The notes beneath the pieces were generated by a model. That model was not told the origin of the DNA and searched no databases. It worked only from the letters and a program-made list of their open reading frames with translations. The translations under genes and the position numbers were made by a program. From a virus: a stretch of DNA of 33,182 nucleotides. Shown piece after piece: positions 1 to 33,182 of this stretch (positions are counted from its first letter, which is position 1; every line of letters starts with the position of its first letter). The DNA lies in the IMG/VR virus record IMGVR_UViG_3300047157_000061; one strand, given 5' to 3'.

Positions 1-145
1 GTCTAACTTATCTGCGTCTGCTAACTCAGAGTACGTGAGATTGGAAGCAAGTAAGGATATACTTGATCGAGCTGGAATAAAACAGGATCAATCGGACACA
101 AAGTCACTAGGTAATGCTATCCAAGTTAACATAGACCTTGGGTAA
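1..145 (+). CDS. terS: 3' end of terS (partial, duplicate copy inside the terminal repeat)
   Basis: Identical to 32957..33101. It ends at the same TAA (143-145) and encodes ...SNLSASANSEYVRLEASKDILDRAGIKQDQSDTKSLGNAIQVNIDLG. Confidence 0.75.
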   Translation, partial: SNLSASANSEYVRLEASKDILDRAGIKQDQSDTKSLGNAIQVNIDLG

Positions 146-226
146 ATTATGGTGCAGTGCTGTGTATACAAGATAAAGTTAAATATAGGTAGGGGTTCAA
201 AAGTTACAGATTAATTAAGAGCAACA
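1..226. repeat. Terminal direct repeat, left copy; exact duplicate of 32957..33182 (assembly overlap of a circular or circularly permuted genome, or terminal redundancy)
   Basis: Base-by-base reading: gtctaacttatctgcgtctgctaactcagag...ttaattaagagcaaca occurs at 1-226 and again at 32957-33182 with no mismatch that I could see. Confidence 0.9.
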
Positions 227-300
227 GGACTACCTCACGTAAAATAGCTTTACAAAAGTCCCAACATATTTTATACCTACCTGTAAGGAAAGGATAAGCT

Positions 301-555
301 ATGACAATAAAGAAAGATATGAAGAAGGCACAAACATCCTTTGGTCAGTTAGGTTATAAATCTCACCATGATATAGAACGTAGGTTAAAAAAAATTAACT
401 TATCTAAACCAGCTGGTGTAGTAGGTGCTGTAGGTGTTGGTGCTTATATTAAAGAAGGTATAGATGCAGTAAGAAATCAACTACAAGATGCTAAACGATT
501 AAGAGAGAAAAGAGAAAAAGAAACTAACAAAATAATAAATAAAGGAGTAAAGTAA
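301..555 (+). CDS. Hypothetical small protein, basic with a central Gly/Val/Ala hydrophobic segment
   Basis: 84-aa ORF with AAGGAAAGGA upstream of the ATG. It has a hydrophobic stretch PAGVVGAVGVGAYI and a K/R/E-rich C-terminus. Its stop overlaps the next start (TAATG at 553-557). Confidence 0.55.
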   Translation: MTIKKDMKKAQTSFGQLGYKSHHDIERRLKKINLSKPAGVVGAVGVGAYIKEGIDAVRNQLQDAKRLREKREKETNKIINKGVK

Positions 556-686
556 TGCCAGGAACTATGAAATCATACGGAACTGTAGGTAAGAAGAAAC
601 CTAAAAAGAAACCAGTAAAACTCTCACTAAATTCTTTCAACAACAAAGCACAGAAAAATAAGAAGGCTAAAAGAACGTATGGCTAA
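555..686 (+). CDS. Lys-rich micro-protein (43 aa)
   Basis: Hand-translated, below the ORF-track cutoff: MPGTMKSYGTVGKKKPKKKPVKLSLNSFNNKAQKNKKAKRTYG. AGGAG lies 7 nt upstream. Its start overlaps the previous stop and its stop overlaps the next start. Confidence 0.45.
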   Translation: MPGTMKSYGTVGKKKPKKKPVKLSLNSFNNKAQKNKKAKRTYG

Positions 687-837
687 ACTATGTGCAAAGG
701 GTAAGTCTGCCGCTAAAAGAAAATTTAAAGTATACCCAAGTGCTTATGCTAATATGTATGCTTCTGGTGTTTGCTCTGGTAGGATCAAGCCAAAGTCTGC
801 CAAGAAAAAAACATCTAAGAAAAGGAAACGTGCATGA
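679..837 (+). CDS. Basic micro-protein (52 aa) with YPSAYAN...C.G motif
   Basis: Hand-translated: MAKLCAKGKSAAKRKFKVYPSAYANMYASGVCSGRIKPKSAKKKTSKKRKRA. It overlaps both neighbours (ATGGCTAA at 679-686, ATGA at 834-837). I recall the motif from uncharacterised marine-phage proteins, but this is unverified. Confidence 0.45.
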   Translation: MAKLCAKGKSAAKRKFKVYPSAYANMYASGVCSGRIKPKSAKKKTSKKRKRA

Positions 838-953
838 CCATAACTCCTGAACTAATAGAAACAATACACAACATATCTTGGTTTGATGGTATCTGTTATA
901 TTTTTTTAGGTCTGGGGGTATATGCTTTATATAGATGGATACGTAGGATATGA
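834..953 (+). CDS. Small single-pass membrane peptide (39 aa)
   Basis: Hand-translated: MTITPELIETIHNISWFDGICYIFLGLGVYALYRWIRRI. It has one hydrophobic helix followed by RWIRR. AAGGAAA is upstream, and there are ATGA overlaps at both ends. Confidence 0.4.
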   Translation: MTITPELIETIHNISWFDGICYIFLGLGVYALYRWIRRI

Positions 954-1213
954 GTTTACGTAAATGGGTTGGTGAGAAGTGGGTTGATATTGGAGCACCA
1001 AAGAAGAATGGTAAGTATCAACCATGTGGTAGAAGCAAAGGATCTAAACGTAAGTATCCTAAATGTGTACCACTAGCTAAAGCAAAGCGAATGACATCAG
1101 CACAGAAGACATCAGCAGTAAAAAGAAAACGTAGTGTTAAACAAGGAGTGGGTGGTAAGCCTACTAATGTAGCAACCTTTAAAAGGAAAAAAAGAAATGG
1201 CAAAAACAGTTAA
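950..1213 (+). CDS. Highly basic small protein (87 aa; WVDIG...PCGR...YPKC motif)
   Basis: ORF-track ORF. By my count 28 of 87 residues are K/R and only 2 are acidic. The conserved-looking Cys/aromatic N-terminal half is followed by a K/R tail. The antisense ORF 1018..1203 is judged spurious. Confidence 0.6.
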   Translation: MSLRKWVGEKWVDIGAPKKNGKYQPCGRSKGSKRKYPKCVPLAKAKRMTSAQKTSAVKRKRSVKQGVGGKPTNVATFKRKKRNGKNS

Positions 1214-1373
1214 ACATTATTTAAGAGATGGTACAGTACATACTGGTGCTATGCATAAAATGTCTAATGGTAAATTACATACTGGTAAAACACATACCAA
1301 ATCTAGTAAGCCATTATTCCATTTAAAAGATTTATCAATGACTGCTAAAAAGAAAGTAAAAGCAAATGGCTAA
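1197..1373 (+). CDS. His/Lys-rich micro-protein (58 aa)
   Basis: Hand-translated: MAKTVKHYLRDGTVHTGAMHKMSNGKLHTGKTHTKSSKPLFHLKDLSMTAKKKVKANG. It contains a duplicated DG/NG-x-hydrophobic-HTG motif and overlaps both neighbours. Confidence 0.45.
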   Translation: MAKTVKHYLRDGTVHTGAMHKMSNGKLHTGKTHTKSSKPLFHLKDLSMTAKKKVKANG

Positions 1374-1632
1374 ATCACCAGCATGGACAAGAAAAGAAGG
1401 CAAGAATCCTAAAGGTGGATTAAATGCTAAAGGTCGTGCTAGTTATAATAAAGGTCGTACCAAGACTGGTAAGAAAAGAAATCTAAAAGCACCGAGCAAA
1501 GTAGTAGGCAATAAAAGACGTGCTTCGTTTTGTGCAAGGATGAAAGGTATGAAGAAGAAGTTAACGAGTAAGAAGACAGCTCGTGATCCTAATTCAAGAA
1601 TAAATAAATCTTTACGTGCTTGGAACTGTTAG
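1366..1632 (+). CDS. Highly basic small protein (88 aa; SFCARM...W.C motif)
   Basis: ORF-track ORF. About 29 of 88 residues are K/R and 2 are acidic. Motifs are AWTRKEGKNPKGGLNAKGR, RRASFCARMKGM and a C-terminal RAWNC. Confidence 0.6.
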   Translation: MAKSPAWTRKEGKNPKGGLNAKGRASYNKGRTKTGKKRNLKAPSKVVGNKRRASFCARMKGMKKKLTSKKTARDPNSRINKSLRAWNC

Positions 1633-1652
1633 TGTATACCATTAATTATAAG

Positions 1653-1793
1653 ATGGAGTTTAAATCAAGACCAAGTAAATATGAAGTTCAATGTAGATTA
1701 TGGGATCTATTAGCTAAAGGTTTTACTCTACGCACACCAGAAGAAGATGCAGAGTATAAAAAATTTATAGAGGAGAAAAATGTTTATACGTGA
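1653..1793 (+). CDS. Hypothetical micro-protein (46 aa)
   Basis: Hand-translated: MEFKSRPSKYEVQCRLWDLLAKGFTLRTPEEDAEYKKFIEEKNVYT. It fills the gap between flanking genes and overlaps the next start. There is no clear SD. Confidence 0.3.
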   Translation: MEFKSRPSKYEVQCRLWDLLAKGFTLRTPEEDAEYKKFIEEKNVYT

Positions 1794-1968
1794 ACTATCT
1801 TTAAAAGATTTAAATAGACTACGTTCTATTGTACGTAATACTCATTTAAAATTTTACCCTAATGAGTTTATGACTAACGTAGAAGTTGATAAGTTTATAA
1901 ATGCAGTCGGTCCAGAACTAGCTGGTAAGATGATCCGATACGCAGTAGACAACAAACAAGTCGAATGA
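1780..1968 (+). CDS. Hypothetical protein (62 aa)
   Basis: ORF with GAGGAG upstream. Its stop overlaps the terL start (ATGA at 1965-1968). Confidence 0.55.
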   Translation: MFIRELSLKDLNRLRSIVRNTHLKFYPNEFMTNVEVDKFINAVGPELAGKMIRYAVDNKQVE

Positions 1969-3497
1969 AATTAAATTACAAACCTGATGGTGCAGTAGTA
2001 AAAAGTTTTATGAAAGACAATAGTTTCTTTCGTGGACTACGTGGACCAGTAGGCTCTGGTAAATCTGTTGCTTGTTGTATAGAAGTATTCCGTAGAGCCT
2101 TAGCACAGAAACCATCACCAGATGGCATACGTAAATCTCGTGTAGCTATTATAAGAAATACAAACCCACAGTTAAAGACTACGACTATGAAGACATGGTT
2201 AGATTGGTTTCCTGAAAAAGAGTTTGGTAAAATGAATTGGTCACCACCCTATACACATAGAATACAAGTAGGTGATGTAGACTTAGAAGTAATTTTTCTG
2301 GCTTTGGATAGACCAGAAGATGTTAAGAAGTTATTATCTTTAGAATTAACATTCCTTTTCTTTAATGAAAGCAGAGAAATAGCCAAGCCAATTATAGATG
2401 CTGGCACTATGCGTGTAGGAAGATACCCTTCTATGAAAGATGGTGGACCAACTTGGTATGGTGTTATAGCAGATACCAACGCACCAGACGAAGATCATTG
2501 GTGGAGTGTGATGAGTGGAGATGCACCACCACCAGAACATCTATCACGAGAAGAAGTTATGATGTTAGTCAAACCTGACAACTGGAAATTTTTTACACAA
2601 CCACCAGGTATGTTAGAAAAAAGAAACTCAGATCAAGAAGTAGAAAACTATATAAATAATCCAGATGCAGAGAATAGAAACAATCTAATGCGAGATTACT
2701 ATTCTTCTATTATTAGAGGAAAGACAAAGTCATGGATTGATGTGTATGTAATGAATAGATTAGGTTCAATCGAAGATGGTAAACCTGTATACAAACAATT
2801 TGCTTCAGACTTACACGTTGCCAAGCAACCAATAATACCAGCAGAAGTTCCATACTATATAGGTATCGACTTTGGTTTAACTCCAGCTTGTGTATTTGCA
2901 CAACAAGTCCGAGGGAGATGGTTAATACTACACGAGATCGTAGCACAAGATATGGGTATGGTGCGATTTGGGGAACTACTTAGACAAGAGATGGTAAGTA
3001 AATTTCCCAACATACCAGTAGCACGAATATTTGGAGATCCAGCTGGAGATTATCGAGCACAGACTGATGAGTCTACTCCATTCCAAATACTACGTGGTGC
3101 TGGTATTCGTGCCATTCCAGCACCATCCAATGATGTATCGTTAAGAATAGAATCTGTAACTGCACCATTGATGCGATTGTTAGAAGGTAAGTCAGGTATA
3201 TTAATTGATAAAAGTTGTAAACATTTAATTAAAGGATTTGAAGGTGGTTATCAGTACAAACGTATGCAAGTATCTGGTGAACGATACACAGAAAAACCAG
3301 ACAAGAATCACTACTCACACGTACATGACGCACTACAATATTTATTATTAGGTGCTGGAGAAGGTAGGCAGATTACTAAGAGTTCTATTACTAGCAAAGT
3401 AGTACAAGCAAAAACTAATTTTGATGTCTTTACAAAAGCACCAAAAAAGAGTATACGAAAGAAGTGGAACGTATTCGATATTAGATCAAGATTATAG
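1965..3497 (+). CDS. terL: Terminase large subunit
   Basis: 510 aa. It has an N-terminal Walker A (GLRGPVGSGKS) and a Walker B-like LTFLFFNESRE. The C-terminal half carries RNase H-like nuclease acidic motifs (YYIGIDFG, FGDPAGD, HVHDALQY). It sits just upstream of the portal. Confidence 0.9.
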   Translation: MKLNYKPDGAVVKSFMKDNSFFRGLRGPVGSGKSVACCIEVFRRALAQKPSPDGIRKSRVAIIRNTNPQLKTTTMKTWLDWFPEKEFGKMNWSPPYTHRIQVGDVDLEVIFLALDRPEDVKKLLSLELTFLFFNESREIAKPIIDAGTMRVGRYPSMKDGGPTWYGVIADTNAPDEDHWWSVMSGDAPPPEHLSREEVMMLVKPDNWKFFTQPPGMLEKRNSDQEVENYINNPDAENRNNLMRDYYSSIIRGKTKSWIDVYVMNRLGSIEDGKPVYKQFASDLHVAKQPIIPAEVPYYIGIDFGLTPACVFAQQVRGRWLILHEIVAQDMGMVRFGELLRQEMVSKFPNIPVARIFGDPAGDYRAQTDESTPFQILRGAGIRAIPAPSNDVSLRIESVTAPLMRLLEGKSGILIDKSCKHLIKGFEGGYQYKRMQVSGERYTEKPDKNHYSHVHDALQYLLLGAGEGRQITKSSITSKVVQAKTNFDVFTKAPKKSIRKKWNVFDIRSRL

Positions 3498-3509
3498 AAA
3501 GGAATTATT

Positions 3510-3746
3510 ATGTGTTCAGGATTATTTAAATCACCTCCAAGAGTAGTATTACCACCTCCATCCAAACCTGATCCATCTATAGCTATTAGAGAAGGTGAAA
3601 TAAGAGATCAAAATTTAAGCGATCAATCAGAAGCAAGTAAAGCTAGAAAGAAACAAATACAAGCTGGCTTCGGTAGAAGAAGTTTACTAACATCAAGTGG
3701 TGGTGGATATCTTTCTAATACTACTAATAATACAACTTTAAGTTAA
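3510..3746 (+). CDS. Hypothetical protein (78 aa), Pro-rich N-terminus
   Basis: ORF with AAAGGAA upstream. Sequence reads MCSGLFKSPPRVVLPPPSKPDP... and the C-terminus is Ser/Thr/Asn-rich. It lies between terL and the portal. Confidence 0.45.
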   Translation: MCSGLFKSPPRVVLPPPSKPDPSIAIREGEIRDQNLSDQSEASKARKKQIQAGFGRRSLLTSSGGGYLSNTTNNTTLS

Positions 3747-3747
3747 T

Positions 3748-3918
3748 ATGAAACCAGATGCACAAAAGATACAAGCACATTTAGATACACATGAAGCTGT
3801 ATGTACAGAAAGATGGCTAGAGATTATAAGTAGAGTAAAAAGATTAGAAACAATCTTTATTGCTTTTAGTGGTGTTATTATGGTAATGTTAGCAACAATA
3901 ATAATTAAACAGATATAA
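3748..3918 (+). CDS. Small C-terminally membrane-anchored protein (56 aa)
   Basis: Hand-translated: MKPDAQKIQAHLDTHEAVCTERWLEIISRVKRLETIFIAFSGVIMVMLATIIIKQI. Its stop overlaps the portal start (TAATG at 3916-3920). Confidence 0.4.
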   Translation: MKPDAQKIQAHLDTHEAVCTERWLEIISRVKRLETIFIAFSGVIMVMLATIIIKQI

Positions 3919-5510
3919 TGGTAGCATTAATTCCTCAACCCATACTGAAAGAAATGTCTAGCTTAGAAAATATGTTAGCTAGATATAAAAGAGCAGAAAG
4001 TATAAAAGAGTTGTGGAGACCTACCTTCGAAGAATGTTTTGAATACAGTATGCCAGCAAGAGAAAGTTTTTATCCTACATCTGCTGGGCAAACTAAAACT
4101 GATAAGATATTTGATGAAACTGCTGTGGTTGGTGTACAAGAATTTGCATCACGATTACAAGCTGGTATTGTTCCTAACTATGCAAGATGGGCAGAACTTA
4201 TAGCTGGTAGTGAAATACCATCAGAAGATCGTAATGAAGTAAATGAATCATTAGATGGTGTAACAAATTATGTATTTGAAATATTACAGAACTCAAACTT
4301 TGCACAAGAAATACATGAATCATTCTTAGACTTAGCTGTAGGAACAGGAGCAATGTTAATAGAAGAAGGAGATGCAATAAAGCCTATAAAATTTACTGCT
4401 GTCCCTTTATCAAGACTTACATTAGATACAGGACCGAATGATATTATAGACACAGTTTATAGAACAAGAAAAATAAAAGCATCTAATATTCAATTAATTT
4501 ATCCACAAGCAAATGTACCAGCAGAAATAACTAGACAGTTACAAAATGGTAATGATATGTTTGTGCAATTAGTAGAATGTGTATCAAGAAATTATAGTAA
4601 ACCAAATGTAGAAGTAAATGATCTTACAGTATTTGGTACAAATCCTCAACATATATATTTACAAAATCAATTTACAGGTGAAGGATCAAACCCATATGTA
4701 GTATTTCGTTGGAGCAAAGCCGCTGGTGAAATTTATGGGCGTGGTCCACTTTTAAATTCTATGCCAGCAATTAAGACCTGTAACCTTGTAATAGAAATGA
4801 TATTAGAAAATGCACAGATGGCTATATCTGGTATGTATCAAATGGAAGATGATGGAATTATAAATGTGGATACGATTCAACTCTTACCAGGAACTATCAT
4901 TCCACGTTCTCCATCATCTCGAGGACTAGAGCCAATTAAAAATGCTGGTAACTTTAATGTAGCTGATCTTGTATTAAAAGATATGCGACAGAATATTAAA
5001 CGAGCATTGTATAATGAAATGTTAGGTGACCCTAATCGTACACCAATGTCAGCTACAGAAGTAGCAGAACGTATGGCTGATCTATCAAGACAAATAGGTT
5101 CATCATTTGGTAGACTACAAGCAGAGATGGTAACTCCAGTATTACAGAGAGTGATACATATTCTAAAGAAACAAGGTAGAATAAATATACCAACAGTAAA
5201 TGGTAGAGAAATAAAAATACAGTCTACTTCTCCACTAGCACAAGCACAAGCTAACCAAGATATTAATGGATTTAATAGATTTTTAGAATTAATTGGTGCT
5301 AGATTCGGACCACAACTAATAAATTTATTGGTAGATAGTAATGAAGCTACTAAATATTTAGCAGAAAAATTTGGAATACCAGCAAAACTTACAAGATCAA
5401 AAGAGGAAATGAACCAAATAATGCAACAAATGCAACAAGCACAGCAAATGATGCAACAACAACAAGGACAAATGGCACAAGATGATGGACAAGAAACTCC
5501 CCCAAGTTAG
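3918..5510 (+). CDS. Portal (head-tail connector) protein, T7 gp8-like by size and position
   Basis: 530 aa, between terL and the scaffold/capsid genes. The N-terminal region (RYKRAESIKELWRPTFEECFEYSMP) resembles podovirus head-to-tail connector proteins as I recall them. The C-terminal tail is Gln/Met-rich. Confidence 0.8.
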   Translation: MVALIPQPILKEMSSLENMLARYKRAESIKELWRPTFEECFEYSMPARESFYPTSAGQTKTDKIFDETAVVGVQEFASRLQAGIVPNYARWAELIAGSEIPSEDRNEVNESLDGVTNYVFEILQNSNFAQEIHESFLDLAVGTGAMLIEEGDAIKPIKFTAVPLSRLTLDTGPNDIIDTVYRTRKIKASNIQLIYPQANVPAEITRQLQNGNDMFVQLVECVSRNYSKPNVEVNDLTVFGTNPQHIYLQNQFTGEGSNPYVVFRWSKAAGEIYGRGPLLNSMPAIKTCNLVIEMILENAQMAISGMYQMEDDGIINVDTIQLLPGTIIPRSPSSRGLEPIKNAGNFNVADLVLKDMRQNIKRALYNEMLGDPNRTPMSATEVAERMADLSRQIGSSFGRLQAEMVTPVLQRVIHILKKQGRINIPTVNGREIKIQSTSPLAQAQANQDINGFNRFLELIGARFGPQLINLLVDSNEATKYLAEKFGIPAKLTRSKEEMNQIMQQMQQAQQMMQQQQGQMAQDDGQETPPS

Positions 5511-5760
5511 TATAGATGGAATACGTAGAAGTACTGAACAAGAAAAAAGATTAAATGAAACTTTATTATCTTGTTTTGTAACTGATGCTGGAATGTTAAC
5601 ACTTAAATATTTAAGATCTATTACTATAGAAAGTGTAGCTGGATTTAATATATCTGATCAAGAGTTAAGAGCAAGAGAAGGTATGAGATTTCTAGTTGGT
5701 ATTATTGAACAACGAATAAAGGAAGGTAAAAATGAGCGAGCAAGAAAGCCTAATAAATAG
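5482..5760 (+). CDS. Hypothetical head-module protein (92 aa)
   Basis: ORF overlapping the portal 3' end by 29 nt and the scaffold start by 29 nt. The sequence looks globular (LRAREGMRFLVGIIEQRIKEG). Confidence 0.5.
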   Translation: MMDKKLPQVSIDGIRRSTEQEKRLNETLLSCFVTDAGMLTLKYLRSITIESVAGFNISDQELRAREGMRFLVGIIEQRIKEGKNERARKPNK

Positions 5761-6442
5761 CGAACAAGAAGTAAAAGATGAAGTAGGAGAAGTAGCAGAA
5801 AGACCAGAATGGTTACCAGAGAAGTTTTTTAAAGATGGTAACCCTGATTATGAAGGACTAGCAAAGTCTTATACTGAAGCTGAAACTTATATTGGTAAGA
5901 AAAAAGAAGACTTAACTACAGAAATAAAGACACAATTAGAAGAAGAAACTCTTAAAGCTGTACCTGAAACTTATGTATTACCAGAAATACCAGACACATA
6001 TGAAACAGAAACACCTCTTATGGATGGATGGAAAACTTATTGTAAAGATAATAAACTAAGTCAAGAAGCATTTGATAAAGGAATAGACTTATTTATACAA
6101 AGCCAACCACAAGTAGATATAGATGGTGAAAAGAAAAAGCTAGGTGAAAATGCAAATCAACGTATTGAAGCTGTAAGTTTGTGGGTAAATAAAAACTTTG
6201 ATGAAGGACAAAGACCTATGTTAGAAATGATGTGTTCTACTTCACAAGGTGTAGAAGCAGTAGAAAAAATTATGGGTATGTTACAAAATAGTATGTCACA
6301 AACTACAGATAATTTTATTGCTGGTAAAACAAAAGAAGACTTACAAGAGATGATGAAGGACAGAAGATATTGGCACGCACCTAGTAGAGATGAAACTTAT
6401 ATAAGACAGATAGACTCAGCATTTGAAAAATTATATAAATGA
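5732..6442 (+). CDS. Scaffolding protein (candidate)
   Basis: 236 aa, acidic and E/K/Q-rich with a helical appearance. It lies between portal and major capsid. AAGGAAGG is upstream. Confidence 0.55.
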   Translation: MSEQESLINSEQEVKDEVGEVAERPEWLPEKFFKDGNPDYEGLAKSYTEAETYIGKKKEDLTTEIKTQLEEETLKAVPETYVLPEIPDTYETETPLMDGWKTYCKDNKLSQEAFDKGIDLFIQSQPQVDIDGEKKKLGENANQRIEAVSLWVNKNFDEGQRPMLEMMCSTSQGVEAVEKIMGMLQNSMSQTTDNFIAGKTKEDLQEMMKDRRYWHAPSRDETYIRQIDSAFEKLYK

Positions 6443-6894
6443 TTATTGAAGTAAGACCAAGTACAGAAAAAGATGCTAGATATATTGGAAACAATATGCG
6501 AATGGAAGACATTATAGAGTTAGATGCTGTAGGATCTAAACCTATAGAGTCTATGCTTTACCCTTTTACTTGTACAAATGCACAAACATTTACATTATTC
6601 TTTGATAAAGAACCTGTTTTGTGTGGTGGAACTATAGGAGAAAGTATAGGTGTAGCAAGATTATGGATGTTAGCTACTAAAAAAGCATATACAAAACCTT
6701 TAAAATTAGCATTATTAAGTAGAAAATACGTAGATTTTTTACAGCAACCTTATGAATATATGTACAATTATGTACATACTGGTAATGAAAAAGCAGTAAA
6801 ACTTCTTAAACATCTTAATTGTACTTTTGATTCGGAGATTACAAAAAATAATAATTTAAGTTTTGTAAAATTTTCTCGTTGCAAAAAACATTAA
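6439..6894 (+). CDS. GNAT-fold acetyltransferase-like protein (weak call)
   Basis: 151 aa. The pattern IEVRPSTEKDARYI...CGGTIGESIGVARLWMLAT...NEKAVKLLKHLNCTF resembles small phage GNAT-like proteins. The start overlaps the scaffold stop (ATGA). Confidence 0.35.
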   Translation: MIIEVRPSTEKDARYIGNNMRMEDIIELDAVGSKPIESMLYPFTCTNAQTFTLFFDKEPVLCGGTIGESIGVARLWMLATKKAYTKPLKLALLSRKYVDFLQQPYEYMYNYVHTGNEKAVKLLKHLNCTFDSEITKNNNLSFVKFSRCKKH

Positions 6895-7013
6895 TATAAT
6901 ATATAGATTTATATAGCAGTCCCAGAGTATTGAAGTATTGCCCATTTGGATAACCTTACAAAGATAGGCTGGATAAACTCGGTGAAACTTTTTTAACTTA
7001 ATAAGGAGGACTT

Positions 7014-7835
7014 ATGTCTATAGGAATAAGCACTGCTTTTATAAAACAGTTTGAGAGTGATGTTCACATGGCTTATCAGCGAATGGGATCAAAACTTAAA
7101 GACACCATCAGACAAAAACCAAGTGTGAATGGTAATCAAGCAGTTTTTCAAAAAGTAGGAAAAGGCTCTGCTGTCCAAAAATCAAGACATGGACAAGTGC
7201 CGATCATGAATATCGACCATACAAACGTAACAGTTACACTACAAGATTTCTTTAGTGCTGACTATGTCGATAGACTAGACGAACTAAAAACCAACATTGA
7301 TGAAAGAATGGTAGTAGCACAGAGTAGTGCTGGTGCGTTAGGAAGAAAGACTGACGAACTAATTACTACTGCTCTTGATGGAACATCAAACCTATCAGGT
7401 AACTCTGACTCAGATGGTTTAACAATAGCCAAGATAAATGGTGTATTTGGATCAATGGGTGAAGGTGATATACCTGATGATGGTGATAGATACTTTGTAG
7501 TATCACCTGATGGTTGGATTGATTTATTAGGAATCAATGCGTTTGCTGATGCAGACTTCATTGGACCAGATGAACTTCCATACAAAGGTGGTATGGTTGC
7601 TAAAAGATGGCTTGGTTTTATGTGGATGACACATAGTGGACTACCAGTAACAGGTGGTAGAAGACAATGTTTCGCATATCACAGATCTGGAATAGGTGTA
7701 GCTATGGGTGCAGATGTAACCACAGAAATTAACTACATTCCAGAAAGAGTGTCTAATTTAATAACTGCATATATGAGTCTGGGTGTTGTCTTAATTGACG
7801 ATAACGCAGTCTTTGAAGTGCAAATAACTGAATAG
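7014..7835 (+). CDS. Major capsid protein
   Basis: 273 aa. It has the strongest SD in the window (TAAGGAGGA) after a 119-nt intergenic gap and follows the scaffold gene. The antisense ORF 7262..7585 is judged spurious. Confidence 0.7.
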   Translation: MSIGISTAFIKQFESDVHMAYQRMGSKLKDTIRQKPSVNGNQAVFQKVGKGSAVQKSRHGQVPIMNIDHTNVTVTLQDFFSADYVDRLDELKTNIDERMVVAQSSAGALGRKTDELITTALDGTSNLSGNSDSDGLTIAKINGVFGSMGEGDIPDDGDRYFVVSPDGWIDLLGINAFADADFIGPDELPYKGGMVAKRWLGFMWMTHSGLPVTGGRRQCFAYHRSGIGVAMGADVTTEINYIPERVSNLITAYMSLGVVLIDDNAVFEVQITE

Positions 7836-7844
7836 GAGGTACAC

Positions 7845-8090
7845 ATGGCTTACGTAGCAAGTGATTTATACAAAGTTGGTGGTGCTAATCCTGGTATGTG
7901 GATATACAAATCTACAGAAGCAGTTGGCGACATTGACAACTCAGGGTACTTTAATAGTGCTACTAATGAGTTAAAGCAGTTTGATGTTATAGTTATTATA
8001 AGTGCTACTGGTGGTACACCAGCAGTAGACTTAGCAACTGTAACTTCAGCTACAGGAGCGGCAACAGTAACAGTCGCACTTTTAGCATAA
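7845..8090 (+). CDS. Small Ala/Thr/Val-rich head-associated protein (81 aa)
   Basis: AGGAGG upstream, co-oriented with the operon. The mirror ORF 7850..8098 on the - strand has no such signals. Confidence 0.5.
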   Translation: MAYVASDLYKVGGANPGMWIYKSTEAVGDIDNSGYFNSATNELKQFDVIVIISATGGTPAVDLATVTSATGAATVTVALLA

Positions 8091-8102
8091 CTTAACAAGG
8101 AG

Positions 8103-8122
8103 TGGGGAGAGCAATCTCCCCA
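8103..8122 (+). promoter_or_regulatory. 8-bp stem / GCAA tetraloop hairpin between an SD-like AAGGAG (8097-8102) and the ATG at 8130
   Basis: tggggaga-gcaa-tctcccca forms a perfect 8-bp stem. AAGGAG abuts its 5' side, and 7 nt separate its 3' side from the ATG. Confidence 0.5.
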
Positions 8123-8129
8123 AACCTAT

Positions 8130-8753
8130 ATGGCAACAACAAAGATAGATATATGTGCAAGAGCATTAGTAATGATAGGAGCAAGTCCTATTAGTTCTTT
8201 TTCAGATGGCACTACAGAAAGTACAGTAGCGAGTAACTTGTACTTAGATACAATTAAAAATATGTTATCAAGTTATCGTTGGAGGTTTGCTAGTAAACAA
8301 GCACAGCTTTCAAAATTAACTGATACACCAGATCATAGATGGGATTCAGCATATCAATTACCCTCAGACTTAGTAGGATTACATGGTGTGTTTGTAAATG
8401 ATACACCTATTAAATTTGAAAGATATGGAGATATGGTCTATAATGATGCAGTATCAAGCGATAGTGTATATGCAGATTATACTTTTTATGATGAGTCAGC
8501 AACAAATCCTGAAGTATTTTTTCCACCATATTTTATATTCTCAGCAGAATTAGTACTAGCTTCTATATTTGCTTTTGCTGTAGCACAGAATACATCATTA
8601 TCAGATTCATTAGAAATTAAATCACAAAGGCAAATAGCTTTAGCTAAAAACTTAGATGCACAACAAAGAACATCCAGTAGGTTACGTACTACTAGATTCA
8701 CTAATACTCGTAACTCAACAGGACTTGGTAATATTACTGGAACTGTGGAGTAA
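8130..8753 (+). CDS. Tail tubular protein A / head-tail adaptor (T7 gp11-like)
   Basis: 207 aa. The N-terminal pattern IDICARALVMIGASPISSFSDGTTES...YRWRF resembles the gp11-type N-terminus as I recall it. It sits directly before a gp12-sized gene. Confidence 0.55.
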   Translation: MATTKIDICARALVMIGASPISSFSDGTTESTVASNLYLDTIKNMLSSYRWRFASKQAQLSKLTDTPDHRWDSAYQLPSDLVGLHGVFVNDTPIKFERYGDMVYNDAVSSDSVYADYTFYDESATNPEVFFPPYFIFSAELVLASIFAFAVAQNTSLSDSLEIKSQRQIALAKNLDAQQRTSSRLRTTRFTNTRNSTGLGNITGTVE

Positions 8754-8755
8754 GT

Positions 8756-10942
8756 GTGGCAAAAACTAGAGCAATACTAAGACAATTAAAAACAACTTTT
8801 CAGGCTGGTGAATTAGATCCTATGATGAACTTGCGTAGTGATACTTCTGCCTATACAAATGGAGCAAAGAAAATGCAAAATGTATCTTTGTTTTCACAAG
8901 GTGGTTTTAAAAGACGTAATGGTACAAAACGATATGCAAGTTTACCTGGCAATGCTAGACTAGTAGGTTTTGATTTTGATGATAATGAACAGTATATATG
9001 TGCATTTAGTAATACAAGAGTAGATATATATTATTTAGGAAACGATAGTTTAACGCAAACTATTACATCATGTCCTTGGGGAACATCTATTTTATTTGAA
9101 ATGCAATTTACACAAGCTGGTGATACTATGATAATTACACATCCTAGTATGGCAACACAAGTTATAACAAGAACAAGTCTTACAGCATTTAGTAGATCTA
9201 ACTTTGCTTTTGATACTGATACAGAAAATGTATACCAACCATATTATAAATTTGCATCTAGTGCAGTAACATTATCATCAAGTGGTACTACAGGATCAGT
9301 AACAATTACATCTAGTGCAGATCATTTTAATGCTGATTATGTAGGTTCTTATATTAAAATAGAAAATACTACTTTAGAAATTACAGGACACACAAATGCA
9401 ACTACAGTTACAGCTACAATAGAAGGCACACTGAAAAAAAAATTAATCAATGATCCTTTTACTACAGCAGTAGGTACAAAAACAATTACTGTAAATGATC
9501 CTTTACATGGATTAACAAATAATGCAAGTGTTACTATAGCTGGTGCTAATACAGTAGATACAATTACTGCTGGTAATATTAACGGAGCAAGAACCATAAC
9601 AGTATTAAATGAAGATAGTTATAGTTTTACTGCTGGTGGATCTACTAATGCAGATAATACTGATGCTGGTGGTGGAACTGCTGTATTTATTACAAGTCCA
9701 AATCAAGCAAATACAGAATGGCAAGAACAAGTTTTTAGCACAGTAAGAGGTTATCCAGCTTCAGCAACATTTCATGATGGTAGGCTGTGGTTTGGTGGTT
9801 CATCTAGTTTACCAGATTGGTTATGGGCATCTAAAGTAGATCAGTATTTTAATTTTGATCTTGGTGAATCAGATGATGCAGATAGCATACAATCTTCTAT
9901 TGGTGCATCACAAGTAGCTGACATAAGACATTTACAATCTAATAGACACTTACTTATATTTACAGCTAATGGAGAATTTTTTGCTCCACAAGCTACACAA
10001 TCTGTTTTAACTCCTAGTAATTTTACAGCACGTAGACAAACTACACATGGATGTAGTCATGTAAATATAAAAACATTAGAAGGTGGTGCTTTATTTGTAC
10101 AAAAGCATGGTAGAGCAGTAAGAGAATTATTATTTACAGATTTAGAATTATCTTACTCAGCTACAAACATTAGTGTATTAGCTAGTCATTTAATAAATAC
10201 TCCAATAGATATGACTATATTACAAGGTACAGCAGAACGACCAGAATCTTATGCAATATTTATAAACACAGATGGTACTGCTGGTGTGTTTCATGCAGTT
10301 CGTTCTGAAAAATTAGCTGGTTGGACAGAATGGAAAACAACAACAGGTGCTACATTTAAAAGTATAGAAGCAGTAGGAAGTAGATTATTCTTTACAGTAT
10401 ATAGGAATTCAACTTATTATATAGAAGAAATGGGAACAGAAGAAAATACATTAGATCATTCAAGTACTTTTACAATAGGAAGTGCTGGTACTACATTTAC
10501 AGGACTAAGTAATTATGCTAGTAAAACTGTAAATGTACGTAGTGGTGATTATCATATGGGTACATTTGCAGTAACTAGTGGTGGTGTATTAGAACTGTCT
10601 TCTGGATTTGATACTACAACTATTACAGTAGGATATGATTATGATGTAGAAGTAGAAACTATGCCAGTAGAAACAGTAGTAACAACTGGTTCTTTACAAG
10701 GTAAACCTAAAAGAATTAGTAAAGTAGTATTAGGTTTAAACTCTGCATTAGCTACTACTATATCAAATAACAAACTTACACTTAGACAAGTAACAGATGA
10801 TTTATCAAATGCACCTACACCAATAACAGGTAAAAGAGATTTCTATTTGTTAGGTTATAATAAAGATGCGACAGTTAGTATAACACAATCAGATCCTTTA
10901 CCAGTAAGAATAACAGGATTAATTATGGAGTATATGTTTTAA
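8756..10942 (+). CDS. Tail tubular protein B / nozzle (T7 gp12-like)
   Basis: 728 aa with a GTG start 5 nt after GGAG. It is Thr/Ser/Gly-rich and looks beta-rich. The position is syntenic with T7 gp12. Confidence 0.6.
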   Translation: MAKTRAILRQLKTTFQAGELDPMMNLRSDTSAYTNGAKKMQNVSLFSQGGFKRRNGTKRYASLPGNARLVGFDFDDNEQYICAFSNTRVDIYYLGNDSLTQTITSCPWGTSILFEMQFTQAGDTMIITHPSMATQVITRTSLTAFSRSNFAFDTDTENVYQPYYKFASSAVTLSSSGTTGSVTITSSADHFNADYVGSYIKIENTTLEITGHTNATTVTATIEGTLKKKLINDPFTTAVGTKTITVNDPLHGLTNNASVTIAGANTVDTITAGNINGARTITVLNEDSYSFTAGGSTNADNTDAGGGTAVFITSPNQANTEWQEQVFSTVRGYPASATFHDGRLWFGGSSSLPDWLWASKVDQYFNFDLGESDDADSIQSSIGASQVADIRHLQSNRHLLIFTANGEFFAPQATQSVLTPSNFTARRQTTHGCSHVNIKTLEGGALFVQKHGRAVRELLFTDLELSYSATNISVLASHLINTPIDMTILQGTAERPESYAIFINTDGTAGVFHAVRSEKLAGWTEWKTTTGATFKSIEAVGSRLFFTVYRNSTYYIEEMGTEENTLDHSSTFTIGSAGTTFTGLSNYASKTVNVRSGDYHMGTFAVTSGGVLELSSGFDTTTITVGYDYDVEVETMPVETVVTTGSLQGKPKRISKVVLGLNSALATTISNNKLTLRQVTDDLSNAPTPITGKRDFYLLGYNKDATVSITQSDPLPVRITGLIMEYMF

Positions 10943-11550
10943 TGTGTGACCCAGTATCAGCGGCAGTAGCGGCAACAGCAATAACTGCTGGCTCTCAAAT
11001 ATATCAAGGAAAAGTTCAAGCAAGAATGGCAGAAAACAGTAATGCTTTGATGAAGTTTCAAACATCTGAACAAATTACTGAAGTAAAAGAACAAAAAAGA
11101 ATAAATGCAATTCAAGCTAGAGAAGAAGAAATAGAAAGAAGAAGACTGCTAGAACAAGATTTATCAGCTTTAACTGCTTATAATCGAGGTTTTGCTTCAT
11201 CAAGTAAAGACAATATTAAATCAACTGCACAAGAATTATTTGGAGCAGATGTAGCAACTAATAGATTTAATTTAACTATAGCTAATACACAAGCTGATAG
11301 ACAAATAGGTGTATTAACTGCTCAAGGAAATATGCCTAGTTATGCTAGTTCTATAAGAACTGCATCCTACATAAATGCAACAGCTACAGCTTTTAGTGGA
11401 TATAGTAATTATCTATCTGTTAAAACTCCAACACCTACTAAACCTACAGTTACAAGTAGTTACACTCCTGGTGGTGTTACAAATGTAGCTAGTCGTGGAC
11501 CAGGGAAAACAACAGGTTTTGCAAATAAAGGATATACATTTAAAGGATAA
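10942..11550 (+). CDS. Internal virion / ejection protein candidate (gp14 position)
   Basis: 202 aa with an ATGTG/TAATG-type overlap with the preceding gene. It has a hydrophobic N-terminus (MCDPVSAAVAATAITAG) followed by a coiled-coil-like segment. The call rests on position only. Confidence 0.4.
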   Translation: MCDPVSAAVAATAITAGSQIYQGKVQARMAENSNALMKFQTSEQITEVKEQKRINAIQAREEEIERRRLLEQDLSALTAYNRGFASSSKDNIKSTAQELFGADVATNRFNLTIANTQADRQIGVLTAQGNMPSYASSIRTASYINATATAFSGYSNYLSVKTPTPTKPTVTSSYTPGGVTNVASRGPGKTTGFANKGYTFKG

Positions 11551-11552
11551 TA

Positions 11553-14500
11553 ATGGTAACAAGATATAAAGATACAAGAAGAATAAGAACAGCAGATAAA
11601 CCAAAGGTAAACTATAATATATCTATAGATACTACTGGTCAAGAATCTATAGCTAAATCTTTAATACAAGCTAGCCAAACTATAAGTAATGTATATATGC
11701 AAAAAGCAAAAGAAAATGCATTAAGGCAAGCACAACTAGATCAAAGTCAAGCACCGATAGAAATGATTGATGGAGTTCCTCAGTATAAAGAAATGTCAGA
11801 AGGAGGAACTATATACAATGATGCTTACAATCAAGCATCAAGAGTAGCTTATGAAAATTCTTTAGAAAATTCTGTTACTTCTAAAATTAATAGAATAAAA
11901 AAAGAATTTTATGAAGATCCAATAAAAAGACAAGATGTAAATAATTTAGCTAGTATGTTAGATAATGAATTAGCACCAATGAGAGATAATGTTTCTCCTC
12001 AATTTTTAAACAAATTTGATATTATAGTTGGAGATAAAGTAAATCCTTTATTATCTAGTGTTACAAAAGAAAATGCAAATTTAGCTAGAAGCAATAAAGT
12101 ATCTGCATTAACACAACAAAATAAAAGATTAGAAAGTGAATTAATGGCAATGTTACCTGTAAGAGATAAAAATGGTAAATTAATATTATCTGATAAATAT
12201 TATCAGAAAAGAGAAGAATTAAAACAAAATATTATTACCACTAATATGATATCTAATGGTACGTATTCTATTGAAAATATAAATCAAATAGATGCAAATT
12301 TATTAGGATTTGTTGAATATAATAAACTAGCATATAAACTTAACGAAACAAATGAATTAGGAGAACCTAAAGTAACAATAGGTCAATTAGATACAATAAG
12401 ACAAATTTTAAATGGTGATCCTAATAAAAAAGTAGTACTTGATGATGGAACTATTTTTGACAAAAAGAATGTAGATAAATTATATCCATCAAATGAAATA
12501 AAAAATTCAGTAAGAGAAAAATTTAATACTTATTATAATCAAAGATTAAGAGGAGATACATCATATGGTAATGCTGTAACTGAAATGGATAATATAGTAA
12601 CAGAATATAATATTTTAATTGATGAAAAAAAATTATCTATTGATGAAATAAGAGAACAAAATAAAATTTTTGAAGGTAAGATAAATGATATTGAAGGTGG
12701 CGATAGTATTAAACAAAAGGCACAACTTAATCAAGCAAAAAATAAAGCTATAAATATAATTAAAAGTAAAACGTCAAGTATAACTTCAGACATAAATGAA
12801 AATAATTATAAAAGTAATTTAAAAAATGTAGCTAAAGATGTACAAATAAATTTAGGAACAGATTATAATTCTTTTCAAGAAGCAGTAAAGAATTATATAC
12901 TATTAGATTCTGACTCTACTGAAGCTAAACAATTACAAACAGTAAATGAACAAACTTTTGAAACAACAAAAAAATTTATTACTGAAGCATCAGTGCAAAA
13001 TGTAGATATAATACAAGAATTAATAGAAATAGTAGAAGGTAACAAAACATTAGTACCAGGAGAAATACTAGGTCATACAAGAAAAGATTTATATAATAAA
13101 TTAAAGCCACTTAAACCATTTATTTTAAATGAATTAAAAGCATTTAAATCTACAAATAAACAACCAAGTGCTAGATCTATATCAAATAAAAAAATAATAA
13201 GTAATATTACAGCTAGTGAACCAAATAGGTTATCTGCATTAAGTACTTCAAGTAGTGATGTAAATAATTTAATAAATGATTTAATAAGCGACAATGAAGT
13301 ATCAAATACAGATATAGAAGTATTTACAAAGTTAATAGAAAATGGTTATAAAGCTACTCAATTAGGTGTAATAATAAAAGATACACTAGCTACAGGCAAT
13401 GTAGATAATTTAAATAAAATAGTAGTTCCTTTAATAGATGCAATAGATAAAGCAAAACAGCCATTAGAAAAAATAAATTTAAGTAATGTAAATTATGGTT
13501 TTGTAAAATCATTTATGACTGTTAGTCCAAATCAAAGACAAGATGTAATGACAGCATATGTTAATTTTAAATCGGATAAAACTAGTGATAGAATTAAATT
13601 GCAATTAGCTACTATATTTAATGAATTTAATGATACACCTTCAGATTTAGCAAATGTAGTAAAAAAAAGTGAGAATAAAGTTTTTCAAGATGTAGTAGCA
13701 GAAGTATACAATGATTTATTTAATAAAATAGATGAAGAAAAAAGACATAAATTAAAAGATGCTATAGAAAAACAATTACATTTTACTTTATTTAATAATG
13801 TTTTAAGAAATGAAACTATTGAAATAAAAAAAAATGATTTTAAAAATGAAATAAAGGATATATTAGAAATAACTACAGATGGTGATATGCCATCTTATAA
13901 ATTAAATGATGATGCAGTTACTAATGTAAATGAAGATTTTACTTATACACATAATGTAATTACAAATAATCAAGGAGAACAAATAGAAGCTGATATTAAC
14001 AATCCATATGCACCAATAATAAAATCTGCTGAAAGATTCGGTGAGTATTTTGGTTCAGATAGATTTCATTTTGGTGCTATACTTACAACATTAAATGTAT
14101 ATCAACAAATAAAAGAACAAAATGGAACTATAAATTTAAGTGAAGCTGGTAGAAAACAAAACACTTGGAAAGGTAAACTTTCAGAAATAAGTAGAGGTAT
14201 AGGTATAAATAAAGTAAAAGAAGAAACTGCTTTTGAAGGGATAGTAGGAGATGTAATAGGAAATCAAACAGAAAATAATAACATGGTTGATGCTTTTACT
14301 ATAGATGGTATGCCAGTATTACCAGAAAATTTAAAATATGTATCTAATCCAAACTTAGCAAGTAATGAAAGATATGTAAAAGTAACTTTTAGAACAGATG
14401 GACAAGATGAAGTTTTACCTATAATGAATAACAACAATGAACCAATAGTTATTACAATACCTGAAAATAAATCTGATATATTAAGGTATACTTCAAATCA

Positions 14501-15017
14501 ATATTCATTTGAAAAAGAAAGAATACTAAATGTAAACCCTGAAAAAGCTAAGTTTATACAAGAAAACATAGATATGCTAAATACTAATTCTGGTGCAAAT
14601 AATATAGCATTAAATATTGATAACGCAAAAATAGTTAATAAAAAATTAAATCCAGTAAAAAAATTATTACCATTATCAAATAATAAATATGGAGATATTT
14701 TAGTAAAAGAAAGAAATATTATAAATCATAATAGGTCATTTTATACATTATCTATAGAAGCAAATGAAAGTTTTAATGAATCTTATTCTGATTATATAAT
14801 AGAAAAAAATAATAAGTTTTACATACTACCTAGTAGAGAAATACAAAAAGTAGAAGATACAAATATATATAAAATATTTCCTATAAGTGAAAAAGAATCT
14901 TTAAAAAAATATTTTAATATAAATAAAATGCCAGTATATGATTCTAAAGAACAAGCTAATGAAGGTTTGAAAAGAATTAATAGAGTTAAAATGGAAGATA
15001 AAAAACTTATACAATGA
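11553..15017 (+). CDS. Large internal virion / ejection protein candidate (gp15 position)
   Basis: 1154-aa uninterrupted ORF, extremely Asn/Lys/Ile/Glu-rich. It is syntenic with podovirus internal core proteins. Confidence 0.5.
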   Translation: MVTRYKDTRRIRTADKPKVNYNISIDTTGQESIAKSLIQASQTISNVYMQKAKENALRQAQLDQSQAPIEMIDGVPQYKEMSEGGTIYNDAYNQASRVAYENSLENSVTSKINRIKKEFYEDPIKRQDVNNLASMLDNELAPMRDNVSPQFLNKFDIIVGDKVNPLLSSVTKENANLARSNKVSALTQQNKRLESELMAMLPVRDKNGKLILSDKYYQKREELKQNIITTNMISNGTYSIENINQIDANLLGFVEYNKLAYKLNETNELGEPKVTIGQLDTIRQILNGDPNKKVVLDDGTIFDKKNVDKLYPSNEIKNSVREKFNTYYNQRLRGDTSYGNAVTEMDNIVTEYNILIDEKKLSIDEIREQNKIFEGKINDIEGGDSIKQKAQLNQAKNKAINIIKSKTSSITSDINENNYKSNLKNVAKDVQINLGTDYNSFQEAVKNYILLDSDSTEAKQLQTVNEQTFETTKKFITEASVQNVDIIQELIEIVEGNKTLVPGEILGHTRKDLYNKLKPLKPFILNELKAFKSTNKQPSARSISNKKIISNITASEPNRLSALSTSSSDVNNLINDLISDNEVSNTDIEVFTKLIENGYKATQLGVIIKDTLATGNVDNLNKIVVPLIDAIDKAKQPLEKINLSNVNYGFVKSFMTVSPNQRQDVMTAYVNFKSDKTSDRIKLQLATIFNEFNDTPSDLANVVKKSENKVFQDVVAEVYNDLFNKIDEEKRHKLKDAIEKQLHFTLFNNVLRNETIEIKKNDFKNEIKDILEITTDGDMPSYKLNDDAVTNVNEDFTYTHNVITNNQGEQIEADINNPYAPIIKSAERFGEYFGSDRFHFGAILTTLNVYQQIKEQNGTINLSEAGRKQNTWKGKLSEISRGIGINKVKEETAFEGIVGDVIGNQTENNNMVDAFTIDGMPVLPENLKYVSNPNLASNERYVKVTFRTDGQDEVLPIMNNNNEPIVITIPENKSDILRYTSNQYSFEKERILNVNPEKAKFIQENIDMLNTNSGANNIALNIDNAKIVNKKLNPVKKLLPLSNNKYGDILVKERNIINHNRSFYTLSIEANESFNESYSDYIIEKNNKFYILPSREIQKVEDTNIYKIFPISEKESLKKYFNINKMPVYDSKEQANEGLKRINRVKMEDKKLIQ

Positions 15018-18000
15018 AATTAAGTCCTAGAAAAAATTTAACATTTAATGCAATACCAGAAAACCCTCCCAGTTTTTGGGAAAATGTAGCCAATGAATAT
15101 AGGTATAGTTATTTACCATCTGTTCATGCAATAAAACAATTAGCTATAGGAAAACCAGATCCAAATTTTACAGTTACTAATGATATGTTAGTTGATGAAC
15201 CATCAGAATTAATTGATGAATTGATTAATTCTAAAAGTCAACAAGAGTATGATTATCATAAAAACTTATACAAACGTATGAGTAATTTAAAAAATACAAT
15301 GGGAGTTCATGGTGGATTTGGTTCAGCTTTATTTTCTGGTATATTAAGACCTGAAAATTTAATACCATTACCTGGAGCATTAGGTGTAGGTTTTGCAAAA
15401 GGAGCATTAAGAGTAGGTGCTGGATCTGCTGGTATTACTGCTGGAACAGAAATAATAAGAGCTCCATCAGATCCTACATATCAACCAACAGAAAGTGTAT
15501 TTGCTATAGGTGGTTCTGCTTTTTTTGGTGGGTTATTAGGTGGTGCTATAGGTAAAGTAACAGCTAATAGAATAGGTAAAAATATATCTAATGCTACAGC
15601 TTACGATAATGGACAAGATGCTGTAACAAAAAAAGTAAAGGTTAAAGGTAAAGCACCTAATGATAAAATGGCAAAAGAAGTTACTACACCAGTAATGAAT
15701 ATAGAACCTAACACTATCTTAAAAGAAGAAGGAGTAATTCCAGTAGAAGAAGACCCTAGATTAAATGCTCAATTAGATACAGGTTATCAAAAAACAGGAG
15801 TTGGATATGAATTTTTTACAAGAGGTTCTACTTTAGGAAATTTATTACACAGAACAAATAGTCAATTAATGGAAGATTGGGTTATCTCAGTAGTAGGAGA
15901 TGCTGGTGCTAATACAAAAAAGGTTGCTAGAGGTGGAGTTCCTTTTACAAGAGGTACGGTAAATTTAAATCGTGGACCATGGTATGGAGCATCTTATGGT
16001 TATATAGAAGACATGAGAGATATATGGTTAAAAAGTAAAGGTATACAAAGTCCAAGAATAGTTGGCACTCAAAATTTATCTTTTACTGCTGAAAATATAA
16101 GAACAAAAATAAACAAAGCAGAATCATTTGAAGAATATACAGAGAGAGTAACTAAAGCAAATATAAAAGCATCTTATTTTGGTAATGATGATGTAATAGC
16201 AAATGAACCTAAATATGTATTAGATGGTGTAAGGCTTACTAGATCATTAAATGAGAGAACATTACAAGAAGGGCAAGATGCTGGTTTAATGAATACTAGT
16301 AAAAATTTAAATACAAAAATGGATGCTTTAGCAAAATTTTCTGGAGATAGAGTTTCTAAATTAGAGCAATTAAAATCACAAATACCTAAAACAACTAAAC
16401 CACAAACATTAAAATTGCTTATTCGTAATGAAGAAGAAGCATTAGAAAATTCTTTAAGAGAAATGCATATCTTAGAAAGATTTAGTTTTTCATTAATAAG
16501 AACAGAAAAAAAACTGTATGGTGCTTTAGATGAAGTATTAGAAAAAATAGATACAGATGATAGATTAACTGAAACTTATACAGATATTATGAATAAAATG
16601 TCTAAGAAAGCTGGAGATAGAGAAAAATTTTATAAACAATTATCAGAAAAAATACAGCTATCACAAATACAAAGACAAGAAAGAGATTTAAAAATATTTG
16701 TAGAATTAAGAAAACAATTTGAAGAAAGTGGTTTATCTGATGATGCTATGAAATATATGGAAATATTAGATGATCGTATAAATAATCATAAATATACACC
16801 TAAGCAACAAAAAATATTAGATGAATATGCTATATTAAAAAAAGATAAACAAGCTGGGTTTTCAAAAAAACAAAAAGATTTTTATAAAAAAATGGAAACA
16901 CAATTAAAAGAACCATTAGAATTTAATGTAAGAGCTTCTATTAATTCTCTTAAAGATTCTATTAAATCTATTAATAAAGATTTTACAAGACCTGCTGGAG
17001 AAAATCATTATACTATGCGTAAGTATATGACAGATACTATTATAGATAAAAGAGATGCATTTCATAATGAAGTAATAATACCATATATAATGGAAAATCC
17101 ATCAGGTAAATTAGCAAAATTAATAGATTTACAACAAAATGGACAAGAACTTATAGAACCAGCAACTGAAGAATTAGCCGAAAATTCTTTACTTACAAGA
17201 TTAGATTTACCAAAAGAATATTTTAAATTAATTAAAAGTAAAAAAACATTAGATAGACAAGTAGATGATATTATTAAATTTAATAATAAAAATATCTATA
17301 TATTAGAAGATGGTAGATATTATTTTTATAGAGAAAAAGATTTTGGAAGTTTTGCAGATAGATTTGGCAAAGAAAATTTAGATATAGATACTGCACCACT
17401 TGTAGCAAAAAGTGGTTTATATAAAAAAAGAATAAAGGGAACTACTTATGATGCTTTTAAATATAATTCTAATGAACTAGGAGATAATATAAGTAGACAG
17501 CAGTTAAATATGTTAGCTAGGCAAGCAAGATATATAGATAAAAAATACAAAGGAAAAATACCTAATGAAATTTATGAAGAATTAATCGTATTTAGTAATA
17601 AAAGAAAAGCATCTAATGTAATGCAATTCTTTGATAGAACTACTAAAAAGAAAAATTTTCAAACTAAATTAGATGATGGAACAGGTTTACCTTTACCTTT
17701 TTCTATAGGAAAAAAAACAAAAACATTATTAGGTTTTGAAGATGGATCGTTAGCTAAAACAACAGTAACAGATGAAATGATAAAAAAACAAGCAGATATA
17801 CAAGCCACCAAAATAATAAATAAAATTATTGGAGAAGGTGATGCTCAAGACTATGATGGTATTGCTGGTAGAGGGTTACAAAAATTTGTTATGCACAGGA
17901 ATTTTAATATACCTAATTATTTTTTATTAAAAGAACATAATGGTATAGCAGATTTTATAGATACTAATGGTGCAGATTTAATGAGAACATATTTAAATAA

Positions 18001-19531
18001 ATTTGGTCCAGCATTAGAAATGGCAAGAATGTTTAATGGTGATAGATTTGGTAAAATGAAATTATACGAAGCATTTGATGATGTTATTTTAAGACATAGT
18101 GACGAAATAGAAATAAATGCTAAAGATTTTGAAGATAGACTATTTTATCAAAAAGATGATATAGAAGAAATGACTGATGCAATATTAAATAGATCACCAA
18201 GAGGTATGGAAATTGGAAGTGCATCAAATAGAATAGTAAAAGCAGCACAACAATTTGCACAATTTACAATGATGGGAACAGCAACAATAGCTGGATTTGC
18301 TGATTTTGGAAAAATAATTTTATCAAGAGGAATAAAAGAAGTATTTGGTAGATACCTTATAAGCTGGTTTAGAGATGTAGAATCTGTAAATTTAAAAGAT
18401 GCATCAAATAAACATATGGTAAGGTTTTTAGGTGATGGTATGGAAACAGTATCTGGTGCTGGTGCATCAAGAGTAGTAGAACAAGGATCTGGAATTGGAG
18501 AAATAAATAATAGAGTATTAGGAAGAACTGGAGATAAACTATTTGAATTTTTTGATAAGGTATCTGGTAGTTTTTATAATGTTAATTTATTAAATCATTG
18601 GACAGCTACTATGAAAAGAATGGTAATACCTATGAGTGTAGATAGAATTATTAGAACTGGTGCTATGGTGGCAAATGATTATAAAGGAGATAAAGCACTT
18701 AAACAATATCTACAAGATGATTTAGATATATTAAGGTCGTTTGGTTTAGAAAAAAAAGATTTATCTAAAATATATAACTTATGGAAAAAAAATGGAGCTC
18801 CTAAAAGTAGAGATATATATTATTCTAATGCTGATAAATGGATGGATGAAGACCCTGAGTTATTTAGAAAATATATTGCATCAGTGAGAGCAGATGTTTT
18901 AAGTACAGTTATCACACCCACTGAAGCAGATAAACCATTATTATCATATGGTTTATTTAAAGGAGAAAGATTTAGTAAATCTATGAAAAATAGACAACAT
19001 AATATTTTTAAGTTACCTATACAATTTATGTCTTGGGGATTGGCGGCAAGTAATAAAATAGTTTTATCTACTTTACAAGGTAGACATCAAGGAGTAGCAT
19101 CTGGAATAATGTCTATGTTTGCATTAGGTATGCTATCAGACTTTGCAAGAAATCCTGAATGGTGGAAATATAAATCAACCACTGAAAAAATTATGAAAGC
19201 AACTGAGTATTCTGGAATTACTGCTTATTTATTAGATATAAATAGTTTTGCTGAAATAGCTTCTAATAATTATGTAGGTATAAGACCAATGTTAGGACAA
19301 AAAAATCCTTTTACAGGAACTTTACCAGATCAAATATCTGAAGTAGGTGGTCCAGCTGGAAGTATAATAGCTGATATATATAAATTATTTGCTGATGATT
19401 CATTAGAATTAAAAGATCAGGCAAACATGGTAAAAAGAATGATACCATATAATAATATTTTTTATTTAAAGTGGATGTTTAATGGATTAAAGGATGCAAT
19501 AGTAGATGATAATAATACTATTCAATATTAA
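15014..19531 (+). CDS. Very large internal virion / ejection protein candidate (gp16 position)
   Basis: 1505 aa. Gly-rich hydrophobic segments occur near the N-terminus (GGFGSALFSGIL..., GGSAFFGGLLGGAIG) and C-terminus. The start overlaps the previous stop (ATGA). Confidence 0.5.
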   Translation: MKLSPRKNLTFNAIPENPPSFWENVANEYRYSYLPSVHAIKQLAIGKPDPNFTVTNDMLVDEPSELIDELINSKSQQEYDYHKNLYKRMSNLKNTMGVHGGFGSALFSGILRPENLIPLPGALGVGFAKGALRVGAGSAGITAGTEIIRAPSDPTYQPTESVFAIGGSAFFGGLLGGAIGKVTANRIGKNISNATAYDNGQDAVTKKVKVKGKAPNDKMAKEVTTPVMNIEPNTILKEEGVIPVEEDPRLNAQLDTGYQKTGVGYEFFTRGSTLGNLLHRTNSQLMEDWVISVVGDAGANTKKVARGGVPFTRGTVNLNRGPWYGASYGYIEDMRDIWLKSKGIQSPRIVGTQNLSFTAENIRTKINKAESFEEYTERVTKANIKASYFGNDDVIANEPKYVLDGVRLTRSLNERTLQEGQDAGLMNTSKNLNTKMDALAKFSGDRVSKLEQLKSQIPKTTKPQTLKLLIRNEEEALENSLREMHILERFSFSLIRTEKKLYGALDEVLEKIDTDDRLTETYTDIMNKMSKKAGDREKFYKQLSEKIQLSQIQRQERDLKIFVELRKQFEESGLSDDAMKYMEILDDRINNHKYTPKQQKILDEYAILKKDKQAGFSKKQKDFYKKMETQLKEPLEFNVRASINSLKDSIKSINKDFTRPAGENHYTMRKYMTDTIIDKRDAFHNEVIIPYIMENPSGKLAKLIDLQQNGQELIEPATEELAENSLLTRLDLPKEYFKLIKSKKTLDRQVDDIIKFNNKNIYILEDGRYYFYREKDFGSFADRFGKENLDIDTAPLVAKSGLYKKRIKGTTYDAFKYNSNELGDNISRQQLNMLARQARYIDKKYKGKIPNEIYEELIVFSNKRKASNVMQFFDRTTKKKNFQTKLDDGTGLPLPFSIGKKTKTLLGFEDGSLAKTTVTDEMIKKQADIQATKIINKIIGEGDAQDYDGIAGRGLQKFVMHRNFNIPNYFLLKEHNGIADFIDTNGADLMRTYLNKFGPALEMARMFNGDRFGKMKLYEAFDDVILRHSDEIEINAKDFEDRLFYQKDDIEEMTDAILNRSPRGMEIGSASNRIVKAAQQFAQFTMMGTATIAGFADFGKIILSRGIKEVFGRYLISWFRDVESVNLKDASNKHMVRFLGDGMETVSGAGASRVVEQGSGIGEINNRVLGRTGDKLFEFFDKVSGSFYNVNLLNHWTATMKRMVIPMSVDRIIRTGAMVANDYKGDKALKQYLQDDLDILRSFGLEKKDLSKIYNLWKKNGAPKSRDIYYSNADKWMDEDPELFRKYIASVRADVLSTVITPTEADKPLLSYGLFKGERFSKSMKNRQHNIFKLPIQFMSWGLAASNKIVLSTLQGRHQGVASGIMSMFALGMLSDFARNPEWWKYKSTTEKIMKATEYSGITAYLLDINSFAEIASNNYVGIRPMLGQKNPFTGTLPDQISEVGGPAGSIIADIYKLFADDSLELKDQANMVKRMIPYNNIFYLKWMFNGLKDAIVDDNNTIQY

Positions 19532-19553
19532 AAAAATATGTTAAGGATTAATT

Positions 19554-21629
19554 ATGGCTATATTAGTTAACGATACGACTCCCAGAAACCAGTACACTGC
19601 ATCTGCTGGGCAAACAGTATTTGCTTACTCATTTGAAATATTTGAAGTAACAGATATTAAGGTGTTTAAAGGATCAACTCTTTTAACTTTTGCAAGTAGT
19701 CCATCAGGTGTTACACAATATTCTGTATCTGGTGCTGGTACAACTGGTGGTGGTAATATTACTCTCGGAGGTGGTGCTACTGTAAATGATATTTATACTA
19801 TAGTACGTGACATACCAGTTAAAAGAACAACAGACTTTCCGTTATCTGGACCATTTGTTATTGACAGTTTAAATACTGATCTTGATAAAATGATTGGAAT
19901 GATGGGTGAAAGAGAAGATGAGATATCAAGGTCAATAAGACTAAAAGATGAAGACCCTTCAGCAACATTAACATTACCATTAAAAGCAGATAGAGCAAGT
20001 AAAGTACTTACATTTAGTAGTACAGGTAATGTAGAAACTTCTATTACTGCAACAGATGTAAGCACAGTTGCTGGTATATCAAGTAACATAACTACTGTAA
20101 GTGGTATAGCTAGTAATGTAACTACTGTTGCTGGTATTTCTAGTAACGTAACTACAGTAGCTGGTAAATCATCAGAGGTTACTTCAGTGGCGGCAGTTGC
20201 TAGTTTAATAACTTCTGACTTTGTAAGTGATTTAAATACATTAGCAGTTACAGATGTAATAAATGACATCAATACATTAGCAACTAGTGATATAGTAAGT
20301 GACTTAAATACATTAGCAACATCAGATATTGTTAGTGATTTAAATACTTTGGCAACAAGTGATATTGTTTCTGATATAAACACTCTTGCTACAAGTGATA
20401 TAGTAAGTGATTTAAATACACTTGCTACAAGTGATTTTGTATCAGATTTAAATACAATAGCTACTTCAACAAACGTAAATAATATTGCAACAGTTGCTGG
20501 CAATAACTCAAACATAAACACAGTAGCTGGTAACAATTCTAATATTTCTACTGTAGCTGGAATATCAAGTAATGTTTCTACTGTTGCTGGTATTACAAGT
20601 AATATTGCTACAGTAGCTGGTATATCAGCAAATATAACTACAGTTGCTGGTAACAATGCAAACATAACTACATTAGCTGGCATAAGTACAGATGTAACAT
20701 CTCTTGCAAGTGCTCTTGCATCTACTACAAATTATGCTGTAACAGTTGCTAGTGGTACATTGTATGGTGGTGGTTCTGGTAATGTATTTTATTTAGATGG
20801 TACAGGTAATCCAGCTATTACTTTAACAAGAGGTAATACATATGTATTTGATCAAAGTAATTCTAGTAATAGTGGACATCCTATAGCATTTAGAACAAGT
20901 ACAGATGCAAGTTATACTACAGGTGTAACTTCTACTGGTACTCCTGGAAATGCTGGAGCAAAAACTACGTTTGTTGTACCTTCAGATGCACCAGCTTCGT
21001 TAAAGTATTATTGTACCTCACATGGAAATGGTATGGGTAATGTTATTACTACAAATACATCAAATATAAATGTTGTTGCTAGTAATATAGGAGAAGTAAA
21101 TAGTTTTGCACAAAGATATAGGGTAGCTAGTAGTGATCCTACGGCATCATTAGATGAAGGTGATCTAGCTTATAATAGCACAGCTAATGTTCTTAAATAT
21201 TATAATGGATCAGCTTGGGTAACTATAGTTGCTGGTTCTTTAACAGATGTAGTACAAGATGGAACTCCTCAATTAGGTGGAAATCTTGATGTTCAGACAA
21301 ATTCAATAATATCTACATCTAATAGAGATATTAATATTACACCAAATGGATCTGGTAATGTAGTTTTAGACGGAATAAGTTATCCTTCTAGTGATGGATC
21401 AGCAGACCAAGTTCTTAAAACTGATGGTTCTGGAACAATTAGTTTTGGTACAGTACAAGCAAGTGAGTTGACAACACAAGGAAATTACTTTAGTAATTAT
21501 AATAGTGTAAGTAGTGATGTTACATCAACAACAGCCAGCACAAAGAACGCATTTCTCTTTGGACCGATAACTGTAAGTGGTAGTTCTACTTGGACTGTAA
21601 GTGGTAATGGCACATTAGAAATATTTTAA
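19554..21629 (+). CDS. Tail fibre protein with repeat arrays and a cupredoxin-like domain
   Basis: 691 aa. It has tandem 10-aa and 12-aa repeat arrays, a plastocyanin-like segment (GHPIAF...YYCTSHGNGMG) and a C-terminal LGGNLDV...ITPNGSG...DGS..QVLKTDGSG module shared with the next gene. Confidence 0.75.
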   Translation: MAILVNDTTPRNQYTASAGQTVFAYSFEIFEVTDIKVFKGSTLLTFASSPSGVTQYSVSGAGTTGGGNITLGGGATVNDIYTIVRDIPVKRTTDFPLSGPFVIDSLNTDLDKMIGMMGEREDEISRSIRLKDEDPSATLTLPLKADRASKVLTFSSTGNVETSITATDVSTVAGISSNITTVSGIASNVTTVAGISSNVTTVAGKSSEVTSVAAVASLITSDFVSDLNTLAVTDVINDINTLATSDIVSDLNTLATSDIVSDLNTLATSDIVSDINTLATSDIVSDLNTLATSDFVSDLNTIATSTNVNNIATVAGNNSNINTVAGNNSNISTVAGISSNVSTVAGITSNIATVAGISANITTVAGNNANITTLAGISTDVTSLASALASTTNYAVTVASGTLYGGGSGNVFYLDGTGNPAITLTRGNTYVFDQSNSSNSGHPIAFRTSTDASYTTGVTSTGTPGNAGAKTTFVVPSDAPASLKYYCTSHGNGMGNVITTNTSNINVVASNIGEVNSFAQRYRVASSDPTASLDEGDLAYNSTANVLKYYNGSAWVTIVAGSLTDVVQDGTPQLGGNLDVQTNSIISTSNRDINITPNGSGNVVLDGISYPSSDGSADQVLKTDGSGTISFGTVQASELTTQGNYFSNYNSVSSDVTSTTASTKNAFLFGPITVSGSSTWTVSGNGTLEIF
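20064..20213 (+). repeat. Tandem 30-nt (10-aa) coding repeats, about 5 copies (TVAGISSNIT type)
   Basis: Read directly: TVAGISSNIT TVSGIASNVT TVAGISSNVT TVAGKSSEVT SVAAVASLIT. Confidence 0.8.
20229..20480 (+). repeat. Tandem 36-nt (12-aa) coding repeats, 7 copies (DLNTLATSDIVS type)
   Basis: Read directly: DLNTLAVTDVIN DINTLATSDIVS DLNTLATSDIVS DLNTLATSDIVS DINTLATSDIVS DLNTLATSDFVS DLNTIATSTNVN. Confidence 0.85.
20490..20699 (+). repeat. Tandem 30-nt (10-aa) coding repeats, 7 copies (TVAGNNSNIN type)
   Basis: Read directly: TVAGNNSNIN TVAGNNSNIS TVAGISSNVS TVAGITSNIA TVAGISANIT TVAGNNANIT TLAGISTDVT. Confidence 0.85.
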
Positions 21630-21638
21630 GGAGTAAAT

Positions 21639-22766
21639 ATGGCAAGCACAATTAAAGTAGATAAAGTACGAGGAGCGGCTAGTACGGAAGTTAAGCTAGA
21701 TGGAAACTTAGATGTAAATGGAAACAGTATTGTATCTGCATCTGATGGCAATATAGCTATAACTCCAAATGGTTCAGGTAAAGTAATAGTAGATGGATTA
21801 TCATTACCTACTGCTGATGGTACTAATGGACAATTTTTAAAGACAGATGGATCAGGAAACATATCCTTTGGAAGTGTATCATCTGATGTTAGTGGAGATT
21901 CAAGTCCTCAACTAGGTGGTGATTTAGATGTTAATGGCAACTCGATTGTATCAACATCAAATGCAAGTATAAACATTACACCCAATGGTACAGGAGATGT
22001 AAATTTAGGTGCTGATACAGTAATGGTTGGTGACAATAATGTTAACGCAATAGTTACTACTCAAGGTACAGGTGATCTTACACTTAGCACAAACTCAGGT
22101 ACAAATTCAGGAACAATAGCAATAGCTGATGGAGTAAATGGTGACATATCAGTTACACCAAATGGTACTGGTAAAGTTATTCTTGATGGATTATCTCATC
22201 CAACATCAGATGGTTCAGCTAATCAAGTTTTACAAACAGATGGTTCTGGTAATTTAAGTTTTGCTACTCCTGGAGGTGGTAAAATATTACAAGTAGTGAC
22301 TGTTCAAAAAAATGATACTTTTTCTACATCAAGTACTTCAGATACAACAGTTACAGGATTAACGTTAGATATTACTCCGTCAGCAACTACAAGTAAAATT
22401 GCTATATTTTTAAATTTAACAGCTTGTATGGGTCATTATACTGATTCAAATGGTCAAAATAGTAATAACAGAGTAGATATTTTTAGGGGATCAACAAATA
22501 TTGTTGAAGATCAAATTACTGGTCAAGGAAGTAGAACAGGAACTTTATCTCAACATGGATACAGAGGTGCTGGTGGTAGTGTTGAAGGATTAGCTTATAG
22601 TTTAATAGATTCACCTAGTTCAACATCTCAACAAACTTATACTGTAAAAGTAAAAGCTAGAAGCAGTACTATTTTTGTAAATAAACATTCAGATGATTCA
22701 AGCAATAACGCATCACACACACCTAGAGGTATATCAACTTTAACTTGTATGGAGATAGGAGCATAA
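21639..22766 (+). CDS. Second tail fibre / receptor-binding protein
   Basis: 375 aa. The N-terminal two-thirds consist of 2-3 copies of the module also found at the C-terminus of the first fibre. The C-terminal ~150 aa are unique. AAGGAG is upstream. Confidence 0.7.
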   Translation: MASTIKVDKVRGAASTEVKLDGNLDVNGNSIVSASDGNIAITPNGSGKVIVDGLSLPTADGTNGQFLKTDGSGNISFGSVSSDVSGDSSPQLGGDLDVNGNSIVSTSNASINITPNGTGDVNLGADTVMVGDNNVNAIVTTQGTGDLTLSTNSGTNSGTIAIADGVNGDISVTPNGTGKVILDGLSHPTSDGSANQVLQTDGSGNLSFATPGGGKILQVVTVQKNDTFSTSSTSDTTVTGLTLDITPSATTSKIAIFLNLTACMGHYTDSNGQNSNNRVDIFRGSTNIVEDQITGQGSRTGTLSQHGYRGAGGSVEGLAYSLIDSPSSTSQQTYTVKVKARSSTIFVNKHSDDSSNNASHTPRGISTLTCMEIGA

Positions 22767-23095
22767 TGATAGAAAGAGCAATACATAAAATTAATCCAAA
22801 AGCAGAATTTGTTATAAATGCTGATAATATTGATAATATAGAATGGGTAAATGGTACTACACCCATATCAAAATCTGATATAGAAGCAAAATATTCAGAA
22901 GTAGAATTAGATATAGCACTTGATGGTTTAAGAAGAATAAGGAATGAATTATTATCTATGACTGATTGGTATGCTTTATCAGATGTTACTATGTCTGATG
23001 ATATGAAAACTTATAGACAAAAGCTTAGAGATATTACTGCTGGTTTAGATACTGTTGCTAAAGTAAATAAAGTTACAATGCCAACTAAACCATAA
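22766..23095 (+). CDS. Tail fibre assembly chaperone-like protein
   Basis: The motif RNELLSMTDWYALSDVTMSDDMKTYRQKLRDIT matches the pattern I recall for phage tail assembly chaperones. I chose the internal ATG at 22766 (TAATG overlap, GGAGATAGGA upstream) over the ORF-track start at 22745. Confidence 0.55.
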   Translation: MIERAIHKINPKAEFVINADNIDNIEWVNGTTPISKSDIEAKYSEVELDIALDGLRRIRNELLSMTDWYALSDVTMSDDMKTYRQKLRDITAGLDTVAKVNKVTMPTKP

Positions 23096-23103
23096 GAGGT
23101 TTA

Positions 23104-23214
23104 ATGATAGCTATTAAAAAAATTTATCAAAAGATTAAAGAAAGATTGTTTGGTAAGTTATGCAAATGCAAACCTAAGAAACGAGGTAGACCCCCTAAGA
23201 AAAGACCTTTCTAA
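23104..23214 (+). CDS. AT-hook-containing micro-protein (36 aa)
   Basis: Hand-translated: MIAIKKIYQKIKERLFGKLCKCKPKKRGRPPKKRPF, with an RGRP core flanked by K/R. AAGAGG is upstream, and its stop overlaps the next start (TAATG). Confidence 0.4.
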   Translation: MIAIKKIYQKIKERLFGKLCKCKPKKRGRPPKKRPF

Positions 23215-23846
23215 TGGTAGAACCAGTAACAGCAGTGTTGTCAGGAATAGCATTATTTAAACAGGCAACTTCATTTATAAAAGATAATATCAATACAGTA
23301 AACGATATATCTGGTATAGCTAAACAGATAGATCAAATGTTTACTGGTCAACAACAAATTAATAAACAAAGAAGTAAAGATGCTAATAGTACTGCAAACG
23401 AATTAGGTTTATCTAATGTTACTGAATCCATAATAGATGCAAAGTTAGCACAAGAGCAAATGAGAGAAGTTAAAAATATGATTAACCTTCGTTTCGGACC
23501 AAGTACTTGGGATGAAATATTAAATGAACGTAAACGTAGGATAGATGAAATTAAAGAACAAAAAAAAATAGCAAGGAAAAGAAAGATGCAAAAACAAAAA
23601 GAGATGATGGATGTAGCAAAGCAAGCTAGCATTGGTATTGGTGTTATATTTACTATAGTTGCCATGTGTGTAATTGCTTACGTTGCATTTGCAGAAGAAA
23701 TAGATACAGCAGAGTGTATGGTTTTTAAACCAAAATATTATATGATATGTATGAACGAAGGACATGACATGGCTTTAGTTGAGCAACATTTAGACATACT
23801 TGAATACAAATCTTTATATATAACTGTACCTAACAAGGAGAAATAA
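23214..23846 (+). CDS. Membrane-anchored coiled-coil protein next to the holin (function unknown; possible lysis accessory)
   Basis: 210 aa. It has an amphipathic N-terminus like that of the holin, a K/E/Q-rich helical middle and one TM segment (ASIGIGVIFTIVAMCVIAYVAFA). Confidence 0.5.
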   Translation: MVEPVTAVLSGIALFKQATSFIKDNINTVNDISGIAKQIDQMFTGQQQINKQRSKDANSTANELGLSNVTESIIDAKLAQEQMREVKNMINLRFGPSTWDEILNERKRRIDEIKEQKKIARKRKMQKQKEMMDVAKQASIGIGVIFTIVAMCVIAYVAFAEEIDTAECMVFKPKYYMICMNEGHDMALVEQHLDILEYKSLYITVPNKEK

Positions 23847-23847
23847 C

Positions 23848-24237
23848 ATGGCACTTACTGCATTAATTGGACCAGCAACAAAACTCATTGGTAAATTTGT
23901 AAGAGATAAAGATAAACAAGCACAGCTTGCTCATGAGATAAGTACTATGGCAGAGAAACATAGTCAGCAATTAATGCTTCAACAAATAGAAATTAATAAA
24001 GCAGAAGCTAAAGGTAACTGGTTTCAATCGTCGTGGCGACCTCTCGTAGGCTGGGTCTGTAGTATATCTTTAATGGTTAACTATATGATCTCACCAATTT
24101 GTGCTGGGTTTGGTATAACAATACCACAAGCTGACATGTCAGTCATGATGCCGTTGTTGCTCGGACTGCTAGGACTTGGTGGACTCAGGAGTTTTGACAA
24201 GTTGAAGAAAACTGATACTAAGATTCCTAAAAACTAG
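23848..24237 (+). CDS. Holin, 3-TM GTA-holin-like family
   Basis: 129 aa. The motif INKAEAKGNWFQSSWRPLVGWVCSISLMVNY...LLLGLLGLGGLRSFDKLKK matches the gene-transfer-agent-type 3TM holin pattern as I recall it. It is the last gene of the late operon. Confidence 0.65.
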   Translation: MALTALIGPATKLIGKFVRDKDKQAQLAHEISTMAEKHSQQLMLQQIEINKAEAKGNWFQSSWRPLVGWVCSISLMVNYMISPICAGFGITIPQADMSVMMPLLLGLLGLGGLRSFDKLKKTDTKIPKN

Positions 24238-24295
24238 GTACAATCATAAGCAAACATTTTTCACTGGCACTCAGTGAGCCTTATATCGATCCAAG

Positions 24296-24317
24296 AAATC
24301 CCAGTTTTCTGGGGTTT
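24296..24317. terminator. Hairpin in the convergent intergenic region (candidate bidirectional terminator)
   Basis: aaatcccag-tttt-ctggggttt forms a 9-bp stem including one G-U pair. It lies between the holin stop (24237) and the lysozyme stop (24441). The U-tract is only partial. Confidence 0.35.
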
Positions 24318-24440
24318 GTGATTGTACTAGGGATATAATTAAAATCACAACATATAGTAATTTATCCCACAATAATTATAACAATTGTGTTTATTAATAA
24401 AATCCCTAGTACAAATAATATATATTTATTGTCGTTTACT

Positions 24441-24884
24441 TCAAGAGAAATGTTTATCTGCACTATCTTTAAATATATTTACAATACGTTCTGCTCTTTC
24501 ACCTACTTGACTATACCATTGGCTATCTTTTGCTTCTTCACTTGCAGTTAAATAGTCTGTAGCTTCGAGAGCAGCAATCATTTTTTTAAATTTACTAAGT
24601 CTAGTTATACCTAAATTGTATGCCATGTTATAAAAAGATAACTTGATAGGTAAAGGTGCGGACTTTATAAACGGATAGTTCATATGCACTTCATCCACTA
24701 CTGCCATAACTCTTTGCCTTAATAAATCTTCTGCTTCTTTTTCTGATAGTCCATGATCCTGAACTTCAATACCATAACCTATTGTCCATTTATCTGCTGG
24801 GCATAGGTATGCTATGTGTCTACCATTATCATTCGTCACACTACCTTCATCTATCATTAATTGATTTACTAATTCATTTATCAT
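24441..24884 (-). CDS. Endolysin, T4-type lysozyme (GH24)
   Basis: 147 aa. LMIDEGS...AYLCPADKWTIGYGI aligns with the T4 lysozyme Glu/Asp/Thr catalytic region, and the C-terminus reads SQWYSQVGERAERIVNIF. There is no N-terminal signal or SAR segment. Confidence 0.85.
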   Translation of the reverse strand: MINELVNQLMIDEGSVTNDNGRHIAYLCPADKWTIGYGIEVQDHGLSEKEAEDLLRQRVMAVVDEVHMNYPFIKSAPLPIKLSFYNMAYNLGITRLSKFKKMIAALEATDYLTASEEAKDSQWYSQVGERAERIVNIFKDSADKHFS

Positions 24885-24892
24885 ATATACTC

Positions 24893-25150
24893 CTATTTTA
24901 TAAATTTATATTTTGATATGTTAATTTCTCTTGGCTTCTTTCTTTTTCCCTGGTGTTCGGAAATTTCCGACCCCCCTCCTCTCCTATAAGGGGGTGCAGA
25001 AATTTCCTTGTCTATTCTTTTTACCACTACTTGTTCGTAACATTTCCTACAATAATAAGTACCACCTTTCCACTTTATAGCTTCATCTCCACAATACTTA
25101 CATTGTTTCTTTAGTGTAGCTTTTCGCCAAGCATCATCAAACATACCCAT
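24893..25150 (-). CDS. Zinc-ribbon protein (CxxC...CxxC) with basic tail
   Basis: 85 aa containing CKYCGDEAIKWKGGTYYCRKC. A GC-rich palindromic element lies inside the 3' half of the gene. Confidence 0.5.
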   Translation of the reverse strand: MGMFDDAWRKATLKKQCKYCGDEAIKWKGGTYYCRKCYEQVVVKRIDKEISAPPYRRGGGSEISEHQGKRKKPREINISKYKFIK

Positions 25151-25152
25151 AA

Positions 25153-25380
25153 TTATAAATATACTACATTACCTTTAATATTTTGTGCAAGATTTACTTT
25201 GATACCATAGCAGTGTGATAATGCTTTGATAGTTCTAGGACTAGGTATCTTTCTTTCTGCATTGACTATAGTAGATATACTCAAGCCAGTCAGATTGGAT
25301 ACATCTAAGTAGGTGTAATTACAATCTGCTCTGGCTCTACGTAATGTTAAACATATATTAGAATGGTGGTGCGTCATCAT
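25153..25380 (-). CDS. XRE-type helix-turn-helix protein
   Basis: 75 aa. LRRARADCNYTYLDVSNLTGLSISTIVNAERKIPSPRTIKALSHCYG fits the XRE/Cro HTH pattern. Confidence 0.6.
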   Translation of the reverse strand: MMTHHHSNICLTLRRARADCNYTYLDVSNLTGLSISTIVNAERKIPSPRTIKALSHCYGIKVNLAQNIKGNVVYL

Positions 25381-25699
25381 CTGCTACTGCTTTTTTCTCA
25401 CAAAGTTCTACCTTACTATCAAACTTACCACACACGATACTGGTATAGTATGTACCATCATCTAGTTTGCTATACTGTAGTTCACCTTGAACAAATACAA
25501 TCATACCTTTCTTAATATACTGCATAATAAATCCAGTCTTGTAAGGATCAAAGACACTGATCTTATGATGATGTGCCTTACGATTGTCCTTACTACCTGA
25601 GTTGGTAGTAACAACTAACTTACAAAAGTCTTCGTTCTTCATTGACTCTGGATCTACTGCACAATGTCCTAGTATTGTAACTTGATTAACTGTCTGCAT
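25358..25699 (-). CDS. ssb: Single-stranded DNA-binding protein
   Basis: It has an OB-fold-like N-terminus (VNQVTILGHCAVDPE) and the characteristic acidic tail DDDAPPF. I chose the start at 25699 (AAGGAGA 5 nt upstream) over the ORF-track start at 25759. Confidence 0.8.
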   Translation of the reverse strand: MQTVNQVTILGHCAVDPESMKNEDFCKLVVTTNSGSKDNRKAHHHKISVFDPYKTGFIMQYIKKGMIVFVQGELQYSKLDDGTYYTSIVCGKFDSKVELCEKKAVADDDAPPF

Positions 25700-26294
25700 T
25701 TTTATTCTCCTTTTTAAATGAATTAATTTTCTTAGTATACACTGCTCTAAACCTAGCAATCTGTTTGTCGTCTAATGGTTTGATCTCATCTGAGAAACTA
25801 TTGTTAATATCTTTAACCATTTGTACGTCAGCACATTCTTCTATGTTGGCTTCGTATTCTCTAAACAATCTATCGATACCTTTTAAGTCTGGTTCACTAG
25901 CTTTATTAGCATCATCATCATCATCACCTACAATACCAAGTATTGCACACATGCCATAACGTCTAGCATAGGTAATAGAACCACCAAGTTTTTGTGGATC
26001 ATTAGAATCTTTAGACACTAAAGGTATACCACCATCTCTCATTACATTGCCTGATATATGCATCAAGTTAGTTTGCAATACAGTACCTTCACCTTTATCT
26101 GATTGCTTTACTATTTGATGTAATGCAAAGTTGTGTTCTTTTAATACAGGCTTAACTGTCTTTAAGCAAGTAGGCAAGTCTGCAAACTTACTCTTGAAGT
26201 GTGGGTTAGTACCTGACTTATACGGATTAGTAACTGCATGTAGCAAGTTAAAGAAATCTGTATTGAAATCAGGTTTAGTTTTTTTATCTGCCAT
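25686..26294 (-). CDS. erf: Erf-family single-strand annealing protein
   Basis: The motifs NPHFKSKFADL, GGSITYARRYGMCAILGI and an acidic run are typical of the ERF superfamily. The start is at 26294, 6 nt after AAGGAGA. Confidence 0.75.
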   Translation of the reverse strand: MADKKTKPDFNTDFFNLLHAVTNPYKSGTNPHFKSKFADLPTCLKTVKPVLKEHNFALHQIVKQSDKGEGTVLQTNLMHISGNVMRDGGIPLVSKDSNDPQKLGGSITYARRYGMCAILGIVGDDDDDANKASEPDLKGIDRLFREYEANIEECADVQMVKDINNSFSDEIKPLDDKQIARFRAVYTKKINSFKKENKNADS

Positions 26295-27117
26295 TATCAT
26301 TCTCCTTTGATTTAGTTACAACAAGTGTACCTTTCTTGTTGCGTGTTATTACATAATTACTATTAGGATACGATACTTTCTTTGCATCCTTTGGTACTAG
26401 TAACTTAATCTTCTTCTTCGTTTCTTCGAAGCCTTCGATAGCACCAGAGTATTGATCTAATGTAGAATCTAATCTTACATACTCTGTATTATCTATCATG
26501 TTATAGTCCTTGTATTCATTGACTAATATATCAGACACTATCTCTTTGTCTGAATCACTAGGCTTACCTATCACTGGTGGTTGCTTATCGTTTTTAACAA
26601 ACGACCAGAACCTTATCATCTTAGACTTTAGTCTATTCCAAAACTCCTCATTGAAATCTACACGTAATACTTCTGGTGTATCATTGCCGCATATAATAGA
26701 TATGTAACAATAACTATCACCAAGTATATGCATATAGTGATGTAACTGTGGTGCATAGTACCTAGCTTTTACTTCTGGACTTACTCTACTGTTACTGTGT
26801 TTACACTCTAGTATATATTCCAATCCATTTATTCTTACAATAGCATCAAGATGTGCATACAATGTTATGCCATACAATTCTCTAGTGTAAGTATGAGTGG
26901 ATTCAGATATACCATGAAATGGTTTGTGATATTTACGCAACCAATCTACATGGAACGACTCAGTATATGTACCAAGTTGCACCTGAAAGTTATCACTTAA
27001 ATCATCTTCTAATCTTTTATTAGTCTTTAGTTCCCAGAGTTTTACTGGGTCATAGTTATGCCATATACTATTAGCATCACTACCACCAAGCCCAATGGTT
27101 CTATCAAAGTTCTTCAT
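26284..27117 (-). CDS. YqaJ-like PD-(D/E)XK recombination exonuclease
   Basis: It has IGLGGSDANSIW near the N-terminus and HLDAIV...ILECKH (D...ExK). I chose the start at 27117 (AAAGGAGAATGTAATG) over the ORF-track start at 27150. Confidence 0.75.
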   Translation of the reverse strand: MKNFDRTIGLGGSDANSIWHNYDPVKLWELKTNKRLEDDLSDNFQVQLGTYTESFHVDWLRKYHKPFHGISESTHTYTRELYGITLYAHLDAIVRINGLEYILECKHSNSRVSPEVKARYYAPQLHHYMHILGDSYCYISIICGNDTPEVLRVDFNEEFWNRLKSKMIRFWSFVKNDKQPPVIGKPSDSDKEIVSDILVNEYKDYNMIDNTEYVRLDSTLDQYSGAIEGFEETKKKIKLLVPKDAKKVSYPNSNYVITRNKKGTLVVTKSKENDNGR

Positions 27118-27138
27118 TACATTCTCCTTTATTAAATT

Positions 27139-27167
27139 ATTGTAATGCATTTCTGCATTGTAATCAA
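27139..27167 (-). promoter_or_regulatory. Sigma70-like promoter for the exo-erf-ssb operon
   Basis: The - strand reads TTGATT-17 nt-TACAAT, located between the terminator at 27171-27203 and the start at 27117. Confidence 0.45.
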
Positions 27168-27170
27168 CAT

Positions 27171-27203
27171 AAAAAAAGCCAGTAACTAAGGGATGTTACT
27201 GGC
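27171..27203 (-). terminator. Rho-independent terminator (- strand)
   Basis: gccagtaac / gttactggc forms a 9-bp perfect stem with an 8-nt loop. On the - strand it is followed by T7 (plus-strand A7 at 27171-27177). It lies 18 nt past the stop of 27222..27827. Confidence 0.7.
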
Positions 27204-27221
27204 TCAGAGGTCGGAGAATGT

Positions 27222-27827
27222 TTACTGTATTGTTGCAATACGTGAGTAAGACACCTTGCACCAATTATAAAAGGATAACATTTGATCTAGCTTTGTGTCA
27301 ATAGCTTCTCGTAAGGTGGCAGGCAAAGGGAAAGTATTATACTTATGTGTCTTTAATACTTTGACTGTTGCTTCTTGTAATAACAATGGTGGTATATCTC
27401 TTATAGATTCTATGTAAAACTTTAGACCTTCTGCCCTGGGCATTTCTACTTGGAAGGTATCAGCTAATACTTTTAAGAATGGTATTATCTTTTTGTCTTG
27501 TTGTTCTACACTACAGTTCCAATGTAAATCTTTTTCTACACTATACAACACACGACTGATACGTTCTTTGACTTCAGTCAACTCACTGTTATTTTTTATC
27601 TGTTCTAATTTGTCGTATGTTACTGTTGCTATTGTATCTATCAAGATAAGATCTGATTGAGTCATTGTTGTTGTTACTAACTCTATCTTGTTTAGTATAG
27701 GCCTTGGTCGTTGATGTAGCTTTATCCAATCTGAAAGATTTACGACACCAGAACCTGAAGCAAGCTGACCAGTCGTACTTTCTTTCCCCTCTTGAAAGGT
27801 AGTAGTCTCGAAATTGATCTGTTTCAT
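27222..27827 (-). CDS. Replication protein, C-terminal helicase-loader (G39P-like) region; N-terminal boundary uncertain
   Basis: 201-aa ORF with GGAGA 8 nt upstream of its ATG. The C-terminus LKFYIESIRDIPPLLLQEATVKVLKTHKYNTFPLPATLREAI resembles the helicase loader/replisome organiser C-terminal motif. It overlaps 27589..27939 by 239 nt in another frame. Confidence 0.5.
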   Translation of the reverse strand: MKQINFETTTFQEGKESTTGQLASGSGVVNLSDWIKLHQRPRPILNKIELVTTTMTQSDLILIDTIATVTYDKLEQIKNNSELTEVKERISRVLYSVEKDLHWNCSVEQQDKKIIPFLKVLADTFQVEMPRAEGLKFYIESIRDIPPLLLQEATVKVLKTHKYNTFPLPATLREAIDTKLDQMLSFYNWCKVSYSRIATIQ

Positions 27828-27939
27828 AATTTAAATCTCCGTCTGTTGCATGTTGATATGTATTGAAAAACCAGAGTTGCAACTTATCATCTGGCATCCA
27901 CTCGTCATCTATTGGTTTAATGGTATAATCTCTGCCCAT
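27589..27939 (-). CDS. Replication organiser N-terminal (DnaT-like) region; 3' boundary uncertain
   Basis: 116-aa ORF with AAGGAGA upstream. The N-terminal ~70 aa (WMPDDKLQLWFFN...FRDYYLSRGERKYDWSACFRFWCRKS) look like phage replication-protein N-domains. The last ~45 aa are low-complexity. Confidence 0.45.
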   Translation of the reverse strand: MGRDYTIKPIDDEWMPDDKLQLWFFNTYQHATDGDLNYETDQFRDYYLSRGERKYDWSACFRFWCRKSFRLDKATSTTKAYTKQDRVSNNNNDSIRSYLDRYNSNSNIRQIRTDKK

Positions 27940-28313
27940 GTTTCTATCTCCTTTGCTGGTATACTATGTACCTTAATGAAGTTCGTTGCTTCAATAAGAC
28001 TTACTTTTAATTTGTATACATCTGTAGTTACACCCACCACGTCTTCAATAACTTGATATCCTCGGTGATCGTTAGGTTCAAGTGTCATGTATCTAAAGTC
28101 TGGTGTAAATGTACACATCTTTTTATTCTGTACAACTGCATCATAAGTAGGTTTGATTTCTAAATCAGTAATAGATTTATTCTCTAAAAATTTTACAAGC
28201 TGTAAGTATCTATCTGCTTTAGCATTGGATTGAAAGTAAATCATCTCTCCATTATATGCTTCGTATCTACCTGTCCTAGATTTCTTTACGGACTTTGTTG
28301 TAGTGTTCTTCAT
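27909..28313 (-). CDS. DUF1064-type (PD-(D/E)XK-like) protein
   Basis: 134 aa. It has YNGEMIYFQSNAKADRYLQLVKFLENKSITDLEIKPTY, FTPDFRY and VIEDVVGVTTDVYKLK. This is the pattern I recall for DUF1064 phage proteins. Confidence 0.55.
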   Translation of the reverse strand: MKNTTTKSVKKSRTGRYEAYNGEMIYFQSNAKADRYLQLVKFLENKSITDLEIKPTYDAVVQNKKMCTFTPDFRYMTLEPNDHRGYQVIEDVVGVTTDVYKLKVSLIEATNFIKVHSIPAKEIETWAEIIPLNQ

Positions 28314-28488
28314 GTATGTACTCCCATACTGTTTGTGCTGTTGATTCTCTTAAACAAAACTCACCAGTATTTATTCTGTGGTAAGTACTATCTTGTATAC
28401 CAGACTTACGGAAAGCCTCTCGCAAGTTGATACCTTTTTTATCTGCAACTAAAGTAAGTTGTTCCATGTATGTATTTAATTTTTTCAT
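28276..28488 (-). CDS. Small HTH regulator, apparently leaderless
   Basis: 70 aa containing INLREAFRKSGIQDSTYHRINTGE. The -10 hexamer ends only 6 nt before the ATG and there is no SD. Confidence 0.55.
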   Translation of the reverse strand: MKKLNTYMEQLTLVADKKGINLREAFRKSGIQDSTYHRINTGEFCLRESTAQTVWEYIHEEHYNKVRKEI

Positions 28489-28494
28489 ATCATT

Positions 28495-28522
28495 ATCATA
28501 CTCATCTATTGCATAAGTGCAA
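28495..28522 (-). promoter_or_regulatory. Sigma70-like promoter (TTGCAC-16-TATGAT)
   Basis: Read on the - strand. It shares the 14-mer CTTGCACTTATGCA with the promoter at 31333..31360. Confidence 0.55.
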
Positions 28523-28607
28523 GGCTTTGTTTATGCCCAGATATTAGGGACAGGAATAATTTAATCATTTTTCTCTGTACGTTTTTTATGCCTGAACCTT
28601 ACACTTA

Positions 28608-28835
28608 CTATCCATAGATAGGGAAGTCATACTTCTTTCTTATTCTACTTGCAGTTTTAGGACTCATGTTCTGTATGCCTTTTAGTATCTGCAATACAAA
28701 TGTATAAGATAGATCTACTTCATAAGTAAGTTGTGTAACAGTTAGTCCTTTGTCTTTGGCTATCTTATACAACATCTTACTATGATGATGAGGTACATCT
28801 TTAAAATCTTCTAAGTTTATTGCTGATCTACCCAT
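28608..28835 (-). CDS. XRE-type helix-turn-helix protein
   Basis: 75 aa. LTVTQLTYEVDLSYTFVLQILKGIQNMSPKTASRI fits an HTH pattern. The start overlaps the upstream stop. Confidence 0.55.
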   Translation of the reverse strand: MGRSAINLEDFKDVPHHHSKMLYKIAKDKGLTVTQLTYEVDLSYTFVLQILKGIQNMSPKTASRIRKKYDFPIYG

Positions 28836-29115
28836 TCTTATTCTCCTTCTTTTTTCTATATGCTATATGTCTTTTAGGATCATAAGTTTTCTCTATCATT
28901 TCTACTACACCTATAACTTTATCAAGAGTCCAATTACAATCATGTATATTATAGAAGCCACCTGATCTATTGTAATGCATGTACTCTATCTCTCGTACCT
29001 TATCTTCTATATCATTCTCATCTATGAAATCTATATACACATCAACCATATCTTTGACACGATTAACTGCACGTGCTATTTCATGTAGCATACTCATGTG
29101 TTCACTTCTATACAT
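28828..29115 (-). CDS. Hypothetical protein (95 aa)
   Basis: ORF with GGAGGA 5 nt upstream. It overlaps both neighbours by 8 nt. Confidence 0.55.
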   Translation of the reverse strand: MYRSEHMSMLHEIARAVNRVKDMVDVYIDFIDENDIEDKVREIEYMHYNRSGGFYNIHDCNWTLDKVIGVVEMIEKTYDPKRHIAYRKKKENKNG

Positions 29116-29428
29116 GACTATCCTCCGAAGCTAGTTGTGATTCTGCTTCATACGCATCACGTATCTCTTGACGTTTAGTATTAAAGTAATCAAGACAATC
29201 CCAGTAATCATCAAACACTTTTAGATCATATGCTATTGACCAATCATCTTGAACAAACCCACTCCAACTATTTAATTGTTCAATCATTTCATAATAAGTA
29301 TATGAAAAGATCTGTGGTTCATCTGCAAAATCTACCATCCAGAATATATCTTCACCACTTTTGATTCTGTCTTGTGTACGTTTACATAATGTTGGAAATA
29401 TTTTTTCTCTTTGCTGTTGGTTTATCAT
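29108..29428 (-). CDS. Hypothetical acidic, Trp/Asp-rich protein (106 aa)
   Basis: ORF with AAAGGAGAA upstream. It has many D/E/W/Y/F residues (DDWSIAYDLKVFDDYWDCLDYF). Confidence 0.55.
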   Translation of the reverse strand: MINQQQREKIFPTLCKRTQDRIKSGEDIFWMVDFADEPQIFSYTYYEMIEQLNSWSGFVQDDWSIAYDLKVFDDYWDCLDYFNTKRQEIRDAYEAESQLASEDSHV

Positions 29429-29764
29429 TTAATTCTCCTTTATATTTATATACATATCTTTGCCTTGTCTTGTTGCAAACCATATGCGTTGTTGTTTACC
29501 ATGTGTAGATTTACGTGTACCATTAGCTTCGATATACCCTTCACGTTCTAACCACACTCTAGCTGTTCTATACTTAGATGTAATAATACCATCTTGATAT
29601 GCTAGTTCTTCATCAGTCATACCAGATAGTCCACCTATCTCCATGATTAACTCTAGTACTCTGTCTTTAGCTTTACGCACCCTACCTATTTCTTGTTTGG
29701 CGGCAACTCTACTTGTTTCAGGATCGGTAGTCCTTACTATATTATACCATTCATCTTTCTGCAT
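29429..29764 (-). CDS. Winged-helix DNA-binding protein (candidate)
   Basis: I chose the start at 29764 (AAGGAGA 6 nt upstream) over the ORF-track start at 29830. The sequence DPETSRVAAKQEI...DRVLELIMEIGGLSGMTDEELAY...YRTARVWLEREGYI looks wHTH-like. Confidence 0.5.
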   Translation of the reverse strand: MQKDEWYNIVRTTDPETSRVAAKQEIGRVRKAKDRVLELIMEIGGLSGMTDEELAYQDGIITSKYRTARVWLEREGYIEANGTRKSTHGKQQRIWFATRQGKDMYINIKEN

Positions 29765-29775
29765 AATCATTCTCC

Positions 29776-29850
29776 TTAATATATTGTTATTAAAATAATG
29801 TACATCCACACTATTATATTTATACTCCATATAATTTTTACTGCGTACAT
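29776..29850 (-). CDS. 24-codon hydrophobic mini-ORF
   Basis: Hand-translated: MYAVKIIWSINIIVWMYIILITIY. A strong SD (TAGGAGGTGAAC-ATG) overlaps the ArdC-like stop, and its own TAA overlaps the SD of the next gene. Confidence 0.35.
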   Translation of the reverse strand: MYAVKIIWSINIIVWMYIILITIY

Positions 29851-29859
29851 GTTCACCTC

Positions 29860-30756
29860 CTATACTGCTACTTGTTCTATGCTATCTATCTTATTAGTTA
29901 CATCCCTAATGTAAAAGAAAGATTGACTAGCATACTTACAAGCAGAACGTAGTGCATCTGGCTTATCTCTAAGAGCCTTAGCCCATGACTTCAAGTAATG
30001 CACATGGTCTTGCCTGGTTGTGTGTAACATACCATACTTAGCCATGTGAAAACTAGCACCAAGTTCTGCTATAAGTTCTTCGAAAGCATAATCATTTGAT
30101 GCAAACGAACCTGATAGTGTACGATTACATCTAGTCTTATGCCCACTCCAATGAGTAATCTCATGGAATAATGTTGAGTAGTAACTCTCTGTCTTTTTAA
30201 ATGCTGTGTGTTTTGGCATCATGATCTCATCTGTAATCGGTATATAACAAGCACGATTACTACCATGTGTTATCTTTGCATTTAACCTACTCACTTGTTT
30301 ATCTATACTATCTACTCGTGCATATTCTGTAGCTGTATTTATTCTATTTAATAAACTATCTTTTAGATCTTCTATTACTTTAGAGTCACCACTTACATCA
30401 TCTATAGAATGTATTGCCACTGCTTTGAATCGTTGTATAATTTTTTCTTTACCTGTCTTCTTATCTTCTGTCTTGAATGTCATTGGTTGCCACAATGGTC
30501 TACCTGATTTAGGTGCTGGATGCAATCCAATCTTATTCCATTGATTGTATGTACCCCAGATAGGTGTTGAGTATCCATACTTGTAGTTCAAATGAAACTG
30601 ATTCCATCCTGTGTATTGGTATCCATCTACATTCATATGCAGATTAGTAATCCACTTGGGTACAAATGGTTGTGTCATGTCATGTGATTCCATGTCACGT
30701 ATGATACCTTCGGTGATTTCTTTTATGTTATCTTCAGCTAATGTTTTAATGGACAT
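29860..30756 (-). CDS. ardC: ArdC-like protein (N-terminal ssDNA-binding domain + C-terminal zincin HExxH domain)
   Basis: 298 aa. The N-terminal domain reads NVDGYQYTGWNQFHL...STPIWGTYNQWNKIG. The C-terminal domain reads STLFHEITHWSGHKTRCNR...YAFEELIAELGASF, which matches the ArdC/DUF1738 pattern. Confidence 0.7.
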   Translation of the reverse strand: MSIKTLAEDNIKEITEGIIRDMESHDMTQPFVPKWITNLHMNVDGYQYTGWNQFHLNYKYGYSTPIWGTYNQWNKIGLHPAPKSGRPLWQPMTFKTEDKKTGKEKIIQRFKAVAIHSIDDVSGDSKVIEDLKDSLLNRINTATEYARVDSIDKQVSRLNAKITHGSNRACYIPITDEIMMPKHTAFKKTESYYSTLFHEITHWSGHKTRCNRTLSGSFASNDYAFEELIAELGASFHMAKYGMLHTTRQDHVHYLKSWAKALRDKPDALRSACKYASQSFFYIRDVTNKIDSIEQVAV

Positions 30757-31033
30757 GTCTATCCTCCCTATAATATTTTCTCCATGCTTGCTGAGTTTGT
30801 TGTGAAGCTAACTGAAAACTATTGTAGTCTTTTCTTTTGACTAGCTGTTTGAGTTCACTTAACAATACATTCTTATGTTCAATCCATAAGTCATGTACCT
30901 CTGCTATTTTATCACTACGATATTTCTCAAGAAAGTTTAGTCGTGCTTGTAGTACTACAATAGATAGATAAGCATAAGCTAATCTCTTTGCTCGATAGTT
31001 GTACTCCATCATAAACTTACAACCATTCTCCAT
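30746..31033 (-). CDS. Hypothetical protein (95 aa or shorter; start uncertain)
   Basis: ORF with no convincing SD at 31033. Internal Met codons 8/9 (31012/31009) are alternative starts. Confidence 0.45.
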   Translation of the reverse strand: MENGCKFMMEYNYRAKRLAYAYLSIVVLQARLNFLEKYRSDKIAEVHDLWIEHKNVLLSELKQLVKRKDYNSFQLASQQTQQAWRKYYREDRHVH

Positions 31034-31080
31034 CAGTCTGTCTGTTCAAGTATCGTTCATGTGTTTGTTCTGCTATTACC

Positions 31081-31314
31081 TTACTCATTATTATTCTCCT
31101 CATAAGTTTCAATGTACTTTACTAGCTGTGCTTTCTCTGCAATATATTTATGCAGTAACTCTGCCTTGATCAAAGCCATGTCACTACCTGAATTGATCTT
31201 CATGCTATCTTGTAAGCACAATATAATATGATCTAGTAACTGCACGTTGTCTTTGTTCTGCATATATTCTTCTGACTGTTGACGAGTCAGTGATTCTTGT
31301 ATTAGTTTTAACAT
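31081..31314 (-). CDS. Hypothetical helical protein (77 aa)
   Basis: I chose the start at 31314 (AAGGAGA 6 nt upstream, downstream of a good promoter). The ORF-track extension to 31383 would run through that promoter. Confidence 0.55.
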   Translation of the reverse strand: MLKLIQESLTRQQSEEYMQNKDNVQLLDHIILCLQDSMKINSGSDMALIKAELLHKYIAEKAQLVKYIETYEENNNE

Positions 31315-31332
31315 ATCATTCTCCTTGGTTAT

Positions 31333-31360
31333 ATTATATATATACAATGCATAAGTGCAA
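31333..31360 (-). promoter_or_regulatory. Sigma70-like promoter (TTGCAC-16-TATAAT)
   Basis: Read on the - strand: cTTGCACttatgcattgtatataTATAAT. It shares the 14-mer CTTGCACTTATGCA with 28495..28522. Confidence 0.6.
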
Positions 31361-31584
31361 GTATTATATGAAAGTATTTGCATTATTGGTACAGTGTATA
31401 TGTGTTTCCTATATTAATTGTGAACTTGGTTGGCTTGGTGCACGCAATTACACCCCCCTCAAGTAAATGAGATATAAGTTAGTGATTATGAAATATGGAT
31501 AAGGTAAAGAACTAATAGAATCATAAGGCATTAGAACTAGGAGTATTGAACCTAGGTTCGATTCCACTGTGGTTGGAGTACCAC

Positions 31585-31621
31585 AAAAAAATCTAGGGCA
31601 GACTTGGTAAGCCTACCCTAG
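31585..31621 (-). terminator. Rho-independent terminator (- strand) after the first early gene
   Basis: ctagggcag / ctaccctag forms a 9-bp stem with one mismatch and an 11-nt loop. On the - strand it is followed by T7 (plus-strand A7 at 31585-31591). It lies 18 nt past the stop of 31640..32101. Confidence 0.65.
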
Positions 31622-31639
31622 TGGGAGATATTCTATATA

Positions 31640-32101
31640 CTAGACTGAGTATCTATCTTTAGTAGTTTCCTTTTTAGGTTGTGACTTATAAGCTTCACCT
31701 TTTACTACCTCATAAGCTACCTTAGCCTGATGTATTAATTGTGTACAAACCTCATTGATTTGTCTTGATGCAATGTAATTAGGATCTTCTCCAATCGTTT
31801 CAAGCAATTCATTTTTTCTTTGAGGATCTTCTATATCATTGATTTGATCATATTTATCTAACCAATATTTCATATTCATAATACCTTTAGATTTCTTACT
31901 ATAAAAGAACTCTTTAGTATATTCTATAGAAGTAATTATATTCTGTAAAAAATAACCAATATCATTTTGAACCATGTCTTGCTCACCATCACGTAACCAA
32001 GTAGGAAAATTAATATTCATTAGAGTTTCAAACCCTTCTGTAAATACCATTTCATTTGATGTTGTTTCTTTGTTATTTAATTTTGTATTTGTTTTAGTCA
32101 T
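31640..32101 (-). CDS. First early gene, hypothetical protein (153 aa)
   Basis: ORF with AAAGGAAA upstream. It is bounded by the 628-bp control region and its own terminator. Confidence 0.6.
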   Translation of the reverse strand: MTKTNTKLNNKETTSNEMVFTEGFETLMNINFPTWLRDGEQDMVQNDIGYFLQNIITSIEYTKEFFYSKKSKGIMNMKYWLDKYDQINDIEDPQRKNELLETIGEDPNYIASRQINEVCTQLIHQAKVAYEVVKGEAYKSQPKKETTKDRYSV

Positions 32102-32690
32102 TGTAGTTTCCTTTTGTTAAATTTAAGATGAGTTCGTTAAACTGTATTATTATTCCATAGGTCAAACATATTATGGGGGTGACTGCTCAGGCTGTTTGAG
32201 ATTTCTTGGAAAAGAAAGGGCGAATCAAAATAGGGCGAAGCACAATAAAATATCGCACCATATAATAGTTAGGAAAGAAATCTACAAAAGACTAGAGTAG
32301 GGGGATCTATAATATGTTTGATAATTATATAGGGCGATAGCACGTTTGAACCTATTTTAATAATACAGTATAACGATACCGAATCTATATTTTACAAAAG
32401 GAAATGGAAATGACGTTAAGAAACAAATACAAAATTAAATCACAAAGCTGGGGTTCTCTATCCTCTACCCTCTATGCACTTGGAAGCATTGTCCTAAATT
32501 ATGCTTTAATTTAGCCATGAACGGAGTGGATATATAGCTAGGTCATGAGGAGGTGATTACCATATAGAATTATGTATAATAAAAACGAACACTCGAGGAC
32601 TGATTGAAGCCTTTTGGTCGAGACAACGTCTCGATGCTTGCACGAAAGCACCCTCGAAACCCAGCAAAACATAGGTGTCAAATTATTTAC

Positions 32691-32718
32691 TTGACAGCAC
32701 TTTTAGACCTCTTACTAT
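32691..32718 (+). promoter_or_regulatory. Sigma70-like promoter for terS and the late operon (TTGACA-16-TACTAT)
   Basis: It has a perfect -35 hexamer. The -10 ends 11 nt before the terS ATG, leaving a very short leader with no SD. Confidence 0.5.
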
Positions 32719-32729
32719 AGAACAAGATC

Positions 32730-33101
32730 ATGGACAGCAAAACCACACAACTCACAACAAGACAACAGGCATTTATTGATAACCTATTAACAAATGGTGG
32801 TACTGCAACACAATGTGCGATCAAAGCTGGATACAGTCCCAAATCAGCCAAGGTCGAAGCAAGTCGCTTACTCAAGCATGACAAGGTGTTGAAGCAACTA
32901 CAGACACAAGCAATGAAGACACTCGGATACAGATCAATACAAGCATTGGATACAGTGTCTAACTTATCTGCGTCTGCTAACTCAGAGTACGTGAGATTGG
33001 AAGCAAGTAAGGATATACTTGATCGAGCTGGAATAAAACAGGATCAATCGGACACAAAGTCACTAGGTAATGCTATCCAAGTTAACATAGACCTTGGGTA
33101 A
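32730..33101 (+). CDS. terS: Terminase small subunit
   Basis: 123 aa. LTTRQQAFIDNLLTNGGTATQCAIKAGYSPKSAKVEASRLLKHDKV is the classic terminase small subunit HTH signature. The 3' third lies in the terminal repeat. Confidence 0.8.
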   Translation: MDSKTTQLTTRQQAFIDNLLTNGGTATQCAIKAGYSPKSAKVEASRLLKHDKVLKQLQTQAMKTLGYRSIQALDTVSNLSASANSEYVRLEASKDILDRAGIKQDQSDTKSLGNAIQVNIDLG

Positions 33102-33182
33102 ATTATGGTGCAGTGCTGTGTATACAAGATAAAGTTAAATATAGGTAGGGGTTCAAAAGTTACAGATTAATTAAGAGCAACA
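32957..33182. repeat. Terminal direct repeat, right copy (exact duplicate of 1..226)
   Basis: See the left copy. Confidence 0.9.

What the first reader, a model, noticed from the sequence alone, without database searches (positions are those of the whole stretch)
146..1964. A 1.8-kb cluster of ten tiny overlapping ORFs, mostly extremely Lys/Arg-rich, sits between terS and terL
terS and terL are normally adjacent. Here (reading across the circular junction) they are separated by ten short + strand ORFs chained by start/stop overlaps, at 553-557, 679-686, 834-837, 950-953, 1197-1213, 1366-1373, 1780-1793 and 1965-1968. Four of these are below the ORF-track cutoff and were found only by hand translation. 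At least five (555..686, 679..837, 950..1213, 1197..1373, 1366..1632) are about one-third K/R with almost no acidic residues. By my count this is 28/87 and 29/88 K/R in the two largest, with 2 D/E each. They are not simple low-complexity sequence. They carry distinct Cys/aromatic motifs: YPSAYAN..C.G; WVDIG..PCGR..YPKC; a duplicated G-x-hydrophobic-HTG; and SFCARM...RAWNC. Because they lie in the packaging part of the late operon, one possibility is that they are co-packaged DNA-charge-neutralising or condensing proteins, or ejected nucleic-acid-binding proteins. That would be functionally analogous to adenovirus protein VII or T4 internal proteins. This is inference only. I recall similar motifs in uncharacterised marine phage and giant-virus proteins, but I know of no assigned function.
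Basis: partly seen in the sequence, partly recalled or inferred. Interest (0 to 1): 0.72.

Follow-up and report, generated by a model that had tools for sequence, protein, structure and literature searches.

The report
Tiny basic phage proteins beside terminase
A marine SAR11-type phage carries, between its two DNA-packaging genes, a chain of real and conserved mini-genes for very positively charged proteins. The same protein modules occur fused into one larger protein that has been detected in purified particles of ocean cyanobacterial viruses, so they are probably packed in the virus head with the DNA, though this has not been tested in this phage.

Summary
Nine + strand ORFs (301-1968) fill the terS-terL gap and are chained by the reported overlaps. 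The K/R counts are exact, and purifying selection matches that on terL. They are not decay fragments.

- **Family assignments.** O7 is a free-standing DUF6321 domain. O3 plus O5 together equal DUF5872, split here by a 39-aa membrane mini-ORF.
- **Fused form in cyanomyoviruses.** O5-, O3- and O7-like modules are joined in one protein (T4-GC119), encoded beside terS. It was detected by mass spectrometry in purified S-SM1 virions, and its S-SCSM1 homologue is deposited as a virion protein.
- **Cleavage-type motif.** In the fused forms each module is preceded by hydrophobic-x-Glu, the T4 prohead-protease site type. The free-standing forms, in a phage where no prohead protease was found, lack it.
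- **Variable island.** In 42 related contigs the gap ranges from 0.3 to 3.4 kb and is mostly filled with small basic proteins. This resembles the known g15-g18 hyperplastic region of cyanomyoviruses.

My best reading, at confidence 0.5, is that these are accessory, head-internal, DNA-associated basic proteins. Virion presence and DNA binding are untested for this phage. Not every ORF fits: O4 is membrane-like, O8 is acidic, and O9 is a conserved terL-coupled core gene.

The parts
32730..33101 (+). terS (small terminase, 123 aa). Its 3' end is duplicated at 1-145 by the 226-bp terminal overlap.
   Evidence: Pfam Terminase_2 3e-13; PHROG terS families. Overlap shown.
146..300 (.). Non-coding spacer after terS. 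The 21-aa ORF at 149-214 is not supported.
   Evidence: No ORF of at least 30 aa; weak promoter-like site at 126-153 only; no terminator.
301..555 (+). O1, 84 aa. Moderately basic (K/R 0.25, D/E 0.11) with a Gly/Ala/Val-rich hydrophobic centre. Variably present in relatives.
   Evidence: Absent from the fetched close relatives. Exact protein seen on 34 contigs. No family hit.
555..686 (+). O2, 43 aa. Lys-rich, no acidic residues, pI 10.8.
   Evidence: 53-63% identical in L004-L006, dN/dS 0.12-0.23. Exact protein on 59 contigs.
679..837 (+). O3, 52 aa. The 'YPSAYAN' module with a Cys pair. It corresponds to the N-terminal half of DUF5872.
   Evidence: phrog_27331 3e-23. Fused to an O5-like module in P0227 and P0151. 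hhalign to the cyanomyovirus O3-like module: 81%, E 1e-5, core motif only. dN/dS 0.02-0.16.
834..953 (+). O4, 39 aa. Hydrophobic, membrane-like mini-protein. A whole-ORF cassette inserted between O3 and O5 with ATGA overlaps on both sides.
   Evidence: Present in L003, L006, L007, L008 and absent in L004, L005, where O3 and O5 overlap directly by ATGA. dN/dS about 0.1.
950..1213 (+). O5, 87 aa. The 'KWVDIG..PCGR..YPKC..NVAT' module. It corresponds to the C-terminal half of DUF5872.
   Evidence: phrog_23735 1e-37. DUF5872 at 16.7 bits, below the cut-off. More than 7000 homologues. hhalign to the cyanomyovirus N-terminal module: 96.8%, E 3e-10, over 69 columns. dN/dS 0.07-0.12.
1197..1373 (+). 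O6, 58 aa. His-rich module with a duplicated G-x-hydrophobic-H-(T/S)-G motif.
   Evidence: Family F4 occurs in 20 of 42 related gaps. Homologues in Roseobacter phages CRP-902 and CRP-207, next to an O3-like gene. dN/dS 0.13-0.27.
1366..1632 (+). O7, 88 aa. A free-standing DUF6321 domain with a Cys pair (SFCARM...RAWNC).
   Evidence: Pfam PF19846 1.3e-18, 67.8 bits. 2293 clusters at 50% identity; usually the C-terminal domain of proteins of 82-1228 aa. 60-75% identical to the C-terminus of P-SSM2 PSSM2_123, Syn9 gp114 and S-SCSM1 gp29. AlphaFold2 pLDDT 74.6, four helices.
1653..1793 (+). O8, 46 aa (ATG start). Balanced charge. Variably present.
   Evidence: 45-52% identical in L004 and L005, dN/dS 0.24-0.51. 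uvMED homologues.
1780..1968 (+). O9, 62 aa. Non-basic core gene, ATGA-coupled to terL. Not part of the basic-protein set.
   Evidence: Family F2 in 35 of 42 loci and the only gap ORF in 4 loci. dN/dS 0.11-0.21.
1965..3497 (+). terL (large terminase, 510 aa).
   Evidence: 66% identical to the Hodr orthologue. The identical or near-identical protein is named 'large subunit terminase' in uvMED records.
23104..23214 (+). The only other strongly basic mini-ORF in the genome (36 aa, K/R 0.42), near the end of the late operon. Possible further member; not verified.

Best explanation
The terS-terL gap of this pelagiphage-type podovirus is a variable island within the late (packaging and morphogenesis) operon. 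It carries free-standing, translationally coupled genes for a modular set of small, highly basic mini-proteins, each with a Cys pair: O2, O3, O5, O6 and O7.

O3, O5 and O7 are the same modules that T4-like cyanophages join into one protein (T4-GC119), which has been found in purified virions.

I propose that these proteins are made late and enter the head. There they sit with the packaged DNA as protein counter-ions or condensers, and possibly leave with the DNA at infection. In cyanomyoviruses they would be delivered as a polyprotein cut by the prohead protease at hydrophobic-x-Glu sites. In this phage, where no prohead protease was found, each module is its own gene.

**Shown:** the genes are real and under selection; the modules are homologous and occur both split and fused; the fused homologue is virion-associated; the cleavage-type motif is present at module boundaries.

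**Inferred:** cleavage itself; head location in this phage; DNA binding; any route of entry into the procapsid. One possible route is association with the acidic 236-aa protein encoded at 5732-6442, pI 4.5.
For: 1. **Real genes.** dN/dS is 0.02-0.27 compared with 0.09-0.12 for terL. Exact sequences recur on 3-60 contigs.
2. **Late-operon setting.** There is no internal terminator or strong promoter, and the ORFs are chained by start/stop overlaps.
3. **Modularity.**
   - P0227 and P0151 fuse O3 and O5 into DUF5872.
   - P0010 fuses another gap module to DUF6321.
   - P-SSM2 PSSM2_123, Syn9 gp114 and S-SCSM1 gp29 contain O5-like, CWxGY, O3-like and DUF6321 modules in one chain.
   - O7 is 60-75% identical to their C-termini.
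   - O5: hhalign 96.8%, E 3e-10. O3: 81%, E 1e-5. Cross-module controls score 0.1% or less.
4. **Virion evidence for the fused form.**
   - T4-GC119 is listed as 'Structural protein', detected in S-SM1 virions with 13 peptide counts (PMC3037559, Table S8 and File S1).
   - Its coordinates match the proteins analysed here.
   - S-SCSM1 gp29 is deposited as 'virion protein' by authors who ran MS on CsCl-purified virions.
5. **Boundary motif.**
   - Glu sits at -1 in 125 of 166 distinct contexts upstream of DUF6321, and V/I/L/M at -3 in 106 of 166.
   - After clustering the contexts, 41 of 94 groups carry [LIVMF]-x-E exactly at -3 to -1. The background per position is 1.8%.
   - Similar motifs precede the CWxGY, O3-like and O5-like modules.
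   - T4 gp21 cuts after L/I-x-E (PMC9026906).
   - Free-standing and pelagiphage-type fusions have Lys at -1.
   - PHROG scans of 20 late-operon ORFs identify a T7-like structural module and return no protease family.
   - Cyanomyoviruses lack gp67 and gp68, the T4 core proteins (PMC2984593). gp67 is annotated in the Sullivan 2010 supplement as the precursor to internal peptides.
6. **Gene position.** DUF6321 genes lie in late or structural regions in seven lineages:
   - between terS and terL here and in P-HM1 and Syn9;
   - beside gp16 in P-SSM2;
   - upstream of terL in MEP401;
   - after the capsid gene in P-SCSP1 and HTVC115P;
   - between portal and capsid in HTVC027P.
7. **A universal partner is implied.** Conservation is 75-80% across phages of cyanobacteria, SAR11 and Methylophilales, while the capsid proteins differ. 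This suggests a ligand such as DNA.
8. **Physical character.** Net charge is extreme, and the chains are mostly predicted disordered with short hairpins. The two DUF6321 cysteines are both present (116 cases) or both absent (5 cases).
Against: - No proteomic or structural data exist for any pelagiphage. The P-SCSP1u cryo-EM paper contains no match for 'mass spectrometry', 'gp14' or 'gp15'.
- Syn9 virions gave no peptides for its homologue gp114.
- Basic proteins can stick to virions or DNA and co-purify with them.
- Four of 42 relatives have no such genes in the gap, and S-PM2 lacks T4-GC119. The function is therefore dispensable or replaceable.
- In Greip and HTVC034P the DUF6321 gene lies in a tail-end cluster after lysis-type genes, not beside head genes.
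- Sullivan et al. treat T4-GC119 as part of a possible mobile cassette alongside metabolic genes, so gene position alone is weak evidence.
- Cleavage at the hydrophobic-x-Glu sites has never been shown. Linkers are Glu-rich and many of the sequences are related.
- No known DNA-binding domain or fold was detected.
- How small proteins would enter a T7-like procapsid is unknown.
Confidence: 0.5

Rival explanations
1. The proteins are made late and bind nucleic acid inside the infected cell but are not packaged. For example, they might compact or organise concatemeric DNA for the terminase, or shut down the host nucleoid or RNA.
For: They sit between terS and terL and are co-translated with them. 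They carry extreme positive charge and are predicted disordered. Syn9 virions gave no peptides. Small DNA-bound proteins are unlikely to pass the portal alongside the DNA (general knowledge).
Against: The fused homologue was detected in S-SM1 virions and its S-SCSM1 homologue is deposited as a virion protein. Protease-type motifs at module boundaries only make sense inside a prohead. Conserved Cys pairs fit a role outside the reducing cytoplasm better, though this is an inference.
Confidence: 0.2
2. The gap is simply a permissive insertion hotspot, like the cyanomyovirus g15-g18 hyperplastic region. It collects unrelated small accessory genes with no shared role, and the basic composition reflects several independent functions such as anti-defence or regulation.
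For: Gap content varies from 1 to 12 ORFs across 42 relatives, forming 82 sequence clusters. Membrane-like (O4), acidic (O8) and large acidic proteins are mixed in. Whole-ORF indels occur. The hyperplastic region in cyanomyoviruses also carries metabolic genes.
Against: The same few basic families (DUF6321, F1, O6-like F4, F5, O3, O5, F25) recur together in unrelated phage lineages: MEP401, Greip, CRP-902 and HTVC027P. They are physically fused to one another in many proteins. Five of the six strongly basic ORFs of the genome are concentrated here.
Confidence: 0.2
3. The mini-proteins mimic or bind host translation or RNA machinery, acting like ribosomal-protein-like basic peptides, and so alter host gene expression.
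For: Their size, charge and disorder resemble small ribosomal proteins. The SFCARM stretch looks superficially like the GFRARM stretch of bL34; this is my recollection and was not tested. High conservation across hosts would fit a conserved host machine.
Against: There is no Pfam ribosomal hit beyond noise and no PDB sequence or fold match. DUF5872 also occurs in an algal giant virus whose host has a different ribosome. The virion detection is left unexplained.
Confidence: 0.05
4. The ORFs are frame-shifted remnants of a decayed larger gene of the cyanomyovirus type.
For: The modules do occur fused in larger proteins.
Against: Each ORF has its own ATG and start/stop coupling. dN/dS is comparable with terL. 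Module order differs from the fused forms: O3-O5-O7 here against O5-CWxGY-O3-O7 in P-SSM2. The same split arrangement is kept in HTVC027P and in six close relatives. There are thousands of free-standing homologues of the same length.
Confidence: 0.03

Closest known systems
Cyanomyovirus T4-GC119 (P-SSM2 PSSM2_123, Syn9 gp114, P-HM1 PHM1_110, S-SCSM1 gp29; 'DUF6321 domain-containing protein')
   Same: It contains O5-like, O3-like and O7-like modules. It is encoded beside terS or between terS and terL. It is very basic and mostly predicted disordered. It is virion-associated in S-SM1 and S-SCSM1.
   Different: It is a single polypeptide of 230-990 aa with extra modules (CWxGY and others) and hydrophobic-x-Glu motifs at the boundaries. 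Here the modules are separate genes in a different order, without those motifs, in a podovirus where no prohead protease was found.
Pfam DUF6321 (PF19846) and DUF5872 (PF19197)
   Same: O7 is a full-length DUF6321 match. O3 plus O5 together reproduce the 135-139 aa DUF5872 proteins at about 83-87% identity.
   Different: Both are families of unknown function. In this window DUF5872 is split into two genes by an inserted membrane mini-ORF, and O5 alone scores below the Pfam cut-off.
Phage T4 internal proteins (IPI, IPII, IPIII, Alt) and internal peptides derived from core proteins gp67, gp68 and gp22
   Same: The T4 proteins are small, dispensable proteins loaded into the prohead, cut by gp21 after L/I-x-E, kept with the DNA and partly ejected (PMC9026906). 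Cyanomyoviruses lack gp67 and gp68. The fused homologues carry matching motifs.
   Different: There is no sequence similarity and no N-terminal capsid-targeting sequence. Processing and ejection have not been shown. In this window no protease was found and each module is a separate gene.
Adenovirus core proteins VII, V and Mu (pX)
   Same: These are Arg/Lys-rich proteins that neutralise and condense packaged dsDNA, several of them released from precursors by the viral protease (established knowledge).
   Different: They belong to a eukaryotic virus and show no homology. They are major stoichiometric components, whereas these phage genes are accessory and variably present.
Hyperplastic g15-g18 region of marine cyanomyoviruses (Millard et al. 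2009, as cited in PMC2984593 and PMC3037559)
   Same: It is a hypervariable insertion zone around the terminase genes inside an otherwise conserved structural module. The terS-terL gap of this pelagiphage lineage behaves the same way, ranging from 0.3 to 3.4 kb.
   Different: The cyanomyovirus region is known mainly for host-like metabolic genes. Here it holds almost only small basic proteins and a few acidic proteins of unknown function.
phiKZ, 201phi2-1 and SPN3US inner-body or ejection proteins
   Same: These are head-internal proteins processed after Glu by a gp21-like protease (PMC9026906).
   Different: They are large proteins of jumbo phages, not especially basic, and show no homology.

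Membership tests
Pfam DUF6321 (PF19846) | Match to the family HMM above the gathering score (28.5 bits) | tested here: met
   O7 (1366-1632): 67.8 bits, E 1.3e-18, profile positions 1-72 of 72. BFVD fold matches are only to DUF6321 proteins.
Pfam DUF5872 (PF19197) | Match to the family HMM above the gathering score (27.5 bits) | tested here: not met
   O5 alone scores 16.7 bits, E 0.012, covering profile positions 55-110 of 116. O3 has no hit.
Pfam DUF5872 (PF19197) | Both halves (YPSAYAN module followed by KWVDIG..PCGR..YPKC module) present | tested here: met
   P0227, P0151 and others (135-139 aa, precomputed PF19197) consist of an O3-like half joined to an O5-like half that is 83-87% identical to O5. 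In the window the halves are separate genes with O4 between them.
Cyanomyovirus T4-GC119 structural protein | Homologous modules (O5-like, O3-like, DUF6321) | tested here: met
   O7: 60-75% identity, E 1e-25 to 1e-36. O5: hhalign 96.8%, E 3e-10. O3: 81%, E 1e-5, over 13 columns only.
Cyanomyovirus T4-GC119 structural protein | Single multi-module polypeptide | tested here: not met
   Separate ORFs, each with its own start and stop.
Cyanomyovirus T4-GC119 structural protein | Presence in purified virions | not testable with these tools
   Reported for S-SM1 (13 peptide counts). S-SCSM1 gp29 is deposited as a virion protein. Not detected in Syn9. No data for this phage or any pelagiphage.
T4-type internal head proteins and peptides | Processing by a prohead protease at (L/I)-x-E | tested here: not met
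   No prohead-protease family appears among the PHROG hits for 20 late-operon ORFs of the window. The free-standing forms have Lys, not Glu, before the domain. The motif is present in the cyanomyovirus fused homologues, but cleavage itself is unproven.
T4-type internal head proteins and peptides | N-terminal capsid-targeting sequence, and incorporation into the prohead core | not tested
   I made no comparison with T4 internal-protein sequences. Localisation cannot be tested with these tools.
Adenovirus-type DNA-condensing core proteins (functional class) | Binding and condensation of the packaged genome | not testable with these tools
   Only composition (K/R 0.32-0.35, pI up to 11.9) and predicted disorder speak to this.

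The most novel reading that the evidence does not exclude
Many abundant ocean phages (pelagiphages, cyanophages, and phages of Methylophilales and Roseobacter), and possibly algal giant viruses, would share an interchangeable set of protamine-like mini-domains, perhaps disulfide-stapled, that travel inside the capsid as protein counter-ions for the DNA. T4-like cyanophages would supply them as a polyprotein that the prohead protease cuts at hydrophobic-x-Glu sites, taking the place of the missing gp67 and gp68. Podoviruses without such a protease would encode every module as its own translationally coupled gene next to the terminase. A further speculation is that this compensates for scarce polyamines or divalent cations in streamlined marine hosts.
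Probability: 0.3. Interest if true: 0.8.

Novelty: new variant of a known kind. Interest (0 to 1): 0.62.

Why it matters
DUF6321 and DUF5872 rank among the most widespread uncharacterised protein families of marine viruses. Each has more than 7000 clusters at 90% identity, and DUF6321 has 2293 clusters at 50% identity. They occur in viruses of the ocean's most abundant bacteria.

This analysis links the free-standing mini-genes to a protein detected in virions and points to a candidate processing signal. That turns 'hypothetical protein' into a concrete hypothesis: protein counter-ions or internal proteins packaged with the DNA.

The hypothesis can be tested with existing isolates and even with mass-spectrometry data already published. 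If it holds, marine phage capsids would contain a protein cargo that affects DNA packing density, particle stability in seawater and possibly the first moments of infection.

It would also give a clear example of one function encoded either as a protease-cut polyprotein or as separate genes, depending on whether the phage has a maturation protease. If it fails, the region is still a well-defined hypervariable island that is useful for annotating metagenomic phage genomes.

Tried and rejected
- **PDB sequence search.** phmmer of O7 and O5 against all PDB chains at E up to 10 gave no hits.
- **Fold search.** Foldseek of the O7 model against PDB gave 0 hits. Against BFVD it matched only DUF6321 proteins.
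- **AlphaFold2 on the 273-aa cyanophage fusion.** Mean pLDDT was 54, too low for fold search. It is informative only as 'mostly disordered with short hairpins'.
- **Narrow HMMs.** HMMs built from pelagiphage-type O5 and O3 sequences did not separate cyanomyovirus modules from shuffled controls (15.3 against 15.2 bits; 8.5 against 7.5 bits). Profile-profile comparison was needed.
- **Pairwise BLASTP.** O3 and O5 against the cyanomyovirus proteins gave only weak E-values.
- **Family scans of nine other gap families from relatives.** Pfam gave nothing. PHROGs gave only unknown-function families and one weak hit (E 0.005) to a 'minor head protein and DNA pilot' profile, which I did not rely on.
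- **Long DUF6321 proteins.** Pfam found only DUF3008 and sub-threshold peptidase and dockerin hits, so there was no informative enzymatic fusion partner.
- **Literature.**
  - No paper mentions DUF6321, and DUF5872 appears only in a gene list.
  - The P-SCSP1u cryo-EM paper contains no match for 'mass spectrometry', 'gp14' or 'gp15'.
  - The S-SCSM1 supplement does not mark MS detection per ORF, so I rely on the depositors' product name.
- **S-PM2.** It has no T4-GC119 in g15-g17, so the protein is not universal in cyanomyoviruses.
- **RNA features.** Rfam and tRNA scans of the whole window found nothing.
- **Decayed-gene idea.** Rejected on selection, module order and conservation.

Full report
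**What the window is**

The 33,182-bp window has a 226-bp terminal direct overlap (1-226 = 32957-33182). It is therefore a circularly assembled small phage genome. Its closest cultured relative is Pelagibacter phage EXVC031P Hodr, at 71% nucleotide identity from terL to the capsid region. Identical or near-identical proteins occur on many Tara Oceans and uvMED (uncultured Mediterranean phage) contigs of about 33-35 kb.

The + strand carries one long late operon:
- terS (32730-33101; Terminase_2);
- the small-ORF cluster;
- terL (1965-3497);
- portal, an internal-virion-protein-like ORF, and the major capsid protein;
- tail tube A and B;
- T7-type internal virion proteins, tail fibres and a holin.

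The PHROG scans returned no prohead-protease family for any of the 20 late-operon ORFs tested. Early genes lie on the - strand.

**Checking the observation**

I count nine credible genes. For convenience I call them O1 to O9: 301-555, 555-686, 679-837, 834-953, 950-1213, 1197-1373, 1366-1632, 1653-1793 and 1780-1968. The only candidate for a tenth is a 21-aa ORF at 149-214, for which I found no support and which I did not test separately.

The genes are not chance ORFs:
- Against six close relatives from IMG/VR (terL 82-90% identical), dN/dS is 0.02-0.16 for O3, about 0.1 for O4, 0.07-0.12 for O5, 0.13-0.27 for O6, 0.04-0.19 for O7 and 0.11-0.21 for O9. For terL it is 0.09-0.12.
- O1, O4, O6 and O8 come and go as whole ORFs. 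O4 is inserted precisely between O3 and O5 with an ATGA overlap on each side. Relatives without O4 have O3 and O5 overlapping by ATGA directly.
- No terminator and no strong promoter lies inside the chain.
- Across the whole genome, 5 of the 6 ORFs with K/R of at least 0.22 and D/E of at most 0.06 lie in this gap. None of the small early-region ORFs qualifies.

**The gap is a variable island**

In the 42 related loci that contain both terS and terL, the gap ranges from 292 bp to 3412 bp. At the short end it holds only an O9-like 64-aa gene. At the long end it holds up to 12 ORFs, most of them small, basic and poor in acidic residues.

Clustering these ORFs gave recurring families:
- DUF6321 in 25 loci;
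- family F1 in 26 loci;
- the O6-like family F4 in 20 loci;
- family F5 in 16 loci;
- the O9-like family F2 in 35 loci.

The premise that terS and terL are normally adjacent does not hold for this lineage. It does not hold for marine cyanomyoviruses either, where a hypervariable region around g16 and g17 is documented (PMC2984593; PMC3037559). Syn9 shows it directly, with about 7 kb of genes between gp16 and gp17.

**What the proteins are**

O7 is a complete DUF6321 domain (PF19846, 67.8 bits). This domain is very widespread:
- more than 8000 clusters at 90% identity;
- 2293 representatives at 50% identity;
- 487 phage records, all from aquatic hosts: Synechococcus, Prochlorococcus, Pelagibacter, Methylophilales, Microcystis and Planktothrix.

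In the representative set the domain stays 75-80% identical while the carrier proteins range from 82 to 1228 aa. The domain almost always sits at the C-terminus. The long carriers are K/E-rich, low-complexity chains with a few other domains of unknown function.

O5 (phrog_23735) has more than 7000 homologues. Among them, 135-139 aa proteins such as P0227 and P0151 begin with an O3-type sequence (MGKLCPRGKAAAKRKFDVYPSAYANMYASAVCSGK...). They continue, after a Lys linker, with an O5-type sequence, and they are annotated as DUF5872. So O3 plus O5 is a DUF5872 protein split into two genes. DUF5872 is also listed in an algal giant virus.

Other fusions seen include an F1 module joined to DUF6321 (P0010) and O5 joined to a further module.

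The same order, O3 then O5 then a short Lys-rich ORF then DUF6321, occurs in the unrelated 57.6-kb pelagiphage HTVC027P between the portal and capsid genes. This shows that the set moves as a cassette.

**The link to cyanomyoviruses**

tblastn placed DUF6321 at the C-terminus of larger proteins in T4-like cyanophages:
- P-SSM2 PSSM2_123 (271 aa), between gp15 and gp16;
- Syn9 gp114 (443 aa) and P-HM1 PHM1_110 (233 aa), between gp16 (terS) and gp17 (terL);
- S-SCSM1 gp29 (517 aa), three genes upstream of terL.

Their sequences contain, in one chain:
- an O5-like module (SLHDWF..GWV..PC..PKC..NVAT);
- a CWxGY..PNC module;
- an O3-like module (DACYKKVKSRYSVWPSAYASGALVKC);
- DUF6321.

The strength of the homology differs by module. 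O7 matches at 60-75% identity. O5 is supported by profile-profile comparison at 96.8% probability, E 3e-10, over 69 columns. O3 is supported more weakly, at 81%, E 1e-5, over a 13-residue core. Cross-module controls score 0.1% or less. Simple HMMs and BLASTP were not sufficient for O3 and O5.

Module order differs from the window, so the window's ORFs are not frame-shifted remnants of such a gene.

**Virion evidence**

Sullivan et al. 2010 (PMC3037559) analysed purified S-SM1 virions. Their Table S8 lists T4-GC119 as 'Structural protein', detected with 13 peptide counts. It is not present in S-PM2, and it is annotated in Syn9 but with no peptides detected there. Their File S1 gives T4-GC119 coordinates that are exactly the proteins above: P-SSM2 105913-106728, P-HM1 102140-102841 and S-SSM7 190797-193781.

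Independently, S-SCSM1 gp29 is deposited as 'virion protein' by authors who identified 45 virion proteins by MS of CsCl-purified particles. I could not see the per-ORF MS table.

That makes one documented detection, one deposited virion annotation and one non-detection. There are no data for any podovirus carrier.

**A candidate processing signal**

In 166 distinct sequence contexts where DUF6321 has at least 12 residues upstream, the residue just before the domain is Glu in 125. The residue at -3 is V, I, L or M in 106, and the first domain residue is G, S or A in 148.

After grouping the upstream contexts into 94 clusters, 60 have Glu at -1. Forty-one have [LIVMF]-x-E exactly at -3 to -1, against a background of 1.8% per position in the same proteins. 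Hydrophobic-x-Glu also precedes the CWxGY, O3-like and O5-like modules.

The predicted new N-termini coincide with natural N-termini of variants in which that module comes first. For example, 'E|ANKSGD..' matches 'M-ANKSGD..' of P-SSM2, and 'E|GAAWTKK' matches 'MAKSPAWTRK' of O7.

T4 gp21 cleaves head proteins after L/I-x-E (PMC9026906). Cyanomyoviruses lack gp67 and gp68, the T4 prohead core proteins (PMC2984593); gp67 is annotated as the precursor to internal peptides in the Sullivan 2010 supplement. Free-standing forms and pelagiphage-type fusions have Lys at -1, and no prohead protease was found in the window phage.

This fits a picture in which the function is a polyprotein where a protease exists and separate genes where it does not. 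Cleavage itself is inference: linkers are Glu-rich, and many of the sequences share ancestry.

**Structure**

AlphaFold2 on a 273-aa cyanophage fusion, with 75 sequences in the alignment, gave mean pLDDT 54. It shows long disordered stretches, a beta-hairpin in the CWxGY module, a helical hairpin in the O3-like module and three helices in the DUF6321 C-terminal half. O7 alone gave pLDDT 74.6 with four helices.

There is no PDB match by sequence or fold, and BFVD matches are limited to the family itself.

Each module has exactly two conserved cysteines. In DUF6321 the two cysteines are both present in 116 variants, both absent in 5 and singly absent in 1. This fits a disulfide or a shared metal site, though the double loss may be a single evolutionary event.

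**Genomic context elsewhere**

DUF6321 genes lie in these positions:
- upstream of terL in Methylophilales phage MEP401, alongside F1-type and His/Lys-rich mini-genes;
- after the capsid gene in cyanopodovirus P-SCSP1 and pelagiphage HTVC115P;
- between portal and capsid in HTVC027P;
- in a terminal cluster of small ORFs after lysis-type genes in Greip and HTVC034P.

Roseobacter phage CRP-902 has adjacent O3-like and O6-like mini-genes.

The genes are therefore always on the late-operon strand and often, but not always, next to head or packaging genes.

**Interpretation**

The best-supported reading, at confidence about 0.5, is that O2, O3, O5, O6 and O7 are accessory, late-expressed, head-associated basic proteins that sit with the packaged DNA. 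In kind they would be analogous to T4 internal proteins and peptides or to adenovirus core proteins.

The very high conservation of DUF6321 across phages with unrelated capsids and hosts points to a universal ligand such as DNA. This is an inference.

Several things count against this reading:
- There are no pelagiphage virion data.
- Syn9 virions gave no peptides.
- The genes are dispensable: 4 of 42 relatives lack them in the gap, and S-PM2 lacks T4-GC119.
- Basic proteins are sticky in virion preparations.
- The route of entry into a T7-like procapsid is unknown.

The rival readings are an intracellular DNA or RNA-binding role (0.2), a heterogeneous accessory-gene hotspot without a shared function (0.2), ribosome or RNA mimicry (0.05) and gene decay (0.03).

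O4 (membrane-like), O8 (acidic) and O9 (a core gene coupled to terL) should not be lumped with the basic set.

**Novelty and score**

The families are catalogued as domains of unknown function, and the genes are annotated as hypothetical. I found no paper that discusses them.

What is new here:
- the split and fused relationships: DUF5872 equals O3 plus O5, and T4-GC119 contains O5-, O3- and O7-like modules;
- the link to published virion proteomes;
- the protease-type motif at module boundaries;
- the recognition of a terS-terL variable island in this pelagiphage lineage.

I rate it a new variant of a known kind (phage internal basic proteins), with interest 0.62. The strongest untested version, a pan-marine set of packaged protein counter-ions, has probability about 0.3 and would deserve about 0.8.

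Noticed in passing
window 32107-32404: Six concentric inverted-repeat arm pairs (11-19 nt, 79-100% complementary) form a roughly 300-bp imperfect palindrome. It lies in the 630-bp non-coding region between the divergent early and late operons. It may be an origin or a bidirectional control region. There is no Rfam or tRNA hit.
   Followed up: partly
window 1-226 and 32957-33182: An exact 226-bp terminal direct repeat cuts through the 3' end of terS. It is most simply an assembly overlap of a circular or permuted genome and not a true terminal repeat.
   Followed up: partly
window 1780-1968 (O9): A 62-aa non-basic protein is conserved immediately upstream of terL and ATGA-coupled to it in 35 of 42 related loci. 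It is the only gap gene in 4 loci. It has no family hit. It is a candidate terminase-associated core protein of this lineage.
   Followed up: partly
window 23104-23214: A 36-aa ORF with K/R 0.42 (MIAIKKIYQKIKERLFGKLCKCKPKKRGRPPKKRPF) lies between a tail-fibre-assembly-like gene and the holin region. It is the only strongly basic ORF outside the terS-terL gap.
   Followed up: no
L089 3501-3752 (Pelagibacter phage Greip gp45): This gene is annotated 'RecA-like recombination protein (Gp114...)' but is an 83-aa DUF6321 protein. It looks like a propagated mis-annotation, possibly traceable to Syn9 gp114.
   Followed up: partly
proteins P0491, P0366 (long DUF6321 carriers): A repeated motif Y-E/Q-P-E-G-E-[LIMQ]-[VI]-x-E-G recurs before modules in proteins of 700-960 aa. 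It may represent reiterated protease sites or a separate linker signal.
   Followed up: no
related loci, e.g. L017 1001-1783, L013 533-1666, L065 3204-4310: Many relatives carry an acidic protein of 260-510 aa (families F6, F11, F26) directly after terS and ahead of the basic mini-genes. These have no Pfam or PHROG hit.
   Followed up: partly
L094 209-3193 (S-SSM7 SSSM7_236): This is a 994-aa T4-GC119 member in which DUF6321 is internal and not C-terminal. The gene lies away from the terminase genes, next to hemagglutinin-like and NAD synthetase genes.
   Followed up: no
L092 3117-4674 (Roseobacter phage CRP-902 gp70-gp67): A free-standing O3-like gene of the cyanophage type, an O6-like gene and a basic 'HVA1 family' protein with an RRSNFRARH motif sit together. 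This shows that the mini-protein set extends to roseophages.
   Followed up: partly

What the first reader, a model, noticed from the sequence alone, without database searches (positions are those of the whole stretch)
20730..21050. Cupredoxin (plastocyanin-like) domain with a complete type-1 copper ligand set inside the tail fibre
Residues ~393-499 of the fibre read NPAITLTRGNTYVFDQSNSSNSGHPIAFRTS...TTFVVPSDAPASLKYYCTSHGNGMGNVITT. This aligns by eye with plastocyanin: ...[21 protein letters not shown]...[21 protein letters not shown]. All four blue-copper ligands are present: His (codon at 20877), Cys (21012), His (21021) and Met (21033). The Cys-x2-His-x3-Met spacing is intermediate between amicyanin (x2) and plastocyanin (x4). 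A potentially metal-binding, redox-type fold in a receptor-binding fibre is unusual. It sits between the repeat shaft and the distal module. It could be a repurposed adhesion fold, or it could be a genuine copper site on the virion surface.
Basis: partly seen in the sequence, partly recalled or inferred. Interest (0 to 1): 0.7.

Follow-up and report, generated by a model that had tools for sequence, protein, structure and literature searches.

The report
Blue-copper-type domain in phage tail fibre
The tail fibre of this marine phage carries an optional ~114-residue domain with the fold and the four metal-binding residues of small blue copper proteins such as plastocyanin, and the same unnamed domain is common on ocean phages and on surface proteins of ocean microbes, so these particles may carry copper.

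Summary
Copper binding is untested.

- **Ligand set.** Fibre residues 389-502 (nt 20718-21059) contain His442, Cys487, His490 and Met494 at exactly the codons reported. These are the only Cys and the only two His in the 691-aa protein.
- **Fold.** AlphaFold gives a confident model (pLDDT 92). Its PDB matches are almost all cupredoxin domains.
- **Conservation.** Down to 27% identity, the only invariant columns are the His, Cys and His. Met is kept in 25 of 26 sequences, with one Gln.
- **Coupled loss.** Across 344 domain copies the three equatorial ligands are kept together (226) or lost together (94).
- **Family size and range.** The family has about 9,800 clusters at 50% identity and no fitting Pfam model. 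It occurs in 295 phage genomes, all marine (cyanophages, pelagiphages, OM43 phages). It also occurs in exported lipoproteins of marine bacteria and archaea.
- **Optional cassette.** Near-identical fibres exist without the domain.

Best reading: an accessory, surface-exposed cupredoxin with a type-1 metal site. It probably stabilises the fibre or aids adhesion rather than carrying electrons. No paper linking cupredoxins to tail fibres was found.

The parts
19554..21629 (+). Tail fibre gene (691 aa), listed as 'hypothetical protein' in public databases
   Evidence: ORF. PHROG tail and tail-fibre families 1640, 21412 and 30742. It lies in a T7-like structural module: terminase, portal, capsid, tail tube A/B and internal virion proteins. 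Database name.
19554..19892 (+). N-terminal tail-attachment domain (aa 1-113)
   Evidence: PHROG 1640 'tail protein' matches residues 5-113. It is 80-97% identical in related IMG/VR fibres. A related fibre on a Pelagibacteraceae SAG hits Pfam PF03906, the T7 tail fibre N-terminal domain.
20054..20707 (+). Repeat shaft: 10-residue (30-nt) repeats at 20054-20221 and 20480-20707, and 12-residue (36-nt) repeats at 20205-20464
   Evidence: the repeat finder families D1 and D2. Tandem Repeats Finder.
20718..21059 (+). Cupredoxin cassette (aa 389-502), the subject of the finding
   Evidence: Family HMM envelope covers residues 394-503. The cassette is cleanly present or absent against the 583-aa orthologues L081 and L084-L089. 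AF2 pLDDT 92.3. Foldseek hits are cupredoxins.
20877..20879 (+). His442, the N-terminal equatorial ligand, two residues before strand 4
   Evidence: Invariant in A1 and A2. Aligns with plastocyanin His37 and amicyanin His53.
21012..21014 (+). Cys487, the thiolate ligand at the end of strand 7 and the only Cys in the protein
   Evidence: Invariant in A2. Aligns with plastocyanin Cys84 and amicyanin Cys92.
21021..21023 (+). His490, the second equatorial ligand, in the loop between strands 7 and 8
   Evidence: Invariant in A2. Aligns with plastocyanin His87 and amicyanin His95.
21033..21035 (+). Met494, the axial ligand at the start of the last strand
   Evidence: Kept in 25 of 26 sequences in A2, with Gln in cyanophage P-RSM6. 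Of 226 intact copies, Met lies at His+3 in 191 and at His+4 in 23.
21060..21233 (+). Conserved post-cassette fibre segment (aa 503-560: SNINVVASNIGEVNSFAQRYRV...KYYNGSAWVTI)
   Evidence: PHROG 13518 matches residues 508-557. The segment is present in fibres with and without the cassette and in the Pelagibacteraceae SAG fibre L038.
21234..21629 (+). Distal part of the fibre, including a 115-nt module (21337-21451) that recurs in the next gene
   Evidence: PHROG 21412 and 30742 tail fibre. Repeat family D4.
21639..22766 (+). Second fibre-like gene (375 aa) that shares the 'ITPNGSG.V.LDG...DGS..Q.L.TDGSG' module with the distal part of the fibre
   Evidence: translation. Repeat family D4 copies at 21760-21874 and 22153-22267. 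PHROG 677 and 31104.
22745..23095 (+). Tail-fibre assembly or chaperone-like gene (116 aa, TTG start)
   Evidence: PHROG 4912 'tail fiber assembly' and 4697 'tail assembly chaperone'.

Best explanation
Residues 389-502 of the fibre are a true single-domain cupredoxin: a Greek-key beta-sandwich carrying a type-1 'blue copper' ligand set (His442, Cys487, His490, Met494). It is inserted as a self-contained cassette between the last shaft repeat and the distal part of a T7-like tail fibre of a marine podovirus. The nearest cultured relatives infect Pelagibacter and OM43.

Shown:
- the fold;
- the ligand set and its placement on the fold;
- its conservation;
- its optional presence in otherwise near-identical fibres;
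- its wide occurrence in marine phage fibre and baseplate proteins and in exported proteins of marine bacteria and archaea.

Inferred:
- Each monomer, so three per trimeric fibre, holds one metal ion, most likely copper.
- The metal pins the Cys-x2-His-x3-Met loop to the sandwich and makes a rigid, stable knob.
- By analogy with plastocyanin topology, both chain ends lie at the pole opposite the metal site, so the metal-site face would point away from the fibre axis.
- The domain acts as an accessory surface module. It helps first-contact adhesion to the host envelope, or stabilises the fibre in seawater. It is not an electron carrier and not a core assembly element.

My confidence by step: cupredoxin fold about 0.9; functional metal site about 0.7; the metal is copper about 0.5; the role is adhesion or stability about 0.4.
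For: Fold. The AF2 model has pLDDT 92.3 and pTM 0.84. The Foldseek PDB top 50 are nearly all cupredoxin domains, with E from 3e-5 and probability 1.0.

Ligand placement. His442 lies just before strand 4, Cys487 ends strand 7, His490 is in the 7-8 loop, and Met494 starts strand 8. This matches plastocyanin and amicyanin, and all four ligands are in register in phmmer and hhalign alignments.

Conservation.
- In 26 sequences at 27-74% identity, the only invariant columns are His, Cys and His. Met is kept in 25 of 26; the exception is Gln, a known natural axial ligand.
- Of 344 copies, 226 keep all three equatorial ligands, 94 keep none, and only 24 keep one or two. Independent loss would predict 110 and 11 for all and none.
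- All 25 copies in IMG/VR relatives and 55 of 56 in genome loci are intact.
- The fibre has no Cys or His other than the ligands.
- dN/dS of the cassette is 0.16-0.35.

Links to classical cupredoxins.
- Multi-copy relatives pass the Pfam PF00127 (plastocyanin/azurin) whole-protein cut-off.
- Small 150-162-aa members carry a lipobox or signal peptide, and JGI names two of them 'plastocyanin'.
- Cellular homologues are exported lipoproteins.

Accessory role. 53 of 71 orthologous fibres lack the domain. The 583-aa forms are up to 97% identical at the N-terminus and differ by a clean excision.
Against: - No metal was measured.
- Pfam cupredoxin models do not hit the window domain, and a family profile finds no cupredoxin in PDB sequences.
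- TM-scores to solved cupredoxins are only about 0.5.
- Model coordinates could not be read, so the ligand geometry was not measured.
- Phage fibres fold in the host cytoplasm, where free copper is very scarce, whereas classical cupredoxins are loaded after export (general knowledge). The virion domain could therefore be empty or hold zinc.
- About one third of copies in the family have lost the ligands and still persist, so the fold alone has some use.
- Fusion to unrelated domains (PEBP, cadherin, collagen, RTX) looks more like a binding module than a redox centre.
Confidence: 0.6

Rival explanations
1. Metal-free adhesion fold (pseudo-cupredoxin). The domain is only a beta-sandwich decoration, like the Ig-like domains on many phage proteins. 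The ligand residues would be inherited baggage, or would serve packing, and the virion carries no metal.
For: About one third of copies in the family lack the ligands. The fibre works without the cassette. The domain is fused to unrelated extracellular domains, like a binding module. Cytoplasmic assembly makes copper loading hard (general knowledge).
Against: His, Cys and His are the only invariant columns down to 27% identity. Ligands are kept or lost as a set. A lone, invariant Cys in a protein meant for oxygenated seawater is hard to explain without a metal. All 25 close relatives and 55 of 56 genome copies are intact.
Confidence: 0.17
2. Same site, different metal. The His2-Cys-Met site holds zinc or another cytoplasm-available ion as a purely structural clamp, as zinc and iron do in the T4 gp12 and gp37 fibres.
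For: The fibre is assembled in the cytoplasm. Type-1 sites accept Zn, Co and Ni in vitro (general knowledge). Metal ions on phage fibres have precedent (T4 gp37 iron, discussed in the Ferrojan Horse literature).
Against: The exported cellular members, some named plastocyanin, and the Met-to-Gln and Met-to-Val axial variants follow the pattern of natural blue-copper variation. A soft thioether axial ligand is typical of copper rather than zinc sites (general knowledge).
Confidence: 0.13
3. Redox-active centre on the virion. The copper site exchanges electrons with a host surface component, or with dissolved species, as part of adsorption, triggering or chemistry on the cell envelope.
For: The complete type-1 ligand set is the electron-transfer design. 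The nearest Pfam family, PF25489, is named after At5g54830, which I recall as a cytochrome b561/DOMON protein; this recollection was not checked.
Against: No redox partner is encoded nearby. The cassette is optional. Fusion partners such as PEBP, cadherin and collagen are not redox proteins. Many copies have lost the site.
Confidence: 0.08
4. Chance motif. The four residues and the look-alike alignment are coincidental, in a low-complexity fibre.
For: There is no Pfam hit, and the single-sequence PDB hits are non-significant (E 0.4-1).
Against: None of 200,000 shuffles gave the pattern. The model is a confident cupredoxin-like fold. About 9,800 family clusters conserve the site.
Confidence: 0.01

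Closest known systems
Amicyanin, plastocyanin and pseudoazurin (single-domain type-1 cupredoxins; Pfam PF00127)
   Same: About 100-residue Greek-key sandwich. His before strand 4, and Cys-x2-His-x(2-4)-Met in the last loop. The family's usual loop, C-x2-H-x2-M, equals amicyanin's. All four ligands align. Small exported single-domain members exist.
   Different: Sequence similarity is marginal: hhalign probability 19-55%, and no PF00127 hit for the window domain. There is an extra N-terminal hairpin. The domain is embedded in a virion fibre with no signal peptide. No known redox partner.
Cyanophage PetE plastocyanin (auxiliary metabolic gene)
   Same: A phage-encoded cupredoxin with the same ligand set. 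It is carried by many of the same cyanophages: ACG-2014d, Syn1, S-RIM2, S-RIM14 and P-SSM2.
   Different: PetE is a free-standing protein of about 107 aa, a close copy of host plastocyanin that is taken to act in photosynthetic electron transport. The fibre domain is a different lineage. tblastn with plastocyanin finds one place per genome and not the fibre copy. The fibre domain sits inside structural proteins.
Pfam PF25489 'At5g54830-like domain'
   Same: The only Pfam family that family members reach. P0040 scores 34.8 bits against a cut-off of 27. Four of 26 A2 members match at E<1, and P0139, P0335 and P0343 also match.
   Different: The window domain itself does not match. I found no published description of this Pfam domain's structure or metal binding.
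Stellacyanin and phytocyanins, and the copper-less early-nodulin-like proteins
   Same: They show natural axial-ligand variation (Gln) and whole-site loss within one cupredoxin family (general knowledge). The same occurs here: Gln in P-RSM6, Val in P0343, and about one third of copies without ligands.
   Different: Those are plant cell-wall proteins. No specific sequence relationship was tested.
Ig-like, FN3 and BIG2 accessory domains on phage structural proteins
   Same: A beta-sandwich module found on tail fibres, baseplates and other virion proteins. It is present or absent among close relatives and spread by recombination.
   Different: Those domains have no conserved metal site. Here the metal ligands are the most conserved feature.
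Metal sites in T4 fibres (gp37 iron, gp12 zinc) and the 'Ferrojan Horse' hypothesis
   Same: Metal ions bound by fibre residues. The idea is that marine virions hold a share of a scarce trace metal (papers found).
   Different: Those ions sit on the trimer axis, bound by His from three chains (general knowledge). Here each monomer has its own complete site in a globular domain, and the likely metal is copper.

Membership tests
Cupredoxin superfamily, type-1 (blue) copper domain | Greek-key beta-sandwich of about 8 strands | tested here: met
   The AF2 model has pLDDT 92.3 and nine strands (eight plus an N-terminal hairpin extension). Foldseek PDB hits are nearly all cupredoxin domains, with E from 3e-5, probability 1.0 and TM about 0.5.
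Cupredoxin superfamily, type-1 (blue) copper domain | Ligand set: His upstream, plus Cys-x(n)-His-x(m)-Met in the loop between the last two strands | tested here: met
   His442, Cys487, His490 and Met494. They are in register with plastocyanin and amicyanin ligands.
Cupredoxin superfamily, type-1 (blue) copper domain | Ligands conserved among homologues | tested here: met
   They are the only invariant columns in A2. 226 of 344 copies are intact, with all-or-none loss. 25 of 25 and 55 of 56 copies are intact in related loci.
Cupredoxin superfamily, type-1 (blue) copper domain | Significant match to a curated cupredoxin sequence model (Pfam PF00127, PF13473; NCBIfam amicyanin) | tested here: inconclusive
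   The window domain has no hit at E<=10. One A2 member hits PF00127 at E 0.12. Multi-copy relatives P0139 and P0145 reach 23.5 and 22.3 bits against a cut-off of 21.2, but no single stretch passes. Amicyanin TIGR02657 matches at E 0.28. hhalign gives P 1.2e-4, probability 55%.
Cupredoxin superfamily, type-1 (blue) copper domain | Binds one copper, with an intense band near 600 nm and narrow EPR hyperfine splitting | not testable with these tools
   This needs protein expression, UV-vis, EPR and ICP-MS.
Cupredoxin superfamily, type-1 (blue) copper domain | Ligand side chains within bonding distance in three dimensions | not tested
   The tools return no model coordinates. Only secondary-structure positions were available.
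Pfam PF25489 At5g54830-like domain | Score above the gathering cut-off (27 bits) | tested here: not met
   The window domain and the whole fibre have no hit. Relatives P0040 (34.8 bits) and P0139 (29.5 bits) pass. The window domain therefore belongs to a wider family that this model covers only in part.
Accessory (dispensable) surface domains of phage structural proteins | Present or absent among otherwise orthologous virion proteins | tested here: met
   18 of 71 orthologous fibres have the domain and 53 lack it. The 583-aa fibres are 97% identical at the N-terminus and differ by clean excision of aa 389-502.
Accessory (dispensable) surface domains of phage structural proteins | Recurs in different virion proteins of unrelated phages | tested here: met
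   It occurs in tail fibres, gp9-like connectors, gp7- and gp10-like baseplate proteins and 'virion structural proteins' of cyanomyoviruses, pelagiphages and OM43 phages. It also occurs in SU10-like podovirus modules.

The most novel reading that the evidence does not exclude
Virions of the ocean's dominant phages (T4-like cyanophages, pelagiphages, OM43 phages) and surface lipoproteins of dominant bacterioplankton (SAR86, SAR92, SAR116, Flavobacteria, Marine Group II archaea) display working blue-copper centres on their outer surfaces. This would be an unrecognised family of extracellular copper proteins. It would make adsorption or particle stability depend on copper, and it would place a measurable share of organically bound marine copper on viruses and cell surfaces, a copper counterpart of the 'Ferrojan Horse' idea for iron.
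Probability: 0.3. Interest if true: 0.85.

Novelty: new variant of a known kind. Interest (0 to 1): 0.72.

Why it matters
Cupredoxins are known as soluble or membrane-tethered electron carriers and as domains of copper oxidases. A version built into virus tail fibres and baseplates, with its copper ligands as the best-conserved residues, is a new setting for the fold. I found no paper in the searchable library that links cupredoxins or blue copper to tail fibres.

The family is large, about 9,800 clusters at 50% identity. No Pfam model fits it well. In the searches run here it appears only in marine lineages, including the phages of Prochlorococcus, Synechococcus and SAR11.

If the site binds copper, three questions become directly testable:
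- how these phages first touch their hosts;
- whether copper availability tunes infection in the sea;
- how much trace copper is held on viral particles.

The natural cassette-plus and cassette-minus fibre pairs provide a ready-made experiment.

Tried and rejected
- **Pfam and NCBIfam on the domain and the whole fibre.** No cupredoxin hit. This was not taken as refutation, because structure and conservation say otherwise.
- **Family profile A1 against PDB sequences.** Only chance 'YYC' matches to antibody chains.
- **megablast of the fibre gene against phage genomes.** No match.
- **Genome scan with the diverse alignment A2.** Repeated with the closer set A4, so that survey is biased to the 'FDQSDS / GTHxxGSEY' subfamily.
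- **Exhaustive search with A2.** Repeated with A3.
- **Stand-alone 118-aa homologues (P0004, P0013).** I considered these as free phage cupredoxins. They are probably split or truncated genes, because an overlapping upstream ORF is present in pilon-polished assemblies and the 223-aa forms share the sequence.
- **A recent duplicate of cyanophage petE.** Rejected. The two are only remotely related.
- **A catalytic Cys-His dyad.** Considered and dropped. The residues sit exactly at cupredoxin ligand positions, and Met/Gln co-varies with them.
- **Antisense ORF 19793..20683.** Treated as a by-product of the repeats.
- **Literature.** Searches for cupredoxin, blue copper or plastocyanin-like together with tail fibre or phage found nothing relevant.
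Full report
**1. What is in the window**

The window is a complete genome of about 33 kb with an exact 226-nt terminal repeat. It carries a T7-like structural module: large terminase, portal, major capsid protein, tail tube A and B, and large internal virion proteins. The tail tube B protein is most similar to Pelagibacter phage EXVC031P (40.7% amino-acid identity). The next closest are Methylophilales phage MEP301 and other pelagiphages. This is therefore a marine podovirus of the pelagiphage/OM43-phage kind.

ORF 19554..21629 (+, 691 aa) is the tail fibre. PHROG families for tail and tail-fibre proteins match its N-terminus and its C-terminal half. A second fibre-like gene and a fibre-assembly-like gene follow it. 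Public databases call the fibre protein 'hypothetical protein'.

**2.

- His442 at 20877
- Cys487 at 21012
- His490 at 21021
- Met494 at 21033

The spacing is Cys-x2-His-x3-Met. The comparison values are right: amicyanin has x2 and plastocyanin has x4.

Two facts make chance untenable. The whole 691-residue fibre contains one Cys and two His, and all three are the proposed equatorial ligands. None of 200,000 shuffles of the protein produced the pattern.

The domain follows the shaft, which is built of 10-residue and 12-residue repeats (nt 20054-20707). It precedes a conserved fibre segment and the distal part.

**3. It is a cupredoxin fold**

AlphaFold2, run on an alignment of 25 homologues, gave a confident model with mean pLDDT 92.3 and pTM 0.84. 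Foldseek against the PDB returned 34 matches at E <= 0.001. Nearly all of the top 50 are cupredoxin domains: copper nitrite reductases, CueO and other multicopper oxidases, two-domain laccases and rusticyanin. The best E is 3e-5, the probability is 1.0, and TM-scores are about 0.5. No phage structure appears among them, so no close relative has been solved.

In the model, the ligands sit where they do in classical cupredoxins:
- His442 lies two residues before strand 4.
- Cys487 ends strand 7.
- His490 is in the loop between strands 7 and 8.
- Met494 starts the last strand.

Sequence methods are weaker but agree.
- A single-sequence search of the PDB puts three plastocyanins among its seven hits, at E 0.4-1, with all four ligands aligned.
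- hhalign of the family against plastocyanin, amicyanin and a plastocyanin/PetE alignment gives P values of 1.4e-4, 1.2e-3 and 1.2e-4. The ligands are in register each time.
- Pfam cupredoxin models miss the window domain.
- Two multi-copy relatives exceed the PF00127 whole-protein cut-off.
- Four of 26 family members, and several relatives, match PF25489, the 'At5g54830-like domain'.

I could not read model coordinates, so ligand distances were not measured.

**4. The ligands are what the family conserves**

I collected homologues from three sources: the large protein database, 13 phage genomes and related loci.

- *Invariant columns.* The alignment has 26 sequences sharing 27-74% identity with the window. 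Its only invariant columns are the His, the Cys and the second His. Met is kept in 25 of 26. The exception is cyanophage P-RSM6, which has Gln, the axial ligand of stellacyanin. One small exported relative has Val.
- *Loop length.* The usual loop is C-x2-H-x2-M, as in amicyanin. The window's clade has one extra residue.
- *Family size.* An exhaustive profile search found 9,810 clusters at 50% identity with E <= 0.001. Of these, 6,196 have E <= 1e-10. Some proteins hold up to 26 tandem copies.
- *All-or-none retention.* I scored 344 copies from the 149 best representatives. Of these, 226 keep all three equatorial ligands, 94 keep none, and only 24 keep one or two. Independent loss would predict about 110 and 11. 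Of the intact copies, 214 have Met at His+3 or His+4.

This all-or-none behaviour is what a metal site shows. It also shows that ligand-less copies persist, mostly inside giant multi-copy proteins.

**5. Where else the domain occurs**

*Phages.* tblastn against 50,697 phage genomes found the domain in 295 records. All are marine:
- 282 Synechococcus or Prochlorococcus cyanophages
- Pelagibacter phages
- Methylophilales (OM43) phages
- a few uncultured marine phages

In those genomes it lies in tail fibres, in gp9-like 'baseplate wedge tail fiber connectors' (at the extreme C-terminus), in gp7- and gp10-like baseplate proteins and in 'virion structural proteins'. In metagenomic SU10-like podoviruses it forms the C-terminal half of a 224-aa protein that has a BppU-like N-terminus and sits in the tail module.

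*Cells.* A scan of one genome per prokaryotic species found 51 loci, all in marine lineages. On megabase-size contigs the domain is the C-terminal part of exported proteins:
- lipobox lipoproteins with a PEBP domain (SAR92 isolate H921), a cadherin domain (SAR86) or an HExxH region
- collagen-repeat proteins of Marine Group II archaea
- an RTX protein of SAR116
- a giant Ig-repeat protein of Flavobacteriaceae

The lipoboxes were read by eye. Small single-domain members of 150-162 aa also exist, with a lipobox or signal peptide. JGI names two of them 'plastocyanin'. The phage domain therefore belongs to a family whose cellular members look like ordinary exported small blue copper proteins, or like modules on surface proteins.

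One caveat: the genome scan used patterns from one subfamily, so 'marine only' describes these searches and is not proven for the whole family.

**6. The cassette is optional**

IMG/VR holds 331 relatives of the fibre. I could recognise 71 orthologues by their N-terminus. Of these, 18 carry the domain and 53 do not.

Fibres of 583 aa (for example L081 and L084-L089) are up to 97% identical to the window at the N-terminus and about 85% at the C-terminus. They lack exactly residues 389-502. In them, the last shaft repeat joins directly to 'SN(I/V)N.VASN..VN.FA.RYRV'.

Among the carriers, dN/dS of the cassette is 0.16-0.35, which indicates purifying selection. Its synonymous divergence is lower than that of the flanks, which suggests recent spread by recombination.

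The domain is therefore not needed to build a fibre. It is an add-on that selection maintains where it is present.

**7. How it most likely works**

*Shown:* fold, ligand set, ligand conservation, optional presence, and a surface or extracellular setting.

*Inferred:*
- One metal ion binds per domain.
- That metal is most likely copper. The Met/Gln/Val axial variation and the exported relatives follow blue-copper patterns.
- The metal ties the last loop to the sandwich and makes a rigid knob.
- In plastocyanin-type topology both chain ends lie opposite the metal site, so an in-line insertion would present the metal face outward.

I favour an accessory role in first-contact adhesion or in particle stability. 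The reasons are that the cassette is dispensable, that it recurs on many different virion proteins, and that in cells it is fused to unrelated extracellular domains, as a binding module would be.

The main doubt is metal loading. Fibres fold in the cytoplasm, where free copper is scarce. The site may therefore be empty or hold zinc until release, or indefinitely. A redox role cannot be excluded, but no neighbouring gene or fusion partner points that way.

**8. Comparison with known things, and novelty**

The domain meets the structural and ligand criteria of a type-1 cupredoxin. It fails or only borders on the curated sequence models. Copper binding cannot be tested here.

It is distinct from cyanophage PetE plastocyanin. 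PetE is a separate gene in 400 cyanophage genomes and is only remotely similar.

The domain behaves like the Ig-like accessory domains of phage proteins, but it has a conserved metal site. It recalls the iron and zinc sites of T4 fibres and the 'Ferrojan Horse' idea, but it is a self-contained site in each monomer.

Full-text searches found no paper that connects cupredoxins, blue copper or plastocyanin-like domains with tail fibres. Known viral plastocyanins are free metabolic proteins.

I rate it a new variant of a known kind: a familiar fold and site in an undescribed structural and ecological setting.

**9. Verdict**

The fold and the conserved site are solid. The metal identity and the function remain open. 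Interest is high for phage structural biology and for marine trace-metal biology. The score is tempered because the fold itself is classical and the decisive evidence, metal analysis, is experimental.

Noticed in passing
window 1-226 and 32957-33182: An exact 226-nt direct repeat lies at both ends of the window. The window is therefore a complete phage genome of about 32.96 kb, either with terminal repeats or assembled as a circle.
   Followed up: partly
window 21337-21451, 21760-21874, 22153-22267: A 115-nt module encoding 'ITPNGSG.V.LDG...DGS..Q.L.TDGSG' occurs once in the distal part of the fibre and twice in the next gene (21639-22766). The two fibre genes therefore share building blocks.
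   Followed up: partly
window 19793-20683 (- strand): A 296-aa antisense ORF lies inside the fibre's repeat shaft. It is most likely a by-product of the repeats and not a gene.
   Followed up: no
window 11553-15017 and 10942-11550: A 1,154-aa protein and a 202-aa protein in the internal-virion-protein position have no PHROG match at E <= 1e-5.
   Followed up: no
L081, L082, L084-L089 (IMG/VR), fibre ORFs of 583 aa: These fibres are near-identical to the window's but lack exactly the cupredoxin cassette. They carry two or three more 12-residue shaft repeats instead. They form natural cassette-plus and cassette-minus pairs with the window type.
   Followed up: yes
L011 (cyanophage P-RSM6 structural protein), domain residues 446-580 of the ORF: The axial Met is replaced by Gln (CHHHTGQG), as in stellacyanin. 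This copy also has extra His residues next to the site.
   Followed up: partly
L052 (SAR92 isolate H921), L050 (SAR86), L055 (Gammaproteobacteria), L047 and L044 (Marine Group II archaea), L025 (SAR116): Cellular exported proteins end in the same domain with intact ligands. Their other parts are lipobox plus PEBP, lipobox plus cadherin, lipobox plus an HExxH region, signal plus collagen repeats, and RTX plus DUF5648.
   Followed up: partly
P0137 (3,815 aa, 26 copies), P0138 (2,758 aa), P0141 and P0144: These giant proteins are made largely of tandem copies of the domain, and most copies have lost the ligands. Their source organisms are unknown.
   Followed up: no
P0040 (198 aa): This is a two-copy protein of the family. 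JGI labels it 'ribosomal protein L31', apparently because the C-x2-H region weakly resembles the L31 zinc motif. This looks like a mis-annotation.
   Followed up: partly
P0309 (259 aa): One family member has the domain fused to a Hint (intein-like) domain, PF13403.
   Followed up: no
window 20718-21059 compared with flanks, in L068, L069, L071 and L079: Synonymous divergence of the cassette (0.19-0.29) is lower than that of the N-terminal (0.70-0.96) and C-terminal (0.37-0.74) parts. This hints that the cassette was exchanged among these phages more recently than the rest of the fibre.
   Followed up: partly
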